Assembly (NCBI GenBank): GCA_965213675.1
Contig: OZ243916.1
Location: 2,880,001 to 2,944,000, forward strand
Length of the DNA: 64,000 nt
Source: an uncultured Candidatus Binatia bacterium
GTDB taxonomy: Bacteria > Desulfobacterota > Binatia > UBA9968 > JAJDTQ01
Reading direction: 5' to 3'
Part shown: piece after piece, positions 1-64,000 of the stretch
Layout: every line of letters begins with the position of its first letter
Numbering within the stretch: position 1 is the stretch's first letter
Program-made: the position numbers and the translations under genes
The notes under the pieces: generated by a model
Told to the model about the DNA's origin: nothing
The model's database searches: none
What the model saw: the letters and a program-made list of their open reading frames with translations, nothing else

Positions 1-444
1 CTGATGCTCGGCAACCTGCTGCGGGAGTGCGGCGTGGTGGAACGGCTCAAGCTGGCCTCGGAGAACGAGATCGCCAACATCGTGACGCTGCTGCTGGGAC
101 TGTCCATCGGCGGCACCATGGCGGCGGAGCGGTTCCTGCGGGTGGAGACCCTGATGGTGCTGTCCCTGGGGCTCGTGGCCATCGGCCTCGACACCGTCAT
201 GGGTGTCCTCTTCGGCAAGGGCATGTGCCTGCTGAGCCGTGGCAAGATCAATCCCCTCATCGGCGCCGCCGGCATCTCCGCCTTCCCCATGGCCGCCCGC
301 GTGGTGCAGAACGAGGGCCAGCGCTACAACAGGAAGAACCACCTGCTGATGCACGCCATGAGCGCCAACGCCGGCGGCCAGATCGGCTCCGTCATCGCCG
401 CGGCCATCATGCTGTCGGTGCTGCGCGGGATGGGGATCATCTGA
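1..444 (+). CDS. Na+-translocating decarboxylase beta subunit (OadB/GcdB/MmdB family), C-terminal part
   Basis: Motifs GKINPLIGAAGISAFPMAARV and LLMHAMSANAGGQIGS; runs off the left edge. Confidence 0.92.
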   Translation: MMLGNLLRECGVVERLKLASENEIANIVTLLLGLSIGGTMAAERFLRVETLMVLSLGLVAIGLDTVMGVLFGKGMCLLSRGKINPLIGAAGISAFPMAARVVQNEGQRYNRKNHLLMHAMSANAGGQIGSVIAAAIMLSVLRGMGII

Positions 445-509
445 CAAACTTGCGAATGTGGGCTTAAGGATCGGCATGGAAGGGCGATTCACTCCATGGG
501 CACCGATTC

Positions 510-588
510 TTGACTTTCCCGCCGTTTCCTGGTGTCGTGTTCTGGAACGGCCCGCATTGGCGCGCCCAGCGCACCAGGAGATGGCCTC
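510..588 (+). promoter_or_regulatory. Conserved upstream leader of coiled-coil paralogue 1
   Basis: TTGACTTTCCCGCCGTTTCCTGGTGTCGTGTTCT...GGAGA-N7-ATG, aligns with 2871-2947 and 13569-13647. Confidence 0.6.
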
Positions 589-1083
589 ATGAGTTTGATC
601 GTTTCCGAAATCTACGATGCGCTGATCGAAGCCGGGACTTCCTCGGAGAAGGCAACAGCCGCGGCCGCCGCCGTGCCCTTGGCCGAGAACGTGGCGACAA
701 AAGACGACATCGCAAGGATTGAAGCGGACATCGCGGGGATTCACGCCAGCATGGCGACCAAGGACGACATCGCAAGGATTGAAGCGAGCATGGTGACCAA
801 GCAGGACCTCGCGGATGCCTGCATGGCTTTCGAGCGGAAACTCGCGGATGCCAGCACGGCTTTCGAGCGGAAACTCGCGGATGTCAGCATGGCTGCCAAG
901 CAGGACCTCGCGGATGTCAGCACGGCTTTCGAGCGGAAACTCGCGGAATACAACTCGGCCATCAATCGGGAGTTCGCGAAGATCAAGAAGGACATTGCCG
1001 TCCTCAAGTTCGCGGTGTTCAGCGGCGGAGCGGTCATCATGGCCGCTCTCGGCACTCTGTTAAAGCTGGCTTTGTATCCGTAG
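589..1083 (+). CDS. DUF1640/CCDC90-like coiled-coil protein with C-terminal TM anchor (paralogue 1)
   Basis: GGAGA SD 7 nt before ATG 589; head LIVSEIYDALIEAG, ATKDDI repeats, 11-aa AFERKLAD repeats, hydrophobic C-terminus. Confidence 0.8.
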   Translation: MSLIVSEIYDALIEAGTSSEKATAAAAAVPLAENVATKDDIARIEADIAGIHASMATKDDIARIEASMVTKQDLADACMAFERKLADASTAFERKLADVSMAAKQDLADVSTAFERKLAEYNSAINREFAKIKKDIAVLKFAVFSGGAVIMAALGTLLKLALYP

Positions 1084-1144
1084 TTCGTCTGCATGGGCGC
1101 CTTGCGCGACCGTATCCGCTCCAACGTCTGGAAACCCGACCTCC

Positions 1145-2734
1145 GTGGCCGAAAAACGCAAAGCACCTGAACCCGACGGCGCCGCGCGGGAAGTTCCGGC
1201 CCCGGAACAACGTCTCGCCGACCTCGAGGCGGGCGTCCTCGCGGGCGACCTCCGCGCCATCGACAAGCAGCACGGCGAGGGCAAGCTCACGGCCCGGGAG
1301 CGCATCGAGCGGCTCGTGGACCCGGGCAGTTTCACGGAAGAGTTCATGCTGGCCGAGACCCAGTGCACGGATTTCGGCATGGCGGAGCGGCGCCGGCCCA
1401 CGGACGGGGTGGTGTGCGGGTTCGCGCGCGTCGACGGGCGGCCGGTGTACCTGTTCGCCCAGGACCGCACGGTGCTGGCCGGGGCGGTGGGCAGCGCCCA
1501 CGCCGAGAAGATCGCCAACGGCATCCGCACCGCCCGGTCCCTGGGAATGCCGTGCATCGGTCTCTACGACTCGGTGGGGGCGCGCATCCAGGAGGGGCTC
1601 TCGGTCACGGCGGCCATCGGCCAGATCTTCTTCGAGAACAGCATCGCGTCGGGCGCGATCCCGCAGATCTCAGCAGTCATGGGGCCGTGCATCGGCGTGG
1701 CCTCGTATTCGCCGGCGCTCACGGACTTCATCCTCATGGTGCGCGGCACGAGCCAGATGTTCATCACCGGGCCGCCGGTGATCAAGGAGGTGCTGGGGGA
1801 AGAAGTGACCATGGAGGAGTTGGGCGGCGTGCGCATCCACTCCGAGGTATCCGGGGTGGCGGACGTGGTGAGCGCGGATGACGAGGCCTGCCTGGCGGAG
1901 ATCCGCAGGCTGCTGGGGTACCTTCCGGCAAACTGCCACGAGGCGCCGCCGCGGCGGGAGAGCGGCGACGACCCCGAACGGCGGCTCGACGGCATCGAAG
2001 CGCTGGTGCCCGAAGACAAGCGCAAGCCCTACGACATCGTCAAGGTCATCCGGGCGGTGGTGGACGGCGGCGAGTTCCTGGAACTCAAGCGCCGCTTCGC
2101 GCGCAACCTGGTGATCGGGTTCGGGCGGCTCGACGGCCACCCGGCAGGGTTCGTGGCCAACCAGCCCATGTTCCTGGCCGGCAGCCTGGACGTGGACGCG
2201 TCCGACAAGGCGGCGCGCTTCATCCGCTTCTGCGACGCCTTCAACATCCCCATCGTGACGCTGATGGACGTGCCCGGGTTCTTCCCCGGGCGGCAGCAGG
2301 AAGAACTGGGCATCATCCGTCACGGCGCCAAGATGCTCTACGCTTACGCCGAGGCCACCGTTCCCAAGATCACCCTCGTGCTGCGCAAGGGCTACGGCGG
2401 CGCCAAGCAGGCCATGTGTACGCGCGAGATGGGCGCCGACCAGCTTTGGCTGTGGCCCGGCGTGGAGCTGGCGGTCATGGGCGGCGGCGGCGCCGTCAAC
2501 GTGCTCTACCGGCGCGAGATCGCCGCCTCCGACGACCCCGAGCGCACCCGCCGCGAGAAGATGGCCGAGTTCCACGAGCGCTTCAACGGCCCCTTCGAGG
2601 CACTCTCCAAACAATTCTCCCAAGCGGCCATCCAGCCCGCCGAAACCCGCGCCCGCCTCATCCACGCCCTGGCGCTGCTGCGCCGCAAAAAGGAAACCCG
2701 CCCCGCCAAAAAGCACGGCGTCATGCCAGTGTAG
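1145..2734 (+). CDS. Acyl-CoA carboxyltransferase subunit (methylmalonyl/propionyl-CoA carboxylase-decarboxylase family)
   Basis: GKLTARERI, DSVGARIQEG, ARFIRFCDAFNIP, DVPGF, C-terminal KKHG motifs. Confidence 0.93.
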   Translation: MAEKRKAPEPDGAAREVPAPEQRLADLEAGVLAGDLRAIDKQHGEGKLTARERIERLVDPGSFTEEFMLAETQCTDFGMAERRRPTDGVVCGFARVDGRPVYLFAQDRTVLAGAVGSAHAEKIANGIRTARSLGMPCIGLYDSVGARIQEGLSVTAAIGQIFFENSIASGAIPQISAVMGPCIGVASYSPALTDFILMVRGTSQMFITGPPVIKEVLGEEVTMEELGGVRIHSEVSGVADVVSADDEACLAEIRRLLGYLPANCHEAPPRRESGDDPERRLDGIEALVPEDKRKPYDIVKVIRAVVDGGEFLELKRRFARNLVIGFGRLDGHPAGFVANQPMFLAGSLDVDASDKAARFIRFCDAFNIPIVTLMDVPGFFPGRQQEELGIIRHGAKMLYAYAEATVPKITLVLRKGYGGAKQAMCTREMGADQLWLWPGVELAVMGGGGAVNVLYRREIAASDDPERTRREKMAEFHERFNGPFEALSKQFSQAAIQPAETRARLIHALALLRRKKETRPAKKHGVMPV

Positions 2735-2775
2735 AACCCCGCGTCACTAACCTCATCGCCACGCCTCCTCTTGCC

Positions 2776-2802
2776 GTCATTTCCGCGGAAGCGGGAATCC
2801 AG
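2776..2802. repeat. Single palindromic REP unit, family A
   Basis: GTCATTTCCGCGGAAGCGGGAATCCAG. Confidence 0.8.
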
Positions 2803-2947
2803 GGGTGGCGGGGCGACTTCTCGTTTAAGTTGACCATCCTGAGCGCCGACAGTTCCTTATGAGACCCTTCTTGACTTTGCCGCCGTTTCTTGGTCTCGTA
2901 TTCTGAAACGGCCCTTCCATGCGCGGGGCGCATTTGGAGAATGAACG

Positions 2948-3289
2948 ATGGGCCTGATCGTTTCCGAAGTCTACGATGCACTGATCGAAGCCGGAGCCTC
3001 CCCAGTCAGCGCAAAAGCCGCCGCCGGCGCCGTGCCACCAGCCGAGAACATGGCCACCAGGGACGACATCAACAGGGTGGAAGGCGACATCGCCAGAATC
3101 GAGGCCAACATGGCCACCAGGGACGACATCAACAGGGTGGAAGGCGACATCGCCAGAATCGAGGCCAACATGGCCACCAGGGACGACATCGCCAGAATCG
3201 AGAAACAGATCGCTGTCCTCCGCTTCGCGGTCTTCACCGGCGGCCCGGCCATCCTTGCCTTCATGGTCAAGCTGACCTTCTTCCCGTAG
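2948..3289 (+). CDS. DUF1640/CCDC90-like coiled-coil protein (paralogue 2)
   Basis: MGLIVSEVYDALIEAG head; perfect 60-bp tandem repeat encoding ATRDDINRVEGDIARIEANM; TM tail ending LTFFP. Confidence 0.85.
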   Translation: MGLIVSEVYDALIEAGASPVSAKAAAGAVPPAENMATRDDINRVEGDIARIEANMATRDDINRVEGDIARIEANMATRDDIARIEKQIAVLRFAVFTGGPAILAFMVKLTFFP

Positions 3290-3328
3290 GTTTTCGCCAC
3301 GCGTCGAATCCGCGGAACCCCTAGCCCC

Positions 3329-3745
3329 CTACTCGCGTGCCCCCTCCCGCCGCGTCATGATCGCCAGCCGCGTGACCCCGGCGGCCCGGGCGGCGTCCAT
3401 CACCGCCACCACCACACCGTGAGGCACGCGCCGGTCGGCGCGGATCCACACCTGGGCGTCGCGCCGTCCCGCGGCCGCCGCGCGCAGGCGCGCCCCCAAC
3501 ACCTCCAGGGTCACCGGCGCGCCGTCGAGGCGGACGGTGCCGTCCGGTGTAACGGCGATGGTGATGTCGCGGTCCTCGCTCGCCAGCTCCGGGGCCGCGG
3601 CGCCGGGCAGGTCCACGGTGATACCCGGGTTGGTCAGGAAGTTCATGGACAGGGCGAAGAAGATCAGCAGGTTGAAGATCGTGTCCACCACCGGCGTCAT
3701 GTCGATGAAGCCCGCGGCGGCTCTCCTGCGGGGGCGAAAATTCAT
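3329..3745 (-). CDS. exbD: Biopolymer transport protein ExbD/TolR
   Basis: IDMTPVVDTIFNLLIFF and IRADRRVPHGVVVAVMD; ATG overlaps exbB stop. Confidence 0.9.
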   Translation of the reverse strand: MNFRPRRRAAAGFIDMTPVVDTIFNLLIFFALSMNFLTNPGITVDLPGAAAPELASEDRDITIAVTPDGTVRLDGAPVTLEVLGARLRAAAAGRRDAQVWIRADRRVPHGVVVAVMDAARAAGVTRLAIMTRREGARE

Positions 3746-4371
3746 GCCGGCCGACCGCTCCCGTCGCCCGCGCCGTCGGTCAGCAGGTCCATGAAGCGAG
3801 TGCACAGGCGCTCCATTTCCAGTGTCAGGGCGTTGGCCTTGTTGAGCAGGTAGCGGTGCATGACCACGGTGGGAATGGCCACGCTCAGGCCCGCCAGGGT
3901 GGTGACGAGGGCCTCGGAGATGCCCCCGGCCAGGGTGGCCGGGTCTACCACGCTCTGGGTCGAGATCACCGAGAAGATCTCGATCATGCCCGAGATGGTG
4001 CCCAGGAGGCCGAGCAGGGTGCTGACCCCGGCGATGGTGCCGAGGGTGTCCACAAAGCGCTCCAGCCCAGCGGCTTCCTGCCGGCCGGCCTCCTCCAGAT
4101 GCTCCTTCATGATGTCGCGCCGCTGCCCGGCGACGCGCACGCCCACCGCCAACACCCGCGCCACCGCCGCCGGGCTCGCGCCCAGCAACTCCCCGGCCGC
4201 CGCCAAGTCCCGGTCCGCCACCAGCGCCTCGGCGCGACGCACCAAGTCCGCCGGCGCCACCCGCCGCCGCCGCAGACTCAGCAACCGTTCCACGAAGATC
4301 GCCACCGCCACCATGGAACACAACAGGATCGGCGCCATGAAGAAGCCGCCCTTGGCAAGGAATTCAAACAT
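3742..4371 (-). CDS. exbB: MotA/TolQ/ExbB proton channel protein
   Basis: LLGLLGTISGMI and LAGGISEALVTTLAGL motifs. Confidence 0.9.
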   Translation of the reverse strand: MFEFLAKGGFFMAPILLCSMVAVAIFVERLLSLRRRRVAPADLVRRAEALVADRDLAAAGELLGASPAAVARVLAVGVRVAGQRRDIMKEHLEEAGRQEAAGLERFVDTLGTIAGVSTLLGLLGTISGMIEIFSVISTQSVVDPATLAGGISEALVTTLAGLSVAIPTVVMHRYLLNKANALTLEMERLCTRFMDLLTDGAGDGSGRPA

Positions 4372-4554
4372 GATGTGAGCCGTTCACGGATGTGTGGACC
4401 GCCACCTCGCGCCATCCGCGCCTTGATATCTGCCGGACTGCCGGCCCAAGCGCTTGGCCGGACCATGGGCGGCGCACCGCCTTGTGCCCCGTCCCCCTGT
4501 GCCATATCATTTGCTCATGGCTTCCGTTAAGCGCCCGGCGCCCCTCGTTGTCCC

Positions 4555-5283
4555 ATGAGCGACGTCAATCTCATCGTGGCCTTCGCCGCCGGCGCGCTCT
4601 CGTTCCTGAGCCCCTGCGTGCTGCCGCTGATCCCGTCGTACCTGTCCTTCGTCTCCGGCATCTCGCCACGCGAGATGAGCGAGGGCGGCGCCGCCAGCGG
4701 TCGAGTGATGGGCAACGCGTTCGCGTTCGTCCTGGGCTTCTCCATCGCCTTCATCGCCCTGGGCGCGTCGGCCAGCCTGCTGGGGCGGCTGCTGATGGGG
4801 TACCAGGACGTGGTGCGCGTGGCCGGCGGCTTGTTCATCCTGGTGGTGGGGGTGTACCTGACCGGGCTCTTCCGGGTCGCCACCCTGGAACGCTACGCCC
4901 AGGTCAACCTGCGCAGCAAGCCCGCCGGGTATCTCGGCTCGGTGCTTGTGGGCCTCACCTTCGCGGTGGCCTGGATTCCATGCGTAGGGCCGATCCTCGG
5001 CGCCATCCTGACCCTGGCCGGCACCACCGGCGAGTTGCACCGCGGCGCGCTGCTGCTCTCCGCCTACGCCGCCGGCCTGGGCCTGCCGCTGCTCCTCAGC
5101 GCTTTGGCCATGAGCCAGTTCTTCCGCGTCTCCCGCGCCCTCGGCTCCTGGCTCCCCGCCATCCACGTCGCCGCCGGCCTCCTCCTCGTCGCCGTCGGCC
5201 TCCTCCTCGTCACCGACAACATGACCGCCGTCAACGCCTACGCCCTCCGCCTCACCCCCGCCTGGCTGGTGACGCGCCTGTAG
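4555..5283 (+). CDS. ccdA: Cytochrome c biogenesis protein CcdA
   Basis: LSFLSPCVLPLIPSY and WIPCVGPILGAIL. Confidence 0.92.
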   Translation: MSDVNLIVAFAAGALSFLSPCVLPLIPSYLSFVSGISPREMSEGGAASGRVMGNAFAFVLGFSIAFIALGASASLLGRLLMGYQDVVRVAGGLFILVVGVYLTGLFRVATLERYAQVNLRSKPAGYLGSVLVGLTFAVAWIPCVGPILGAILTLAGTTGELHRGALLLSAYAAGLGLPLLLSALAMSQFFRVSRALGSWLPAIHVAAGLLLVAVGLLLVTDNMTAVNAYALRLTPAWLVTRL

Positions 5284-5312
5284 GGCATCCATCGCTTCCA
5301 ACGTAAGTGAAG

Positions 5313-5606
5313 ATGGAGACTCCCTTTGTCTACATCCTCGCCAGCAAACCCCGCGGGACACTTTATATCGGCGTCACATCCAAACTTGTTCAACGCGTCT
5401 GGCAACACAAGAACGACGTCGTCGCCGGTTTCACCAAGCGCTACCAAGTACACCGCCTGGTCTGGTACGAGGTCCACGGCTCCATGGAAAGCGCCATCAC
5501 CAGAGAAAAGGTCCTCAAGAAGTGGCGCCGCGCCTGGAAGATCGCGTTGATCGAGAAAACCAACCCCACATGGGCCGACCTCTATGACGACATCGCAAAT
5601 TTCTGA
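5313..5606 (+). CDS. Small stand-alone GIY-YIG nuclease
   Basis: FVYILASKPRGTLYIGVT...R..QH...AITREKVLKKWRRAWK..LIEKTNP. Confidence 0.9.
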   Translation: METPFVYILASKPRGTLYIGVTSKLVQRVWQHKNDVVAGFTKRYQVHRLVWYEVHGSMESAITREKVLKKWRRAWKIALIEKTNPTWADLYDDIANF

Positions 5607-5628
5607 CTTCGCCCCTACCGCCCCGAGT

Positions 5629-6720
5629 CGTTACTCCCGCGACAGCGGCTGTGTCGAACTCTCGCGAAAGCCGCTGTGTCGAACACTACCCGAACTGGCG
5701 ATGGCACCGCCATCCCGAACCGTCATTCCCTTCCCGCTTCCCAAGCTGTGTCAAAACAGGTTGTGTCAAAACTCTTTACGCAACCACATCACGGAACGTC
5801 ATTCCCGCGAAAGCTTGCCCTCGACCCCGATCGGGGGCGGGAATCCAGGCGGGGCGAGGCGGGGAATACCCTCGTTTCGCCCCCTCCCCACCCATGGATT
5901 CCCGCTTCCGCGGGAATGACACTTCGGGGCGTGGCAGGCATTCTCCCTATCCAAGCGGAGTTCTGACACAACCGCTTCCGCGGGAATGACACTTCAGGGC
6001 GTGGCAGGCTTTTCCCCATCCAAGCGGAGTTCTGACGCAACCGCTTCCGCGGGGCGGTTCGAGGCGTGGCAGGCTTTTCCCTATCCAAGCGGAGTTCTGA
6101 CGCAACCGCTTTCGCGGGAATGAGGGCACGTGAGGAACCGTTGCGAGGCGCAGCCGAGCCTGTTTCGGGCAGGGGTGGCGCGGGACCTGCCCGCCTCGCC
6201 CCCTCCCCACCACCCCTGGTTTCCCGTTTCCCAGGCTGTGCCAAAACAGGTTGTGTCAAAACTCTTTACGCAACCACGTCACGGAACGTCATTCCCGCGA
6301 AAGCTTGCCCTCGACCCCGATCGGGGGCGGGAATCCAGGCGGGGCGAGGCGGGGAATACCCTCGTTTCGGCCCCTCCCCACCCATGGATTCCCGCTTCCG
6401 CGGGAATGACACTTCAGGGCGTGGCAGGCTTTTCCCTATCCAAGAGGAGTTCTGACACAGCCGCCTCCACGGGACGCTTCAGGGCGTGGAGGGCGTTCTC
6501 CTATCCAAGCGGTGTTCTGACGCAACCGCTTCCACGGGGCGGTTCGAGGCGTGGCAGGCATTCTCCCTATCCAAGCGGAGTTCTGACGCAGCCGCTTCCA
6601 CGGGACGGTTCAGGGCGTGGAGGGCGTTCTCCTATCCAAGCGGAGTTTTGACACAACCGCTTTCGCGGGAATGAGGGCACATGAGGAACCGTTGCGAGGC
6701 GCAGCCGAGCCTGTTTTGGG
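5629..6720. repeat. Composite repeat array: two ~490-bp higher-order units, each with a REP doublet (5798-5920, 6288-6410) and 3-4 copies of a ~56-60-bp subunit
   Basis: Direct repetition at offset 490; GGTTGTGTCAAAACTC at 5759 and 6249 is the exact reverse complement of GAGTTTTGACACAACC near 6643. Confidence 0.92.
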
Positions 6721-6758
6721 CCGCCCCTTGCGAGGTCCGTCCCGCGTCGTCCTGCGCC

Positions 6759-8066
<1,308 letters not shown>

Positions 8067-8196
8067 TCACCTGTTCGTAACAGATCACGCGGAGCATGGA
8101 CATTCAGACCCCACCGTTGTTCCCACACGGTGTTCACCGCCATCCGTTTTCTTCAGTTGCAGTCCGGGCGGGGATCAACCATGATAGGGTAGTCTC

Positions 8197-8523
8197 ATGG
8201 TTTCGGCTCAAAAATGGTCGCGGCGCGCGGTCAACTACGGCCTGTTGGCCGCGTTGGCGCTGATGCTGTTCTTTCTGGTGTTCGGCGAGTGGGGACTCGT
8301 GCACTACCGGCGCCTGGTGGAGGAGCGGCACCTGCTGGAAGAGCGGTCCCAGGCGTTGCAACGGGAGAACGAACTGTTGCGTGAGAAGATCCACCGCATC
8401 CGCAAGGACGACCGCTACCTGGAAAAACTCGCTCGGGAGGAGTTCGGCCTGGCGCGAGAGGGAGAGACCATCTACCTGTTCCCAACCGACGGGCTCCACA
8501 ACGCCGTTCAGCCGGAGCGTTGA
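8197..8523 (+). CDS. ftsB: Septum formation initiator FtsB/DivIC
   Basis: N-terminal TM, FGEWGL, coiled coil, EKLAREEFGLAREGETIY. Confidence 0.85.
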   Translation: MVSAQKWSRRAVNYGLLAALALMLFFLVFGEWGLVHYRRLVEERHLLEERSQALQRENELLREKIHRIRKDDRYLEKLAREEFGLAREGETIYLFPTDGLHNAVQPER

Positions 8524-8550
8524 CATCGCTTGCGCGATCCCATAAGGAGT
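8520..8550 (+). promoter_or_regulatory. Putative tRNA promoter
   Basis: Perfect TTGACA at 8520 overlapping the ftsB stop; -10 only weak. Confidence 0.45.
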
Positions 8551-8559
8551 GATCCCAGA

Positions 8560-8634
<75 letters not shown>

Positions 8635-8657
8635 GACTCACCCTCCCGCTTTCCTTG

Positions 8658-9884
8658 CTACGGCTTTCCTTTCGACGGCTTTCCTTTCGACGACGCTTCC
8701 TGCGCTTTCGCCACTTGCTCTTGCGCGGTGCGCGCCGCGTCCGCAGCGGTGCCAGCACTGGCTCCCGCGTCACCCGACCGCGCGGCCGCGCCGGAACCGG
8801 CACTGACATCGGCTCCTTCGCCGCCGTCCTCCCCGTTCACCGTGGCGCCGGCGAGGGCGTGCACCATGCGCTCCACGGAGATGGCGCCCACGGTACGGCC
8901 CTCCACGTCCACCACGGGCGCTTCCTCGCCGGAAGAATCCACCACCAGCGACAGAGCCTCCTCCAGCACCATGTCGGAGGGAATGACGGCGTCCGGCTCC
9001 GGTTCGGGGGCGGGCGTGCCGTCCTCGGCCGGTTCCATGATGGAACCCACCTGGATCACGCGGCCGCGGTTGATGTTGCGGGTGAAGTTGGAGATGTAGT
9101 CGTCACTGGGCTGGAGCACGATCTCCTGGGAGTCGCCGTTCTGCACCACCACGCCGTCGCGCAGGATGGCGATGCGGTCACCGACGGTGATGGCCTCGTC
9201 GAGATCGTGGGTGACGAACAGGATCGTGCGGTGCAGCTCCTGCTGCAGTTCCAGCAGCAGCGCCTGCATGTCCGCGCGGATGAGCGGGTCCAGGGCGCTG
9301 AAGGCCTCGTCCATGAGCAGGATCCCGGCCTCGGTGGCCAGCGCCCGGGCCAGTCCCACGCGCTGCTGCATGCCCCCGGAAAGCTCGTGGGGATAGGAGG
9401 CTTCGTACCCGGTGAGCGCCACGCGGTCGATCCAGCGCTGGGCGCGGTCGTCGCACTCCGCCCGCGCCACCCCCTGCATGTCCAGCCCGTAGCGCACGTT
9501 CTCCAGCACCGTGCGGTGCGGGAACAGGGCGAAGTGCTGGAACACCATGCTTACCTTGTGCCGGCGCAGGTCCTGCAGCGCCGCGCGGTCGAGAGTGCGC
9601 ACGTCCTGGCCCGCTACCCGCACGGAGCCCTCGGTGGGCTCGATGAGCCGGTTGACATGGCGGATCAGCGTGGACTTGCCGCAGCCGCTGAGCCCCATGA
9701 CCACCTGGATGCTGCCCGGATCCACCGTCAGTTCGATGTCGCGCAGCGCCAGCACATGGCCGTGGGCTTCCAGCAGCTCCTGCTTGCCCATGCCCTCGCG
9801 CACGTACGGCATCATCGACTCGGGGGCGTCGCCGAACACCTTGTAGAGCGAGCGGATTTCGATGTGGGAGGAATCGGGCGCCAT
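8658..9884 (-). CDS. proV: Glycine betaine/proline ABC transporter ATP-binding protein
   Basis: MGLSGCGKSTL, LSGGMQQRVGLARAL, LLMDEAFSALDPLIR; start MAPDSS overlaps proW stop. Confidence 0.9.
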   Translation of the reverse strand: MAPDSSHIEIRSLYKVFGDAPESMMPYVREGMGKQELLEAHGHVLALRDIELTVDPGSIQVVMGLSGCGKSTLIRHVNRLIEPTEGSVRVAGQDVRTLDRAALQDLRRHKVSMVFQHFALFPHRTVLENVRYGLDMQGVARAECDDRAQRWIDRVALTGYEASYPHELSGGMQQRVGLARALATEAGILLMDEAFSALDPLIRADMQALLLELQQELHRTILFVTHDLDEAITVGDRIAILRDGVVVQNGDSQEIVLQPSDDYISNFTRNINRGRVIQVGSIMEPAEDGTPAPEPEPDAVIPSDMVLEEALSLVVDSSGEEAPVVDVEGRTVGAISVERMVHALAGATVNGEDGGEGADVSAGSGAAARSGDAGASAGTAADAARTAQEQVAKAQEASSKGKPSKGKP

Positions 9885-10765
9885 CAGCTCTGCCTGCCGC
9901 TCTGGATGCGCCGGCCGTAGCTCTGCGTGATGCGGTCGAAGACAATGGCCAGCGCCACCACCGCGGCGCCGTTGAACAGACCCAGGGCGAAATACTGGTT
10001 GGTCACCGCCTGGAGCACCGGCTGGCCCAACCCCTTCACGCCGATCATGGACGCGATCACCACCATGGACAGGGCCATCATGATGGTCTGGTTGACCCCC
10101 GCCATGATGTTGGGCAGCGCCAGCGGCATCTGGATGTCGAACAGGCGCCGCCAGGTGTCGGTGCCGAAGGCGTCGGCGGCTTCCAGTACCTCCTTGTCCA
10201 CCAGCCGGATGCCGAGGTTGGTGAGGCGGATGACCGGCGGTACCGCGTAGATCACCACGGCGATGAGCCCGGGGATCTTGCCGAGGCCGAACAGCATGAC
10301 CACCGGGATCAGGTAGACGAAGATGGGCATGGTCTGCATGATGTCCAGAACCGGCGTAATAAGGGATTGCATCCGGTCGGAACGGGACATCCAGATGCCC
10401 GCGGGAATGCCGATGGCGATGGCGATCATGGTGGAGACGAAGATGATCGCCAGAGTGCGCATGGTGTCTTCCCACATGCCCATGTAGCCGATGAGGAAGA
10501 GCGCCGCGGCCACGCCCACGGCCAGCCGCCTGCTGCGCCCGGCCACATAGCACAACGCGGCCACCACCAGGATCACCAGCCACCACGGGGTGGCCAGCAG
10601 CAGTCGCTCGAACCGGATGAGGAAGTAGAGCAGGGGGTCGAATAAACTCTCGATGGTGTCGCCGTAGGTCCGGGAAAATGTCCGGTACCCGGAGTCGAAC
10701 GCCTTCTTGAGCGCACGCAGCGCACCCTCGTCCAGGGTGGGAAATTCTTGCAGCCAACCGGTCAT
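9884..10765 (-). CDS. proW: Glycine betaine/proline ABC transporter permease
   Basis: PVLDIMQTMPIFVYLIP, IMAGVNQTIMMALSMVVIASMIG. Confidence 0.92.
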   Translation of the reverse strand: MTGWLQEFPTLDEGALRALKKAFDSGYRTFSRTYGDTIESLFDPLLYFLIRFERLLLATPWWLVILVVAALCYVAGRSRRLAVGVAAALFLIGYMGMWEDTMRTLAIIFVSTMIAIAIGIPAGIWMSRSDRMQSLITPVLDIMQTMPIFVYLIPVVMLFGLGKIPGLIAVVIYAVPPVIRLTNLGIRLVDKEVLEAADAFGTDTWRRLFDIQMPLALPNIMAGVNQTIMMALSMVVIASMIGVKGLGQPVLQAVTNQYFALGLFNGAAVVALAIVFDRITQSYGRRIQSGRQS

Positions 10766-10771
10766 GGTTCC

Positions 10772-13483
10772 CTAAGCATGCGCCGCCGCCCAGTTCTCTC
10801 CCGTGTGGACGTCCACCACCAGGCCGCAGCGCAACTCGGCGGCGCCTTCCATGCACTCCTTGACCAGTCCGGTGGCCTCTTCCAGCGAGGCGCGCGGCAC
10901 CTCGAACACCAGTTCGTCGTGCACCGTGAGCAGCATGCGCGCCACGGGCTGCCCCGCGAGCGCCCGGTCCACCGCGATCATGGCGCGCTTCATGATGTCC
11001 GCGGCGGTGCCCTGGATGGGCGCATTGAGGGCCATGCGCTCGCCCACCGCGCGCATGCGGTGGTTGGACGACTGCAGCTCGGGAAGATAGCGCCGGCGGC
11101 CGAACATCGTCGTGGTGAAACCGTCCACCCGAGCCCGCTCCACCTGCGCGTCCAGGAACGCCTTGACCCCCGGAAACTGGGCGTAATAGGCGTCGATGAA
11201 CTCCCGCGCCTCGCCCACCTCGATACCCAGCCGCTGTGACACGCCGTAGGCGGACATGCCGTAGGCAATACCGTAGGAGAACTGCTTCACCCGGCCGCGC
11301 ATGTCGGAGGTGACGCCGTCCAACGGTACGCTGAACACCTTGGCCGCGGTGGCCGCGTGAAAGTCGTGACCGTGGGCGAAGGCCTCCAGAAAGCTCGGGT
11401 CCTCGGACAGGTGCGCGAGCACGCGCAACTCGATCTGCGAGTAGTCCGCCGACAGCAGCACATGGTCCGCCGGAGCCACGAACGCGCGCCGGATCTGGCG
11501 CCCGAGATCGGCCCGGATGGGAATGTTCTGCAGGTTGGGCGCGGACGACGACAGCCGCCCGGTGGCGGCCGCGGCCTGCTCGTAGGTGGTGTGAATGCGC
11601 CCGGTCCCGGGATTCACGAGGCTCAGCAACGAGTCGGTGAACCCGGTGCGGAGCTTGGCCACTTCACGGTACTCCAGCAGCGCGTCGATGATGGGATGGC
11701 GCCCCGCCAGCTTGCCCAGCTCGGCGGCATCGGTGGAGTAGCCGGTCTTGATCTTCTTGGTCTTGGGGAGGCCGAGTTTGTCGAACAGGATGCGCGACAA
11801 CTGCGGGTGCGAGTTCACGTTGAAGGTTTCGCCGGCATGTGCCTGGACCTTGGCCTGAAGCGTGTCCATGCGCTCGCCGAGTTCCTGGTTGAGGCCGCCG
11901 AGATAACCGTCGTCCACCAGGATGCCGGCGTGCTCCATGCGCGCCAGCACCTCGGTCAGGGGGAACTCCAGCGTCTGCGCCAGCTCCCAACTGCCGGACT
12001 CCTTGAGGCGCGCCTCGAGCACCGCCGCCGCCGCCTGCACCGCCGCCGCCTCGGACGCGAGCCGGCGCCGCCGCCGCGCCCGCGCGGGGTCCTCGTCGCC
12101 CGGGTTGAGAAGGTCCTTCTGAACGCCGGCCGACCCGGTTCCGTCCTCCGCCCCCTCATCCAGCGTCGCGTCGAGGTAGCGGGCGACGATGTCCTTCAAT
12201 GCGTAGCCGCCGCTGGCGCCGGGGTCCAGCAGGTAGGCGGCGATCTTGAGGTCGCAGCGCACGCCGCGCAGCCGGCTCCCCTGGCGCATCATGGTGCCGT
12301 GCAGGGGCTTGGCTTCGTACACCGCCTTGGACACGTCCGGGTCGGCCAGCACCCCGGCGGCGTCCGCCGCGCCGTCGAACGGCAGCATCCCCACCTGGCC
12401 CGCCTTGGCGCACAGCGCCGCCATGCCGTGGTCCCACGCCACCGCCACCGACTCGGCCGCGGGCACGTCCGCGCCGGAGGCCCACTGGGAGATGGATTCC
12501 GGCCGGATCACCGCCTCCTCCGCGGGCGCCGCGGCGCCCGGAGCGGCGAGGGCGAGGAAGCGTTCGTACAGGGTGCGGAACTCCAGCGACGTGAACAGCC
12601 GGCGCACCGTCTCCGGATCCCACGGCCGGCGCTCGAACAGGCTCGCGCCGGTGTCCAGGGGCACGTCGTCCAGGAGACGTCCGAGCTTGCGGTTGAGCTT
12701 CACCTGATCGGCGCACGTCTCGATGCCCTTGCGGATCTTCGGGGTCAGCTCGGCCGCGTGCTCGACGATGCCCTCGATGTCGCCGTACTTGGCCAGGAGC
12801 CGGGCCGCGGTCTTGTCGCCCACGCCGGGCACCCCGGGGAGATTGTCGGCCTGCTCGCCCTTGAGGGCGGCAAAGTCCGTCCAGCGCTCGGGGCCGACGC
12901 CGTAGCGCTCCACCACCATGGCGGGATCGTAGCGGATCATGTCGGTGACGCCCCGCCGCGTCATGAACACGGTGACGTCGTCGTTCACGAGCTGAAGGCA
13001 GTCGCGGTCGCCGCTCACGATGATCACGTGGTGGCCGGCCTCGCGCCCGCGGCGGGCCAGGGTGGCCAGCAGATCGTCGGCCTCATAGCCTTCCAGCTCC
13101 ACCACCGGCACGCACAGCGCCTCCAGCACCTCGCGGATGAGCGGGAACTGCTGGCGCAGCGTCTGGGGCGTCTCGTCCCGTCCTCCCTTGTACGCCGGAT
13201 ACTGCTCCAGCCGGAACCGGGGCTCGCCCTTGTCCATGCACGCGATCACCGCGTCCGGCCGCTCCTCGCTCTCCAGCTTGAACAGCATGGACGTGAAGCC
13301 GAACACCGCGTTGGTCACCTGCCCGGAACTCGTGCCCAGCGTCTCGGGCAACGCGAAGAACGCCCTGAACGCCAGCGAATAGCTGTCCAGCAGAAGGACG
13401 CGGCTCTTCGCCGGATCACGGCTCGGCGCGGGCCTCCCCATCGTCACCGACTTGTCCGATTCGGTGTCTCCCCTGGCCGCCAT
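10772..13483 (-). CDS. polA: DNA polymerase I
   Basis: 5'-3' exonuclease (YEADD, SGDRD, DNLPGVPGVG), TGRLSS, ADYSQIELR, VHDEL. Confidence 0.97.
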   Translation of the reverse strand: MAARGDTESDKSVTMGRPAPSRDPAKSRVLLLDSYSLAFRAFFALPETLGTSSGQVTNAVFGFTSMLFKLESEERPDAVIACMDKGEPRFRLEQYPAYKGGRDETPQTLRQQFPLIREVLEALCVPVVELEGYEADDLLATLARRGREAGHHVIIVSGDRDCLQLVNDDVTVFMTRRGVTDMIRYDPAMVVERYGVGPERWTDFAALKGEQADNLPGVPGVGDKTAARLLAKYGDIEGIVEHAAELTPKIRKGIETCADQVKLNRKLGRLLDDVPLDTGASLFERRPWDPETVRRLFTSLEFRTLYERFLALAAPGAAAPAEEAVIRPESISQWASGADVPAAESVAVAWDHGMAALCAKAGQVGMLPFDGAADAAGVLADPDVSKAVYEAKPLHGTMMRQGSRLRGVRCDLKIAAYLLDPGASGGYALKDIVARYLDATLDEGAEDGTGSAGVQKDLLNPGDEDPARARRRRRLASEAAAVQAAAAVLEARLKESGSWELAQTLEFPLTEVLARMEHAGILVDDGYLGGLNQELGERMDTLQAKVQAHAGETFNVNSHPQLSRILFDKLGLPKTKKIKTGYSTDAAELGKLAGRHPIIDALLEYREVAKLRTGFTDSLLSLVNPGTGRIHTTYEQAAAATGRLSSSAPNLQNIPIRADLGRQIRRAFVAPADHVLLSADYSQIELRVLAHLSEDPSFLEAFAHGHDFHAATAAKVFSVPLDGVTSDMRGRVKQFSYGIAYGMSAYGVSQRLGIEVGEAREFIDAYYAQFPGVKAFLDAQVERARVDGFTTTMFGRRRYLPELQSSNHRMRAVGERMALNAPIQGTAADIMKRAMIAVDRALAGQPVARMLLTVHDELVFEVPRASLEEATGLVKECMEGAAELRCGLVVDVHTGENWAAAHA

Positions 13484-13647
13484 GCAATGAGTCTACTCCG
13501 GGGCACGAAGGAGGGTCAACCGGCTAAAGTTTCCGTTCCTGGGGTCGAACTTCCTTATGCAAGTCGTCTTGACATTCGTCGGGTTTCTTGTTGTCGTGTT
13601 CTTGAATGAACCGTAAAAGCGCGCGCAGCGTATGTGGAGATACTATG

Positions 13648-14166
13648 ATGGGCTTGATCGTTTCCGAAGTCTACGATGCGCTGGTTGCCGCCGGGGCTTC
13701 GCAAGAAAAAGCGCTGGCCGCAGCCAGCGCCGTACCCCCCGCCGAACAAATGGCCACAAGGGAAGACATCGCCAAAATCGAGGCCAAGATGGCCACCAAG
13801 GAGGATCTGGCCAGAGGAATCGCCAAAATCGAGGCCAAGATGGCCACCAAAGAGGAGCTGGCCAGAGGAATCGCCAAGGTCGAGGCCAACATGGCCACCA
13901 AAGAGGATCTGGCCAGAGGAATCGCCAAGGTCGAGGCCAACATGGCCAACCTGGACACCAGAATAGCCAACCTGGAGGCCAGAATCGCCAAGGTTGAGGC
14001 CGACATGGCCAAGCTGGAGATCAGAATCGCCAAAATCGAGGCAAGCATGGTCACCAAGGACGACTTCGCCAAAATCGACAAACAAATCGCGGTCCTCCGG
14101 TTGGCGGTCATCGGATTCGGTTCGACCATCGTAGGCTTGCTGTTGAGGCTGACCTTCTTCCCGTAG
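13648..14166 (+). CDS. DUF1640/CCDC90-like coiled-coil protein (paralogue 3)
   Basis: MGLIVSEVYDALVAAG head; 51-bp repeats (ATKEDLARGIAKIEAKM) then heptads; TM tail LTFFP; GGAGA-N7-ATG. Confidence 0.85.
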   Translation: MGLIVSEVYDALVAAGASQEKALAAASAVPPAEQMATREDIAKIEAKMATKEDLARGIAKIEAKMATKEELARGIAKVEANMATKEDLARGIAKVEANMANLDTRIANLEARIAKVEADMAKLEIRIAKIEASMVTKDDFAKIDKQIAVLRLAVIGFGSTIVGLLLRLTFFP

Positions 14167-14220
14167 ACCTGGACATCCCTCTCCCTTCGCCCACCGAGCG
14201 CCCCTGACCGGCCTCGCCTG

Positions 14221-14246
14221 AATTCCCGTTTCCGCGGGGAATGACG
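14221..14246. repeat. Degenerate REP family A unit
   Basis: AATTCCCGTTTCCGCGGGGAATGACG between convergent genes. Confidence 0.55.
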
Positions 14247-14258
14247 GCCGTTCCGGGG

Positions 14259-15953
<1,695 letters not shown>

Positions 15954-16234
15954 GTGCCTGTCTCCTTCCGGGCGCTGCACGACCCGGACACGGGCGGGGG
16001 TTTCGCCCTCTGCTTGAGTTTAGACGGTTTGCGCGTCAGGAGCTCGCGCCCCAGGAATTCACGTTTGCAAATCCGCTCTTATCCGTCCCATCGGCCGCTC
16101 GATTTCGTCAAATATGACATGATATTCTCCTCAGTCGAGCGGCCGAAGGGACGGCGATAGCGTATTTTCGCTTTCGCGAAGTCCTGCGGCGCAAGCTCCC
16201 AGGGGGACGGAACGTTGCCAGGAGTCAGCCGACG

Positions 16235-16969
16235 ATGAACCCTTCCACAACACCCTGTCGCCGCCGCGCCGCCGTCATTCGGCACATCGCTTTCGAAGAC
16301 CTGGGGTCGTTCGCACGGCCTCTGTCCGAGCGTGGCTGGCACATCCAGTATCTTGACGCCGGCGTGGACCCGCTCGAAGAGGCCGCGGACGCCGATCTGC
16401 TCGTGGTCCTGGGCGGTCCCATCGGCGCCGGGGACGAGCGCCAATACCCCTTCCTCACGGACGAGGTGCGGCTCATCGCGCGACGCCTGAACGCGGGCCG
16501 CGCGACCCTTGGCATCTGCTTGGGCGCCCAACTCATGGCGCGGGCGCTGGGGGCGCGTGTGTACGGCGCGGCGCGCAAGGAAATCGGCTGGGGGCCGCTC
16601 TCCCTCACCGAAGCCGGCGCCGCTTCTCCCTTGGCCACGCTCGCGCCGCACCGTACTTCGGTGCTCCACTGGCACGGCGACACCTTCTACCTGCCGCGTG
16701 GTGCGCTTCACCTGGCCTCCACCGCGGTATGCGAGAACCAGGCCTTTGGCTGGGGCGAGCGAGCGCTGGCGCTTCAGTTTCATCCCGAAGCGACGGGCGC
16801 CGGGTTGGAGCGCTGGTTCATCGGCCACACCCTGGAGATCGAAACCACCCCGGACATCTCGGTGGCCCGGCTCCGCGACGCCACCCGCCGCTTCGCGCCG
16901 GCCCTGGAAAGCCAGGGACCGGCGTTCTTCCGCCGCTGGCTGGAACAGGTGTTTCCAGGAGAACCCTGA
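16235..16969 (+). CDS. Class I glutamine amidotransferase-like protein
   Basis: LGGPIG, GICLGAQL nucleophile elbow, LQFHPE. Confidence 0.9.
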   Translation: MNPSTTPCRRRAAVIRHIAFEDLGSFARPLSERGWHIQYLDAGVDPLEEAADADLLVVLGGPIGAGDERQYPFLTDEVRLIARRLNAGRATLGICLGAQLMARALGARVYGAARKEIGWGPLSLTEAGAASPLATLAPHRTSVLHWHGDTFYLPRGALHLASTAVCENQAFGWGERALALQFHPEATGAGLERWFIGHTLEIETTPDISVARLRDATRRFAPALESQGPAFFRRWLEQVFPGEP

Positions 16970-17010
16970 TCTACAGGCAGGGGCGCCCGGCCGCTACCCG
17001 CTGGTGCGTG

Positions 17011-17928
17011 TCACCCCGCGATCTCCTCCAATTCGCGGCGGGTGTCGATGTCCTTGGCGAAAGAACGGATCCGGGTCAAGGTCATTGCCACCGGGTGGGA
17101 CATGCGGCCAGCGGCGTCCCGGACCATGATCTGGCGCGACAGTTCGGCGGCGAGATCCGGCATCGCGAGACGGCGCGTGGCGTAACGGAGGTAGGTCTTC
17201 AGAATACCGCACGGCGCCGCCAGGGTCCGACCCGGGCAGCGAAAGTTCCGCAGCAGGCGCCGGTCTTCCTCCATCCACAGCCCGAACGCCTTGAGCGTGA
17301 TGCGCATCATGCGCTCGTAGACACTGCGGTTGCGGTAGCGGTACGCCATCATGAGGAACATGTTGAACCAGTCGAGGCGGATGGCGTTGGGCCGGAGGAC
17401 GAGCACGTGGCCGGGATAGAGGTTCAGCGGCGGCTGGTGCGGCGCGGGACGAATACGGTAGCTGGGCTTCCAACTGCTGACGCCCATCTCCTCCGGCTCG
17501 GCGGCGATCATCTGCCACCACAGCCCGCTGCCGGCGCGGGGCGCGTAGCCCTCGTCCAGCAGCGTGCGGAACTCTTCCGCCGTGGGCAGGATGTCGCACG
17601 CCGAAACCGCCACCGGGCGATCCGGGTAGCGCTCGGTCAGGAGCGTGGCGAACCGCTGGATGTTTGCCAGCAGGTCTCCAGGGGTGTCGCTGACCTCACA
17701 GTCCACCAAGTCCCGATAGACGTGCGCCGGTCCCACCAGAACGGGGTCCTCGAACCGGCGGCTCTCGCGCATGCGCTGGATCAGCTCGCCCGCGATGCAG
17801 CGACCGGACGGCAGGCGCACCGCGCCCTTGAAACCCTGAAGCAAGTCGCCGGGCGCCATTCCTTCGGGTATCGTCTCGACCCGGTCATTGCCGCCAGCCA
17901 TCACGAGGACCGGCAACAGGTCAGTCAT
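17011..17928 (-). CDS. Hypothetical protein, possible nucleotidyltransferase-like fold
   Basis: N-terminal VLVMAGG...KG, central SACDI, C-terminal AKDIDT resemble MobA-like NTP transferases. Confidence 0.55.
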   Translation of the reverse strand: MTDLLPVLVMAGGNDRVETIPEGMAPGDLLQGFKGAVRLPSGRCIAGELIQRMRESRRFEDPVLVGPAHVYRDLVDCEVSDTPGDLLANIQRFATLLTERYPDRPVAVSACDILPTAEEFRTLLDEGYAPRAGSGLWWQMIAAEPEEMGVSSWKPSYRIRPAPHQPPLNLYPGHVLVLRPNAIRLDWFNMFLMMAYRYRNRSVYERMMRITLKAFGLWMEEDRRLLRNFRCPGRTLAAPCGILKTYLRYATRRLAMPDLAAELSRQIMVRDAAGRMSHPVAMTLTRIRSFAKDIDTRRELEEIAG

Positions 17929-18168
17929 TCACTTCTCGCTCCATCGGTGCAGGGGTGTCATGCCACGGGACCGTTTCGCGGTTCCGTGGCGCTCGGTCGC
18001 AACGCCTCAGTATGCCTCCCTGCCGTGGCGCTCTCAAGTTCCCTTCACCCGTGCTTCATCTTTTGATAGATCGTGACAAAACTGCTAGTCAAAAAGCAGG
18101 AGCCGTGCGCTTGCGTGAACCGTCCTCGACTCGGTTCGAGCCGGCGCTCGAAAGCAGCCGCATCCATC

Positions 18169-18357
18169 ATGCCAACCACGGTCAAGTGCCCCATTTGTCG
18201 TACCGAAATCCCATGGACCGGCAATCCCTTCCGGCCCTTCTGCTCGGAGCGCTGCCGGTTTGTCGATCTTGGCGCCTGGGCGGGCGGCGACTATTCCATT
18301 GTCGGGGACGAACTGGAGGACGAGTCGCAACCCGTCGAAGAGTCCGGACCCCGATGA
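18169..18357 (+). CDS. yacG: DNA gyrase inhibitor YacG
   Basis: CPIC...RPFCSERCRFVDLGAW zinc finger. Confidence 0.92.
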   Translation: MPTTVKCPICRTEIPWTGNPFRPFCSERCRFVDLGAWAGGDYSIVGDELEDESQPVEESGPR

Positions 18358-18456
18358 ATCAGGATTCCGTACCCGTACCCAACTCCGGCGTCTCGCGGCC
18401 CAGCGCTCCAGCGGCGCCCTTCGCAGCGCTTCAGCCGTAGGCGTTGGCGAGAGACC

Positions 18457-19257
18457 ATGTCGATACATCCTACCGCCGTGGTGGATCCACGGGCCGACAT
18501 CCATCCGGCAGCCGAGCTGGGGCCCTATGTCGTCATCGACGGTCCGGCAAGGATCGGCGCCGGCACGTGCCTCTTTCCCCACGCCGTGGTCCTGGGACAC
18601 ACCGAACTGGGCGAAGACAACCAGTTGCACAGCGGTTCCGTCCTGGGAGACGCGCCGCAGGACCTCTCCTACCGGGGCGCGGAGTCCTACCTGCGAATCG
18701 GCGACCGCAACGTGTTTCGCGAGGGCGTCCAGGTCCATCGCGGCACCGCGCCCGGCAGCGCCACGGTGATCGGCAACGACAACTTCCTGATGGCCAACAG
18801 CCACGTGGCCCACAATTGCCGGTTGGGCAACCGTGTCATCATGACCAACAACTCGGTGGTGGGCGGCTACGTGGAGATCGGCGACCGCGCGGTGCTCTCC
18901 GCAAGTTGCGCCGTGCATCAGTTCGTGCGCATCGGTCCGGTGGCCATCATGCGCGGATTGAGCGCCACGAGCCGCGACGTGCCGCCGTTTTCCATCATCG
19001 ATTGGCAGCACACGGTGCGCGGATTGAACGTGGTGGGTCTGCGCCGGGCCGGTTTCGAGGAGTCGCGCATACGGGCTCTGAAGAACGCCTTCCAGATTCT
19101 CTTCCGCAAACGGCGCAACCTGGGCGTGGCGGTCAAGGAACTGGAAGAAAACCTCGTCGATCCGTTCGGGGACGTCGGTTTCCTGCTCGAGTTCATCCGT
19201 TCGTCCAGGCGCGGCGTCTGCGCTGGCCCCAGATCCCATCCCTTGGGCAGGCCGTGA
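18457..19257 (+). CDS. lpxA: UDP-N-acetylglucosamine O-acyltransferase
   Basis: IHPTAVVD, PQDLSY, HVAHNC, HQFVRIG, GLNVVGLRR. Confidence 0.92.
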   Translation: MSIHPTAVVDPRADIHPAAELGPYVVIDGPARIGAGTCLFPHAVVLGHTELGEDNQLHSGSVLGDAPQDLSYRGAESYLRIGDRNVFREGVQVHRGTAPGSATVIGNDNFLMANSHVAHNCRLGNRVIMTNNSVVGGYVEIGDRAVLSASCAVHQFVRIGPVAIMRGLSATSRDVPPFSIIDWQHTVRGLNVVGLRRAGFEESRIRALKNAFQILFRKRRNLGVAVKELEENLVDPFGDVGFLLEFIRSSRRGVCAGPRSHPLGRP

Positions 19258-19373
19258 GCGTGGCGTCCTGCGATCCGCGACGCTCTGGAAGAACGGATTG
19301 AAAACGGTTTGAAAACCTCCACCGTTCGTTCGAAGCCTTCCGACAGGCTCGGGACGGACGCCGTCCAAGGGCC

Positions 19374-20102
19374 TCACACCGGCCGGTGGTGTTTCGCGAC
19401 GCAGCGCTCGACAGCCTCCTCCGACAGCGGAAACTGGAACATCTCGTTGCGCATGCGCACGCGCTGCAGGCTCACGCGCTCGATGGCCCGTTTCATGGCC
19501 TTGAGTTGCTGCTTGTTGCCGGCGGCGCCGGCCGCCTCGCGCGCCGCTTCGCGGTAGTGGTTTCTCTCGTCCTGGTAGACCACTTCCATGGCCGCGGCGA
19601 TCTTGCGCGCGAGCACGCTGCCCTTGAGCTTGCGCCCTTCCCGAAACAGGCGTGCTCCGCCGCCCTCGGTGACCAGAACCGCGGCCTTCTCCACTGCCGA
19701 GCCGGCCACGTAGTCCCGGCGCAGATCGCCCAGGGCTTTCTCTTCGGGCAACTGGATGGTGTCCTCGGCGGCGATCTTGCGGCCGAGGAGGTACTCCAGG
19801 ATGTCCGCCTGGAGCACGTAATGGTTGAACTCCTGGACCATCTGTTCCATGAGCCCGTGGTAGTGGTGCCGGTCCACCGTGCGGTCCACCTCGGGGAACA
19901 TCTCCACCAGGTTGGCCAACTCGCGGTGCAGGCCGCTGAAATAGCCGTCCACCGGGTGCAGTTCCTTCCATAGCTGAGCCTTCAGCCAGTATACGTGCTG
20001 GTCGCGGGTCGGGCTGCCACGGAAGAACCGCTTGGCAATCTCGGCCTCGGTCTCCCAGTATGGATAGGCCACGTCGATCAGGTATTTCTCGGTCGCGTTC
20101 AT
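19374..20102 (-). CDS. Hypothetical ferritin-like (di-iron carboxylate) protein
   Basis: Helical protein with E..H pairs EFNH and ERNH plus intervening Glu residues. Confidence 0.6.
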   Translation of the reverse strand: MNATEKYLIDVAYPYWETEAEIAKRFFRGSPTRDQHVYWLKAQLWKELHPVDGYFSGLHRELANLVEMFPEVDRTVDRHHYHGLMEQMVQEFNHYVLQADILEYLLGRKIAAEDTIQLPEEKALGDLRRDYVAGSAVEKAAVLVTEGGGARLFREGRKLKGSVLARKIAAAMEVVYQDERNHYREAAREAAGAAGNKQQLKAMKRAIERVSLQRVRMRNEMFQFPLSEEAVERCVAKHHRPV

Positions 20103-20300
20103 GGCACGGGCGCCTCCCCAGCGCCGGTTCCGGCGAATCGTGTCCGGCAACTTCTGTCGCGTCCGGCATTTTCGCGCGACGCGCCTGACAGCGGCGAACT
20201 CCGAAGTCGAAGGCCGCCTGTCTTTCGCGGCACAGGTCGCCGCCGGGTATCCTGCACCGCTTTCGCTTTACCGTCCCATGGCATACTATGGACTCTCGCC

Positions 20301-21035
20301 ATGTCCAAGACCGCGGGCATCATCATCATCGGCAACGAGGTCCTTTCGGGCAAGACCCAGGACATCAACTCCACGTTCCTGTGCCGGGAACTCCGGCAAC
20401 TCGGTGTCGAGGTCCAGCGCGTGACGGTGATACCGGACGACCTGGAACTCATCGGGCGCACCGCCTCGCGCTTTGCCGCCCAATGGGACCTGGTGTTCAC
20501 CACCGGCGGGGTGGGCCCGACCCACGATGACGTGACCATCGAGGGAATCGCTCACGGTTTCGGGGTCAAGGCGGTGATCGAGCCGGGCCTCGAGGGGAGG
20601 CTGCGGGCGCGCTACGGCGCGGACCTGAATCCGGCGCGGCTGCGCATGGCCATGGTACCGGAGGGGGCGGAGCTACTCGCCGCCGGGGCCATGTTCGCCC
20701 CGGTGATCCGTATGAGGAACGTCTACGTATTCGCCGGGGTGCCGCGTATCCTGCAGGATCGCTTCCACGCCATCAAGGAACGCTTCCGCGAAGAGCCCTT
20801 CCACTTGCGCAACATCTACATCAAGGACGGGGAAGGGGTCATCGCGGCGACACTGAACGAGCTGCTCGAACGTTTCCCCGACATCCTGCTGGGCTCCTAC
20901 CCGGTTCTGGACAACCCGGAATACAAGGTAAAGGTGACGGTAGAGTCCAAGAGCGCCCCTTACCTAGACCAGGCTGTGGCCGATCTGCTGGAGCAACTGC
21001 CAGCGGCGGCGATTCTGCGCGTCGAGGAAGGCTAG
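20301..21035 (+). CDS. Molybdopterin-binding/CinA N-terminal domain protein
   Basis: IIIGNEVLSGKTQDIN, TTGGVGPTHDDVT. Confidence 0.88.
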   Translation: MSKTAGIIIIGNEVLSGKTQDINSTFLCRELRQLGVEVQRVTVIPDDLELIGRTASRFAAQWDLVFTTGGVGPTHDDVTIEGIAHGFGVKAVIEPGLEGRLRARYGADLNPARLRMAMVPEGAELLAAGAMFAPVIRMRNVYVFAGVPRILQDRFHAIKERFREEPFHLRNIYIKDGEGVIAATLNELLERFPDILLGSYPVLDNPEYKVKVTVESKSAPYLDQAVADLLEQLPAAAILRVEEG

Positions 21036-21066
21036 TTAGGGTAGCCACGGCCGCGTATCCGCTTTC

Positions 21067-21324
21067 CAGGTTGTGTCAACACTGATGGGGGCAACTACGT
21101 AACAGAACGTCATTCAAGCGAAACAGGCTGTGTCAAACCCGTGAGGCAAAACCCTACGGAACGTCATTCCCGCGGACGCGGGAATCCAGGGGCGGTGGTG
21201 GGGCACTACGGCGGCGTTTCCCCGCCTCGCCACCCCTGGATTCCCGCGTCCGCGGGAATGACGATTCAGGGTGTTGGTGCCTCTCTGAGTTGGCGTGTGA
21301 CACGGCCTGTTTCGCGGGAATGAC
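21067..21324. repeat. Nested palindromic element: REP doublet 21163-21262 inside outer inverted ends
   Basis: Outer GCGAAACAGGCTGTGTCA...TGACACGGCCTGTTTCGC; inner GTCATTCCCGCGGACGCGGGAATCCAG and its inverse. Confidence 0.9.
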
Positions 21325-21330
21325 GATCCG

Positions 21331-21774
21331 TTACGGGCTGGCGAAGCGCTCGCCGGTCTGGGTGCCGATCCAGACCTCGCCACCCTGGTAGATTTCCTTC
21401 TTCCAGATGGGCACGCGCCTTTTCAATTCGTCGATGGCGTAGCGGCACGCCTTGAAAGCGTCGTCCCGGTGCGGCGCGGAGACGGCGATCATCACGCTGG
21501 CCTCACCGATGGGCACGTTGCCCAAGCGATGCACGATGGCCATGCGGGTGATGTCCCACTTTCCGGCGGCTTCTTCTCCGAGTCGGGTCAATTCCCGCTC
21601 CGCCATGCCGGGGTAGGCCTCGTAGTCCAGGGAGATGATGGAGCGGCCCTCGTTGTGGTTGCGGGTAGCGCCGATGAAGGTCGAGATGGCGCCGGCGCCC
21701 GGGTCGCTCACGTGGGCCAGCAATTCGTTCAAGTCGATGGGTTCGTCGGTCAGCCGGTACACCTTACCCTCCAC
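21331..21774 (-). CDS. moaE: Molybdopterin synthase catalytic subunit
   Basis: LDYEAY, HRLG, IDELKRRVPIWKKE. Confidence 0.95.
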   Translation of the reverse strand: MEGKVYRLTDEPIDLNELLAHVSDPGAGAISTFIGATRNHNEGRSIISLDYEAYPGMAERELTRLGEEAAGKWDITRMAIVHRLGNVPIGEASVMIAVSAPHRDDAFKACRYAIDELKRRVPIWKKEIYQGGEVWIGTQTGERFASP

Positions 21775-22009
21775 TTACCGGCGGGATGAAGGCCACCTCG
21801 TCGCCGTCGGCGAGCGGGTGGCCGCGCTGGACGTATTCGCTGTTCACGGCATAGAGGAGCTTGAGGTCGACGCCGGCAAGCCCCGGGTATTCGTGGCGCA
21901 GCCGGGTCCAGAGTTCCTCCACCGTACAGTCCTCGGGCACTTCGTGAACCGCGTCGCCGGCGCCCGCCCGTTCCCGCAGCATGGCGAACAGCCTGACACG
22001 CACGTTCAT
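21764..22009 (-). CDS. moaD: Molybdopterin synthase sulfur carrier
   Basis: LFAMLRE ... DEVAFIPPVSGG C-terminus. Confidence 0.95.
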   Translation of the reverse strand: MNVRVRLFAMLRERAGAGDAVHEVPEDCTVEELWTRLRHEYPGLAGVDLKLLYAVNSEYVQRGHPLADGDEVAFIPPVSGG

Positions 22010-22512
22010 AGCCCGCGCGCCTGCGCCACCATGTGGCCCAACTGCGGCAACAGCAGGCTCTTCATGGCGGTTTCCACGGCTCCGCGAGAACCCGGCAGGG
22101 AAACCACGATCCGGGGACCCACGGCGCCCGCCAGCGCGCGGCTCAACATGGCCGCGGCGCCGATCTCCTGGTAGCTCAGGGACCGGAACAACTCACCGAA
22201 CCCGTCGATGCGCTTTTCGATCAAGCCGCTCACCACCTCGTAGGTGCCGTCGCGAGGCGCGATGCCGGTGCCGCCGTTGAGCAGCACCACGTCCACGCCG
22301 TCTGCCGCCAACGCCCGTTTCAGGAGCGCGCGAATGTCATTGGGCTCGTCCTTGACGATTTCGTAGCCCGCCACCGCGTGCCCGTTGTCCTCCAGCATCC
22401 CCTTGATGGCGGCGCCGCTCCGGTCCGTCGAGGCATCACGCGTGTCACTCACGGTGATGACGAAGCAGGCCACGGTCTTGAGACTTCGATCAAAATGGGA
22501 CGGATCTGCCAT
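22006..22512 (-). CDS. moaB: Molybdenum cofactor biosynthesis protein MoaB/MogA
   Basis: ITVSDTR, DRSG, GGTGIAPRDGT, GFGELFR, LPGS. Confidence 0.9.
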   Translation of the reverse strand: MADPSHFDRSLKTVACFVITVSDTRDASTDRSGAAIKGMLEDNGHAVAGYEIVKDEPNDIRALLKRALAADGVDVVLLNGGTGIAPRDGTYEVVSGLIEKRIDGFGELFRSLSYQEIGAAAMLSRALAGAVGPRIVVSLPGSRGAVETAMKSLLLPQLGHMVAQARGL

Positions 22513-22578
22513 ACATTGCATCCAGAAAAATCGTATCCAGAAAATTTCTCGAACCCGCCGGACTTCACATTCATCCCA

Positions 22579-23685
22579 TCAAATCCGCATGGGCATGACC
22601 ACGTACAGAAGGCTGTCGTCGCCGCTGCGGCGCATGACCGTAGGGCTCTCGTCGTCCATCAGGGCCATCTCGACGTGATCGCCCTGCTCCATCACGTTCA
22701 GGATGTCCAGCAGGTACTGGGCATTGTAGCCGATGATGATGTGGTCGCCGTCGTACTCCGCGTCCACCTCCTCGGCCGCTTCCCCGAGATCCGGGTTGTT
22801 GGCGGAAATCCCGATGGCGCCGCCGCCCAACTCCACGCGGACGCCGCGGAAACGGTCGCTGGAGAGCAGCGACACCCGGCGCAACGCGCGAAAGAGCGTG
22901 GCTTGAACCACATCCGCCTGATTCTTGTTGTCGGCCGGGATAACCTTGTCGTAGTCGGGAAACTCGCCGTCGATAAGCCGGATCGACATCTCCACGTCCC
23001 CCTTCCACGCGAACACCATGTTCCCGGCAAAACCCAGGCTTACGGTGTCTTCGCCGGGATCTTCCAGCAGCCGCCGCAACTCCGCCAGCCCCTTGCGCGG
23101 GATGATCACGCCCTTCTCCAGGCTCAGCGGGCCGATTTCCCGCTGCACCAGGGACAGGCGATGACCGTCCGTGGTGACCATGCGCACCCGGTTGTCTTCC
23201 ATCTCGTGCAGCAGCGCGCCGTTCAGGTTGGATCGGGTCTCGTCCGTCGATATGGAGAAGATGGTCTTGTCGATCATCTCCTTCAACGCCAGCGCGGGGC
23301 ATTGCTTGCGCTCCGCCTCCTCGCTCGACACGAACGCGGGGAACTCGTGCGCGTCGAGACCTACCATCTTGAAGACCGACTTGCCGCTCTGTATCTCCAC
23401 CCGGTCGTTGTCGAGCCGCTTCAGGTCGATGAACTCCTCGGCCAGCTCGCGCACGATCTCGTAGAGCTTTCTGGCATCCACTGTGACGCTGCCCGCGGCG
23501 ATGATTTCGCCGTCGAGGCTGGCGCGCACCCCTACCTCGAGATCGGTGCCGGTGAGACGTATCCGATCACCGTGGGTCTCCACCAGTACGTTGGCCAGTA
23601 TCGGCATGGTGTTGCGTCGTTCCACCGTGCTCTGACTCCAATACAACGCATCCAGAAACACCTCACGTTTGGCTCGGATCTGCAT
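22579..23685 (-). CDS. dnaN: DNA polymerase III beta clamp
   Basis: PILANVL, TDLE, TDGHRL, RLIDGEFPDY, YVVMPMRI. Confidence 0.97.
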   Translation of the reverse strand: MQIRAKREVFLDALYWSQSTVERRNTMPILANVLVETHGDRIRLTGTDLEVGVRASLDGEIIAAGSVTVDARKLYEIVRELAEEFIDLKRLDNDRVEIQSGKSVFKMVGLDAHEFPAFVSSEEAERKQCPALALKEMIDKTIFSISTDETRSNLNGALLHEMEDNRVRMVTTDGHRLSLVQREIGPLSLEKGVIIPRKGLAELRRLLEDPGEDTVSLGFAGNMVFAWKGDVEMSIRLIDGEFPDYDKVIPADNKNQADVVQATLFRALRRVSLLSSDRFRGVRVELGGGAIGISANNPDLGEAAEEVDAEYDGDHIIIGYNAQYLLDILNVMEQGDHVEMALMDDESPTVMRRSGDDSLLYVVMPMRI

Positions 23686-23738
23686 TTATCCTCCAGTATC
23701 GCCGGCCCTCTTGTTTCTTCTCTATTCTTTAGAATCCC

Positions 23739-23907
23739 AGAAGTAGTAGAAGGGCCTGTGGATATCGGGATAGGCGTGGGAACCTGTCGTCATTAAAGCA
23801 CTTTTGCGGTGGAAAAAAAAATGCGGCCATGCCCATTGTCAAGATGGGCTGGCCGCGAGAGCGCTGAACTTCCCTGGTTTTTCACAGGCTCTGTCAGGTT
23901 GTCCACA
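23739..23907 (-). other. oriC part 1: DnaA boxes and DnaA-trio unwinding site between dnaA and dnaN
   Basis: Minus strand ATATCCACA-GGCC-CTTCTACTACTTCT (23765-23739); TTGTCCACA at 23899, TTTTTCACA at 23877. Confidence 0.8.
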
Positions 23908-23916
23908 GCATGTCCA

Positions 23917-25236
23917 CTAACCATCAAGCTGGCGCTCCAGGCGTTCCACCGTGGCCTTGATCTCGGGGTCGGTGGTGGTCTTCCTCGCGATGGTCTTGGA
24001 GGCATGGATGACCGTGGAGTGGTCGCGTCCGCCGAACTCGGCTCCGATGGCGGGATAGGACGTGGCCGTGTACTTGCGGCACAGGTACATGGCCACCTGG
24101 CGCGCGACGGCGACCTTCTTGGTGCGCTGCTTGGACTTGAGGTCGCTGATCTTGACGTCGAAGTGGTCGCAGATGGCTTTCTGGATGTTGCGTACGGTGA
24201 CTTTCTTCTCGTTCTCCTTCAGCGTGTGCTTCAATGCCTCCTTGGCGAGATCAATGGTGATGTCGACCCGGGTGAGCGAGGCAAAGGCGCCGAGGCGCGT
24301 GAGGGAGCCTTCCAGTTCCCGGACGTTGGAGCGGATGTGGGTGGCGAGAAAGTCCGCGACCTCGCGCGGCAGATCAATCTCTTCCTCTTCGGCTTTCTTG
24401 ATGAGAATGGCGATGCGAGTCTCGGTGTCCGGCGGCTGGATGTCGGCGGTCAGCCCCCACTCGAACCGGTTTCGCAGCCGGTCTTCCAGATCCGGGATCT
24501 GCTTGGGAAAACGATCCGACGTGAGGATGATCTGCTTGTGGTTCTCGTAGAGCGAATTGAACGTGTGGAAGAACTCTTCCTGGGTGCGCTCCTTGCCGGC
24601 GAGGAACTGGATGTCATCGAGGATGAGCACGTCGATGCTGCGGAAGTGGCTCTTGAACTCGTTCATGCGGTCGCGACGAAGGGAAGCGATCAGGCGGTTC
24701 ATGAACGACTCGGAGGTCGTGTAGACCACCTTTTGACCGGGGAGATGCTCCCGCAAGCGGTTTCCCAAGGCATTGACCAGGTGGGTCTTGCCCAGGCCCA
24801 CGCCGCCGTAGATGAACAGCGGGTTGTAGTGTTCCGCAGGTCGGCTGGCCACCGCCAGGCACGCGGCATGAGCGAACTGGTTGCTGGTGCCGACAACGAA
24901 GTTGTCGAAGGTATAGCGCGGAATCAGCGTCGACGAATCCGCTGGCGCTGGCGCTGGCGTGGGCTTGGGTGGAGGAGGCGCGTGATGGGCGGCCCGCGAC
25001 GGATTGACCGACAGGCCCACGGCGACGTTCTCGCCGTAGTAACGGCTGAACTCCTCCTTGATGGCGTCGACGTAGTTCTCGTTCAGCCAATCGCGAAACA
25101 AGGTGCTGGGGACTTCGATGGTGACCTCGCCGCTGGCGCTCATGTCGAGCGTCAAGGGTTTGATCCATGTATCGAAATCGTGTAAGCCGAGCCTTTCCTT
25201 CAACCGGTTCCGGATGTCACGGGGAAGCTTTTTCAT
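23917..25236 (-). CDS. dnaA: Chromosomal replication initiator DnaA
   Basis: YTFDNFV, YGGVGLGKTHL, DDIQFL, FGGRDHSTV. Confidence 0.98.
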   Translation of the reverse strand: MKKLPRDIRNRLKERLGLHDFDTWIKPLTLDMSASGEVTIEVPSTLFRDWLNENYVDAIKEEFSRYYGENVAVGLSVNPSRAAHHAPPPPKPTPAPAPADSSTLIPRYTFDNFVVGTSNQFAHAACLAVASRPAEHYNPLFIYGGVGLGKTHLVNALGNRLREHLPGQKVVYTTSESFMNRLIASLRRDRMNEFKSHFRSIDVLILDDIQFLAGKERTQEEFFHTFNSLYENHKQIILTSDRFPKQIPDLEDRLRNRFEWGLTADIQPPDTETRIAILIKKAEEEEIDLPREVADFLATHIRSNVRELEGSLTRLGAFASLTRVDITIDLAKEALKHTLKENEKKVTVRNIQKAICDHFDVKISDLKSKQRTKKVAVARQVAMYLCRKYTATSYPAIGAEFGGRDHSTVIHASKTIARKTTTDPEIKATVERLERQLDG

Positions 25237-25273
25237 TGTATTGATGCAGAGTTAGAGTGCTTTCGTGACGTGG

Positions 25274-25304
25274 TTGTCAACAAAATTATCCACAATGTGG
25301 ACAA
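25274..25304. promoter_or_regulatory. DnaA box cluster upstream of dnaA (oriC part 2 / autoregulation)
   Basis: TTGTCAACA 25274, perfect TTATCCACA 25286, inverted TGTGGACAA 25296. Confidence 0.85.
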
Positions 25305-25591
25305 CTCACTGTCCTGGTCCCGGATTCAGGCCATAGTGAAACCCGGAACCCCGCCGAGGTCCTTGTGGAGGCGGTGAGTGTTCAGCCCATTGAGTCTTGC
25401 CATGTATCCGAAGAAACCGTCCTCTTAATGGTTTCGGCGGCGGTTTGCAATGCCAAAAATGAGGTTGTCTTTTTCTGCAACAAAATCGGGGGAGTGCCCG
25501 TCCCCGGTGTTCGGGTGGAGTCGGGGGACGGCCAAGGCCGGGGTTCGCGGGCATCCGCAGGGGAGCCCGGAGCGAGCCCACGAGGTGTCCC

Positions 25592-26893
25592 GTGGATAAT
25601 CGCCCCAGGCCCACCACGGCGGATTGGGTCCAACGTTCGCGGCAGGTGGTTCCCGGCGGTGTCAACAGTCCGGTGCGGGCATGGAACGCCGTGGGCGGCG
25701 ACCCCCTGTATATCGCCCGTGCCCGGGGATCGCGCATCATTGATCAGGAAGGGCGGGAGTACATCGACTACGTGTGCGCCTGGGGACCGCTCATATTGGG
25801 GCATGCCCCTGCCGGAGTGGTGCAGGCCCTGGTCGAGGCGGTGCCGGATGGGACCGGATTCGGCGCTCCCACCGCAAGGGAGGTCGAGTTGGCGGAACTC
25901 GTCAGCGCGCGCACCGGCATCGAACAGTTGCGTCTGGTGAATTCGGGGACGGAGGCCACCATGAGCGCCATCCGCCTCGCGCGCGGTTACACCGGGCGCC
26001 CCAAGGTGCTGAAGTTCGACGGTTGCTACCACGGCCACGTCGATGCCCTTCTGGCCAAGGCCGGTTCGGGCATGGAGAGCTTCTCGCTGCCCGACAGCGC
26101 GGGGGTGCCGGAGAGCTTCACGTCCCACACCTTGCTGGCGCGTTTCAACGATGCGGACTCCGTGCGCAGTGTGGTGGAGGGGCATCGCGGGGAGGTGGCC
26201 GCGGTGATCGTCGAACCGATATGCGGGAACATGGGGGTGATCCCGCCGGCGCCGGGTTTTCTTGAGGCATTGCGGGAGCTTACGGCCCATCACGGGATTG
26301 TGCTGATCTTCGACGAGGTCATCACGGGCTTCAGGGTGGCGCGCGGCGGCGCCCGGGAACGCTATGCGGTGATGCCGGACCTCACCTGCCTGGGCAAGGT
26401 GCTGGGCGGGGGGTTGCCGGTGGGGGCGTTCGGCGGACCGCGGGACATCATGGCGCGGCTGGCCCCGCAAGGCCCGGTGTACCAGGCGGGCACCCTGTCC
26501 GGGAACCCGGTCACGGTGACGGCGGGCCTGGCCACGCTCAAGGCTCTGGAGAAGCCGGACACGTACCGGGAGCTGGAAGAGAAGGGCCGGATGCTGGAGG
26601 CCGGGCTCCGGCAGGTGCTGGCCCGCGGCGTACCGGGGACGGTCAACCGCGTGGGCTCCATGCTGACCCTGTTCCTGGGACCCGGGCGTGTGACGTCGCC
26701 GGATGACGCCCGCACATGCGACCGCGAACGCTTCGCGCGCTTCTTTCACGGCATGCTGGCGCGCGGCGTCTACCTGCCGCCCTCCCAGTTCGAGACGTGG
26801 TTCGTGTCCCTGGCCCACAGCGAGGAGGACATCGCCGCCACCGTGGCGGCCTTCGCCGACTGGGCCGAGGAGGACGGAGCAGCCCGGGGTTGA
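25592..26893 (+). CDS. hemL: Glutamate-1-semialdehyde 2,1-aminomutase
   Basis: PGGVNSPVRA, VNSGTEATMSAIRLARG, DEVITGFR, YQAGTLSGNP. Confidence 0.96.
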   Translation: MDNRPRPTTADWVQRSRQVVPGGVNSPVRAWNAVGGDPLYIARARGSRIIDQEGREYIDYVCAWGPLILGHAPAGVVQALVEAVPDGTGFGAPTAREVELAELVSARTGIEQLRLVNSGTEATMSAIRLARGYTGRPKVLKFDGCYHGHVDALLAKAGSGMESFSLPDSAGVPESFTSHTLLARFNDADSVRSVVEGHRGEVAAVIVEPICGNMGVIPPAPGFLEALRELTAHHGIVLIFDEVITGFRVARGGARERYAVMPDLTCLGKVLGGGLPVGAFGGPRDIMARLAPQGPVYQAGTLSGNPVTVTAGLATLKALEKPDTYRELEEKGRMLEAGLRQVLARGVPGTVNRVGSMLTLFLGPGRVTSPDDARTCDRERFARFFHGMLARGVYLPPSQFETWFVSLAHSEEDIAATVAAFADWAEEDGAARG

Positions 26894-26929
26894 GCCACCG
26901 GCGTAGCCATCGGTCCCTTCACCGCGGCG

Positions 26930-27235
26930 TTGACCGGTGCGCACGCGCATGTTAGAAAACCGATTGCAGTGAGTGATGCACAGGAGGGCCGGGACGGGCC
27001 ACCCGCCAAGAACGCTGTTGCCAAGAGCCCGGTTCTCTTCCGGGCCGCCAAATACACCGCCATCGGATTCGAGTTTCCCACCACGGTAGGAGCCGGCTTG
27101 GTGCTTGGACACTATGCGGACGCCTACTTCGGAAGCTCGCCCTGGATGGTGCTGGTGATGGGGCTCCTGGGGCTCGTGGTGGCGTTTTACCGGCTCGTGT
27201 TGCTCTTGCGGCATTTCGCCAGGGAGCGCGGATGA
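26930..27235 (+). CDS. AtpZ/AtpI family protein
   Basis: Two TM helices with GHYADAYFGSSPW; first gene of F0 operon; start uncertain. Confidence 0.75.
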   Translation: MTGAHAHVRKPIAVSDAQEGRDGPPAKNAVAKSPVLFRAAKYTAIGFEFPTTVGAGLVLGHYADAYFGSSPWMVLVMGLLGLVVAFYRLVLLLRHFARERG

Positions 27236-27606
27236 GTTGGGAAGCGACCGGGCTCCCGGTCTGGCGCGTGGAGTTGTGGCACGGCCTGCTGGTGGCCGCT
27301 TTCCTGGCGCTCGTGCCGCTGAATTGGTTGGAGCCCGGCGGGCTCCTGCTGGGCGGGCTCTTCATGGGGCTGAACTTCCTGCTCCTTGCGGTGGGTATAC
27401 GGTGGGTGATTACCCCGTTCGCCAGCAAGGGGCGGGTTCGGGCGGGGATTTTCCTGCTGGTCTTCAAGTTCTGCCTCCTGCTGGGCGCCTCCTGGTTGTT
27501 GCTGACCCGCATTTCCCCGGACGCGGTGTCGTTCGCGGTGGGGGTCAACTGCCTGATCCTTGCCATCCTGTGGGATCGGCTCTACGATACGGCGATCAGC
27601 AGGTAG
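27232..27606 (+). CDS. atpI: ATP synthase subunit I
   Basis: Four-TM hydrophobic protein (GLNFLLL, VFKF) upstream of atpB. Confidence 0.75.
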   Translation: MSWEATGLPVWRVELWHGLLVAAFLALVPLNWLEPGGLLLGGLFMGLNFLLLAVGIRWVITPFASKGRVRAGIFLLVFKFCLLLGASWLLLTRISPDAVSFAVGVNCLILAILWDRLYDTAISR

Positions 27607-27775
27607 TGTCGTGTCCCGTAGATTCCTGCGACAAGTAGCGCAGGAATAATTTGTTGTCGGCACGGCGCGATGACGAGCAGTGGCGGGCACCACACGAGGA
27701 AGAGCCACGCAGCCGACGGCGAAACAGACCCGCACATTATCGCAGTAATTTGCAGTAATCTACGGGACACGGCAC
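27606..27775. mobile_element. MITE family B, complete copy (170 bp)
   Basis: Terminal inverted repeats GTGTCGTGTCCCGTAGATT / AATCTACGGGACACGGCAC (18/19); homologous copy at 58302. Confidence 0.85.
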
Positions 27776-27785
27776 CAGGTCATCG

Positions 27786-28487
27786 ATGGGACATCATCCA
27801 TTCACATGGTACGATTTGGTACCCGGCTTCCTGCAGGGGCTGGTGCCCTTGCAGATCTTCTTCTCGCTGGTGAGCATGGCGCTGCTGGTGTGTCTGTCGC
27901 TGGCCGCGCGGCGCCGGCTGCTGGACGCGCGCGACGCGGTCATTCCCAGCGACCGGATCACCCTGGTCAACATTTTCGAGCTTCTGATCGAGTTCGTCAC
28001 GAGCCTGAGTGACAGCATCATCGGGCACCATGGCCGGCGCTACCTCTCGCTCTACGGGACGTTCTTCATCTTCATTCTGCTATCCAACTTCATCGGGCTC
28101 GTGCCGGGATTCTCCCCGCCCACGAGCAACCTCAACATCACCCTTGGCTTGGGGCTGGTTTCGTTCGGCGCCTACCACTACTTCGGCGTGCGCGAGCACG
28201 GCGGCGCCTATCTCAAGCAGTTCATGGGTCCGTTCCTGATCATCGCGCCGCTGTTCTTCCTGATCGAGATGTTCTCGCACATGTTCCGTCCGCTCACCCT
28301 GGGCCTGCGGCTCGCCTTCAACATGTTCGCCGACCACTTGGTGGTGGAGATCTTCACCGGCCTGACCTACGTGGTGATCCCGGTGCTGTTCTATCTCTTG
28401 GGGGCCTTGGTATCGGTCATTCAGGCCTTCGTTTTCACACTCTTGAGCATGATCTATGCGTCTCTGGCCTTGAGCCACGATCATTGA
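27786..28487 (+). CDS. atpB: F0 ATP synthase subunit a
   Basis: NFIGLVPG, RPLTLGLRLAFNM, IQAFVFTLLSMIY. Confidence 0.95.
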   Translation: MGHHPFTWYDLVPGFLQGLVPLQIFFSLVSMALLVCLSLAARRRLLDARDAVIPSDRITLVNIFELLIEFVTSLSDSIIGHHGRRYLSLYGTFFIFILLSNFIGLVPGFSPPTSNLNITLGLGLVSFGAYHYFGVREHGGAYLKQFMGPFLIIAPLFFLIEMFSHMFRPLTLGLRLAFNMFADHLVVEIFTGLTYVVIPVLFYLLGALVSVIQAFVFTLLSMIYASLALSHDH

Positions 28488-28565
28488 CGCCGCGGTTTGC
28501 CGGCCGGAGAGGATGAAGAGGAGAAGCTGGCGGCAACGGCCTCGGCGCCGGAAAGGAGAAAAAGG

Positions 28566-28892
28566 ATGAAGCAACTCACAGCCTTCGTATTGACGGGACT
28601 CTTCACGCTGCTGCTGTCGGGTGTGGCCCTTGCGGCAGACGCCGCGGGCGGCAGTTCGGCCAGCCTGGTCCCGGGTATCGTCGCACTGGGCGCCGGTCTC
28701 GGCATTGCCATCGCCGCGTTCGGTTGCGCCCTCGCGCAAGGCCGGGTGGGTGGCGCGGCCATGGAGAGCATTGGCCGCAACCCCAATTCCGCCGACAAGA
28801 TCTTCACGCCGTTGATCCTGTCGCTGGCCCTCATCGAAGCGCTGGGCATCTACGCCCTGATCATCGCCTTCCTGCTCGCAGGCAAGGTTTGA
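28566..28892 (+). CDS. atpE: F0 ATP synthase subunit c with N-terminal extension
   Basis: GAGLGIAIAAFG, GRNP loop, LALIEALGIY. Confidence 0.93.
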   Translation: MKQLTAFVLTGLFTLLLSGVALAADAAGGSSASLVPGIVALGAGLGIAIAAFGCALAQGRVGGAAMESIGRNPNSADKIFTPLILSLALIEALGIYALIIAFLLAGKV

Positions 28893-28932
28893 CCGTTTCC
28901 GCGCCGCCGCATCGGGCGGCGCGAGGACACTG

Positions 28933-28971
28933 AAAAGGCAGGGGCTGTCATTGACGGCCCCTGCCTTTTTT
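28933..28971. terminator. Intrinsic, probably bidirectional terminator
   Basis: AAAAGGCAGGGGCTGTCA-T-TGACGGCCCCTGCCTTTTTT between convergent genes. Confidence 0.85.
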
Positions 28972-29102
28972 CGGCGCGGGCGCCCCGGCGCCTGTCGCAG
29001 CGGTGGGCAGTGTGCCGCGAGGCATGGAAAGGGTCCGTGCAGGGGCGACGGGCGGTGGCCCTTGTGACGGATTCTCTGAACAGGGCCACTGGCTGGCCGC
29101 CC

Positions 29103-29564
29103 CTACACGGGCATGGCCACGGGGTGCAGTCTCACGCCGGTGTGTTCGAGGATGTCCGCCACGGTGTCGAGCTTGTACGGTTTCTCGTAGAAGATGTCGC
29201 CGATTCCCGTGTTCACCAGCACCTTGAGGCAATGGATGCACGGGGTATGGGTGATGTAGATGGAGGCGTCCTTGATGCTGGCGCCGTTCTTGGCGGCTTG
29301 GGCGATGGCGTTGATCTCGGCGTGGATGGTGCGGAAGCAGTTCCGCTCCATCTCGCCGTCCGGGTTTCTGGACTCATAGACGAGACAGCCCACCTCCGTG
29401 CAGTGGGGCATGCCCGCGGGCGAGCCATTGTAGCCCGTGGCCAGGATGCTCCGGTCCCGGACGATCACCGCCCCCACCTTGGCGCGGGTGCACGTGGAAC
29501 GTTCGGCCACCTGCCGTGTGATGGTCATGAAGTATTGATCCCAACTCAGCCGTTCGTCTGCCAT
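29103..29564 (-). CDS. dCMP deaminase / ComEB family protein
   Basis: SWDQYF, RSTC, ATGYNG, HAEINA, PCIHC. Confidence 0.92.
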
Positions 29565-29630
29565 CGCCGCCTCCGTGACCGTTTCCGGCCCTTCCATTCC
29601 ACGGGGCCGCCCGTGGAACGGAATGCCACA

Positions 29631-30434
29631 TCAAGCGCTCTCCAGAAGCACCGGTGTACCGACCCGCGCACCGAGACCGGACCGGGCATCGCCTTCGCAC
29701 CGGGAAATCTCCAGGCGCCCCCAGCTATTGAACAGGACGAGGTAGTTGCCGGCGCCGGCCGAGGCGTAGTTGGCGGACAGGCCCCGGATCACATGGCCGG
29801 CGATGCGCACGGACACGGACGCCGGGGCGAGCGCCTCGAGGTCTTCGCCGCGGATGTTGGTAGTCAGGTTGCCGAAACCGTCGATGTAGATCACCTCGCC
29901 GGCGATGCTGCCCGGATGCCGTCTTTGCGGTTCCGGCACCTTGAGGACTGCGAAACTTTCAACGGTTTGTCCCAGCTTCTCGGACGGCGCCCCGGCGGAC
30001 AAGTGGGCGGCGACGGGCGCGAACACGTCGCGGCCGTGGAACGTGGCGCTCGTGGGGTGCAGGTGGTAGTCCGGATTGGACAGGTGGATCACCCGGGCCA
30101 GCCGTTGCCGGCCCGCGGCGACGCTCAACAGCCCGTTGTCCGGGCCGATGTAACAGGCGCGGTCGGTCTCCACGAGAATGGGGCGCCGCCGGCTCCCCAC
30201 CCCTGGATCCACCACCGCCACGTGAATGGCGCCCGAGGGGAAGAAGTCCACCGCGGCCGCCAGCGCCAGCGCGCCGCCCGTTACGTCCTGCGGGGTCACG
30301 CCGTGGGTCAGGTCGATGATGGCGACCGCCGGGTTGATGGCGTGAATGACCCCCTTCATGATGCCCACGAAGGCGTCCCGGTAACCGAAATCGGTGGTGA
30401 GGGTGATGACACGTGCGGCCGGTGTGTTCGTCAT
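29631..30434 (-). CDS. SAM hydroxide adenosyltransferase / chlorinase-fluorinase (DUF62) family
   Basis: ITLTTDFG, VVDPGVGS, GPDNG, TFHGRDVFAP, IDGFGN. Confidence 0.92.
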   Translation of the reverse strand: MTNTPAARVITLTTDFGYRDAFVGIMKGVIHAINPAVAIIDLTHGVTPQDVTGGALALAAAVDFFPSGAIHVAVVDPGVGSRRRPILVETDRACYIGPDNGLLSVAAGRQRLARVIHLSNPDYHLHPTSATFHGRDVFAPVAAHLSAGAPSEKLGQTVESFAVLKVPEPQRRHPGSIAGEVIYIDGFGNLTTNIRGEDLEALAPASVSVRIAGHVIRGLSANYASAGAGNYLVLFNSWGRLEISRCEGDARSGLGARVGTPVLLESA

Positions 30435-30467
30435 CGGCTCAGGCAGTCCCTCGGGAAAGGCGCCGGG

Positions 30468-30902
30468 TCACGAGTCGCTCTCCATGGGGTAGCCCTTGTC
30501 GGTCCATCCAGGCAACCCCTCGTACAACACTCTCATGTTGCGGTAGCCCTGCTTGTGAAGAATCTGGTAGGCCAGACTGGCCAGGTGGCGGGGGCACTGT
30601 CAATAGAGTACGACGAGGCCCTCCTTCGGCACGGCGGCGCCTCGGTAGAAGGCGCCCAGCGGTATCGAGACGGCTCCCTTGATGTGCCCGTCCCCATAGC
30701 TTCGAGGTTGCCGCACGTCCACGATGGTGAGGGGTTTGCGGTCGAGGATATGCTCAACCAACGTGTCCACGTGGATGTACTGGATCGCGATCTTGTCCGA
30801 GGGCTCCACCTTGGCGTACTCAGGATAGCTCCCGGGGTCGCCCCAGGCGGATGCCGCGACCATCAGCAGCCACACGGTCAGAGCGATCCGGATTCGCCGC
30901 AT
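30468..30902 (-). CDS. Secreted rhodanese-domain protein with in-frame UGA (probable selenocysteine)
   Basis: Signal peptide, IVDVRQ...GHIKGA, VVLY-TGA(30602-30600)-QCPRHLA...GYRNMRVLYEGLPGWTDKGYP; domain continues 43 codons past TGA. Confidence 0.85.
30570..30582 (-). promoter_or_regulatory. Candidate bacterial SECIS hairpin
   Basis: GGCCA-GUC-UGGCC beginning 18 nt after the UGA, G-first apical loop. Confidence 0.5.
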
Positions 30903-31813
30903 TATCCGTCCTCCGCTTGCGGTTTCTGAACCCCCGCGAAGCCACTCCGGTCCGCCAGCGTTGCGGGTGTCAACACTCCGACGTGACGCTGACCCTTGAT
31001 GACCCACGTGGGATAGGAACGCACACCCGCCGCCAGGCACTTGGTTGCCGTGGGCCCGCTACGTCCGGCAGGACTGCACTCGATGTAGGGAATGCGCTTG
31101 GCGGAAACGCCGAACAAGGCTTTTTGACTCTCGCAGGCGGGGCACCAGAAGGCCCCGTACATCCTGGCGCCGACCTCCTCCAGGTGGACGGCCAGGCCTC
31201 GCAGCCAAGGGTCTTCGTTCGCCGAAGCGTTCACCGTGACGCCCGAATAGAAGACGAGATGCACCGCCAGCACCGCCACCGCGGCGGCGCCGAAGCTCGC
31301 GCCGAGCCAGGGTTTCCAGGGAACGCGGTGGCTGACCTGCGAAACCTGCGCCAGCGTCACGACGAAGATGGCGGCCAGGAGCGCCAGGGAAGTGAGGCAG
31401 TACGGACAGGCGGCCTCCAGCACGAACAGGGAGACGTAGGTCAGGTACAGGCTGTAGGCGACGCCGAAAAGCGAAACCGCGGCCAACGCCTTCCAACGCC
31501 GGCTGCGCCGCTTGATGAGCGCCGCGCCCGCCAGCACCGCGTACGTGAGAAACCCCCAAAGCGAGGTGGGCAGGCCCAACAGTTCCGACCAGCGGCTGTG
31601 GAGCACGACGTCACAGTCGGCCCCGGCCTCGCAGAAGGCGGCCTCCCCGCCCGACCACGCGGTGCCGGTCAGATAACCCGCCAGCACGAGCCCCACCGCG
31701 GCCAGTCCCAGCACCGGCCAGTTGGGCGTCGGCGGCGCAGGCGGCCTGGACCCCGCCGGGGCCTGCTGCGGCCGCGCGCCCCGCGCCCCTGTTTTCCTGG
31801 ATGCCTTGGCCAC
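30902..31813 (-). CDS. VKOR-thioredoxin-like fusion protein
   Basis: C..G.DCDVVLHSRWS, CPYC in TM region, MYGAFWCPAC and YIEC...C...SYPTW Trx domain; TAA overlaps next ATG. Confidence 0.92.
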   Translation of the reverse strand: MAKASRKTGARGARPQQAPAGSRPPAPPTPNWPVLGLAAVGLVLAGYLTGTAWSGGEAAFCEAGADCDVVLHSRWSELLGLPTSLWGFLTYAVLAGAALIKRRSRRWKALAAVSLFGVAYSLYLTYVSLFVLEAACPYCLTSLALLAAIFVVTLAQVSQVSHRVPWKPWLGASFGAAAVAVLAVHLVFYSGVTVNASANEDPWLRGLAVHLEEVGARMYGAFWCPACESQKALFGVSAKRIPYIECSPAGRSGPTATKCLAAGVRSYPTWVIKGQRHVGVLTPATLADRSGFAGVQKPQAEDG

Positions 31814-31972
31814 TGGTTCCTCCCTTGGGTCGGTCGGCGGCTGATGCCCGCCCGACGGATCGAGCCCATGTGAAACTTACCAATGCCGTGACGACAAGAC
31901 AAGAATGCGACGCTTCCATACCGTGTTTTCCGGACCCCTCTCGAAACGTGCTTCCCGCCGACCCCCCGGAAC

Positions 31973-32302
31973 GTCATTCCCGCCGTCCCCTGGTTCGTCA
32001 TTCCCGCGAAAGCGGGAATCCAGGCGGGGTAAGGCGGGGAATGCACTCGTTTCGCCCCTCTCCCCACCCCTGGATTCCCGCTTTCGCGGGAATGACGAAC
32101 CGGGGGACGGAATGACGAACCGGGGGACGGAACGACGAACCGGGGGACGGAACGACGAACCGGGGGACGGAACGACGAACCGGGGGACGGAACGACGAAC
32201 CGGGGGACGGAACGACGAACCGGGGGACGGAATGACGAACCGGGGGCGGAATGACGAACCGGGGGCGGAATGACGAACCGGGGGGCGGGAATGACGAACC
32301 GG
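31973..32302. repeat. REP doublet (31997-32096) followed by about 10 tandem 19-21-bp units
   Basis: Unit CGGGGGACGGAA(T/C)GACGAAC from 32101; contains the REP end GGAATGAC. Confidence 0.92.
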
Positions 32303-32313
32303 AAGGGCCGCCT

Positions 32314-32952
32314 TTACGCCTTTCCGGCCAGCAGGCTCCGGGCGTTGTCGCGCAGGCGCCGCAACGCGTGGGGATCGTTGCTGTTGTAGTAGCCGCGGAT
32401 CTCCCCGTCGCGGTCCACCAGCACGAAGCGCGAGCTGTGGAACACCACCGGGTCCGGGGTGGCGTCGTCCACCGGGGCGGCGCTCAGGCGGAAGCCGTCC
32501 TGGACGATGCGGCGGATCTGCGCCACGTCGCCGGTGAGGAACAGCCAGCGGTCCGGGTGGGCTCCGTAGCGCTCCGCGTACGCGGACAGCAAAGCCGGGG
32601 AATCGGTCAGCGGGTCCACGGTGATGGAAACCGAGCGGACATCGCCGTAGTCTTCCAGGTCGGCTTGCAGCGCGGCCATGGAACGGCTCTGCAGCGGGCA
32701 GGTGTCCTGGCACTTGGTGTAGATGAAGTCGGCGATCCACACGCGGCCGCGCAGGTCCCCGGCGGATACGGGCCTGCCGCTGCGTTCCACCAGGGAGAAG
32801 TCCGGCGCCGGACCGTAGCGCGCCAGTTCCTCCAGGGCGGGTTGCCGGGGCATCGTCCGAGGCGTGCGGAGTTGCTGGACGACGAGCCCCGCGAGGATGA
32901 CGAACAGCACCGATCCGACGGTCACCTGGATGGCGAAGCGTCGTTGCGTCAT
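32314..32952 (-). CDS. SCO family copper chaperone
   Basis: FIYTKCQDTCP, ITVDP, WLFLTG, HSSRFVLVD; N-terminal TM; start could be 32976. Confidence 0.9.
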   Translation of the reverse strand: MTQRRFAIQVTVGSVLFVILAGLVVQQLRTPRTMPRQPALEELARYGPAPDFSLVERSGRPVSAGDLRGRVWIADFIYTKCQDTCPLQSRSMAALQADLEDYGDVRSVSITVDPLTDSPALLSAYAERYGAHPDRWLFLTGDVAQIRRIVQDGFRLSAAPVDDATPDPVVFHSSRFVLVDRDGEIRGYYNSNDPHALRRLRDNARSLLAGKA

Positions 32953-33143
32953 GGTGTAGGCCTCATCCCGCACCACGGCCGGCTGGCATGGCCGGGGGCT
33001 GCTTGCATACCTGTCTGACCCTCAGCGTCGTGCCGATCCAAAGGACCGCGGTCCTGATGCCCGCGCGCACGCGACGGCCGGCCGGACGCGGTGCGCCGCA
33101 GGACCCATGCGAAACCGCAGAGCCTGTTCCGCGGTCACGAGGG

Positions 33144-34604
33144 CTAACCGGGCGGAATCTTCTGGAGCAGCCGGCCATCTTCGTATAGCTCGTAGCCCTT
33201 GATGAGCAGTTCGTAGCCGCGCCCGGGATGATCGCTCAAGTCGAGCAGTTCCAGATCCAGCACCACCACCGTCGTCACACCCGGCTTCACGTCGAACCCG
33301 AGGCGGATCGGCTTCACGGCGTTCTTGACCTGGCCCGGCGCTCCGGTTTTCGCAAGAATGCCACGGATTTCAGCCAACTGCAGGTCGACGGCCGCGAAAC
33401 GGCGCGGCGCCAGCGCTCCCCGGTACACCGTGGCGGCGGCCTTCCCGTCCTTGTAACGGGTCAGTTCCATGCGGTCCAATCGGGGCGCCAGTTCGATCCA
33501 TCCCGGATCGGAGGAGCGCAGGCGCCCATGGGGCGCCAGCCGCAGCTTCCCCAGGCGCAAATCCACGCTGCGGAAGTCGTCGATGGCGTTGCGGTGGTCC
33601 TTGACCCGCACCTCCAGGGTCCCCCGCGCCTGCGCCTGGACCCGTGCCCGCGCGGGTGTCCCGCCGTTCTCGCCGGGGAACCTGTCCATCGGGTAGAACT
33701 GGTAGGTCACGTGGAACGCGCCGTGCTCGCCCGGCGTGTCGTAGTCCACGCGGAACACGAGCGGAAGTTCCTTCTCCTGGCCGGGTTCAAGGACCTGCCG
33801 CAGAAAGCAGAAACACTGGATGATGTCCAGGTACCTGGCGGCCGCTTCCCTGGGCGTGTCCACGTGGCGCGCCTTGGCGGTGACGGTCCGGTCCGACAGG
33901 TTGCGCGCGCGGTAGGCGGCGTGCAGGGTTTCCCCCGGCTGCGCCAGCACCATCTCCTGCACCGGCTCGAAGGCCCACGGAAGCCCTTCCTTGACCTCGG
34001 CGTGGAAGAACACCCGCACCGCGTCGCTCCAGTTGCGGAACACCGTCCAACGGCCGTCCTCCTTCAGAAGCTCCAGCGATTCTTCCCCGCTGACCACCGG
34101 CAAGCTGCCGGTGCGCGCCATTTCGGCCACCGCATCGAGGATCTGCCGGCGCTGCTCCAGCGTCAGCCGGTTCAGCTCGTCGGGGTCGAACCCGGCCAGG
34201 AGCTTGTTCAGTTCGGGAGAATTGGCGTCCGGGAGGCGGATGTCGAAACGGACCGTGGCGCTGTCGCCGCGGGTGGTGAACGTAAGGGGTCCCACCTCGA
34301 TCCGCTGCGCCAGACCGCGGGCCAGTTCCGCGGCCGCGCCGGTAAAGGAGGGGTTTTCGCGCAGGTAGTCCGCCGCGCTCTTGGCCGCCTTGTCGTGCTC
34401 CGAGACGTACCGGTAAGCCTCGGCGTAGTCCTGGGCGTACACCGCCTTGAGATAGCGCGACACCAGGTCGCGCGCTGCTTCGGCGTCCGCCTGAGCCGCG
34501 GCCGTGCCTACCCAGAGCAAGACAGCGATGGCCGCCGCGGCCAACCGGCCAACCTGGGTCCGGGGACATATCTTGTACTGATTGAAGTTCATAACCGCCT
34601 TCAC
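33144..34604 (-). CDS. Multidomain secreted protein with central CtaG/Cox11 copper-binding domain
   Basis: LPWAFEPVQ...PGET...YRARN...IQCFCF...QVLEPG...LPLVFRVD; extra N- and C-terminal domains. Confidence 0.8.
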   Translation of the reverse strand: MKAVMNFNQYKICPRTQVGRLAAAAIAVLLWVGTAAAQADAEAARDLVSRYLKAVYAQDYAEAYRYVSEHDKAAKSAADYLRENPSFTGAAAELARGLAQRIEVGPLTFTTRGDSATVRFDIRLPDANSPELNKLLAGFDPDELNRLTLEQRRQILDAVAEMARTGSLPVVSGEESLELLKEDGRWTVFRNWSDAVRVFFHAEVKEGLPWAFEPVQEMVLAQPGETLHAAYRARNLSDRTVTAKARHVDTPREAAARYLDIIQCFCFLRQVLEPGQEKELPLVFRVDYDTPGEHGAFHVTYQFYPMDRFPGENGGTPARARVQAQARGTLEVRVKDHRNAIDDFRSVDLRLGKLRLAPHGRLRSSDPGWIELAPRLDRMELTRYKDGKAAATVYRGALAPRRFAAVDLQLAEIRGILAKTGAPGQVKNAVKPIRLGFDVKPGVTTVVVLDLELLDLSDHPGRGYELLIKGYELYEDGRLLQKIPPG

Positions 34605-34714
34605 GAACCAGTCTACAATTAAAGCATGATCCGGCGCCGAGTGCTGCCCCGGGACGTCTTTCCGCGGCGGAAGTCGTGCCGAGACTACGCTGGGTTACAA
34701 GATGGCCCCGACGC

Positions 34715-34879
34715 CACGAGTCGTCATTCCCGCGGAAGCGGGAATCCAGGGGCGGTGGTGGGGCACTACAGGGGCGTTTCCCGCCTCGCCACCCCTGGAT
34801 TCCCGCTTCCGCGGGAATGACGACTCGTGCGGGCTCTGCTTCATCAGTCTTGACACGGCCTGTTTCGCGGGGATGACGT
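34715..34879. repeat. REP doublet (34723-34821) with extended inverted flanks and one outer end
   Basis: Near-identical to 21163-21324 including TTGACACGGCCTGTTTCGCGGGGATGAC. Confidence 0.9.
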
Positions 34880-34937
34880 TTCGTGGTGTCCCTGCCTCAC
34901 GAGTCGTGGCCCGGGCTCGCAGGGCCAAGCCGGGCTC

Positions 34938-35759
34938 CTACCGGCTCCCCCGCAGCCAGCGCCGCCCTCCGACCATGAAGAAGACCAGCGCGAAGGTCAG
35001 CACGATCATGGCGCCGGAGGAGATGTCGATGAAGTAGCTCAGGTACATGCCCGCCGCGGCGCAGAGCGCGCCGATGACCGGGGTGATGAGGAGCAGGGTC
35101 TGGAACCGCTGGGTCAGGTAGCGCCCGATGACGGGCGGGATCACGACCGCCGCCGAAACCAGGGTGACGCCCAGGATGCGCGTGGACGCTACCACGGTCA
35201 CCGCCAGCAACAGGAGGAAGATCAACTCGGTGCGCCCGGTGGAGATGCCGTAGACCGGCGCCACCTCCGGGTCGAAGGTGGAGAACAGGAGTTCGTGGCG
35301 GATGACGATCATGACCAACGCCACCGCGGCGGAGGTGAGGGCGATGACCCAGAGGTCGGTGGCGGTGATGCCCAGGAGGTTGCCGAACAGCGCGGCCTCG
35401 AAGTCCAGCGTGAAGCGCCGGTAGGTGGACACCACCGCCACGCCCAAGGCGAAGCTCGAGGTGGTGACCACGCCGATGGCGGCGTCCGCGCCCACCAGGC
35501 GGCGGTGGCTGATGAGGTGGATCAACACCGCGCTGACCAGCGCCCAGACGCCGGCGCCGATGAAGAAATGGACTCCGACGACGGTACTCAGCACCGCGCC
35601 GCCGAAGAGCGCATGGGCGAGCCCGTGGCCGATGTAGCTCATGCGCCGGAGCACCACGTAGACCCCGACGTAGCCGCACACCGCCCCGACGATGACCGAG
35701 GCGATCATGCCGTTGCGGAAGAACTCGTAGGCGAAGGGTTCGAGGAGCGCGTTCACCAC
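34938..35759 (-). CDS. Metal (Mn/Zn/Fe) ABC transporter permease
   Basis: GVYVVLRRMSYIGHGLAH, LFGNLLGI, TFDPE. Confidence 0.92.
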   Translation of the reverse strand: MVNALLEPFAYEFFRNGMIASVIVGAVCGYVGVYVVLRRMSYIGHGLAHALFGGAVLSTVVGVHFFIGAGVWALVSAVLIHLISHRRLVGADAAIGVVTTSSFALGVAVVSTYRRFTLDFEAALFGNLLGITATDLWVIALTSAAVALVMIVIRHELLFSTFDPEVAPVYGISTGRTELIFLLLLAVTVVASTRILGVTLVSAAVVIPPVIGRYLTQRFQTLLLITPVIGALCAAAGMYLSYFIDISSGAMIVLTFALVFFMVGGRRWLRGSR

Positions 35760-35864
35760 CCGCCCTTGCGGCCGCGGCGGAAGCCCGCCGGCGCGCGCTT
35801 GGAGAACAACGGCCGGCGCGCCGGCCGCCGGTCGAGACGCTTCAGCGAAGAACCCATGGAGGTG

Positions 35865-36737
35865 TCAGCGCCCGTTGGGAGAGTGGGGCCGCTCGCCCAC
35901 CATGATCATGTCGCCGTGCTGGAACACCACCATCTCCCCCTTGTAGGTGTCCCCGAGGACTTCCGCGGTGAAGACCTCCTGCGGGTCGCCTTCGGCGATG
36001 ACGCGGCGGTTGAGGCACACCACCCAAGGCAGGTGCGCGGCCACCCAGTTGAGGTCGTGGCTGGTGATGAGGATGGCGACGCCCGAGTGGTTGATCTCGT
36101 GCAGGAAATGCACCACCTCGTCGCGCGAGCGGATGTCCAGGCCCGAGGTGGGCTCATCCAGCAGGATCAGCTCCGGCCCGCCCAGCAGCGCCCGGGCGAT
36201 GAACGCCGCCTGCTGCTGCCCGCCGGAAAGCTCGCGAATTTGCCGCTGGCGCAGTTCCAGCAGGTTCAGTCGCTCGAGGATCTCGTGCGCGCGGTCGCGC
36301 TCCCCGGCGCTGGCGCCGCGGAACCAGCGCCGTTGCCGGGACAGGCCCAGGAGCACCACCTCCTCCACCGTGATGGGAAAGCTCAGGTCGACCTGCTCCA
36401 GTTGCGGCACATAGCCCACGGACCCCAGGGACGAGGCGTTGGCCGGCGTCCCGTTGACGGTCACCTGGCCGTGACGGGGCCGGACGTGTCCCAGTATGGT
36501 GCGCAGGAGCGTCGTCTTGCCGCCGCCGTTGGGCCCCACCACCGCCAGGAACTGCGCCGGCCACAGCTTCAGGTTCACGCCGGCGATGCCCAGCGTCTGC
36601 CGGTAGCCGCTGGACACGTCCTCCAGTTCCACGATGGGCCGCCCCCGCTCGCTCCACTCGCGCCCCTCCCCGTGCCGGCGCCGGTGCAGCCGGCCATGCA
36701 CGTGATGGACCCTGTCGGTGTGCTTTTTGGTGATCAC
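35865..36737 (-). CDS. Metal ABC transporter ATP-binding protein
   Basis: GPNGGGKTT, GYVPQ, LSGGQQQ, LDEPTSGLD, SHDL; start uncertain (GTG 36737 or ATG 36791). Confidence 0.88.
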   Translation of the reverse strand: MITKKHTDRVHHVHGRLHRRRHGEGREWSERGRPIVELEDVSSGYRQTLGIAGVNLKLWPAQFLAVVGPNGGGKTTLLRTILGHVRPRHGQVTVNGTPANASSLGSVGYVPQLEQVDLSFPITVEEVVLLGLSRQRRWFRGASAGERDRAHEILERLNLLELRQRQIRELSGGQQQAAFIARALLGGPELILLDEPTSGLDIRSRDEVVHFLHEINHSGVAILITSHDLNWVAAHLPWVVCLNRRVIAEGDPQEVFTAEVLGDTYKGEMVVFQHGDMIMVGERPHSPNGR

Positions 36738-36825
36738 TGCTTCTCGGCCTGTCCAAGGCTTCGGGAGTTTGCTTCCTGCGGGCGCCGACATTCCACCGCC
36801 GTTCGATCCCAGCGTTCCGCCGTCA

Positions 36826-36857
36826 TTCGTCCTGAGCGTAGCGCAGCGAAGTCGAGG
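36826..36857. repeat. Palindromic repeat family C unit
   Basis: TTCGTCCTGAGCGTAGCGCAGCGAAGTCGAGG; inverse-related to 51230-51276. Confidence 0.7.
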
Positions 36858-36880
36858 CACGCAATTTCCGGAAACACCCC

Positions 36881-37912
36881 TCAAATCCTGTACAGCCGCT
36901 TGGGATTTTCCGACAAGATCCTGCGCTTCGATTCCGCCGAGACGTCCTCGCGGGCGAAAAAGGCGGGCAGGTCGCCGAAGAAGTCGGCGCGCCGGCGCTC
37001 GTGAGGGTAGTCCGACGGCCACACCAGCTTCTCGTCGCCCAGGAGCTGGATGAAGAAGGGCAGGGTCCGCTCCTCGATTTCGAAGGAGAAGTAGATGTTG
37101 GAGTCCATCAGATACTCGCTGGGTTTGCGCTTGAGGTCGCCGGCCCCCTTGCGCTCGAATTGCTCGTCGAGCACGTCCATGAGGTAGGGCACCCAGCCGC
37201 AGCCGGCCTCCAGGTACGCCACCCGCAGGTTCGGGTAGCGGTCGAACACGCCCTGGGAGATCATGCTGGTGGCGTGGCTCATGAGCGGCACCACGTGCTT
37301 GAGGGAGCGGACTTCCCGGTAGGTGCGCAGCGGATCGGCGAAGTTGTGCGCGCCCACGAAGCCGCCGTGGATCGCCACCATGGTGTCCATCTCGTTGGCG
37401 GTGGCGAAGATGGGGTCGAACTCGGGGTTGCCGTAGGCCATCAGCGGCGACGAGATGGACGGCAGGATGGCGCCCACGAAGCCCAACTCGCCGACGCAAC
37501 GGTGCAGTTCGGTGACGCAGGCGCCGACGTCGTGCACCGGCAGCAACGCGACCCCCAGCAGGCGCTCGCTCTGGCGCAGGAACTTGTCGTGCAGCCAGTC
37601 GTTGTACGCCCGCGCCAGGTCCACCGACCACTCCACCCGGCGCACCATGCCCACGGCCGCGGCGTTGCTGGGGTAGAGCACGGTGGCGCTGATGCCGGCC
37701 TCGTCCAGAAAGCTCAGCCACATGGCCGCGTCCGGCACGTCCTGCTTGTGCGGGTCCACCACCCCGAAAGCCCAGGCATCCTGGGGGAACAGCGAGTACT
37801 CGCGGTTCCCCGGAATGCGCCGGAACCGCTCCGGCAGGTACTGGGCCATCTCCTTGTCCGGCTCCACCACATGGCCGTCGCCGTCGATAATCGGGTAGTC
37901 CACGTTGATCAT
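36881..37912 (-). CDS. Amidohydrolase family 2 protein
   Basis: IIDGDGHVVEP, ARAYNDWL, AIHGG, GVFDRYPNLRVAYLEAGCGW, WPSDYPH. Confidence 0.92.
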   Translation of the reverse strand: MINVDYPIIDGDGHVVEPDKEMAQYLPERFRRIPGNREYSLFPQDAWAFGVVDPHKQDVPDAAMWLSFLDEAGISATVLYPSNAAAVGMVRRVEWSVDLARAYNDWLHDKFLRQSERLLGVALLPVHDVGACVTELHRCVGELGFVGAILPSISSPLMAYGNPEFDPIFATANEMDTMVAIHGGFVGAHNFADPLRTYREVRSLKHVVPLMSHATSMISQGVFDRYPNLRVAYLEAGCGWVPYLMDVLDEQFERKGAGDLKRKPSEYLMDSNIYFSFEIEERTLPFFIQLLGDEKLVWPSDYPHERRRADFFGDLPAFFAREDVSAESKRRILSENPKRLYRI

Positions 37913-37959
37913 GGGGTGTCTTCCTTTCCGGTTCGGAACGCTCTGGAGGCCGTCTCTCT

Positions 37960-39234
37960 CTACCGGTATTTCGCCTGATGCCCCGCCACCGGCGACGGGT
38001 CCACCGCGTCGAGGGCGCCGGCGGAGCCGCCCAGGGCGGTGACGATGGCGCGGACGTTGGCCAGCATCATGCCGGTGTACGAATGTGCCGGGTCGCCGGG
38101 GTCGCCGGGGAGGTCGTCGTCCCGCAGGTCGGCGACAAATTGCGTCCCCGTTTCCCGGGCGATCTGCCGGAGCACGGGGCTGGGGAAGACCTCGGAGCCG
38201 AACACCGCGGGTACCCGCTCGCGGTTCAAATGGTCGATGAGCCGGGCCACCTCCCGGGGGCTTGGCTCGGCGAAGCTCGAGGGTTGCACCGCGCCCATGA
38301 CCGTGAAGCCGTAGCGCTGGGCGAAGTAGGGCCACGAATCGTGGTAGGTGAGGAGGCGGCGGTTTGGCTCCGGCACGGTGGCCGCGGCCGCGGCGATGGC
38401 CTTGTGGAGCGCATGGAGCCGGCGCAGGTAGCGTTCCGCGTTGGCCGCGTACACCGCGCGGCCCGCGGGGTCGGCCGCAATCAGGGCGTCGCGCACCAGG
38501 CGGGCGTAGTTCATGACGTGCACCGGGTCGAGCCACAGGTGCGGGTTGGGATGGCCCTTGTCCCTGGGGAAGCTGAAGTCGAAAACGTAGTCCTGTTCGG
38601 CCAGGGTGCGGTCGGCCAGCATCAGGATGGGCGTTTCCGCCCGCTTGTTGGCCCGCGCCAGCTTCAGCGTGGGTATCTCCAGGTTCAAGCCGTTCAGGAT
38701 GATGAGGTCCGCTCGCGCCAGGGTGCGGGCGTCGGACGGCACCGGCCGGAACGTGTGGGAGTTCACCCCCTCCGGGACGACGCCGGTGACCTGCGCACGA
38801 TCCCCGGCGACGTTCTCCACGATGCTGGTGATGGGCGCCACGGTGGTGACCACGCGCGGGGAGGCGGCGGAGAGCGCGGCGGGAAGCGCCAGGAGAACGG
38901 CGATGAGCAGCGCGGGGAACGCGCCTCTCCTCGCCATTCCCGGCCCCACTGCCATCATTCCCGCGAAAGCGGCTGTGGCAAAACGTGGCCCGGACGAGAA
39001 CCGGCGCCAGCCCCCCGATTCGTCATTCCCGCGGAAGCCCCTCCTTCTTGTTGTTTCCAGCCCCTTTTCCGTCATTCCCGCGAAAGCGGGAATCCAGGGG
39101 TGGGAAGGCGGGGGGCCGTTGCCGAGTCGTCCCCGCCCCACGCCGCCTGGATTCCCGCTTTCGCGGGAATGACGGAAAAGGGGCCGGGAATGGCGAAGGA
39201 ACGCCATGATGGAGTGAATCAGAGACACAATCAA
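37960..39234 (-). CDS. Metal ABC transporter substrate-binding protein (MntC/ZnuA family); start TTG 39234 or ATG 38937
   Basis: NSHTF, NGLNLE, PHLWLDP, YHDSW, DDD ligand motifs. Confidence 0.88.
   Translation of the reverse strand: MIVSLIHSIMAFLRHSRPLFRHSRESGNPGGVGRGRLGNGPPPSHPWIPAFAGMTEKGLETTRRRGFRGNDESGGWRRFSSGPRFATAAFAGMMAVGPGMARRGAFPALLIAVLLALPAALSAASPRVVTTVAPITSIVENVAGDRAQVTGVVPEGVNSHTFRPVPSDARTLARADLIILNGLNLEIPTLKLARANKRAETPILMLADRTLAEQDYVFDFSFPRDKGHPNPHLWLDPVHVMNYARLVRDALIAADPAGRAVYAANAERYLRRLHALHKAIAAAAATVPEPNRRLLTYHDSWPYFAQRYGFTVMGAVQPSSFAEPSPREVARLIDHLNRERVPAVFGSEVFPSPVLRQIARETGTQFVADLRDDDLPGDPGDPAHSYTGMMLANVRAIVTALGGSAGALDAVDPSPVAGHQAKYR
38930..39198. repeat. Family A composite repeat inside the 5' end of the SBP reading frame
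   Basis: Bounded by TCGCCATTCCCGGCCCC / GGGGCCGGGAATGGCGA; internal REP doublet 39071-39173. Confidence 0.88.
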
Positions 39235-39235
39235 C

Positions 39236-42200
39236 CTATCCTCCCGCCGCCCGCGCCCGTTCGGCGGCGCTCACAAGCTGGGTCATGACGAGGTTGGCGT
39301 AGAGGCCGCCCCCGCGCAGCAGGTCATCGTGGGCGCCCTGCTCGGCGATGGCGCCGGAGTCCATCACGACGATGCGGTCGGCGTCGCGGATGGTGGACAG
39401 GCGGTGGGCGATGACCAGGGTGGTGCGTCCCTGCACCAGCTCGGCCAGCGCCTGCTGGATCAGTTCTTCGTTGATGGCGTCGAGATGGGAGGTGGCCTCG
39501 TCCAGCACCAGCACGGGGGCGTCCTTGAGCAGGGCGCGGGCGATGGCGATGCGCTGACGCTGGCCGCCGGAGAGTTGCACGCCGCGTTCGCCCACCACCG
39601 TGTCGTAGCCCTCGGGCAGGCGCGTGATGAAGTTGTGGATGTGGGCCAGGGCCGCGGCCGCTTCCATGTCTTCCCGGGAGGCCTCGGGGCGGCCCAGGCA
39701 GAGGTTCTCGCCCAGCGTGGTGTTGAAGAGATAGGTGTCCTGGGAAACCAGGGAGATCTGCGCCCGCAGATGGTCCAGGGCGAACTCCCGCAGGTCCCGG
39801 CCCGCCAGCGTCACCGCGCCCCCGGCCGGGTCCCAGAAGCGCAGCAGCAGGTGCGCGCAGGTGCTTTTGCCCGCCCCCGACGGCCCCACCAGCGCCACGG
39901 TCTGGCCCGGCTCCACGTCCAGACACACGTCCCGCAGCGCGAGGCCGTGGCCGGCGTCGTAGCCGAAGTTCACGTGGTCGAAGCGAATGGCCGGCGGCGC
40001 GTGACCGTTGGCCGCAGGCGCTTGCGCCCCGGCGCCATCCCGGTCCCGTGGCGATACTCCGGTCCCATCCAGCACGGGCACGCCGGCGCCGTCCCGCACC
40101 GGCACCGGCTCGTCCTTCACCGCGAATACGCGCCGCCCGGACTCCAGTGTCTCCATCAGCTCCTTGAAGGTGCGCGCAACGTCGGTGATGGGGCCGAAGG
40201 CCAGGAGCGCCAGCACGCTGGCCAGCGGCAGGAGCGCGCGTTCCATCTGGAGCTGGCCCACCAGGTACACGCCGGTGCCCAGCACCGCCAGGGCGCCGAT
40301 GCCGGTCACCGCCTCGTTGAGGCTCGCCTGCACCGCCTGGTCCCGGTGGAACGCGAGCTGCGTCCGCGCGAGCTTCAGGCTCCGGGCCAGCACCGAGGCG
40401 AGCTGGCGCTTCTCGTGCCCGAAGGCGACCACCTCGCGCATGCCCTGGATGCTGTCCACCAGGTGGGCGTTGAGCTGGCCCAGCTCCCGGCGCACCGCTC
40501 CCCCCAGCCGGTCCGAGCGCTTCTGCGCCAGGAACGGCGACAGCGCCAGCAGCGCCAGGAAGGGCGCCAGCGCCAGCATCAGCGGCCACGCTACCAGGCC
40601 CAGCACGGTGAGAATGCCCACCGGCACCACCACGGCGATGAAGGCCGGGGAGATGGTGTGGGCGAAGAACAGCTCCACGGTCTCCACATCGCCGCCGGCG
40701 ATGCTCACCAAGTCGCCGGAGCGGCGGCGGGAGAGGTAGGCCGGGGCCAGCGGGTCCAGGGTGTCGTAGAAGTCGATGCGCATTTCGGCCAGAAGCTGGT
40801 AGGCGAGGTCATGGGGCAGCCAGCAGTCGGCCCACGCCAGGGCCGACGCCAGGGTCACCACCGTCCCCAGCACGATCAGGTGCCACATGATGCTGTCGCC
40901 CGAGATGAGCTGCCCCACCAGAAGCGCGCTGGCCGCGCCCGCGGCCACCACCGACGCCTGGAACAGCACTCCGGCCGAGAACGACACCGCCACCTTGTGC
41001 AGGAACGGGCGCACGAGCGCGCCCAGGCGGCGCAGCACGGTGAAGGCGGAAAGCGGCGCCACGGCGCGCGTGGACCCGGCCACGGGGGCCGCCGCGGGTT
41101 CGGCCGCCACCACGTCCGGTTCCTCGGCGGGCGCCTCCAACTTCTCCAGCGCCTCGCCGTCGCCCGCATGGGCCTGGGCCGCCATGAGCCGGGCGTAGGT
41201 GCCGCCGCCCGCCAAGAGTTCGGCGTGGCCGCCGGTCTCCGCTACCTGCCCGCGCTCCAGCACCAGGATGCGGTCGGCGTGGATGACGCTCGACAGGCGG
41301 TGCGCGATGATCAGCGTGGTGCGCCCCTCCATGAGCTTCTGCAGCGCTTCGTTGATCACCGCTTCGCTCTGGGCGTCCACGCTGGACAGGGCCTCGTCGA
41401 GCACCAGGATGGGCGCGTCCTTGAGGATCGCCCGGGCGATGGCGATGCGCTGGCGTTCGCCACCGGACAGGCGCGCGCCGCGCTCCCCCACCACGGTGTC
41501 GTATCCCTGTGGCAGCCCGGCGATGAAGTCGTGGATGTTGGCCGCCCGCGCCGCCGCCTCGATCTCTTCCCGCGTCGCCTCGGGCCGGGCCATGCGCAGG
41601 TTGTCGGCGATGGTGCCGTAGAACAGGTACATGTCCTGGGCCACCACCGCGATGTGGCGGCGCAGCACGCGCAGCGGAATGCCGCGGATGTCCCGCCCGC
41701 CCAGGAGCACGCGGCCCTCTTGCGGGTCGCCAAAGCGCAGCAGCAGGTTCACCAGGGTGGACTTCCCGGCGCCGCTGGGACCCACTACGCCGAGCTTCTC
41801 GCCGTGGCGGAGTTCGAACGAGACGCCCCGAAGCGCGGGCCGTGCGCCATCCCGGTACGCGAAGTTCACGTCCTCGAAACGGACCGCGGGCGTGAACGCC
41901 GTTTCGGTGGCGGGCGCGGGCTCGCGCACCGTCACCGGCGCCTCCAGCAGCTTGAAAATGCCCGCGGCCGAGGCCATGGCGTCGATGCCCTGGTGGTACA
42001 GGATCATCAGTTCGCGTGTGGGGCGGAAGATCTCCGCGCCCATGAGCAGGATGACGATGAGCGAGCGCAGCTCCAGCTCCCCGGCGCTCACTTTGAGGGC
42101 GCCCCAGCCCAGGGCGCAGGCGGTGCCACCCAAAATCCCGAAGGTAGTGATGCCCACCGACACCATGTTCACGGCCAGCACTCCCATGGTGGTGCGGTAG

Positions 42201-42883
42201 AGGTGGCGCGCGCGTTCGGCGAGGCGCGCGCCCTGGGCGCGGCTCCGGCCGAAGATCTTCAAGGTGGCGATGCCCTGGATGCTGTCCAGGAAGTCGGCGC
42301 TGAAGGCGCCGTAGGACGTGCGCCGGCGCTGGCTGGTCTCCTCGTTGTAGAGCATGAACAGCGGCGTGGTCACCAGCGTGATGAGCGCGAACACCACGAA
42401 GATGACCCCGATGACCACGTCGAAGGACGCCATGAGGAAGAAGATCAACACGGGCGCCACCGCCGCCACCACCATCTGCGGCAGGAACTGGCCGTAAAAC
42501 ACCTGAAGCCGCTCCACCCCCTCGCCCATGGACAGGAGCACGTCGCCGGTGCGCTCCTGGTTGAAGTGGCCGGGGCCGAGTTCGAGGGCGTGCCCGTACA
42601 GCTTGCCGTGGAGCGTTTGCTTCACCCGCGCCGCGGTCTCCTGGCTCACCACGTCGCGCAGGTACTGGAACACCGCGCGCAGGGCGATGAAGCCCGCCAC
42701 CGCCCCCAGGTAGGGGATCAACGACGCGAACGGCCGTCCAGTGAGGACGCCGGCGATAACCAGCCCGGAGAACGCCAGCCGCGCAATGCCCGCGGCCACG
42801 GCGCACAGCCCGAGCACGACGGCGGCGGCGATGCGCGCGCGCACGCCGCGGGTATGGGTCAGCAGTCGCCGGTCGAGGTACAT
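39236..42883 (-). CDS. Fused full-length ABC transporter (TMD-NBD-TMD-NBD), CydDC/IrtAB-like
   Basis: Two GPSGAGKST, two LSGG(E/Q)RQR, two VLDEA motifs, two TM bundles in 1215 aa. Confidence 0.9.
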   Translation of the reverse strand: MYLDRRLLTHTRGVRARIAAAVVLGLCAVAAGIARLAFSGLVIAGVLTGRPFASLIPYLGAVAGFIALRAVFQYLRDVVSQETAARVKQTLHGKLYGHALELGPGHFNQERTGDVLLSMGEGVERLQVFYGQFLPQMVVAAVAPVLIFFLMASFDVVIGVIFVVFALITLVTTPLFMLYNEETSQRRRTSYGAFSADFLDSIQGIATLKIFGRSRAQGARLAERARHLYRTTMGVLAVNMVSVGITTFGILGGTACALGWGALKVSAGELELRSLIVILLMGAEIFRPTRELMILYHQGIDAMASAAGIFKLLEAPVTVREPAPATETAFTPAVRFEDVNFAYRDGARPALRGVSFELRHGEKLGVVGPSGAGKSTLVNLLLRFGDPQEGRVLLGGRDIRGIPLRVLRRHIAVVAQDMYLFYGTIADNLRMARPEATREEIEAAARAANIHDFIAGLPQGYDTVVGERGARLSGGERQRIAIARAILKDAPILVLDEALSSVDAQSEAVINEALQKLMEGRTTLIIAHRLSSVIHADRILVLERGQVAETGGHAELLAGGGTYARLMAAQAHAGDGEALEKLEAPAEEPDVVAAEPAAAPVAGSTRAVAPLSAFTVLRRLGALVRPFLHKVAVSFSAGVLFQASVVAAGAASALLVGQLISGDSIMWHLIVLGTVVTLASALAWADCWLPHDLAYQLLAEMRIDFYDTLDPLAPAYLSRRRSGDLVSIAGGDVETVELFFAHTISPAFIAVVVPVGILTVLGLVAWPLMLALAPFLALLALSPFLAQKRSDRLGGAVRRELGQLNAHLVDSIQGMREVVAFGHEKRQLASVLARSLKLARTQLAFHRDQAVQASLNEAVTGIGALAVLGTGVYLVGQLQMERALLPLASVLALLAFGPITDVARTFKELMETLESGRRVFAVKDEPVPVRDGAGVPVLDGTGVSPRDRDGAGAQAPAANGHAPPAIRFDHVNFGYDAGHGLALRDVCLDVEPGQTVALVGPSGAGKSTCAHLLLRFWDPAGGAVTLAGRDLREFALDHLRAQISLVSQDTYLFNTTLGENLCLGRPEASREDMEAAAALAHIHNFITRLPEGYDTVVGERGVQLSGGQRQRIAIARALLKDAPVLVLDEATSHLDAINEELIQQALAELVQGRTTLVIAHRLSTIRDADRIVVMDSGAIAEQGAHDDLLRGGGLYANLVMTQLVSAAERARAAGG

Positions 42884-43020
42884 GAGGTCATCCGTCTCCG
42901 TTCCTGAGAATTAGAAGGTCGCCGCCGGGAATACAAGGCGCGCGGCCTGGGCCGGTCCAAGGCGTGCCAGCGCATCGCCGGGGTGGCTGCGCGCCTACCT
43001 CGGCGGTTATGGGAAAAAGA

Positions 43021-43044
43021 AAAACTTAGATAAAACAAAGTTTT
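43021..43044. promoter_or_regulatory. Candidate DtxR/MntR/TroR-type operator
   Basis: AAAACTTAG-ATAAAA-CAAAGTTTT imperfect palindrome in AT-rich divergent promoter. Confidence 0.6.
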
Positions 43045-43110
43045 AATATTGCAGACAAGGGATATTTGGAGTATGAAGGCAGAAATATCTCTTGAAGGGA
43101 GAAGTAAACC

Positions 43111-44157
43111 ATGCTGAAAACGATTTCTGGAGGTCGGTTGGTGCGCAGGATGCGGGTGTTCCTGGCGGCGGTCGTCGGTATTTCCATGGGCATCGCGGGG
43201 ACCGCCGTCGCGGACGGCGAGGTCAACATCTACTCCTACCGGCAGCCGTTCCTCATCAAGCCGATGCTGAACGCGTTCACCCAACAGACCGGCATCAAGA
43301 CCAACGTGGTGTTCGCGCCCAAGGGGATGATCGAACGCCTCAAGCGGGAGGGACGGAACAGCCCCGCCGACATGATCCTGACCGTGGACATCGGGCGGAT
43401 CAACGACGCCGTGGCAGCGGACGTGTTGCAGCCGGTCAAGTCGAACAAGCTCCTGGCGAACATCCCCCCCCACAACCGCGACCCCGACGGTCTCTGGTAC
43501 GCCCTCACGCGACGCGCCCGCATCGTGTACGCTTCCAGGGAACGGGTGAAACCGGGAGAGCTTTCCACCTACGAGGGCCTCGCCGATTCCCGATGGAAGG
43601 GGCGCATCTGCATCCGTTCTTCACAGCACGTCTACAACGTGGCCCTGCTCGCGTCGCTGGTGGCGCACCATGGCGAGGCAAAGGCCGAGGAGTGGGCCAA
43701 GGGATTGAAGGCCAACCTGGCGCGCAAGCCGCAGGGCAACGACCGCGCCCAGGTCAAGGCGATCCACGCGGGCGAGTGCGACATCTCGCTGGGCAACTCC
43801 TACTACATGGGCAAGATGCTCACCAACGAGAAGCAGATTGCGTGGGCGGAGTCGGTGAACATCATCTTCCCCAACCAGAAGGACCGCGGCGCCCACATGA
43901 ACATCAGCGGCGCCGGCGTCACCAAGCACTCCCCGAACAAGGCGAACGCCATCAAGCTGCTGGAATTCCTGAGCGACGACCTGGCCCAGAAGATGTACGC
44001 GGAGCAGAACTTCGAGTACCCCGTGAAGCCCGGTGTGCCTTGGTCCGGTTTGGTGGAATCGTGGGGCAGGTTCAAGGCGGACAACCTCGACATGATCAAG
44101 GTCGCCAAGAATCGCGCCACGGCCATCAAGGTTTTTGACCGCGTCGGCATCCCGTAG
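43111..44157 (+). CDS. Fe(III) ABC transporter substrate-binding protein (FutA/FbpA family)
   Basis: VNIYSYRQ, EGRNSPAD, PQGNDRAQVKAI, GNSYY tyrosine ligands, NFEYP. Confidence 0.92.
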   Translation: MLKTISGGRLVRRMRVFLAAVVGISMGIAGTAVADGEVNIYSYRQPFLIKPMLNAFTQQTGIKTNVVFAPKGMIERLKREGRNSPADMILTVDIGRINDAVAADVLQPVKSNKLLANIPPHNRDPDGLWYALTRRARIVYASRERVKPGELSTYEGLADSRWKGRICIRSSQHVYNVALLASLVAHHGEAKAEEWAKGLKANLARKPQGNDRAQVKAIHAGECDISLGNSYYMGKMLTNEKQIAWAESVNIIFPNQKDRGAHMNISGAGVTKHSPNKANAIKLLEFLSDDLAQKMYAEQNFEYPVKPGVPWSGLVESWGRFKADNLDMIKVAKNRATAIKVFDRVGIP

Positions 44158-44252
44158 GGACGAATTCCTTCCTGTTGAAGGGAAGGCCGGGCCGGTGACG
44201 CCGTCTGGCGATGACAATCGCCGGACGGTTTCACCGGGTCATCAAATAAAGC

Positions 44253-44272
44253 AAATTTGACAACACAAAAAT
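44253..44272 (+). promoter_or_regulatory. Second candidate operator overlapping a TTGACA -35 upstream of bfr
   Basis: AAATTTG-ACAACA-CAAAAAT, same TTWG-N6-CAAA core as 43021. Confidence 0.55.
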
Positions 44273-44504
44273 AACAGTTTGGACGCGCCACGCTCTTGCG
44301 GCATGGACGCATGGGTCGCCCGCGTTGTCTCTCAACAAGACGGGGTCGCATTCACCATTCGGTTGAAGACAGTTCCGCCTTTCAAAAGGGACCCAACTCG
44401 ACTATGGTCGCAGAAACCGGGACAGGGGACAGGGGAACGGGAACCCGGCGCCATGTCCGGACGCGGAGCCTTGGCGCCGGACAGGAAACCAGGGAGGATG
44501 CGAT

Positions 44505-45002
44505 ATGAAAGGCGACCCGAGGATCATAAAGGCGCTCAACGACGTGTTGCGGAAGGAGCTTACAGGGATCAATCAATACTTCATGCATTCACGGATGTGC
44601 CGCAACTGGGGTTACCAGGTACTGGATCAGTTCATTTGGAATGAATCGATCGAGGAGATGCGGCATGCGGACCAGATCATCAACCGCATCCTGCTGCTGG
44701 ACGGGGTCCCCAACGTGACCGGATACGACAAGATCATGGTCGGCAAGACCGTCAAGGAACAGTTGGAGAACGATCTCGGGCTGGAACAGGCCGCCATCAA
44801 GGTACTGCAGGCGAGCATTGCGACGTGCAACAAGGCGGGAGACCACGTGAGCCGCGAGTTGCTGGAACAGATTCTGACGGACGAGGAGAACCACGTGGAC
44901 TGGATCGAAGCCCAACACCACCTGATCCACGAGGTCGGACTGGAAAATTACCTGGCTCAGCAGATCTACAATGCTGGCGGTGGGAGTGGCGGGGGCGCGT
45001 AA
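44505..45002 (+). CDS. bfr: Bacterioferritin
   Basis: MKGDP, ELTGINQY, EEMRHAD, DEENHVDW. Confidence 0.96.
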   Translation: MKGDPRIIKALNDVLRKELTGINQYFMHSRMCRNWGYQVLDQFIWNESIEEMRHADQIINRILLLDGVPNVTGYDKIMVGKTVKEQLENDLGLEQAAIKVLQASIATCNKAGDHVSRELLEQILTDEENHVDWIEAQHHLIHEVGLENYLAQQIYNAGGGSGGGA

Positions 45003-45036
45003 GGGCACCGTTCGTCGTTGACAGGGTGGGAGCATC

Positions 45037-45702
45037 GTGGCGGAAAAGCGTTCGGAAGCGACCGAAGACTATCTCAAGGCCATCTACAGCCTTGCGGAGG
45101 AGAACGATCAGGTCATCGCCGCGCGGGTGGCCGAAGACATCGGCGTGACTCCTTCGACCATGTTCAGCGCCCTTCGACGGCTCGAGAAGGAAGAGTTCGT
45201 GCGCGTGGAGCGGCGCAAGAACATCTACCTGACCCCCAAGGGCCGGGATGTGGCCGAGGCCATCCTGCGCCGGCATTTCCTCACGGAGCGGCTGTTGACC
45301 GACCTGCTGGGTCTCGACTGGGTGACGGCCCATCAGGAAGCGCACCACCTGGAGCACGCCATCTCGCCGGTGGTGGAGGAGCGCCTGGCCGCGATCCTCG
45401 ATAATCCTTCCTCCTGCCCCCACGGCAACCCCATCCCCGTGAAGGGAGAGGCCTCCCCGCGCCGCCAGTGGATCCCATTGAACACCGCGGAGGCGGGTCG
45501 CGACGTCATCTTCCGGTGCATCACCGAGACCGGAGAGCGCGACGAGCGGCTGCTCTCGTTCCTGTTCGATCACAACGTGCGTCCCGGCGCCAGGATCGAG
45601 ATCCTCGACGTCGCGCCGTCCCTGGGCACCATGAGTCTGCGGGTGGGTGAGGACGAGGTCGTTCTCGGCCTGGAGGCGGGCAAGAAGATCTACGTGGAGT
45701 GA
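45037..45702 (+). CDS. DtxR/MntR family metal-dependent repressor with FeoA domain
   Basis: EDYLKAIY, RRHFLTE, EAHHLEH, CPHGNPIP. Confidence 0.93.
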   Translation: MAEKRSEATEDYLKAIYSLAEENDQVIAARVAEDIGVTPSTMFSALRRLEKEEFVRVERRKNIYLTPKGRDVAEAILRRHFLTERLLTDLLGLDWVTAHQEAHHLEHAISPVVEERLAAILDNPSSCPHGNPIPVKGEASPRRQWIPLNTAEAGRDVIFRCITETGERDERLLSFLFDHNVRPGARIEILDVAPSLGTMSLRVGEDEVVLGLEAGKKIYVE

Positions 45703-45727
45703 CCGGAGCTTGGATCTGAGCTCGCCC

Positions 45728-46180
45728 ATGAACGCCGGAACCGGCACACGCCGTCGAGCCCGCGCGGCACTGCTCGCCGCCGCGGCTTAACTGACATTTC
45801 TCATCGTCGGCGCGCCCCATCGCGTCCACCACTTCTTCGACTTCCTGGAAACGCCCGGAACGGTGGCCTCCACGGCGCCGGCGCTGCCGGACGAACCCGG
45901 TTCCAATTCGGATCGCCATCACGCCCACGCCCATGACCATCACGGGCACGGCGACGGTGCGGACGGTCACGGACATCACGACACCAATCCGGAGACGGCT
46001 CCCGAGCCGCCGTGCGTCGTTCTGGCCGCCTTCGCGCAGAATCCAGATTTTTTCGCCAACCCGGCGGTTCACTCCATGGACCGCCCGGCGCTCGCGTTTT
46101 CCTTCGGCTCCGTGTCCGCCACGCCCAGGGTCGCGCGGGTCCAAACCCACCACAGCCGCGCACCGCCGCATCTGATCTGA
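45728..46180 (+). pseudogene. His-rich RAPP-motif (DUF2946-like) leader protein interrupted by TAA at 45788
   Basis: MNAGTGTRRRARAALLAAAA*LTFLIVGAPHRVHH...His cluster...C...HHSRAPPHLI in one frame. Confidence 0.6.
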
Positions 46181-46334
46181 GCGGGCATCGTACTCGCGCC
46201 AAACGCCGGTGCGCGCATCTGCATCATTGGCGGTGCGGCCGGGCGCTGCGTGCGCCGTTCCGCATTCCCGTGCGCCGTTCGGTGTACTCGTGCGCCGCAT
46301 CGCGTTCCCATGCGCCGCATCGTCACCTTCTTCC

Positions 46335-46540
46335 GTCATTCCCGCGGAAGCGGCTGTGTCAAGAACCCACACGAACAGGGTATGTCACGGCCCCCCGCAT
46401 CGTCATTTCCCGCGAAAGCGGGAATCCAGGAGTGGCGAGGTGGGGAGTACGCCCGTATCGCGCGTCCCCACCCCTGGATTCCCGCTTTCGCGGGAATGAC
46501 GATGCGGGGGGCCGGGAATGACGAAACGGGGGCCGGGACG
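46335..46540. repeat. Family A composite repeat (half REP plus GCTGTGTCAA end, doublet 46402-46500, short tandem tail)
   Basis: GTCATTCCCGCGGAAGCGGCTGTGTCAA; GGGAATGACG repeated at the right end. Confidence 0.88.
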
Positions 46541-46708
46541 GGCAAATAGGATACAGGTTGGCCCTTGGCGTCGTCGGGTCCAGGGGCTCGGGTTCCCCCT
46601 GCGCCGGCTCCAGGCGCACGGATGAGGCCAACGCAAAGGAGCGTATTCCCATGATGCGAATGAAATGGCAGGCGGGGTGTCTGGCGGTTCTGCTGGCGGC
46701 AGTCGGCG

Positions 46709-46768
46709 GTGCCGACGACAAAAAATCCTCCGCAGATTATGACGCGAATTAACCAGACACCACACTAG
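46709..46768 (-). mobile_element. Diverged end of MITE family B
   Basis: Minus strand CTAGTGTGGTGTCTGGTTAATTC...TTGTCGTCGGCAC aligns with 27604-27663. Confidence 0.55.
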
Positions 46769-46769
46769 G

Positions 46770-47086
46770 CTCCACCGAGCCTCCCGCTGCATACGGTCTC
46801 TGGACCGGGGCGGAGTGGGAACGGGCACGTTCGTTCAGCCCGCGTCCTCAAGGCCATCGCCCCCTACGGTCACAATGGCTCCGTCGCCACCCTGGAGGAC
46901 TGGCTCGACCACTACGTCGCCGTCACCAACGGCGAGTTCACCGACTTCGTCGGCCGCCTCGACGACGTCCTTCCCACCTTCCAGCCCACCGATGCGGAAC
47001 GGCGTGGGCTCATCGCCTTCCTGGGCTCCCTCAACTCGGACTACGGTTCGGAGTGGACACGGGATCCGGGCGCCGTCCCGCGCTGA
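46770..47086 (+). pseudogene. C-terminal remnant of di-heme cytochrome c peroxidase (CcpA/MauG family)
   Basis: Frame from 46862: PYGHNGSVATLEDWLDHY...ERRGLIAFLGSL; no intact N-terminus. Confidence 0.65.
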
Positions 47087-47112
47087 TGGCCAAGGGCCCT
47101 CGCCCGGATGGT

Positions 47113-47418
47113 TCAGGGAGACCGGACCAAGGTTGACGCCCGTTGGACCCGTGCAATCAGTTGTTTCCTTTCGTTGGCAAGGGCCCGGAAGTCGCATTCG
47201 ACCTGAATCCCGTGCCAGAATTCGTCGGATTGCCCGAAAAAAGCCCCGAAACGGATGGACATGGCGGGTGTGATTGAGCGTTTGCCGTGAACGATCTCGT
47301 TGATCGCCCTTGGAGAAACACCGATGGCGCGGGCCATGGCATTCTGGGATAGGCTCATGGGTCTGAGGTAATCCTCGAGCAGGATCTCACCGGGCGTAAT
47401 GGAATCGCGCATGAGCAT
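47113..47418 (-). CDS. higA: HigA family antitoxin
   Basis: [33 protein letters not shown]. Confidence 0.9.
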
Positions 47419-47443
47419 TGCGTATGACGTTATGGGGGTGTTG

Positions 47444-47722
47444 TCAATGGTGGTCCACAATACGGACTTGTTCGGGTCCGTTCCCCGTCCAACGAAAAAC
47501 AATGCGCCACAGGTCATTGATGCGTATGGAATGAAAGCCCGTCAGGTCGCCCTGAAGCGCTTCCAGTTGGTTGCCGGGCGGGACGGCCAAGTCGCCAAGG
47601 GTCTGTGCATGGTTCATTTGAACCAGTTTCCGTAGCGCCACACGCGCGATAGCGGCGAAGCGCCGGCATTTTTCTGAATAGAACAGTGTCGCAGTGTCCT
47701 TGTCGGCGAAGGATTGGATGAT
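47444..47722 (-). CDS. higB: HigB (RelE/ParE) toxin, lacks canonical start codon
   Basis: [37 protein letters not shown]; begins ATC after GGAGG. Confidence 0.75.
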
Positions 47723-47823
47723 GAAACCGCAGCCCTCCAGCCGATGATGGTAAGCAACAACGGTACCATCAGGGTGCCGGACCCGACCGGACGACTGGAT
47801 TGAGCTACTCCCGACAACGGTTC

Positions 47824-48693
47824 TCACGGCGTAGCGGCGGCGGCCGTGGCCACGCCGGCGGCAACCACCGCCATCCAGCACAGCCGCCGGAACCCGATGC
47901 GGTCGCCCAGCCAGATCCGCGCGGTGACCGCGGTAACGGCGGCGAAGCTCGAGAAGCCAATGGCGGCGCCCACCCGCTCGCCGCCCCCGGAGCCGGTGAG
48001 GAACAGGCCCAGTGCCCCCGTTTCCAGAACCGCCTGCAAGAACACAAGGGGCCACGTCGTGCCGGACGGCCACGCCAGCGGGCCGCGCCGCCGCTGGATG
48101 ACCATGAAGCCCACTGCGCCGGTCAGCGCGAAGACGCGATTCAGGTAGACCGCCGGAACCGTGCCCAGCGCCGCGCCCGCCTCCTGCGCGAGGAACATGC
48201 GTAACGCCACCGACACGGCGGCGCCGAGTCCCAGAAGCGCGGTGACGCGCAGCCAGGCGCGGTCGTAGCGTTCCTTCCCTGGCTGCTCGGGTTGGGCCAG
48301 CATCGCCACTCCGCCGAAGACCGTCAACGCTGCGACCCCGTGAAGCCAGTGATAGGAATGGCCGGCCAGCACGTTCAGCGCCACGAGGATCACCGTGAAG
48401 CTCGACGTGGCTGGAGACGCCACCGTCACCGGTCCCCGGACCAGCGCGCGGAAGAGCAGCCCCAACACCGCGACGTTCAGGAAGCCGGACAACACCGAGG
48501 CACCCCAGCCCCAGGCGTTCCAGGCAGGCCAACCGCCGCTCGCCGCAAACCAGATCGTCATGACGGCCAACGGAGGCACCATGATGAGAGCGATGAGCAC
48601 AGACAGGGAGACGCGGCTCGCCGTCACGCGTGCGACGCAATCGGAAACACCGATCAAACCGGCGCCGCACAATCCCCAAGCCAGTCCATTCAT
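47824..48693 (-). CDS. DMT/EamA family transporter
   Basis: About ten hydrophobic segments, ALVRGPVTVASP, WLGDRI. Confidence 0.8.
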   Translation of the reverse strand: MNGLAWGLCGAGLIGVSDCVARVTASRVSLSVLIALIMVPPLAVMTIWFAASGGWPAWNAWGWGASVLSGFLNVAVLGLLFRALVRGPVTVASPATSSFTVILVALNVLAGHSYHWLHGVAALTVFGGVAMLAQPEQPGKERYDRAWLRVTALLGLGAAVSVALRMFLAQEAGAALGTVPAVYLNRVFALTGAVGFMVIQRRRGPLAWPSGTTWPLVFLQAVLETGALGLFLTGSGGGERVGAAIGFSSFAAVTAVTARIWLGDRIGFRRLCWMAVVAAGVATAAAATP

Positions 48694-49063
48694 GAGAGTC
48701 TCCGGCTTTCCGATTCCATGCCTTGCGCCAATGCCAGAGCGCGCCAGGAGTTTTCGCGAATTCCTACGGCGCAAACTCCTGGGTTATCCCCATGGGCTGC
48801 AAGAATCCTCAAGCAGCATCGCGCCCGGATGAAACGGGTTCTCCGGTTGTGTGTCCAAGGCACCCTCCTTGTTCTTGGCGGATGATATCCGATAATGGTC
48901 GCAAGCAGAACGGCCTCGTGCCCCGGTGACTCAGCCTCGAAAAAGCAGCATGGCTGTGGTAGGTCTGCAAAGAGCCAGGAGTGCTCGGCTGCGGCGGTTC
49001 GTTTGCAGCCACTGAAGCGCGTCGGGCACGGCAGCCACTCAACGAGCGAGAAGGGAGAACTGA

Positions 49064-50497
49064 ATGCAACCGGTAACCGACATGCGGAGCTACCTCGAGC
49101 GACTGGACGCCATGGGCGAGATCAAGCGCATCGAGGGGGCGGACCTCGACACGGACGTGGGGGCGCTCACCGAGCACATGGGGGACATCGAGTCCCAGGC
49201 GCTGCTGTTCGACGGCTTCGCGGGGTTTCCCAAGGGCTTTCGTATCGTCTCCAACCTGTTCCGCACCTGTCCGCGCTCGGCGGTGGCCATGGGCCTGCCC
49301 ACGGATGTCCGGGGTGTGGACTTCCTCCACGCGTGGCGCAAGCGCAGCCTGGAGTTCCAGCCCGTGCCGTATGAGCAGGTGGAAGGCGGGCCGGTGTTCG
49401 ACAACCAGATGGACGAGGACGAGGTGGACCTGACCCGGTTCCCCACGCCCATGTGGCACGACCTCGACGGCGGGCGCTACATCGGCACCGGGTGCGGGAT
49501 CATCACCAAGGACCCGGAGTCCGGCGGCATCAACATCGGCACCTACCGGGTGATGATTCAGGAGAAGAACAAGGTCTCGGTAAAGATGAACAAGGGCAAG
49601 CACGGGCGCCTGGCCATGGAGCGCGCCCACGCCCGCGGCGAAGCCCTGCCCGTGGCCATCACCCTGGGGCAGGAGCCCAGCGTGATGCTGTCTTCGCAAA
49701 TGCCGCTGCCGCCGTCGGTGAACGAGTACGAGTTCGCCGGCTGGATGCAGGGCAGCCCCATCCCGGTGGTGCGCGGCGCCGTCACCGGCCTGCCCATCCC
49801 GGCCAACGGCGAAGTGGTGCTGGAGGGCGAGATCCCGCCGCTGCCGCCGGAGGAGTTGCCCAAGGAGGGCCCCTTCGGCGAGTGGCCAGGCTACTACACC
49901 GAGGCCACCGAAGGGGACGTGCCGCTCATGACCGTGAAGCGGGTGTACTACCGGAACGACCCCGTCATCCTGGGCGCTCCGCCGGTGCGGCCGCCCAACA
50001 GCTACCTGCCCATCCCCCTGGGCGCCATCACGCTGTGGGAGCAGTTGGAGAAGGCCGGCATCCCGGACGTCAAGGGGGTCTGGGGCTTCGTCTACGGCGG
50101 CCAGCCCGGTCCGTTCACGGTCATCTCCATCAAGCAGCGCTACACCGGCCACGCCAAGCAGGCGCTGCTGGTGGCGGCCGGCGCCCGCGCCGGCGCCTAC
50201 GGCGGCAAGATGGTGGTGGTGGTGGACGACGACGTGGACATCACCAACCCGGGGGAGGTCATCTGGGCCATGTCCACCCGCTGCGACCCGCGCGAGGGCA
50301 TCGACATCGTGAAGAACGTGTGGGCCTCGGTGTGCGAGCCGGTCATCTCCCCCATGGACCGGGACACCAGGGGCTACGTCACCGACCGCGTGCTCATCGA
50401 CGCCTGCCGCCCATACCAGTGGATCGACCGCTTCCCGCCGGTGAATGCGTTCGAGCCGACGTACAAGGAGCAGATCGCCAAGAAGTGGGGGGTATGA
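49064..50497 (+). CDS. UbiD family prFMN-dependent decarboxylase
   Basis: DGGRYIGT, NIGTYR, EGPFGEWPGYY, VVDDDVD, WAMSTRCDP. Confidence 0.93.
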   Translation: MQPVTDMRSYLERLDAMGEIKRIEGADLDTDVGALTEHMGDIESQALLFDGFAGFPKGFRIVSNLFRTCPRSAVAMGLPTDVRGVDFLHAWRKRSLEFQPVPYEQVEGGPVFDNQMDEDEVDLTRFPTPMWHDLDGGRYIGTGCGIITKDPESGGINIGTYRVMIQEKNKVSVKMNKGKHGRLAMERAHARGEALPVAITLGQEPSVMLSSQMPLPPSVNEYEFAGWMQGSPIPVVRGAVTGLPIPANGEVVLEGEIPPLPPEELPKEGPFGEWPGYYTEATEGDVPLMTVKRVYYRNDPVILGAPPVRPPNSYLPIPLGAITLWEQLEKAGIPDVKGVWGFVYGGQPGPFTVISIKQRYTGHAKQALLVAAGARAGAYGGKMVVVVDDDVDITNPGEVIWAMSTRCDPREGIDIVKNVWASVCEPVISPMDRDTRGYVTDRVLIDACRPYQWIDRFPPVNAFEPTYKEQIAKKWGV

Positions 50498-50510
50498 AGG
50501 AGCGGCGCGC

Positions 50511-51134
50511 ATGAAGGCGGTTCTCTGGAGAACGCTGACGACGGCGGCGTTGGCGCTGGCGTTCGTCATGGCGCCGGCCACGGAGGCGCCCGCCCACAAG
50601 TCCGTCCTCAAGGTGGAATTTGCGGAGCGACGCGAGTTCAACCTCCTCATCGACGACTTCGGCCTCACCGACCAGAACGGCAGGCGCGTGCGGTTCGGGC
50701 AGTTCCGGGGCAAACCGGTGGTGGTCAACTTCATGTACACGTCGTGCCCGGACGTGTGCCCGCTGCTCACCGCGAGCCTCAAGATCCTGCGCGACCACAT
50801 GGAGCCGGCGGAGTCCCGGGACATCCATTTCCTGTCCATCACCACCGACCCCGAGGTGGATACCCCCGAGGTACTCAAGGCGTACAGCAAGCGTCACAAA
50901 GCGGATGCGCCCAACTGGTCGTGGCTCACGGGGAACGAGCGGGCGCTGGCGCCGGTGTGGCAGGGCTTCGGTGTGAGTGTGCAGCGCATCGCCAAGGGAC
51001 TCATCGAGCACACCACGCTGACGGTGGTGGCGGACGCCAAAGGCTATATGCGCTTCGCCTACTTCGGCTCCGCGCCGGACCCGGACGTGATGTTGCAGGA
51101 TCTGCGGGCGCTCGCCAAGGAACCGGCCACCTGA
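50511..51134 (+). CDS. SCO family protein
   Basis: Signal peptide, FMYTSCPDVCP, ITTDPEVDTP, WLTG, conserved His. Confidence 0.9.
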   Translation: MKAVLWRTLTTAALALAFVMAPATEAPAHKSVLKVEFAERREFNLLIDDFGLTDQNGRRVRFGQFRGKPVVVNFMYTSCPDVCPLLTASLKILRDHMEPAESRDIHFLSITTDPEVDTPEVLKAYSKRHKADAPNWSWLTGNERALAPVWQGFGVSVQRIAKGLIEHTTLTVVADAKGYMRFAYFGSAPDPDVMLQDLRALAKEPAT

Positions 51135-51204
51135 CGACTCGTTCAATTCCCTGCGACTCCCGGGACAGATCCGGCGCAAAGGACGCGGCTCATGGGGTAT
51201 GGCG

Positions 51205-51338
51205 CCCTTCGACCTGGCTCAGGACACGCCCTCCGACTTCGCGCCGCTGACGCGGCGCTACGCTCAGGACGAACGGAGGTGCGGTTGCCAGTCGCGGTGA
51301 GCCAGGTCAAAGGACCTTTCCCGAGCGCAGTCGAAGGG
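51205..51338. repeat. Palindromic repeat family C cluster
   Basis: CCCTTCGAC...GCTCAGGAC, GCTACGCTCAGGACGAACGG, GAGCGCAGTCGAAGGG. Confidence 0.7.
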
Positions 51339-51359
51339 CTGCCGGGGTTGGATTGAACC

Positions 51360-53510
51360 GTGGGATCGCTGCTGAGCGCCATCGTATGGGAGACCGTGGG
51401 GGTCTTTTACGAGGCCTCGGTGTACCTCCTCATCGGGTTTTTCGTCGCCGGACTCTTCCACGCATACCTGCCGGCGAATCTCATTGCCCGCTACCTGGGC
51501 CGCAACGACGTGCGCTCGGTGGGGCTGGCGGCGCTGTTCGGGGCGCCCATTCCCTTGTGCTCTTGCGGCGTCCTGCCGGCGGCGTCCTCGCTGCAAAGGC
51601 AGGGAGCCGGCCGGGCGCCACTGGTATCGTTTCTGATCTCGACTCCCGAGACCGGGGTGGACTCGGTGGCCCTGACCTACGGGCTCATGGGTCCGGTGAT
51701 GGCCGTGGTGCGTCCGGTGGTGGCGGTGGTGACGGCGCTGGTGGCTGGCATCGCCGCCATCGGCGTGCGTGAGGACCAGACGGAGGGTCGCCCCTCCACC
51801 GGCGCGGCCGCGGTTTGCGCCGATGCGTGTGCGCCAGGGGCCGCCGGCAAGGGCGCATGCGATGACACGCGCGCCCCGGCCGGTGGCCAGGATCCGTGCG
51901 CCGAGACGGACGCGGCGGCTCCTTCACCGAGGCGCCGTTTCCTTCATTCGCTGGAATACGGCTTCACCTCGGTGCTGGACGACATCGCGTTGTCGCTGGT
52001 CGCCGGCATGCTGCTGACCGGGATTCTCGCGGGCCTTCTGCCCGACAACTTCTTCGACGAGGTGCTCGGCTGGGGCTCGGGGATCATGCCCATGCTGGCC
52101 ATGATCGTGCTCGGGCTGCCGTTGTACCTCTGCGCCAGCGCGTCCACCCCGGTGGCCGCCGCGCTCATGGTCAAGGGGCTCTCTCCGGGAGCGGCGCTCG
52201 TGTTCCTGCTGGTGGGGCCGGCCACCAACCTTGCCACCATGACCGTGGTGGGGCAGCTCCTGGGGCGCCGTCTTCTCGGCGTCTACATCGGCGCCATCAT
52301 CCTCGTGAGCCTGCTGGCCGGACTCCTGGTGGACGCGACCCTGGCGGATTCCATCCAGGTGGCGGGCTTCGGCGATCTCGGGCAGGAACTCGACGCGGTC
52401 TTCGCGCTGAAGGCCCTGTCGGCCGTGGGCCTGGTGCTGCTGTTGCTGCGGAGTTTCGCACGCAAGGGCTTTCGCACGGTCTGGCGCGACGCTTCGGATC
52501 AGCTTCGCCAGACCGGCCAGGCCGTCAAGGCCCTCCGTCCCGGCCTCTTGTTGCGCGGCCCGGTGCTCGCGGCGGCCGCGGCCATCGCGGCGGTGGCGTC
52601 GGTTCCGGCGTTCACCCTGGTGGTCGAGCCCGGCCAGCGCGGCATCATCCAACGCTTCGGCCGAGTGGCCGCGGCGGACCTCGAGCCCGGCCTGTACTTC
52701 CATCTGCCGGCACCCTTCGGCCGGGGGACCGCGGTGGACGTGGCGCTGGTCCGACAGGTCTCCGTGGGCTTTCGGGGCAGCGTCAACGGGCGGCGGGAGG
52801 TTGTGGACGCGCAGGCCTTCTACCTCACCGCGGACGCCAACGTCATCGACATCCGCGCGGTGGTGCAGTACCGCGTGCGCGATCCGGCGGTGTACGCCCT
52901 GGGCGTCGAGGAGACCCCCGCGGTGGTCCTGGGGCTGGCCCGGCGTGAGCTGGTGAGCCTCTTGAGCCGCAAGCCCATCGACCGGGTCTATACGGTGGAC
53001 CGGCGCGGCACCGAGAGCGAACTGCGGGACCGGTTGGCCCGGCGCCTCGCCTCCCTGGGCATCGGCAGCGAAGTTCTGGACGTGCGGCTCCTGGACGTGC
53101 ACGCGCCCGGCCGGGTCCACGACGCCTTTCGCGACGTGGCCAGCGCACTGGAGGACCGCCAGCGCGACATCCACGTAGCCACCGGGGCGGCGACCCAGTC
53201 CACCACCGCGGCCACGGGCGAGGCGGAGCGCATCATGCAACGCGCCGAGGGCCGCGCCGTGCGCGAGATGCGCCGGGCCGAGGGCCGCGCCGCCGCGTTT
53301 CGCGATACGGCGGCGGTGCACCGGGCGAGTCCGTCGGTCACCGAAGCCCGCCTCTATCTGGAAACCCTCGAGCGGTCGCTGGAGCTGCCGCGCAAGTACA
53401 TCTACATGCCCGAGGCGGACGGCGGAGGCGACGTGGATATCTGGGTCGGCGCGCCCTCCGCGGACCTCCTGAACCTGGGCGCGCCCGTGCCCCGGAGCGG
53501 GCAGAGATAG
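51360..53510 (+). CDS. SO_0444/DUF318-type metal permease fused to a C-terminal SPFH (HflK-like) domain
   Basis: PIPLCSCGVLP, FLISTPETGVDS, PLYLCASASTP, LLVGPATN; then VVEPGQRGIIQRFG, LTADAN, AFRDVASA, RLYLETLE. Confidence 0.88.
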   Translation: MGSLLSAIVWETVGVFYEASVYLLIGFFVAGLFHAYLPANLIARYLGRNDVRSVGLAALFGAPIPLCSCGVLPAASSLQRQGAGRAPLVSFLISTPETGVDSVALTYGLMGPVMAVVRPVVAVVTALVAGIAAIGVREDQTEGRPSTGAAAVCADACAPGAAGKGACDDTRAPAGGQDPCAETDAAAPSPRRRFLHSLEYGFTSVLDDIALSLVAGMLLTGILAGLLPDNFFDEVLGWGSGIMPMLAMIVLGLPLYLCASASTPVAAALMVKGLSPGAALVFLLVGPATNLATMTVVGQLLGRRLLGVYIGAIILVSLLAGLLVDATLADSIQVAGFGDLGQELDAVFALKALSAVGLVLLLLRSFARKGFRTVWRDASDQLRQTGQAVKALRPGLLLRGPVLAAAAAIAAVASVPAFTLVVEPGQRGIIQRFGRVAAADLEPGLYFHLPAPFGRGTAVDVALVRQVSVGFRGSVNGRREVVDAQAFYLTADANVIDIRAVVQYRVRDPAVYALGVEETPAVVLGLARRELVSLLSRKPIDRVYTVDRRGTESELRDRLARRLASLGIGSEVLDVRLLDVHAPGRVHDAFRDVASALEDRQRDIHVATGAATQSTTAATGEAERIMQRAEGRAVREMRRAEGRAAAFRDTAAVHRASPSVTEARLYLETLERSLELPRKYIYMPEADGGGDVDIWVGAPSADLLNLGAPVPRSGQR

Positions 53511-53520
53511 TGGAATCACC

Positions 53521-54474
53521 ATGACCAAACCCGTCGTCGCGGTCCTCGTTCTGGCGCTGCTCCTCTTCGCCGCCGCCACTTCGTTCGTGGTGGTGGATGA
53601 GAAGAGCCACGCGGTCATCACCCAGTTCGGCAAGCCGGTGTCGGTGCTGAGCGACGCCGGCCTCTACTTCAAGCTGCCGGTGCCGTTCCAGCGGGCCAAC
53701 CTGCTGGACAAGCGCATCCTCATCACCAACACGCGGGAGACGGAACTGCTCACCGCGGACAAGAAGAACGTCCTGGTCTCCACCTATATCTCCTGGAAGA
53801 TCGCCGATCCGGTGCGCTACCTGGCGGCGCTGCGCCGCCGGGACTTCGCGGAGAACCGGCTTGCCGCGCTGGTGCAGTCCGAGTTGGGCAGCGCGCTGGG
53901 CGGCCGGCCCTTCAGCACGATTCTGGGAATTTCCGGCAACGACGCCAGCTTGGCCGAGTTGGAGGCATCGGTGGAGCGGGCCGTGGCCCGGGTGGCGCGG
54001 AAGGACCTGGGCCTCGAGGTGGTGAGCCTGGGGGTGACGCGTCTCATCTTCCCGCAACAGAACCTGGACAGCGTGTTCGCGCGCATGCGCGCGGAGCGCG
54101 CGCGCATCGCCCGGGGCTTTCGCTCGGAGGGGCGCGCCGAGGCGCAGAAGATTGCCGCCCGTGCCGAGAAGGAACGCGCGCGCATCATCGCCGAGGCCGA
54201 GGCCACCGCCACCAGGCTGCGCGGCCGCGGCGAGGCCGAGGCGGCGCGCGTCTACGCCGAGGCCTACGAGGGTCACGCCGGGTTCTATCGTTTTCTGCGC
54301 ACGCTGGAAGCCTACAAGAAGGTGCTGAACGAGAAGACCACACTGGTCCTGCCCGCGGATTCACCGTTCCTGGAAATCCTGACCTCCAGGATCCCTGGCA
54401 CGCCGGAGCGGGAGCCGTCGGAGCGGGAGTCCGGCGTTGAGCCGCCGCCCACGCGGGGAGAGGTGCCCCGGTGA
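53521..54474 (+). CDS. HflC-like SPFH protein
   Basis: VITQFGKPV, GLYFKLP, LLTADKKN, RMRAERAR, FYRFLRTLEAY. Confidence 0.88.
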   Translation: MTKPVVAVLVLALLLFAAATSFVVVDEKSHAVITQFGKPVSVLSDAGLYFKLPVPFQRANLLDKRILITNTRETELLTADKKNVLVSTYISWKIADPVRYLAALRRRDFAENRLAALVQSELGSALGGRPFSTILGISGNDASLAELEASVERAVARVARKDLGLEVVSLGVTRLIFPQQNLDSVFARMRAERARIARGFRSEGRAEAQKIAARAEKERARIIAEAEATATRLRGRGEAEAARVYAEAYEGHAGFYRFLRTLEAYKKVLNEKTTLVLPADSPFLEILTSRIPGTPEREPSERESGVEPPPTRGEVPR

Positions 54475-55382
54475 CGGGACGGGGGCGACGATTCCCGGTT
54501 TTCCTTGGCTGTGCCGCCGTGCTCGCTGGCTGGCTTGCCTTGGGAATTTACAGCGTCGAATCCGACGAGAGCGCGGTGGCCTACTTCCTCGGCAAGGCCG
54601 TGGGCCGCGACGTGCTGCCGGGCATCCACTGGAACCCGCCTTGGCCGCTGGGCCGGGTGGTGGTGGCTCGGACGGCTACGAACTTTCTCATGCCGGTGGA
54701 GCACGAGGCGCCGGCGGACAGCGTGACCGGCGCGTCCGAGTCCCTGTGGCTTCTGGGGGACACCAACGTCGTCGTCGGCCGGGTGGGCATCCAGTACAGC
54801 ATCCGCAGCCTGACGCGCTTCGAGGTGTCGCACGAGGATCCGCGGGAACTGTTGCGCCGGGCCGGGCGGCGGATCGTGACACGGTTTCTCGCCAGCGAGA
54901 GCGTGGACGCCGCCCTCACCACGCGCCGGAACGATCTGCTGGACGCGGTGCAGCGGCAAGTGCAGGCGATACTCGATCATCACGGATCGGGCATCGAAAT
55001 CCAGTCCGTGAACGTCGAGGCGCTGGCCCCTCCGGAGCAGGGCGGCGTGCGGCAGGCCTTCCAGGAGGTGCAGAGCGCGCTGGCGGACAAGGAACGCGTG
55101 GTGGACGAGGCCCGCGCCGACCGCGCCCAGACCCTCGCCGAAGCAGAGGGGGAGGCCGAGCACCGCGTGACCCAGGCCGAGGCCGCGCGCCACCGGCGGG
55201 TGGAGATCGCCAAGGGCGAAGGGGAACGTTTCCGTCGCTTGGCCCGGGAGCACCGCAAGACCCCGCGACTCACCGAGGAACGGCTCTACCTGGAAACCAT
55301 CGAGGAGATCCTGCCGCGCATGGACACCTACGTGGTCCAGTCGGCCCCCGGCGGCAAGGTGAATCTGCGCGTGGTCAGGTGA
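54471..55382 (+). CDS. HflK-like SPFH protein
   Basis: GIYSVESDE, PGIHWNPPWP, AFQEVQSA, AKGEGERF, ERLYLETIEEIL. Confidence 0.85.
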   Translation: MTGRGRRFPVFLGCAAVLAGWLALGIYSVESDESAVAYFLGKAVGRDVLPGIHWNPPWPLGRVVVARTATNFLMPVEHEAPADSVTGASESLWLLGDTNVVVGRVGIQYSIRSLTRFEVSHEDPRELLRRAGRRIVTRFLASESVDAALTTRRNDLLDAVQRQVQAILDHHGSGIEIQSVNVEALAPPEQGGVRQAFQEVQSALADKERVVDEARADRAQTLAEAEGEAEHRVTQAEAARHRRVEIAKGEGERFRRLAREHRKTPRLTEERLYLETIEEILPRMDTYVVQSAPGGKVNLRVVR

Positions 55383-55448
55383 AACTGGTGTCGTGTCCGG
55401 CAGAGGCAATTTACGCCTTATTGATATTAGTTGATCAACTACGCTCGT

Positions 55449-55481
55449 TTGACAGGCGAACATTTTGAGAGTAGTTTCTCA
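55449..55481 (+). promoter_or_regulatory. Sigma70 promoter with overlapping Fur/Zur-like palindrome
   Basis: TTGACA(55449)-N17-TAGTTT(55472); TGAGAGTAGTTTCTCA 55466-55481. Confidence 0.65.
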
Positions 55482-55518
55482 TTAATCCATCATCCATGCG
55501 GGCCGAGGAGGAATCGAC

Positions 55519-56652
55519 ATGAAGACAGTGGGACGGATTCTGTTTGTAATGGTCGTGGGTCTTTTGACAGGGGCCCATCCGGCGTTCGCCAGCGAGAAGG
55601 GCGTGAGTGTGGTGGCCAGTATCCTTCCTGTCGCCTATCTGGCGCAGGAGTTGGGCGGGGAGCGCGTGCGCGTGGACCTGCTGGTGCCACCGGGGGCAAG
55701 TCCGCACACGTTCGAGCCGGTGCCGAGCGACATGATCAAGCTGCGACGCGCCCGGTTGTTCTTGCGGGTCGGCGCCAATCTGGACGGATGGACCGACAGG
55801 CTCCGGGGAGCGGCTTCCGATGGACTGGAGACGTTGACCCTGATGACGTTGCCCGGCATCAAGCCTCTTGAGGGGGGTCACGATCATGACCACGGCCACG
55901 GTCATGGCGAGAAGAAAGCGGAAGCACACGACGACCATGGGCACGGCGAGAGGCAGGCGAAGAAACACGACGACCATGGGCACGACCACGGCGAGAAGAA
56001 GGCGGAGGCGCATGACGACCATGGGCACGGTCATGACGAGAAGAAAGCGGAAGCGCATGACGACCACGGCCACGGCGACAAACATGCGGAGAAGCACCAC
56101 GGAGAAGCGGAGGCGGCGGGTGGCGAAGGGTTGGACCCGCACTTCTGGCTGGATCCGATCCGGGTTCGGGATGCGGTCGTCCCGGTCATTGTCGAGCATC
56201 TGGTGGAGGCGGATCCGGCCGGCAAGGAGTACTACGAGCAACGCGGCAAGGACTTCCGCCAACGCCTGACGGCGCTGGATGTCAAAGTCCGGGGGGAGCT
56301 GGCCAAGGCCAAATCCAGGAAGTTCGTGGCGTTCCACAGTGCCTGGGCCTACTTTTCCGAGCGATACGATCTCGAAGAGGTGGCGGTGGTGCAGGAGTTC
56401 GCCGGCGAAGAACCAACGCCGCGGGAGTTGGCCGCGCTGGTGAAGGGGGCGCGGGAGGCCGGGATCCGCAGTATCCTGGTGGAGCCGCAACTCAGCCCGC
56501 GGGTGGCGCAGACCATCGCCAGCGAGTTTGGCGGCGGGACGGCGCTGGTGGATCCCCTGGGGGACTCCGGCGATCCGGCGCGAGCGAGCTACGAAGGGTT
56601 GATGCTGTTCAACGCGCGAGCGTTCGCGCAGGCTCTGGGGGGGCAGAATTGA
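55519..56652 (+). CDS. znuA: Zinc ABC transporter substrate-binding protein with long His-rich loop
   Basis: SPHTFEP, His-rich repeats, DPHFWLDP, FHSAW, DPLG. Confidence 0.88.
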   Translation: MKTVGRILFVMVVGLLTGAHPAFASEKGVSVVASILPVAYLAQELGGERVRVDLLVPPGASPHTFEPVPSDMIKLRRARLFLRVGANLDGWTDRLRGAASDGLETLTLMTLPGIKPLEGGHDHDHGHGHGEKKAEAHDDHGHGERQAKKHDDHGHDHGEKKAEAHDDHGHGHDEKKAEAHDDHGHGDKHAEKHHGEAEAAGGEGLDPHFWLDPIRVRDAVVPVIVEHLVEADPAGKEYYEQRGKDFRQRLTALDVKVRGELAKAKSRKFVAFHSAWAYFSERYDLEEVAVVQEFAGEEPTPRELAALVKGAREAGIRSILVEPQLSPRVAQTIASEFGGGTALVDPLGDSGDPARASYEGLMLFNARAFAQALGGQN

Positions 56653-57443
56653 CAGAACTCAACCACGGAGTCGTGGTGGGGCTGAGTGGCGTGTCGGTGG
56701 AGTTGGGTGGCCGAAGCGTCCTGCACGACATCAACTTCAACGTGCACGAGGGCGGTTTCGTGGGCATCGTGGGTCCCAACGGAGCGGGCAAGACCACGCT
56801 GCTGCGCACGATTCTCGGTCTCGTGCCAGTGGTGAGCGGCAGAGTGGAAGTGTTCGGGCGTCCCCCGGGCCGCAACGCCTCCCAAGCCATCGGCTACGTG
56901 CCGCAGCGCCAGAGCATCGCCAGCAACTTCCCGGCCACGGTGGGGGACATGGTGATGATGGGACGGTTGCGGCATTTGGGGCTCATGCGCTTCCCCGGCC
57001 GAAAGGACTGGCAGCGGGTGGACGACAGCCTGCTCCTCGTGGGCATGCTGGACCGCAGAGACCGTGCCGTGGGGCGCCTGTCCGGAGGCGAGCAGCGCCG
57101 GGTCATGCTGGCCCAGGCGCTGTGCGCCAGCACCCGCCTGCTGGTGCTCGACGAGCCCACGGTGGGGCTCGACCTTCCCGCCGAGCACGAGTTCTACGCG
57201 CTGCTCCGAAAGCTCATCCGCGATCTGAGCCTGACCATCGTGGCGGTATCCCATGACCTGGTGGCCTTGGCCGGCGAGACCGACGAGCTGATCTGCATCA
57301 ACCACCGCATGCACATCCACGGCAACGCCGAGGACGTGATTCACAGCCACGCCATTCGCGAGGCCTATTGCTGCGAGTTCGACTTCCTGGCCGGCGAGTT
57401 GGCCCATCACGAGGGCCACGACCACACGGCGCCGGTTTCCTGA
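56649..57443 (+). CDS. znuC: Zinc ABC transporter ATP-binding protein
   Basis: GPNGAGKTT, LSGGEQRR, LDEPT, Cys/His-rich C-terminus. Confidence 0.88.
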   Translation: MTELNHGVVVGLSGVSVELGGRSVLHDINFNVHEGGFVGIVGPNGAGKTTLLRTILGLVPVVSGRVEVFGRPPGRNASQAIGYVPQRQSIASNFPATVGDMVMMGRLRHLGLMRFPGRKDWQRVDDSLLLVGMLDRRDRAVGRLSGGEQRRVMLAQALCASTRLLVLDEPTVGLDLPAEHEFYALLRKLIRDLSLTIVAVSHDLVALAGETDELICINHRMHIHGNAEDVIHSHAIREAYCCEFDFLAGELAHHEGHDHTAPVS

Positions 57444-57487
57444 ACACCCCGCGGTCACGCGTCGCACGTCATCCGACGGCCTCCCCC

Positions 57488-58288
57488 ATGTTCGAATTCG
57501 AATTCATGCAACGCGCCTTGGCGGCGGCGATCCTCGTGGGCCTGCTGTGCGGTATTCTGGGCTTCTTCGTGGTGCTCCGGCGTTTGGCGTTCATCGGCGT
57601 GGGCATTTCCCATTCCGCCATCGGCGGGGTGGCCATCGGCATCCTGGCAAGTTGGAACCCGCTGCTTACCGGCGCTGTCTTTGCGGTTGCCGTGGCCTTG
57701 GGCATCGCTCTGGTGAGCCAGACGGATCACATCGGCGAGGACACGGTCATCGGCGTCTTCTTCTCCGGCTCCATGGCGTTGGGGATCGTGCTCTTCAGCA
57801 TGAAGAGCGGCTACCAGCAGGATCTCTTCAGCTATCTGTTCGGCAACGTATTGGCGATCTCCACCGAGGAGCTGGTGGCGCTGGCCGCGGTGAGCGCGGT
57901 GATCATGGCGGTCGTCGTGCTCACGTTCAAGGAACATCTGCTGATCTCCTTTGACGAGGAAGTGGCCTCCGCCTACGGCCACAAGGTGGTGGTCCTCAAC
58001 GTGCTGCTGCTGGTGATGCTGGCCCTGACCGTGGTCATCGGGGTGCGCTTGGTGGGACTGTTGCTGATCCAGGCCCTCCTGGTGGTGCCCGCGGCCGTGG
58101 CCGCGCTGTGGGCAACCAACTTCCGCGGGCAGGTGCTTCTGGCGGCGTCCATCGGATCGCTGTCGGGCGTCACCGGCCTCGTGCTGGCCTATCAACTGGA
58201 CATCGCCGCGGGCGGCGCCATCGTGCTGGTGGCGGTGTCGCTTTTCTTCGTTGCCCTGCTCGCCCGCCTCCTGGCCGGGCGTGTATAG
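57488..58288 (+). CDS. znuB: Zinc ABC transporter permease
   Basis: FMQRAL, VVLRRLAFIGVGISH, YLFGNVL, SFDEE. Confidence 0.88.
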   Translation: MFEFEFMQRALAAAILVGLLCGILGFFVVLRRLAFIGVGISHSAIGGVAIGILASWNPLLTGAVFAVAVALGIALVSQTDHIGEDTVIGVFFSGSMALGIVLFSMKSGYQQDLFSYLFGNVLAISTEELVALAAVSAVIMAVVVLTFKEHLLISFDEEVASAYGHKVVVLNVLLLVMLALTVVIGVRLVGLLLIQALLVVPAAVAALWATNFRGQVLLAASIGSLSGVTGLVLAYQLDIAAGGAIVLVAVSLFFVALLARLLAGRV

Positions 58289-58301
58289 CGCCAAGACGCG
58301 A

Positions 58302-58438
58302 GTGTCGTGTCCCGTAAATTCCTGCGATAAGTTGCGCAGGATATTATGTAGTCGGCAAGGCGCGATGACGAGCAGTGGGGGTTACCACGCGAGGAAGAGC
58401 CACGCAGCGGACGGCGACAAAGACCAGCAAGTTATCGC
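58302..58438. mobile_element. MITE family B, right-truncated copy
   Basis: GTGTCGTGTCCCGTAAATTCCTGCGATAAG... colinear with 27606-27742. Confidence 0.8.
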
Positions 58439-58654
58439 GCCGGTCCCGGCCGGAAGGCGGACCTGAACCGAGCGGCCCGGCTGCTCGATCCTCAGCATCA
58501 GCGTGCCGTCGGCGAGGCGGAGGCCCAAGAGCGTGGCCCCGCCTTCGGCCGCGAGTTGCACCAAGGGCCGGGCTGCGGCGGGCGCTTCTTCCAGCCCCAG
58601 GCCCGCAGGCCGTCCCATCCCTTGGCCCTCCGTGACATCGGCGAGCGCCGTGCC

Positions 58655-61600
58655 CTACCACCGCGCGGTCGCTTCGAGCCCCATGGTGTGCTCCGGCTCC
58701 GTCCAGTCGCTCTCCCGGCGCGTCCCCTTCAGCCCGAAGGAGACATCGGGCGCGTTGGCGCGGGTCGCCGGGGTGAGACGCCACCCCACGCTCCACCCCG
58801 AAGCCGGTCTCGGCATCGCCGCCGTCCTGGCGCATGCCCAGCTCCAGCTTGGGCGTCACATGGCTGCCCCGCGCCAGCGCGGCCTTCCAGCTTCCGGTGG
58901 CTCCGAGGTCACCGCCAGGGCGGGACCCGATCCTTCCGCCGGGGGCGCGATCACGTCGCCGCGCAGGCCAGCCGCCGCCATGGTCCAGGAGATGTCGGAG
59001 GTGAGGGAACCGCCTACCTCCGGCTCGAGCGTCACGTCGCCGGCGCCATAGCCCACCGCGCCCCAGAGCTTCAGCCGCTCCGAGACCCGGAGCGCGGCAT
59101 AGGGAACCGCCGCCGTCAGCGACGCCTCCACGTCGCCATCGCCCTCCCGCACGGCGCCGCTGCACACGACCCTCCGCGCTTCGGCATCCGGAGGTTGAGG
59201 GCAGCCTACGACATCCGTGCCGTTGCCTGCCCCGGACCCCGCCCCGCTGTCGGTATAGCCGCCATCCCCGCTGCTCCGCATCAGGGTCAGTCCGGCCAGC
59301 CAGTTGCCGCGCCCATAGTCGGCTCCCAGCATGGCCGTGGTGGCCTCGCCGTCGAGCGAGAACGTCCCCTCGCGGCCGTCGAAGCTCGACTGCGCTGCCC
59401 GGCCCCAGAAGGCCACGCTGCCGCCCATGCCGTCCTTCTCCCCGGTCGCCGTGAAACTGCTGCCCAGCAAGGCTTCCCGGGCCGTCATCGAGTAGGACTG
59501 CGCGCCGCTACTGCCGAAAGCGAAGCCATGAGTGTCATGGCCCAATGCCGATCCCGCACCGCCGGCGCCGAAACGGCCGCGGGCGACATCGGTCTGCACC
59601 AGCCGGCCAGTGCCGGACAGGCTGCCAGGGGCAGCATTTCTGCTCGCCGCGCCAACCGATCCGTCGGGGCCTGCCTGCGAGCCGGAGGAGCGGGGATCGA
59701 AGTTCAGCGCCTGTCCGGCGATGGTGCCCTGCACCCCGGCGTCGCGCGACGCCGCGATGCGCCCGGCTATGCCGTCCAGTGCCTGTTCCGCCGTCGTGCG
59801 ACCGAAGCGCGCCAGCCATGCCGCCGGCATCGGGTCCGAGTTGGTGATGGTGCCCACGGCAACCCCGTCCGCAATCGACACCGACACCCCGGGCGGACCG
59901 TTCACGGACGCGTCGAACAGCACCATCTCGAAGGTCTCCGGACCCTCGTCATGGCTGTCGTTGTAGAGGCGGACGTGGATCAGCGTTTCCGTCTGCCCCG
60001 GCCTGAACCGGGCCCGCAGCCGCCAGGACCGCTTCCACGCCAGGTAGTCCTGGCCCGCCACGGCCGACACCGGCGTTGAATCCCGCGTCGCGTAGTAGAC
60101 GACGACCGGCCAGTCCACCGGCTCGCTCAACGTCACCTTGAAATTCCCCGTTATTCCGTTCTCCTTGAGCGTGGCATCGGCAATCGAGATCGTTGGACCC
60201 GAGGACGCCGCATCGTTGTCGGACACCGCCACCGTGGCCGCGTTGTCCGGCGATGCCGCCACGGTGTAGCCGGTGCCGGTATCGACAGTTGCCGTGATCG
60301 AGCCGTCCGGCTCGTCCGTGCCGTCATCCACCGTGGTGACCTCGAAGGTGGCGCTGCCCGTGACCGGGATGGTGACCGTCCGCGATCCGGTCGCGCCCGA
60401 GGCGGCGAAGTCGCCGCTCTGGCCGACGGTCAGGGTCACGTCGAGCGGTGCGGCTGGCACCGGGCTGGCCGTGACCGTGAAGGAAGCCGAGGCACCTTCC
60501 GCCACTCCGCTGCCGGCGGCGATGCGTACCACCGGCTCGTCATTGTCGCGCACCGCCACCGCGGCGCTGCCCTTGCCCGTGGCCACGGTATAGCCCGTGC
60601 CCGTGCCGAGGGTGACGCTCACCGAGCCGTCGGCCTCGTCCGCCGCATCGTCCAGCGTGGCCACGGAGAGGTCGACGCTGGCCTCTCCCGCCGCCAGTGT
60701 CACCGTCCGGTGACCCGCGCCGGGGGCGTCCAGGTACTCGCCGCTCTGGGCGACGGTGTAGGTGACCGTGAGGTCGGTGGCCGGAGCCGGGTTGGCGGTG
60801 AGGGTGAAGGTGGCCTGGCCGCCCTCGTCCACGGCAGAGCCCGCCGAGAGGCTCAGTTCGGGGGTGGTGGGCGTCGCCGGTTGGACCTCCGCCGGTTCCG
60901 GCTGTTTCTGCGGTGCCGCCGCCAGGCATTGGAGCGCCGGCGCCACCGGCGCCCAGCGCTGCAGGCCGCGGTCCGCCTGCGCCTGCGCCTCGGCAACGGT
61001 CATCGGGTGGTTGCTGTAGCTGTTCTCCTCCCCGAAGGCGGCCAGCACGCGGCTCCAGCGCTCGACATGGCCCGGTGACGTCCGCCAGGTCTCGCCCGCA
61101 GCCTTCTGGGCGTCGGCCAGCAGGGCGTCGGAGACGCAGGCGGGTGTCTCAGCCTGCGCCGCCTGTGCGTCTTGTTGCGGCGAGCCCTGTCCGCCGCCGA
61201 CGGTGATGGTGACCCAGTCGAAGGCACGGCCGAGACCTTTGTAGCTCAGGATGCCGACCACTACTGGATTTGCGGCCAGCCTGAAGTGCAGGACCGTGGG
61301 CGCGGCCGGGGCGGTGAAGGTGGGTGCGGCGGCGGAGCTGCCGCCAGGCAGTACGTCATCGCCGATGATTGTGTTCGAAGCCGGGCCGTCCACCTGCCAC
61401 CAGTGAAGGCGGACATTGTCGCCCCAGGGGCCGCCGGCACCAGCGGTACCCGACAGGGTGACCTGCGCCCCGGCGGCCACCGTCTGGTCGGGGCCGGCAT
61501 CAGGGGCCGCCGGCCTGAACGGTACGCCGGGGTTTTCGGGCAGCCACAGGGCGTGCAGACTCCTGGTCCTGCGAAAGATATTCTCCGGCAGCGCCTGCAG

Positions 61601-63111
61601 CTGGTTCCTTCGCATCCACAGTGTATTCAATTTCGGATTGTGGTCGAAGATGCCGGCCGGCAGCGTGGTCAGGTCGAGATCTTCCATGTCCAGCGTCTGC
61701 AGCCTAGCAAGATTGTCGAAGATGCCCGCCGGCAGCGATGCGATGCTGTTGTCATGCAGGTCCAGATACGCGACGGAGGTGAGGTCGTCGAAGATGCCCG
61801 CCGGCAGTGTCGTAAACTGGTTTCTGTCCAGATCCAGACGAGTCAGCGCCGTGAGGCCGTCGAAATCGCCAGCCTGCAGGCTGCTCAAGTTCCGCAGCTC
61901 CAGATTCAGTCTGCCGCCGATGCCCGCAAGGTGTTGGGGGGTCACGTCGCGGCAGTTGCTGACGCCGCCGATCCTGCCGACAATGGCTTGGCGCACCGTG
62001 GGCGTGCGCCCGCAGATGCCGGCCTCGCCATCCAATACCCTCGCCACGATGTCAAAGGCGGGAATTGAATCATCCTTGCGGCCAGTGGCGTAACGCCGGG
62101 TCCTCTGGTCGTAGAACGGTCCGTTGAAGGAGTGCCTTATCGTGAAATGCTCGTCGTTATCGTCATCGTCATGAGGCACCTTGACAATAATCGTCTTGGT
62201 CTTGCCCCCGGGTTGCAGCCAGTCGGCCCGGGTCCATGTTACGCTCGTCGGATTGAAAGTCACGTCGCCGTCGCGTGTTTCCGGGCCGAAATTGTGATGC
62301 GGCCACTGGTAATCGACGCTGGGCGTAACCGTGAGGGTTTCCCCTGGCTTCGGGGGCTGGTGCAGGGTCAGGTCGTATGACGTCTTCCCGCCTTCATCGA
62401 CATTGAGACAGCCGTCGTACTTGTAGGGCAACTCGGAATTTCGATCCGGCCATGGGTGACCTGGATGTCATGGGTGATCTCGGCATCGAATACGCCATCA
62501 AGATCCCTGTCGATCTCCACGATCAGGGTGTCGGGCCTGAGGAAATTTTCAAAGACCAGTGTTCCGGAAGTATTTCGATCGCTGCGGGTTCTTCCGACGA
62601 TCCCCACGGTGTAGCCCGTGTTCCACATGTCACGCTCGATTTCCATGTCGTATGTCGTTCGGCTTGCGGATGTCATTCTGGGCTGTGACCAGTCTACACG
62701 AGCGAATCTGATCGGCTCGTTGCCGCGCAGGAACCGATACGAGCGCTTCGTCTGCGTTGTGATTCGCACATGGACTAGATCCGTAGGCTGCTTGTTAAGC
62801 TTGACGGTAAAATTGCGATCCCGGTCCAAGCTGAGCATCATGGGCTCGGTTGCGGTATCCAGGTCGATCACGGGTAGCACCTGCTGCGCCTGAGCGTGTT
62901 CGCTTTCAGCGAACCCGAGCCCCAGCGCCAGGCAAAGCGCCACCGGCACCAGGCCGCGCCGCAAACGGCGGGCAGACGCGAGGGGCTTGCCGCGTTTATC
63001 AACCCCTGCGCTGCGACCATGTGCGTCGCGGCCGCCGTGTGCGCCCAAGAGCGCTGCGAATGCCGCTCCCATCGCTCGGGCGGCTGCCCCAACTTCGCCC
63101 GCCATGTTCAT
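58655..63111 (-). pseudogene. Large secreted LRR/Calx-beta protein with autotransporter-like barrel, broken into several frames
   Basis: SD+ATG 63111 with signal peptide; frame change near 62430; LRRs (LPAGIFD), Calx-beta repeats (DDAADEADGSV), AWLARFGRT; frame breaks near 58905 and 58790; terminal EHTMGLEATARW-TAG. Confidence 0.75.
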
Positions 63112-63264
63112 CGCGATCCCTCCGAACCTGTCGCCCGGCCTGCCGGTGCGCACAGCGCACAAATATGCCGAGCGTCGCCTACTCAGTTTGGCGTACTCTG
63201 TATCGAACCAGCGGAAACCGCCGGCGCATTGTCGGATAATACACCACAACGTCAATGGCAACCC

Positions 63265-63660
63265 CAGAGCGGGTGAAAACTCGACCTGCCATCACGGGGA
63301 GCGGGCGAGTTTGGTATGTCGAGACATGGCAGACATTCCAGGCGATGATCGTTCGCAGCAACTGCTTCTTCCGGATGCGGTGGGGGGGACAATCCGGTTC
63401 GTTTCATAGATGCCTTTGTGGATGGGCTTGACCTTGAGCGGGCCGGTTTCGAGCGGGTACAGGCCAACAGGACGGGGTGGCCAGGCTACGACCCGGCGGA
63501 CCTCCTCAAACTTTACCTCTACGGGTACCTGAACCGCATCCGTTCGAGTTGCGGCCGCGCTGCACGGCCGACACGCATCGTCGCATCTCCCGCTACGCGA
63601 ACGAAACCATCCTGGAGCGCATGGCCGAACGCCTGGCAGCGCGGCCGTGCCTGGCGCCCG
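63265..63660 (+). mobile_element. IS1182-family remnant (probable left end plus deleted, frameshifted transposase)
   Basis: MADIPGDDRSQQLLLP / DAFVDGLDL...TGWPGYDPADLLKLYLYGYLNRIRSS / RRISRYANETILERM; end-like CAGAGCGGGTGAAAACTC. Confidence 0.8.
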
Positions 63661-63761
63661 CCGTCCGATTCCGGAGAAGCCGGTAGCCATGACGGCCACG
63701 TCTTGCGACGGATTTTTCCTTCGCGCGGGGCGTTGATTTGGCCGGAAGGAGGGAGGGACAG

Positions 63762-64000
63762 CTACATGCCGAGGTCGAAGTCGCGCGACTTCTGCTTCGG
63801 CTCGGCAGCCTTTTCGAGTTCGGACTGGCGGAAAACTCTCGACTGGCGCTCGGCAACGTGCGCCGTCTCCCAGACCGCCGCGTCGCCCGCCGCATAGCCC
63901 GGACCCGCGAACAGGTCCGGGCCGGTGCGCGATGCTGCCGTCGATCTCCCTGCGCCCGAGACGGCGCCCGCCCGGAACCTCGCCTTCGAGCACCGACCGG
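63762..64000 (-). pseudogene. Probable MobF/TrwC relaxase remnant
   Basis: LEGEVPGGRRLGRR..DGSIAHRPG, then AAVWETAHVAERQSRVF and terminal KSRDFDLGM-TAG in another frame. Confidence 0.5.

Follow-up and report, generated by a model that had tools for sequence, protein, structure and literature searches.

The window examined here is a stretch of 64,000 nucleotides from the genome of an uncultured Candidatus Binatia bacterium. It contains, on its minus strand, a small rhodanese gene whose in-frame TGA is a candidate selenocysteine (Sec, U) codon, directly behind a gene for a fusion of VKOR and thioredoxin (VKOR-Trx). The features of the locus are as follows.

30468..30902, minus strand: Sec-rhodanese gene, 144 codons plus stop, with TGA read as U
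30902-30900, minus strand: start codon ATG of the Sec-rhodanese gene
30840..30902, minus strand: signal peptide, about residues 1-21 (MRRIRIALTVWLLMVAASAWG), read by eye
30602-30600 (30600..30602), minus strand: in-frame TGA, codon 101 (Sec101), directly after ...GLVVLY
30594..30596, minus strand: Cys103 codon TGC, second residue of U-x-C, invariant in alignments A1 and A3
30582-30570 (30570..30582), minus strand: SECIS-like hairpin GGCCA-GUC-UGGCC, beginning 20 nt after the U of UGA
30470-30468, minus strand: terminal stop TGA of the Sec-rhodanese gene, the second TGA in frame
30904-30900 (30900..30904), minus strand: stop/start overlap TAATG between VKOR-Trx and rhodanese, the rhodanese ATG sharing an A with the VKOR stop TAA (30904-30902)
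30909..30914, minus strand: ribosome-binding site GGAGGA, 6 nt before the rhodanese ATG and within the 3' end of VKOR-Trx
30902..31813, minus strand: VKOR-thioredoxin fusion, 303 aa (Pfam VKOR, 98.1 bits)
32314..32976, minus strand: SCO1/SenC copper chaperone, upstream neighbour (Pfam, 100.6 bits)
33144..34604, minus strand: CtaG/Cox11 and DUF4382 protein, upstream neighbour (Pfam)

An earlier note on this DNA, made from the letters only, had claimed that a rhodanese frame continues past VVLY-TGA. This proved correct on the minus strand: past TGA-101 the frame reads QCPRHLASLAYQILHKQGYRNMRVLYEGLPGWTDKGYPMESDS up to the terminal TGA, and the Pfam Rhodanese domain (PF00581) matches residues 50-135, thus spanning the TGA, with 53.8 bits against a cut-off of 22.2. 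The AF2 model has a mean pLDDT of 85 overall and of more than 90 in the domain and shows the rhodanese fold, with a Foldseek probability of 1.0 to 3tp9, 6mxv, 3nhv and 3ilm, so that profile score and alpha/beta fold both place the protein among the Rhodanese homology domains. In HMMER alignments, residue 101 pairs with the Cys that opens the active-site loop of 3tp9 (VYCRTGGR) and of 6mxv (FYCGGGFR). The TGA therefore falls on the catalytic Cys position, as had been proposed, and the U-x-C active site read there stands as well, Cys103 being invariant.

The signal peptide that had been noticed before is again recognizable by eye from a basic n-region (RRIR), a hydrophobic core and ASA; the model places a helix at residues 4-17, with a pLDDT below 60 for residues 1-30, and the N-terminus is similar in all 15 Sec forms described below. 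We regard the predicted product as a genuine secreted protein with one rhodanese domain, its export being read from sequence and model. The hairpin and the TAATG overlap with the VKOR stop were both present as described. At a site similar to that of the ribosome-binding site, a few nucleotides further upstream, A-G-rich boxes resembling it (GGAGGG) are found in the related loci L007-L013, L009, L010 and L012 having GGCAGG or GGCAAGG.

The same codon is TGA in 14 homologues from other genomes and metagenomes. Together with the window these make up 15 Sec forms (L007-L015, L017, L018, L086, L087 and L089), each with the motif U-x-C-P read from the DNA; Rokubacteria-type and Binatia-type loci are among them. 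A Cys codon (TGC) occupies the column in L016, L088, L019-L025 and P0023, and further Cys forms are P0132 and a group from Myxococcota with the motif CACPHH. The in-frame UGA is thus aligned with Cys in homologues, as expected of a selenoprotein, and the search for such Cys/UGA pairs, which the earlier note had suggested, gives no support to a simple nonsense mutation. In a survey of the class, 8 of 121 genomes had a match at E<=1e-15, and in 6 of these 8 one TGA lies within the match.

A rival reading takes the TGA for a nonsense mutation or a genuine stop, which would leave a truncated product of 100 residues or none at all. Gene callers do end there, and 36 of the 41 homologues found in databases are only 100-106 aa long, with a query coverage of 69% or less; each of the eight short entries that were read ends in -(V/L)VLY. 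However, 15 sequences, which represent two or more groups at phylum level, share the TGA, and the frame behind it is intact and under purifying selection: of the 40 codons after the TGA, 27 are identical, 9 synonymous and 4 non-synonymous between the window and L011, and 12, 13 and 15, respectively, between the window and L014. Coding sequence is therefore conserved 3' of the UGA, and Pfam match and fold both extend across it, whereas a product of 100 residues would, according to the model, be without the active-site loop and two structural elements of the domain.

The genome also has complete machinery for Sec. The search for selA, selB, selC and selD proposed earlier was carried out and yielded selA (517.7 bits), selB (found by its wing domain), selD and a tRNA-Sec gene, all on contig C1 (3.97 Mb), which also holds the window. 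The selD gene itself has one in-frame TGA, read KAAGUAAK, and its hairpin GGUGCAG-GUC-CUGCACC has the same triloop GUC as that of the rhodanese. In addition, Sec genes for Prx, Grx-like and TlpA-like proteins carry GUN-triloop hairpins 13-22 nt after the UGA, and a second Sec-rhodanese of the ordinary-loop kind (TYUQGGIR) is encoded. When the whole genome was scanned for hairpins with a GUN triloop 18-40 nt behind a TGA, 2379 hairpins and 246 candidates emerged, most of which are spurious open frames of a GC-rich genome; a handful resembling known selenoprotein types were kept.

The hairpin at the rhodanese gene is short and thermodynamically unremarkable, which would suit a true stop. The 63 nt that follow the UGA have no folding advantage over shuffled sequences (z -0.19), 82 of 200 of which were equally stable, so that stability by itself lends the hairpin no support, and the Rfam scan of positions 30300-31000 at E<=10 found no SECIS family but four chance-level matches. 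As the stem is invariant, it offers no covariation either. What argues for the hairpin is its conservation. With five base pairs and a GUN loop at +20, GGCCA-GUN-UGGCC occurs in 12 of the 15 Sec forms; in L009, L010 and L012, one pair is broken and another turned to G-U, although an alternative stem with a bulged U is possible. Third-position conservation is highest at codons 105-111, which cover the hairpin (0.83 against a mean of 0.58 over 122 windows), and Cys forms with the identical peptide LASLAY use other codons (CTC GCG AGC CTC GCC) and have a GCC loop. The hairpin region has thus been shown to be under synonymous constraint, and we call the hairpin SECIS-like, as its conservation suggests that it may guide the decoding of UGA-101 as Sec.

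The recurrent TGA, the intact downstream frame, the Sec machinery and the synonymous constraint over the hairpin contradict a nonsense mutation, and we consider a true stop extremely improbable. Very probably the gene encodes a rhodanese selenoprotein of the UxC type, and its identity taken by itself is almost certain on the comparative data.

Rhodaneses containing Sec have been known since 2005-2007. An inventory of 2026 has five rhodanese selenoprotein forms, CxU among them, and its Table 1 lists no UxC rhodanese (PMC13188914); the main text of deep-Sep does not mention rhodanese (PMC12013277). Among the known systems closest to the window protein is the CxU form, rhodanese-like selenoprotein form 3 (NF041203, rhodanese_LYCAU), which shares the small domain and a [C/U]-x-[C/U]-P motif right after a strand ending in LY. 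NF041203 is the best NCBIfam match of the window protein, yet a score of 50.6 bits, with the cut-off at 115, leaves the protein outside that family. The two arrangements are mirror images, since the window protein has Sec at the first, canonical catalytic position and Cys at the third, whereas the CxU relatives (L026, L029, L030, L032-L035 and L060 were compared) carry Sec where the window has Cys103 (C-x-U-P). Their loops differ as well, going on P-[R/H]-H-L-A-S in the UxC proteins and P-x-E-H-S-S-A in the CxU form, and a branch with support of 96/93 sets the UxC clade apart from the CxU sequences. That Sec can take the first position too is known from the UxU rhodanese form described from Olavius symbionts (PMC1976440). 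With UxC, CxU and UxU, both positions of C-x-C can carry Se, a pattern expected of a redox pair and not of a single sulfur carrier.

Forms 1, 2 and 4 of the rhodanese-like selenoproteins (UxxS, UxxG) also have Sec in place of the catalytic Cys but, by the motifs printed in the inventory, are set apart by an ordinary sulfurtransferase loop with no second Cys at +2 (PMC13188914). TsoB (NF045694), a rhodanese/DsbD fusion-like selenoprotein, is matched weakly (30.3 bits, with the cut-off at 805), and its motif is UxxxxU, not UxC. Judging from DsbD, the DsbD-like module to which TsoB is fused is reductive, whereas the window rhodanese is a separate gene behind an oxidative VKOR-Trx. What the two have in common, going by the entry for TsoB in the inventory, is the association of a Sec rhodanese with a membrane module for thiol-disulfide electron transfer (PMC13188914).

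The active-site loop of the window protein is U-Q-C-P-R-H-L-A-S, with the motif Y-U-Q-C-P-R-H; that of the family is Y-U-x-C-P-[R/H]-H. Catalytic rhodanese sulfurtransferases follow a six-residue loop rule, C-R-x-G-x-[R/T]. The window loop does not show this pattern, has no Gly at +3 and is one residue longer than those of 3tp9 and 6mxv, where HMMER opens a gap of one residue, so that it does not qualify as a catalytic sulfurtransferase loop. This bears on the possibility that the protein is a sulfur or selenium transferase, in which Sec101 would carry sulfane S or Se as a Se-S or Se-Se adduct, Cys103 would tune or protect it, and adjacency to VKOR-Trx would reflect co-expression of envelope genes and not electron transfer. 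Such a role would fit the rhodanese fold and Pfam match, the nearest solved relatives, which are thiosulfate sulfurtransferases and persulfide-handling domains, the two-domain rhodanese that follows the gene in L087, and a housekeeping VKOR that does not depend on the rhodanese. It would also fit the match to E. coli PspE (E 1.6e-6), an exported single rhodanese domain like the window protein, although the 28.3 bits compare with a cut-off of 102. PspE has neither Sec nor a second Cys, its one Cys lying in the loop CNAGRQS. It also offers a precedent for the redox reading given below: in concert with DsbC, this periplasmic rhodanese can take over part of the work of DsbA/DsbB and feed disulfide formation when those are missing, and VKOR is an equivalent of DsbB (PMC5403849). 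Against a transferase, besides the loop, stand the second Cys, which is invariant and whose position holds Sec in the sister clade, and fusions of Cys relatives to dihaem cytochrome c, for which an enzyme that only transfers sulfur would have no evident use. We therefore regard a transferase as rather unlikely.

These fusions were recognized with Pfam in three Cys-form proteins from Myxococcota, which consist of two cytochrome c domains and the rhodanese domain; in P0099 and P0138, CxxCH motifs were seen. A search for longer homologues, i.e. fused forms, returned none at E<=1e-8, which is weak evidence. In a profile search of 1.84 billion representatives the best 150 matches were mostly multi-domain rhodaneses, and no new fusion partner was present among the seven matches read, the informative ones being single-domain Cys forms and the cytochrome c fusions. 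The natural Cys homologue P0023, used in a protein-cluster search, found generic rhodanese clusters only.

The invariant second Cys, together with the use of that very position for Sec in the sister clade, argues for a redox pair of two residues. Very probably, UGA-101 is decoded as Sec by SelA, SelB, SelD and tRNA-Sec, with the hairpin 20 nt downstream as the likely guide, which places Sec at the canonical catalytic rhodanese position, two residues before the invariant Cys. In the redox mechanism that we favour, Sec101 and Cys103 would be linked reversibly as a selenenylsulfide. Oxidation of the pair would fall to the Trx-like domain that the VKOR fusion exposes in the periplasm, the electrons going on to quinone. 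Once oxidised, the rhodanese would draw two electrons from its substrate, a thiol, sulfide or sulfane sulfur bound in the anion-binding cradle that the rhodanese loop forms. The dihaem cytochrome c fused to the Cys-Cys domain in Myxococcota may serve as the alternative electron acceptor. As stated, with VKOR-Trx as the acceptor, we rate this mechanism a little short of an even chance. The resolving Cys close to Sec could just as well belong to a reductase, for which a reductant and not an oxidant would be required.

The identity of the upstream gene agrees with the earlier reading as a VKOR-Trx fusion. Besides the Pfam hit, its product aligns over residues 37-292, a match along the full length, with the VKOR-Trx structures 4nv2/3kp9 from Synechococcus (E 3e-49) and shares all of their catalytic cysteines. 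The protein has the loop pair Cys61/Cys67, a CPYC in the membrane domain and a WCPAC in the C-terminal Trx-like domain, i.e. all elements of such fusions, and C61, C67, C136, C139, C224 and C227 are invariant in alignment A2. For the Synechococcus protein, no dedicated downstream rhodanese is reported in the literature searched, nor did a literature search return any paper joining selenoprotein, rhodanese and VKOR.

In the Binatia-type loci the two genes are tightly arranged: a TGATG overlap exists in all seven related loci, and with the TAATG of the window the stop/start overlap is present in 8 of 8 genomes. There are however several observations that make the tie of the rhodanese to VKOR-Trx weaker than this adjacency suggests. 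In the genome, which is 97.7% complete, no second VKOR and no DsbB were found, so that the VKOR-Trx is probably the general oxidase. VKOR is found without the rhodanese in four genomes of the same genus; in two of the same genus (G065 and G089), CtaG-SCO1-VKOR-SAM_HAT is kept and selA is present while the rhodanese is absent. Moreover, no VKOR was found in the flanks of any non-Binatia locus, including the Rokubacteria-type Sec forms and the other Sec- and Cys-form loci. Co-occurrence is thus confined to one lineage and does not indicate a dedicated pair; as judged from the gene neighbourhoods, VKOR-Trx is a housekeeping gene behind which the rhodanese has been added as an accessory, not as its obligatory partner.

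The earlier note had also considered a tie to the SCO/CtaG copper chaperones. This stands insofar as the neighbourhood is conserved, CtaG/Cox11, SCO1, VKOR and rhodanese being co-directional in 6 of 7 related loci, with SCO1 in the same position in L007 and L009-L013. SCO1 also occupies it in L168 and L171, both without rhodanese, and since the neighbourhood persists where the rhodanese is missing, it is no evidence for a specific link to copper. The metal-related neighbours and His-rich tails point to another role, namely the handling of a metal, probably copper. Sec101, Cys103 and His106 would then be periplasmic ligands of Cu(I) or of a different soft metal, in the service of the SCO1 and Cox11 chaperones. 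In addition to the conserved gene order, CopC lies two genes downstream of the gene in L087, NicO and DUF1007 adjoin it in L014, H106 is present in at least 90% of the alignment rows (motif C/U-x-C-P-H-H), and the C-terminal tails of L019 and L023 are rich in His. However, there is no conserved gene neighbourhood in the Rokubacteria and Myxococcota forms, and at position 105 the window protein has R in place of H. We know of no rhodanese domain that binds copper. Metal-binding selenoproteins with Sec/Cys do appear in the inventory of 2026, examples there being MbdU and the SO_0444 UxC transporter (PMC13188914). Weighing these points, we consider metal handling unlikely.

A periplasmic Sec/Cys redox or S/Se-transfer pair, as suggested before, is plausible from the sequence. 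A wider proposal, which we put forward as doubtful, is that the [U/C]-x-C rhodanese domains constitute an unrecognised periplasmic two-electron oxidoreductase module, either a counterpart of DsbA/Mia40 with a rhodanese fold or a flavin-free sulfide/thiol dehydrogenase. Its lineages would use different electron sinks, quinone via VKOR-Trx in Binatia and a fused dihaem cytochrome c in Myxococcota, and Sec would have been recruited independently at either redox position, as UxC here and as CxU in the sister clade.

The UxC subtype is new within the already known class of bacterial Sec rhodaneses, a sixth arrangement beside the five forms of the 2026 inventory, and the advance is in this sense incremental. 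It concerns a subfamily that public databases file, in the 36 short entries, as "rhodanese-like" or "SseA" fragments of about 100 residues without active site. As the Sec-rhodanese gene adjoins the only quinone-coupled disulfide generator of its organism, and the Cys relatives are fused to c-type cytochromes, a testable route to a function is available for a family that has none.

The rhodanese gene, which would encode a secreted selenocysteine (Sec) protein of 144 codons, comprises the following elements:

30902-30900, minus strand: ATG, overlapping by one base the TAA that ends the upstream ORF (TAATG)
6 nt 5' of this ATG, minus strand: GGAGGA box
30602-30600, minus strand: in-frame TGA after ...KEGLVVLY, read as Sec
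30582-30570, minus strand: hairpin GGCCA-GUC-UGGCC, starting 20 nt after the U of the UGA
30470-30468, minus strand: terminal TGA

Translation gives MRRIRIALTVWLLMVAASAWG... at the N-terminus, ...KEGLVVLY before the in-frame TGA and QCPRHLASLAYQILHKQGYRNMRVLYEGLPGWTDKGYPMESDS from there to the second TGA; the signal at the N-terminus suggests that the protein is exported. An earlier note had proposed that the frame runs past the TGA into a complete rhodanese domain, with the TGA at the catalytic Cys position and the ATG overlapping the VKOR stop. Indeed, the overlap is present, the single Pfam rhodanese domain (residues 50-135; 53.8 bits, cut-off 22.2) spans the TGA, and residue 101 aligns in HMMER with the Cys opening the active-site loops of solved rhodaneses. 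An AlphaFold2 model built from 22 family sequences (mean pLDDT 85, domain >90) matched many rhodanese structures with a Foldseek probability of 1.0.

A protein search yielded 41 rhodanese homologues, 36 of which are 100-106 aa long and align with no more than 69% of the query. All eight short homologues that were read end in -(V/L)VLY, so gene prediction halts at this one codon across many genomes. At the DNA level, a TGA at this codon, with a conserved and uninterrupted frame beyond it, was found in two groups of fetched loci, namely L007-L013 (labelled Binatia, Thermodesulfobacteriota or Deltaproteobacteria; 72-85% identity) and L014, L015, L017, L018, L086, L087 and L089 (Rokubacteria/Methylomirabilota type; ~45-57% identity), giving 15 Sec forms including that of the window. 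Other sequences have Cys in this column, namely the Rokubacteria-type L016 and L088, the proteins P0023 and P0132 and a Myxococcota group whose motif is CACPHH, so that Cys/UGA homologue pairs do exist. In a class sample of 121 genomes, eight contain the gene (E<=1e-15), six of them with one TGA inside the match. A close homologue from the profile search, P0175 (157 aa), carries G-N-R instead of U-x-C (VVFYGNRPRHLASSAY) and has lost both redox residues while keeping the remaining family signature.

Over the 40 codons past the TGA, the window differs from L011 by 9 synonymous and 4 non-synonymous changes and from L014 by 13 and 15, respectively. These differences read as the signature of coding sequence, so that a nonsense mutation can practically be ruled out. 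The Sec machinery is also in place: selA, selB, selD and tRNA-Sec all lie on C1, the contig that carries the window at 2880001-2944000, in an assembly of 4.5 Mb. The selD gene (G000:C1:2717193-2718491, outside the window) immediately follows selA and selB and is itself a selenoprotein gene with one in-frame TGA, read KAAGUAAK. A second tRNA-Sec gene on a small contig (G000:C4:3174-3268) may come from another strain or organism, because assembly contamination scored 8%.

The hairpin noticed earlier, which may resemble the apex of E. coli fdhF, occurs in 12 of the 15 Sec forms with the loop GUC, GUU, GUA or GGU. L009, L010 and L012 have GUCCA-GGU-UGGCU with one pair broken and one G-U pair; an alternative fold available to them is GCCACCU...AGG(U)UGGC, whose stem is longer and bulges a U. 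Third-position identity across 14 Sec forms peaks at codons 105-111, which rank first of all 122 seven-codon windows (0.83 versus a gene mean of 0.58). Two Cys forms with the identical peptide HHLASLAY use CTC GCG AGC CTC GCC, so that 4 bp and a GCC loop remain of the hairpin, where all Sec forms use YTG GCC AGT YTG GCC. The same triloop recurs in the selD hairpin (GGUGCAG-GUC-CUGCACC, starting 29 nt after its UGA), and the Prx-, Grx- and TlpA-like Sec genes of this genome have GUN-triloop hairpins 13-22 nt after the UGA. An invariant stem offers no covariation; shuffled sequences fold as well as the region does (z -0.19), and an Rfam search of it gave no SECIS match. Judged by its conservation, the hairpin is likely a SECIS element. 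In the Cys forms of L016 (2893-3396) and L088 (1230-1733) the GUY loop is lost and four synonymous hairpin sites are changed, which looks like replacement of Sec by Cys followed by SECIS decay.

Five forms of rhodanese-like selenoprotein, namely UxxS, two of UxxG type, CxU (NF041203) and TsoB (UxxxxU), are listed in the table passages of a 2026 inventory, where neither a UxC rhodanese nor VKOR appears (PMC13188914). A UxU form of a rhodanese-related family figures in a passage of the 2007 Olavius paper (PMC1976440). NF041203 is the top NCBIfam match of our protein; however, the score of 50.6 bits is below the cut-off of 115 and the Sec/Cys order is reversed. The fetched relatives include CxU-P forms (L026, L029, L030, L032-L035, L060) and a C-x4-U group. 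A midpoint-rooted tree of 68 domains gathers the UxC forms in one supported clade (95/89) of 17 rows, comprising 14 UxC forms, the nested Cys forms L016 and L088 (99/85 with L014) and one long-branch row. The Myxococcota CACPHH group adjoins this clade and a 96/93 branch sets off the CxU forms; with 85 columns and midpoint rooting, the tree does not fix the order of events. We conclude that the Sec-rhodanese is a genuine selenoprotein hidden from annotation, its subtype being absent from the current inventory as far as its table passages go.

Tandem pairs of CxU-type Sec-rhodaneses were seen in a Pyrinomonadaceae locus (L026, 2364-2723 and 3001-3279) and a Chloroflexia locus (L034, 2512-2805 and 3007-3249). 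Multi-domain rhodaneses in which the loop Cys is followed five residues later by a TGA (YCGGPTU-x-SP) occur in Nitrospirota and Desulfobacterota loci (L038-L050, L056, L064, L067), at several places per locus, and may be one of the listed forms. The window's genome holds a second, two-domain SseA-like Sec-rhodanese of the ordinary UxxG form (TYUQGGIR; G000:C1:1598047-1600410). A genome-wide hairpin scan gave further Sec candidates, with family names assigned by eye from motifs:

G000:C1:443038-443463: Grx-like (GUPPC)
G000:C1:574066-574566: peroxiredoxin (PGUT)
G000:C1:2958074-2958688: TlpA/Prx-like (UYNC)
G000:C1:3452890-3453447: OsmC-like (GFULLT)
G000:C1:1241293-1241904: GLGAUGSC protein

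In two near-identical open-frame copies (G000:C1:1069141-1069725 and 1048704-1049192) a long hairpin comes after an in-frame TGA (...LTGVLGU...IAASACCAAVPG); this pair may be a repeat instead of a gene, because the translation 5' of the TGA looks non-coding.

Upstream of the rhodanese lie:

30902-31813, minus strand: VKOR-Trx ORF, VKOR by Pfam
32089-32302 and 31945-32007: tandem array of a 20-nt and a 24-nt unit, between SCO1 and VKOR-Trx

The ORF is the VKOR-Trx fusion suspected before, matching Synechococcus VKOR-thioredoxin structures over its full length (E 3e-49), and its catalytic cysteines are all invariant among relatives. The gene order in seven related loci is CtaG/Cox11-DUF4382, SCO1, VKOR-Trx, rhodanese, SAM_HAT and dCMP deaminase, with SCO1 and CtaG observed in six (the flank of L008 being too short) and a TGATG overlap of VKOR stop and rhodanese ATG in all seven. 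In L007 and L011 a GST-like gene follows on the opposite strand, and the rhodanese therefore ends the transcription unit there. The array (10.8 copies of the 20-nt unit with 97% matches, 2.6 of the 24-nt unit) fills a gap that by coordinates spans only ~70-130 nt in related loci, and thus looks like a genome-specific insertion.

Other lineages offer different contexts. In the three Myxococcota Cys forms tested the rhodanese is the C-terminal domain of dihaem cytochrome c proteins, as in P0099 and P0138; two of these three fusions (L019, L023) have His-rich tails after the rhodanese domain (HGHSHDGHDHGHGHAH; HDDHSGHAH), which hint at metal binding. In L087 a two-domain rhodanese and CopC come after the rhodanese gene, and L014 adjoins NicO and DUF1007. 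A role in handling copper or another metal seems improbable to us.

With Sec at the catalytic position and an invariant Cys two residues on, Sec101 and Cys103 could form a selenenylsulfide. The Trx domain of VKOR would oxidise this pair and electrons would pass to quinone; in Myxococcota the cytochrome c fusion would be the equivalent oxidising link. In both arrangements an electron acceptor lies downstream of the rhodanese domain. That a periplasmic rhodanese can feed disulfide formation has a precedent in PspE (PMC5403849). Simple transfer of sulfur or selenium is a somewhat stronger alternative than metal handling, though still a doubtful one; electron transfer to VKOR-Trx, the reading we favour, we rate at slightly less than even odds. 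The coupling of the two genes is real as a gene arrangement in one lineage, but none of the non-Binatia loci held a VKOR, and VKOR persists without the rhodanese: four genomes of the same genus that gave no rhodanese match retain VKOR and selA, and two of these (L168, L171) preserve the order CtaG-SCO1-VKOR-SAM_HAT with the rhodanese slot empty. In the window's genome (completeness 97.7%) this VKOR is the only one and a search for DsbB found none. We therefore regard the rhodanese as an accessory gene behind a housekeeping oxidase.

Follow-up and report, generated by a model that had tools for sequence, protein, structure and literature searches.

Despite many recent cryo-EM structures, it is a standing question how SPFH rings (HflK/C, stomatin, prohibitin, flotillin, erlin) act on the membrane proteins that they enclose. 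Canonical HflK/C encloses FtsH. In the window analysed here, a stretch of 64,000 nucleotides (C1:2,880,001-2,944,000 of a 4.53-Mb genome), one reading frame joins a metal permease to an SPFH domain and is followed by two further SPFH genes and znuACB. The question raised by this locus is whether it encodes a scaffold dedicated to a metal transporter or a form of the HflK/C system found by its side for other reasons. The reading that we favour, and regard as rather probable, is that the three proteins form an HflK/C-like ring tethering a metal transporter. Such a fused transporter-scaffold triad, widespread yet unstudied, could reveal how scaffolds affect the proteins that they hold. Positions are those of the window, and the genes described in it lie on the + strand.

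Results

A heavy-metal permease continues into an HflK-type subunit

The fusion gene, termed F (51360-53510, ORF call with a GTG start), encodes 716 aa. Pfam ArsP_1 matches residues 16-324 (152.5 bits), and the NCBIfam model of the SO_0444 Cu/Zn efflux family, NF033936, matches residues 14-364 (51399-52451) with 354.5 bits, passing its cut-off of 300. Band_7 (PF01145) is found at residues 421-609 (65.3 bits, gathering score 23.6) and the hflK model TIGR01933 at residues 421-679 with 146.8 bits, just under the cut-off of 159.4. These matches bear out the first-pass annotation, which had described one 716-aa frame joining an SO_0444 permease with a Cys motif to an HflK-like SPFH domain. F can be described as a thiol-lined heavy-metal permease of SO_0444 type (Cu/Zn class) whose C-terminus, predicted to be cytoplasmic, runs on into a complete HflK-type subunit.

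In the AF2 model the permease domain consists of broken helices and hairpins laid out as an inverted repeat, and a search by sequence found no solved relative of it. Its CSC motif (C67-S68-C69 in the translation) lies in a membrane helix and is at least 90% conserved in alignment A1, in which STPETG (94-99) and GPATN (286-290) are also conserved and C258 is invariant. The family model and the CSC motif are shared with Shewanella oneidensis SO_0444 and the ArsP/SaoE group, the motif being described in bioRxiv 10.1101/2022.07.06.499078; SO_0444 itself stands alone at ~350 aa, whereas the permease of F is fused. A variable central loop carries four cysteines (C153, C157, C167 and C180; 51816-51899), as noticed earlier near 51815-51900. 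The loop is disordered in the AF2 model (pLDDT <50, residues 139-186), in most other clades a His-rich loop occupies its position (A1 columns 136-240), and it may be a cytoplasmic metal-binding loop.

At the junction (52392-52613), TM9 (345-369) is followed by a basic amphipathic helix (371-391) and by TM10 (400-418), which is an HflK-type membrane anchor. Residues K351, A355, R368 and Q381 of the junction are invariant across the 26 sequences of alignment A1. The distribution of charges would place the amphipathic helix in the cytoplasm and the SPFH part in the periplasm. The SPFH part begins at about residue 419 (nt ~52614), in agreement with the start near 52600 first proposed, and the HflK-type domain with its coiled-coil helix and C-terminal strands spans 52620-53396 (Band_7, TIGR01933), the long coiled-coil helix being residues 584-656.

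The partner subunits are distinct from canonical HflK/C

The gene for an HflC-type subunit, C' (53521-54474, 317 aa, ORF call), starts 11 bases after the F stop codon, and its own stop codon is overlapped by 4 bases by the start of the gene for an HflK-type subunit, K' (54471-55382, 303 aa, ORF call). ORF calls and family models agree on the tightly linked HflC-like and HflK-like genes, followed by znuACB, that the first reading had listed. C' has one N-terminal membrane helix and passes the HflC model TIGR01932 (190.6 bits vs 134.4), while K' reaches 151.7 bits on TIGR01933, below the cut-off of 159.4; both exceed the Band_7 gathering score (75.3 bits for C' and 39.8 bits for K').

It had been left open that these genes were simply the canonical hflKC. 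They are not, because a better-scoring pair sits elsewhere in the genome, at C1:3.764 Mb (hflK 286.6 bits and hflC 246.7 bits with the same models), and the evidence supports C' and K' as dedicated partners of F. A genome profile search found neither ftsH nor hflX near the triad, as had been claimed: the sole Peptidase_M41 (ftsH) match of the genome is at C1:2,220,417, ~710 kb from the triad, and hflX is at C1:2,272,138. Among the Pfam matches of neighbouring genes, here and at related loci, there was no NfeD-family gene beside the triad.

In two quick IQ-TREE searches, with SH-aLRT support only and with deep nodes unresolved, F (86/97), C' (97/83) and K' (99/94) each formed a clade of their own. 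C' fell within the HflC superclade and, in a clade apart from canonical HflC, is a paralogue of HflC type; F and K' fell within the HflK superclade and stood apart from 8-9 canonical HflK sequences. Sub-branching was congruent among the three subunits, as expected for co-inherited partners. A divergent copy, F2_L125, fell outside the F clade.

The AF2 model of full-length F was mediocre (pLDDT 70.2, pTM 0.45). With its SPFH part, Foldseek retrieved HflK chain 7vhq_E as the best match (E 4e-13), followed by 9cz2, 9paw and 7wi3. The best fold matches are structures of Escherichia coli HflK/HflC-FtsH (7vhq, 7wi3, 9cz2), with which the triad shares the N-terminal anchor, SPFH domain, coiled coil and C-terminal strands; E. 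coli has two subunit types, whereas the triad has three, one of them carrying a nine-helix metal permease, and none of ftsH, hflX and hfq is linked to the triad. Multimer modelling, which the first-pass annotation had proposed, docked two chains, F residues 395-716 and C', in an HflK/HflC-like way, with an ipSAE of 0.69 against 0.00 for the best of 3 controls; 92% or more of the contacts recurred between runs, and the partner's pLDDT was at least 79. Among solved complexes, 116 of 157 reach the ipSAE mark passed here, against 2 of 215 mismatched pairs; both counts apply only roughly, as own alignments were used. In the model the fused SPFH domain would sit against C' side by side in the manner of HflK and HflC; because HflK/C is already solved, the pass may rest on memory of those structures and is evidence of likeness, not of binding.

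These data bear on an alternative in which the triad would be an HflK/C variant specialised for bringing the permease to the single FtsH, or for shielding it from that protease, so that regulated proteolysis sets the level of the transporter; the ring would then act through FtsH, as canonical HflK/C does. All three subunits belong to the HflK/HflC superclades, their fold and the predicted interface are HflK/C-like, and the one FtsH of the genome could be recruited by any such complex. However, its gene is far away, a canonical hflKC pair is already present, and F and K' both score under the HflK equivalog cut-off. We judge an adaptor of FtsH unlikely and prefer a ring dedicated to the metal transporter.

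The fusion and the triad are conserved

Searches for domain architecture and for conserved neighbourhoods were run as had been suggested, since a fusion unique to this assembly could have resulted from a lost stop codon. PF03773 and PF01145 were both present in the best 120 of 1331 relatives of F (47-88% identity), and a second search (E<=1e-50, 1977 clusters) that used a 33%-identical fusion as query found both domains in 119 of the best 120. Named sources of the fusion include Binatia, Myxococcota, Eiseniibacteriota, Limnocylindrales and Burkholderiales; the fusion is widespread and is not a lost stop.

The order fusion, HflC-like gene, HflK-like gene was found in 24/24 fusion loci from several phyla (33-88% identity), counting only loci followed by 2 kb or more of DNA, so the partners were missing from none of these; at 6 more the sequence stops within or just past the HflC-like gene. 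Free SO_0444 genes rarely have SPFH neighbours (3/90 loci, median length 4 kb); SPFH coupling is confined to the fused subfamily. Directly 5' of F lies a gene for an SCO1/SenC-type thioredoxin-fold protein, copper chaperone-like (50445-51134, Pfam SCO1-SenC 93.5 bits), which probably starts later than called. Its position is kept in close Binatia relatives (L008-L014, L045, L125), and it was not found in the examined flanks of distant fusions.

The conservation of two extra subunits also weighs against a stomatin-like arrangement without a closed ring, in which the SPFH domain acts in cis, alone or in a small oligomer with C' and K', to gate the permease or to sense lipids for it. A short tether of ~30 residues joins the permease to the SPFH anchor, and elsewhere SPFH proteins modulate channels and transporters, according to the abstract of PMC12407830 and the PDB titles of 9zd2 and 9oh9. 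Yet the coiled-coil helix and the C-terminal strands, which make the wall and lid of HflK/C, are retained in F, C' and K', and strict co-inheritance (24/24) would be hard to explain without a hetero-oligomer, which makes local regulation in this form distinctly improbable. Stomatin cages with aquaporin-1 or urea transporter-B and the QmcA-YbbJ (SPFH-NfeD) complex also combine an SPFH oligomer with a membrane transporter or dedicated partner (PDB titles of 9zd2 and 8z5g; abstract of PMC12407830); their clients are non-covalent and their rings homo-oligomeric, whereas the permease of the triad is covalently fused and no NfeD-type gene adjoins it.

That the locus is an artefact (a lost stop or annotation error, or the host's own hflKC by chance beside transporters) has next to no probability and is refuted, despite a genome bin with 8% estimated contamination and an NCBI name for such proteins that reads merely 'SO_0444 family Cu/Zn efflux transporter', by a fusion with a conserved junction in hundreds of independent clusters of several phyla, by the triad at every locus counted and by a canonical hflKC located elsewhere.

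The znuACB genes appear to form a neighbouring unit

Downstream of K', three consecutive genes have a ZnuABC-type layout by their Pfam matches: a ZnuA-family substrate-binding protein (55519-56652, PF01297, 246.9 bits), a ZnuC-type ABC ATPase (56649-57443, ABC_tran, PF00005, 103 bits) and a ZnuB-type ABC-3 permease (57368-58288, PF00950, 235.7 bits), the last of which likely starts near 57488, judging by the starts of its relatives and of the Pfam match. The equivalog cut-offs are not reached (ZnuA 154.3 vs 268, ZnuC 138.6 vs 306, ZnuB 118 vs 284), and the ZnuA-family protein likewise scores below the cut-off of the NCBIfam AztC model. ZnuA has a long His/Asp-rich repeat loop (residues ~121-194), and the His-rich loop is the feature that suggests zinc specificity for ZnuACB.

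The first-pass annotation had placed znuACB in one operon with the SPFH genes. The adjacency stands, but a single operon is too strong a description: an AT-rich gap of 136 bases (55383-55518) precedes znuA and holds, in an alignment of 8 Binatia loci, a conserved TTGAC promoter-like element and the palindrome TGAGAGTAGTTTCTCA (55466-55481). In its 4.53 Mb the genome has a single occurrence of the pattern TGAGAN6TCTCA. From the shapes of Zur boxes we take the palindrome to be a likely Fur/Zur-type operator, and the znuACB genes appear to be served by a promoter and an operator of their own.

Metal genes accompany the triad elsewhere, and other transporters are fused in the same way

The SPFH genes are linked to metal genes at other loci, as the first reading required, although znuACB itself accompanies the triad in only one clade of the fusion family. 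Genes beside the triad include znuACB and ZIP, CusB/RND, a TonB-dependent receptor together with ExbBD-TonB, and a P-type ATPase accompanied by a CsoR-type repressor; in the flanks examined, L052, L060, L061, L073 and L117 lacked any classical metal transporter or regulator. Most common next to the triad are uptake systems (Znu, ZIP, TonB-dependent receptor), as opposed to the exporter role proposed for SO_0444, which on genetic evidence is needed in Shewanella under ZnSO4 or CuCl2 stress (PMC3219624). The metal carried by F and the direction of its transport are matters of inference, since an exporter is proposed yet the neighbours are mostly uptake systems.

A second type of triad was found in which CDF transporters are fused to HflK-type domains. 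These CDF+Band_7 fusions were followed by HflC-like and then HflK-like genes in 7/7 loci examined, and in a quick tree their subunits formed separate clades. Fusions of a heavy-metal P1B ATPase to HflK (P0257) and of TauE to Band_7 (P0246) also exist. The recurrence of the layout with an unrelated CDF transporter, together with the P1B ATPase fusions, argues against chance and in favour of selection for this arrangement in metal homeostasis.

A literature search found no paper describing a permease-SPFH fusion with the triad. The earlier statement that no system of this architecture had been characterised holds in this respect, but a partly characterised unfused counterpart exists in Pseudomonas aeruginosa (PA2435, PA2437-PA2439; PMC4542158). 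In the PA2435-PA2439 cluster, an operon of three HflC/HflK-family genes likewise adjoins a gene for a heavy-metal transporter. Upon Zn depletion hmtA (PA2435) and the SPFH genes PA2437-PA2439 are 5.6- to 14.4-fold up, and a Zur site is predicted close by (PMC4542158 Table 2; PMC11761036). The cluster, whose SPFH proteins are PaFlo5-7, occurs patchily, as if spread by transfer, and is linked to zinc homeostasis (PMC4542158, PMC11761036, PMC13086221); when the operon of three SPFH genes was deleted, no marked phenotype was seen in the laboratory (PMC13086221). HmtA is a separate gene product and a P-type ATPase of a different family, whereas in F the transporter is fused, and the likening of PaFlo5-7 to the triad is by descriptions and gene layout, not by sequence. 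With this reservation, PA2435-PA2439 may be viewed as the unfused counterpart of the triad and its closest precedent, and the metagenomic P1B-ATPase+HflK fusions (P0257) suggest a bridge between the P. aeruginosa cluster and the fused triads.

A model for the triad

In the model that we favour, F, C' and K' would together build an alternating ring or cage like that of HflK and HflC, on the periplasmic side of the inner membrane. In it C' would alternate with K-type positions, each occupied by F or K'. Assembly and stoichiometry are extrapolated from HflK/C homology only, as would be a closed cage enclosing the permease. Free K' would set the number of transporter domains per ring, and the permease would be held by its ~30-residue cytoplasmic tether at or inside a membrane patch fenced by the ring, which might confine, cluster or gate metal transport for zinc and heavy-metal homeostasis. 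As the client is welded to the scaffold and two dedicated partners are kept, client, tether and subunit set are known beforehand, and metal-transport read-outs and structures offer direct access to what the ring does.

More tentatively, and in our view less likely than not, the triads could represent a modular class of bacterial SPFH metal-transport nanodomains: FtsH-independent three-subunit rings with swappable cargo, in which K' sets the cargo number and a fenced patch under a periplasmic dome confines metal release or capture, HmtA/PaFlo5-7 of P. aeruginosa being the same machine in pieces. The fused triads offer a working hypothesis for the unexplained three-SPFH operon induced by Zn starvation in that species. 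The cargoes to be swapped in such nanodomains would be the SO_0444 permease, CDF, P1B ATPase and TauE.

A fusion of permease and SPFH domain followed by HflC- and HflK-type genes

The fusion gene F (51360-53510, + strand) is a single 716-aa frame in which Pfam assigns ArsP_1 to residues 16-324 and Band_7 to residues 421-609. Against the NCBIfam models, residues 14-364 match the SO_0444 Cu/Zn efflux family with 354.5 bits (cut-off 300), and residues 421-679 match HflK with 146.8 bits, slightly below the cut-off of 159.4. The translation carries a CSC motif (C67-S68-C69) and four loop cysteines (C153, C157, C167 and C180). Two genes follow on the same strand: C' (53521-54474, a 317-aa frame), which is above the cut-off of the HflC model (190.6 vs 134.4 bits), and K' (54471-55382, a 303-aa frame), whose start overlaps the preceding stop by 4 bases and which scores 151.7 bits with the HflK model (cut-off 159.4). 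The first-pass annotation, made from the sequence alone, had described a 716-aa fusion with HflC-like and HflK-like partners, and this description was correct in its domains, its Cys motif and its four loop cysteines. Also on the + strand lie a UbiD-type gene (49064-50497) and a SCO1/SenC-type gene (50445-51134) upstream, and znuA (55519-56652), znuC (56649-57443) and znuB (57368-58288) downstream. The window stretch is present as DNA in four runs of one sample, and no RNA run is among those listed for it. A convergent 1191-aa gene (58856-62431, - strand) with leucine-rich repeats, Calx-beta and LapA-type domains has no relation to the F-C'-K' triad and encodes a large protein of surface or adhesin-like type.

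The fusion is genuine and distinct from canonical hflKC

F has 1331 relatives at E<=1e-3, and the best 120 all carry both Pfam domains (47-88% identity, 638-780 aa); the architecture is thus not unique to this assembly. A second search with a fusion 33% identical to F gave 1977 clusters at E<=1e-50, with both domains in 119 of the best 120. Source names of the relatives include Binatia, Deltaproteobacteria, Myxococcota, Eiseniibacteriota, Limnocylindrales and Burkholderiales. Conservation extends to the junction, where K351, A355, R368 and Q381 are invariant across 26 aligned fusions. An assembly or lost-stop artefact is excluded by the two-domain relatives found in both searches and by these invariant residues.

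The triad SPFH genes might also have been the canonical hflKC, the pair whose products enclose FtsH in known systems. The window's genome contains seven Band_7 genes, among them an adjacent pair at C1:3.764 Mb (C1, numbering of contig OZ243916.1) that scores 286.6 bits as hflK and 246.7 bits as hflC. These scores identify that pair as the canonical hflKC and exclude the triad genes from this role. The first-pass remark that no ftsH or hflX is nearby also applies well beyond the window, the sole ftsH (C1:2.22 Mb) and hflX (2.27 Mb) each being more than 600 kb away.

The three genes form a conserved module

Fusion loci were drawn from species-representative genomes, metagenome contigs and further genome stretches; relatives of the window genes were located by tblastn and by Pfam, and genes in high-GC loci were called with a GC3 filter and Pfam. 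An HflC-like and then an HflK-like gene directly follow the fusion in 24/24 loci whose downstream DNA extends for 2 kb or more (the window, L008, L010, L012, L013, L014, L045, L046, L047, L052, L060, L061, L073, L077, L080, L100, L116, L117, L125 with two triads, L126, L127, L128 and L139), although they are partly non-independent, eight being at least 77% identical to that of the window. The SPFH genes are thus tied to a fused metal permease elsewhere as well. Six further loci stop within or just past the HflC-like gene (L009, L011, L048, L050, L051, L123) and two within the fusion (L113, L122). The distribution in the class is patchy: the fusion was found in 22/201 sampled genomes and 15/88 genera, including 6/11 other members of the window's genus, and was absent from 15/15 genomes of the order's other two families. 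This spread fits an accessory, mobile module.

Relationships were analyzed in two quick IQ-TREE searches, with SH-aLRT as the sole measure of support. In the tree with 75 rows, HflC-type and HflK-type proteins are split with 99% support. The C' proteins form a single clade (97%) apart from canonical HflC, and the free K' proteins a single clade (99%) that is sister to canonical HflK (92%). A third clade (86% in the 75-row tree, 97% in the second) holds the fused SPFH parts except for one long-branched copy. Branching within the three clades is congruent, the pattern expected of three genes that move as a set. Combined, these results show that the first-pass finding holds and reaches further than the window suggested: the genes encode a conserved module of three HflK/HflC-type subunits, in which an HflK-type subunit bears a heavy-metal transporter.

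In some genomes of the window's genus, another SO_0444-SPFH triad, divergent in sequence, lies 8-12 kb away from the first, as at L125:2969-7682 (F2 of 840 aa, C2 and K2) and likewise in two other genomes; it is missing from the window's own genome. In one soil clade (L080:532-1410, also L113, L122, L123 and L110), the fusion is closely preceded by a formamidase-family gene and an additional HflC-like gene, so that the locus has four SPFH genes in all.

Predicted structure of F and of its complex with C'

The AF2 model of full-length F is of moderate quality (pLDDT 70.2, pTM 0.45). In this model the permease has broken helices and hairpins arranged as two repeats, with CSC, STPETG, C258 and GPATN at the breaks and tips, and the Cys-rich loop is disordered. 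The chain then runs through membrane helix 9, a basic amphipathic helix (371-391) and membrane helix 10 (400-418) into the SPFH domain and a 70-residue helix. The charge distribution would place the Cys-rich loop and the amphipathic helix in the cytoplasm and the SPFH part, like that of HflK, in the periplasm. The best Foldseek matches of the SPFH part are HflK chains (7vhq_E, E 4e-13; 9cz2, 9paw, 7wi3), followed by weaker matches to stomatin, prohibitin, erlin, QmcA and flotillin. No solved relative of the permease domain was found by sequence at E<=1 or among the Foldseek matches listed, all of which are SPFH proteins.

When F residues 395-716 were modelled in complex with C', the ipSAE was 0.69 (best of three controls, 0.00), a mark reached by 116/157 solved complexes and 2/215 mismatched pairs. 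The F-C' model used alignments made for this analysis, so these counts are only a rough guide. Contacts follow the two long helices and agree between runs to at least 92%, with a partner pLDDT of at least 79. Since HflK/C structures have already been solved, the model reports likeness to HflK/C and not binding of these particular copies.

Proposed mechanism and closest known system

Shewanella needs SO_0444 to grow when stressed with ZnSO4 or CuCl2, and the protein was proposed to act in Cu/Zn efflux (PMC3219624). The first-pass annotation had imagined an SPFH cage around the transporter. In the mechanism that we consider most likely, a hetero-oligomeric SPFH ring would tether and organise the heavy-metal transporter, and the free HflK-type paralogue would dilute the cargo-bearing HflK-type subunit.

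The claim that no characterised system has such an architecture stands for the fusion itself, as full-text literature searches found no description of a permease-SPFH or CDF-SPFH fusion. It must be qualified in that a Pseudomonas aeruginosa cluster of HmtA and three SPFH proteins, likened here by published description and not by sequence, is the nearest known counterpart. Zn depletion raises PA2435 (the HmtA P-type ATPase) 5.6-fold and PA2437, PA2438 and PA2439 (HflC/HflK families) 14.4-, 10.6- and 9.0-fold, and a Zur site is predicted at PA2434 (PMC4542158, Table 2); a proteomics study agrees with this rise (PMC11761036). The same three proteins appear as PaFlo5-7 in another report, which gives a patchy distribution and no marked phenotype of the deletion under laboratory conditions (PMC13086221).

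Neighbouring metal genes and a probable znuACB promoter

The first-pass annotation placed the triad in one operon with znuACB. The znuACB genes do lie downstream on the same strand; a single operon is not established, as they have a conserved promoter-like element and palindrome of their own. The 136-base AT-rich gap upstream of znuA holds a TTGAC element and, next to it, the palindrome TGAGAATAGATTCTCA, both kept across eight Binatia loci; the window form is TGAGAGTAGTTTCTCA (55466-55481). Its shape resembles that of Fur/Zur operators, and its conservation and its uniqueness in the genome make it a likely candidate operator of this type; znuACB probably has its own metal-responsive promoter. 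TGAGAN6TCTCA has no other occurrence in the genome, including upstream of F, so the palindrome gives no sign of znuA regulation shared by the triad. The stretch preceding F shows little conservation between relatives. Two Fur-family genes lie beyond the window at C1:2,811,873 and C1:2,850,555. ZnuA of the window has an unusually long His/Asp/Glu-rich loop of ~75 residues with repeated HDDHGHG-EKKAEA units (55879-56100).

Among the fusion loci, znuACB follows the triad only in the window's clade (close Binatia loci, L046, L047, L127). Among the more distant fusions, L077 has a ZIP transporter directly downstream, and L128 has one directly upstream and a second copy. Near other fusions are a TonB-dependent receptor with ExbB/ExbD/TonB (L047), a CusB-type adaptor and RND pump (L126), a P-type ATPase and CsoR-type repressor (L100), an outer-membrane efflux protein (L080) and a MacB-type ABC system (L139). 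No classical metal transporter or regulator occurs within the flanks examined of L052, L060, L061, L073 and L117. In two metagenome loci (L055, L103), free SO_0444 genes adjoin Znu-type ABC transporter genes; the permease-Znu link thus recurs without SPFH parts.

Other cargo fusions

A search of 1.84 billion representatives with only the junction (F residues 320-480) counted the family poorly: 245 matches reached E<=1e-3, 13 reached E<=1e-10 and none E<=1e-30. Its value lay solely in bringing fusions with other cargo to light. Pfam was run on 60 proteins chosen among 150 listed matches. Full ArsP_1+Band_7 fusions numbered 34, among 38 proteins chosen for a length of 676-814 aa, and there were four shorter pieces of this type. 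CDF (Cation_efflux)+Band_7 and P-type-ATPase+Band_7 were each found in 5/60 (one of the latter complete, P0257, 989 aa) and TauE/SafE+Band_7 once (P0246). The remainder were seven Band_7 proteins with an N-terminus lacking a Pfam assignment, one ArsP_1 alone and three unrelated proteins. P0290, P0342, P0332, P0359, P0363, P0372 and P0383 combine an HflK-type SPFH part with an N-terminal region of ~145-320 aa without Pfam match.

In P0257, NCBIfam recognises a heavy-metal P1B ATPase with 568.6 bits and, joined to it, an HflK-type part with 189.3 bits; this type had no full-length match in 401 sampled genomes of the phylum. P0343 joins a CDF membrane part to an HflK-type part (212.4 bits), and in the 401 genomes had full-length matches in at least seven and three partial ones. 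All seven loci fetched (L146-L152) encode CDF+Band_7 and, after it, first an HflC-like and next an HflK-like protein (for example L149:2343-5901), with FeoB, DtxR-type repressor and NicO/DUF1007 genes in the flanks. Their subunits form three clades of their own (100%, 98% and 100%), distinct from canonical HflK/C as well as from the SO_0444 triad, in a tree that leaves the deep branching unresolved. The CDF loci are a second triad family, parallel to the SO_0444 triad.

Two candidate fusion loci, L137 and L138, were found to be canonical-type HflK/HflC. At L138:2664-4889, a 742-aa open frame has EamA domains and then a canonical-type HflK (43% identical to hflK of the window's genome), with a canonical-type HflC gene after it; this frame could be one more cargo fusion, or else two genes without an intervening stop.

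For the SO_0444 family, the CSC motif and selenocysteine variants are described in a preprint (bioRxiv 10.1101/2022.07.06.499078). Free SO_0444 genes of other phylum members (L017, L020, L026, L029, L032, L037) contain one in-frame TGA, a pattern that would fit the selenocysteine (USC) variants.
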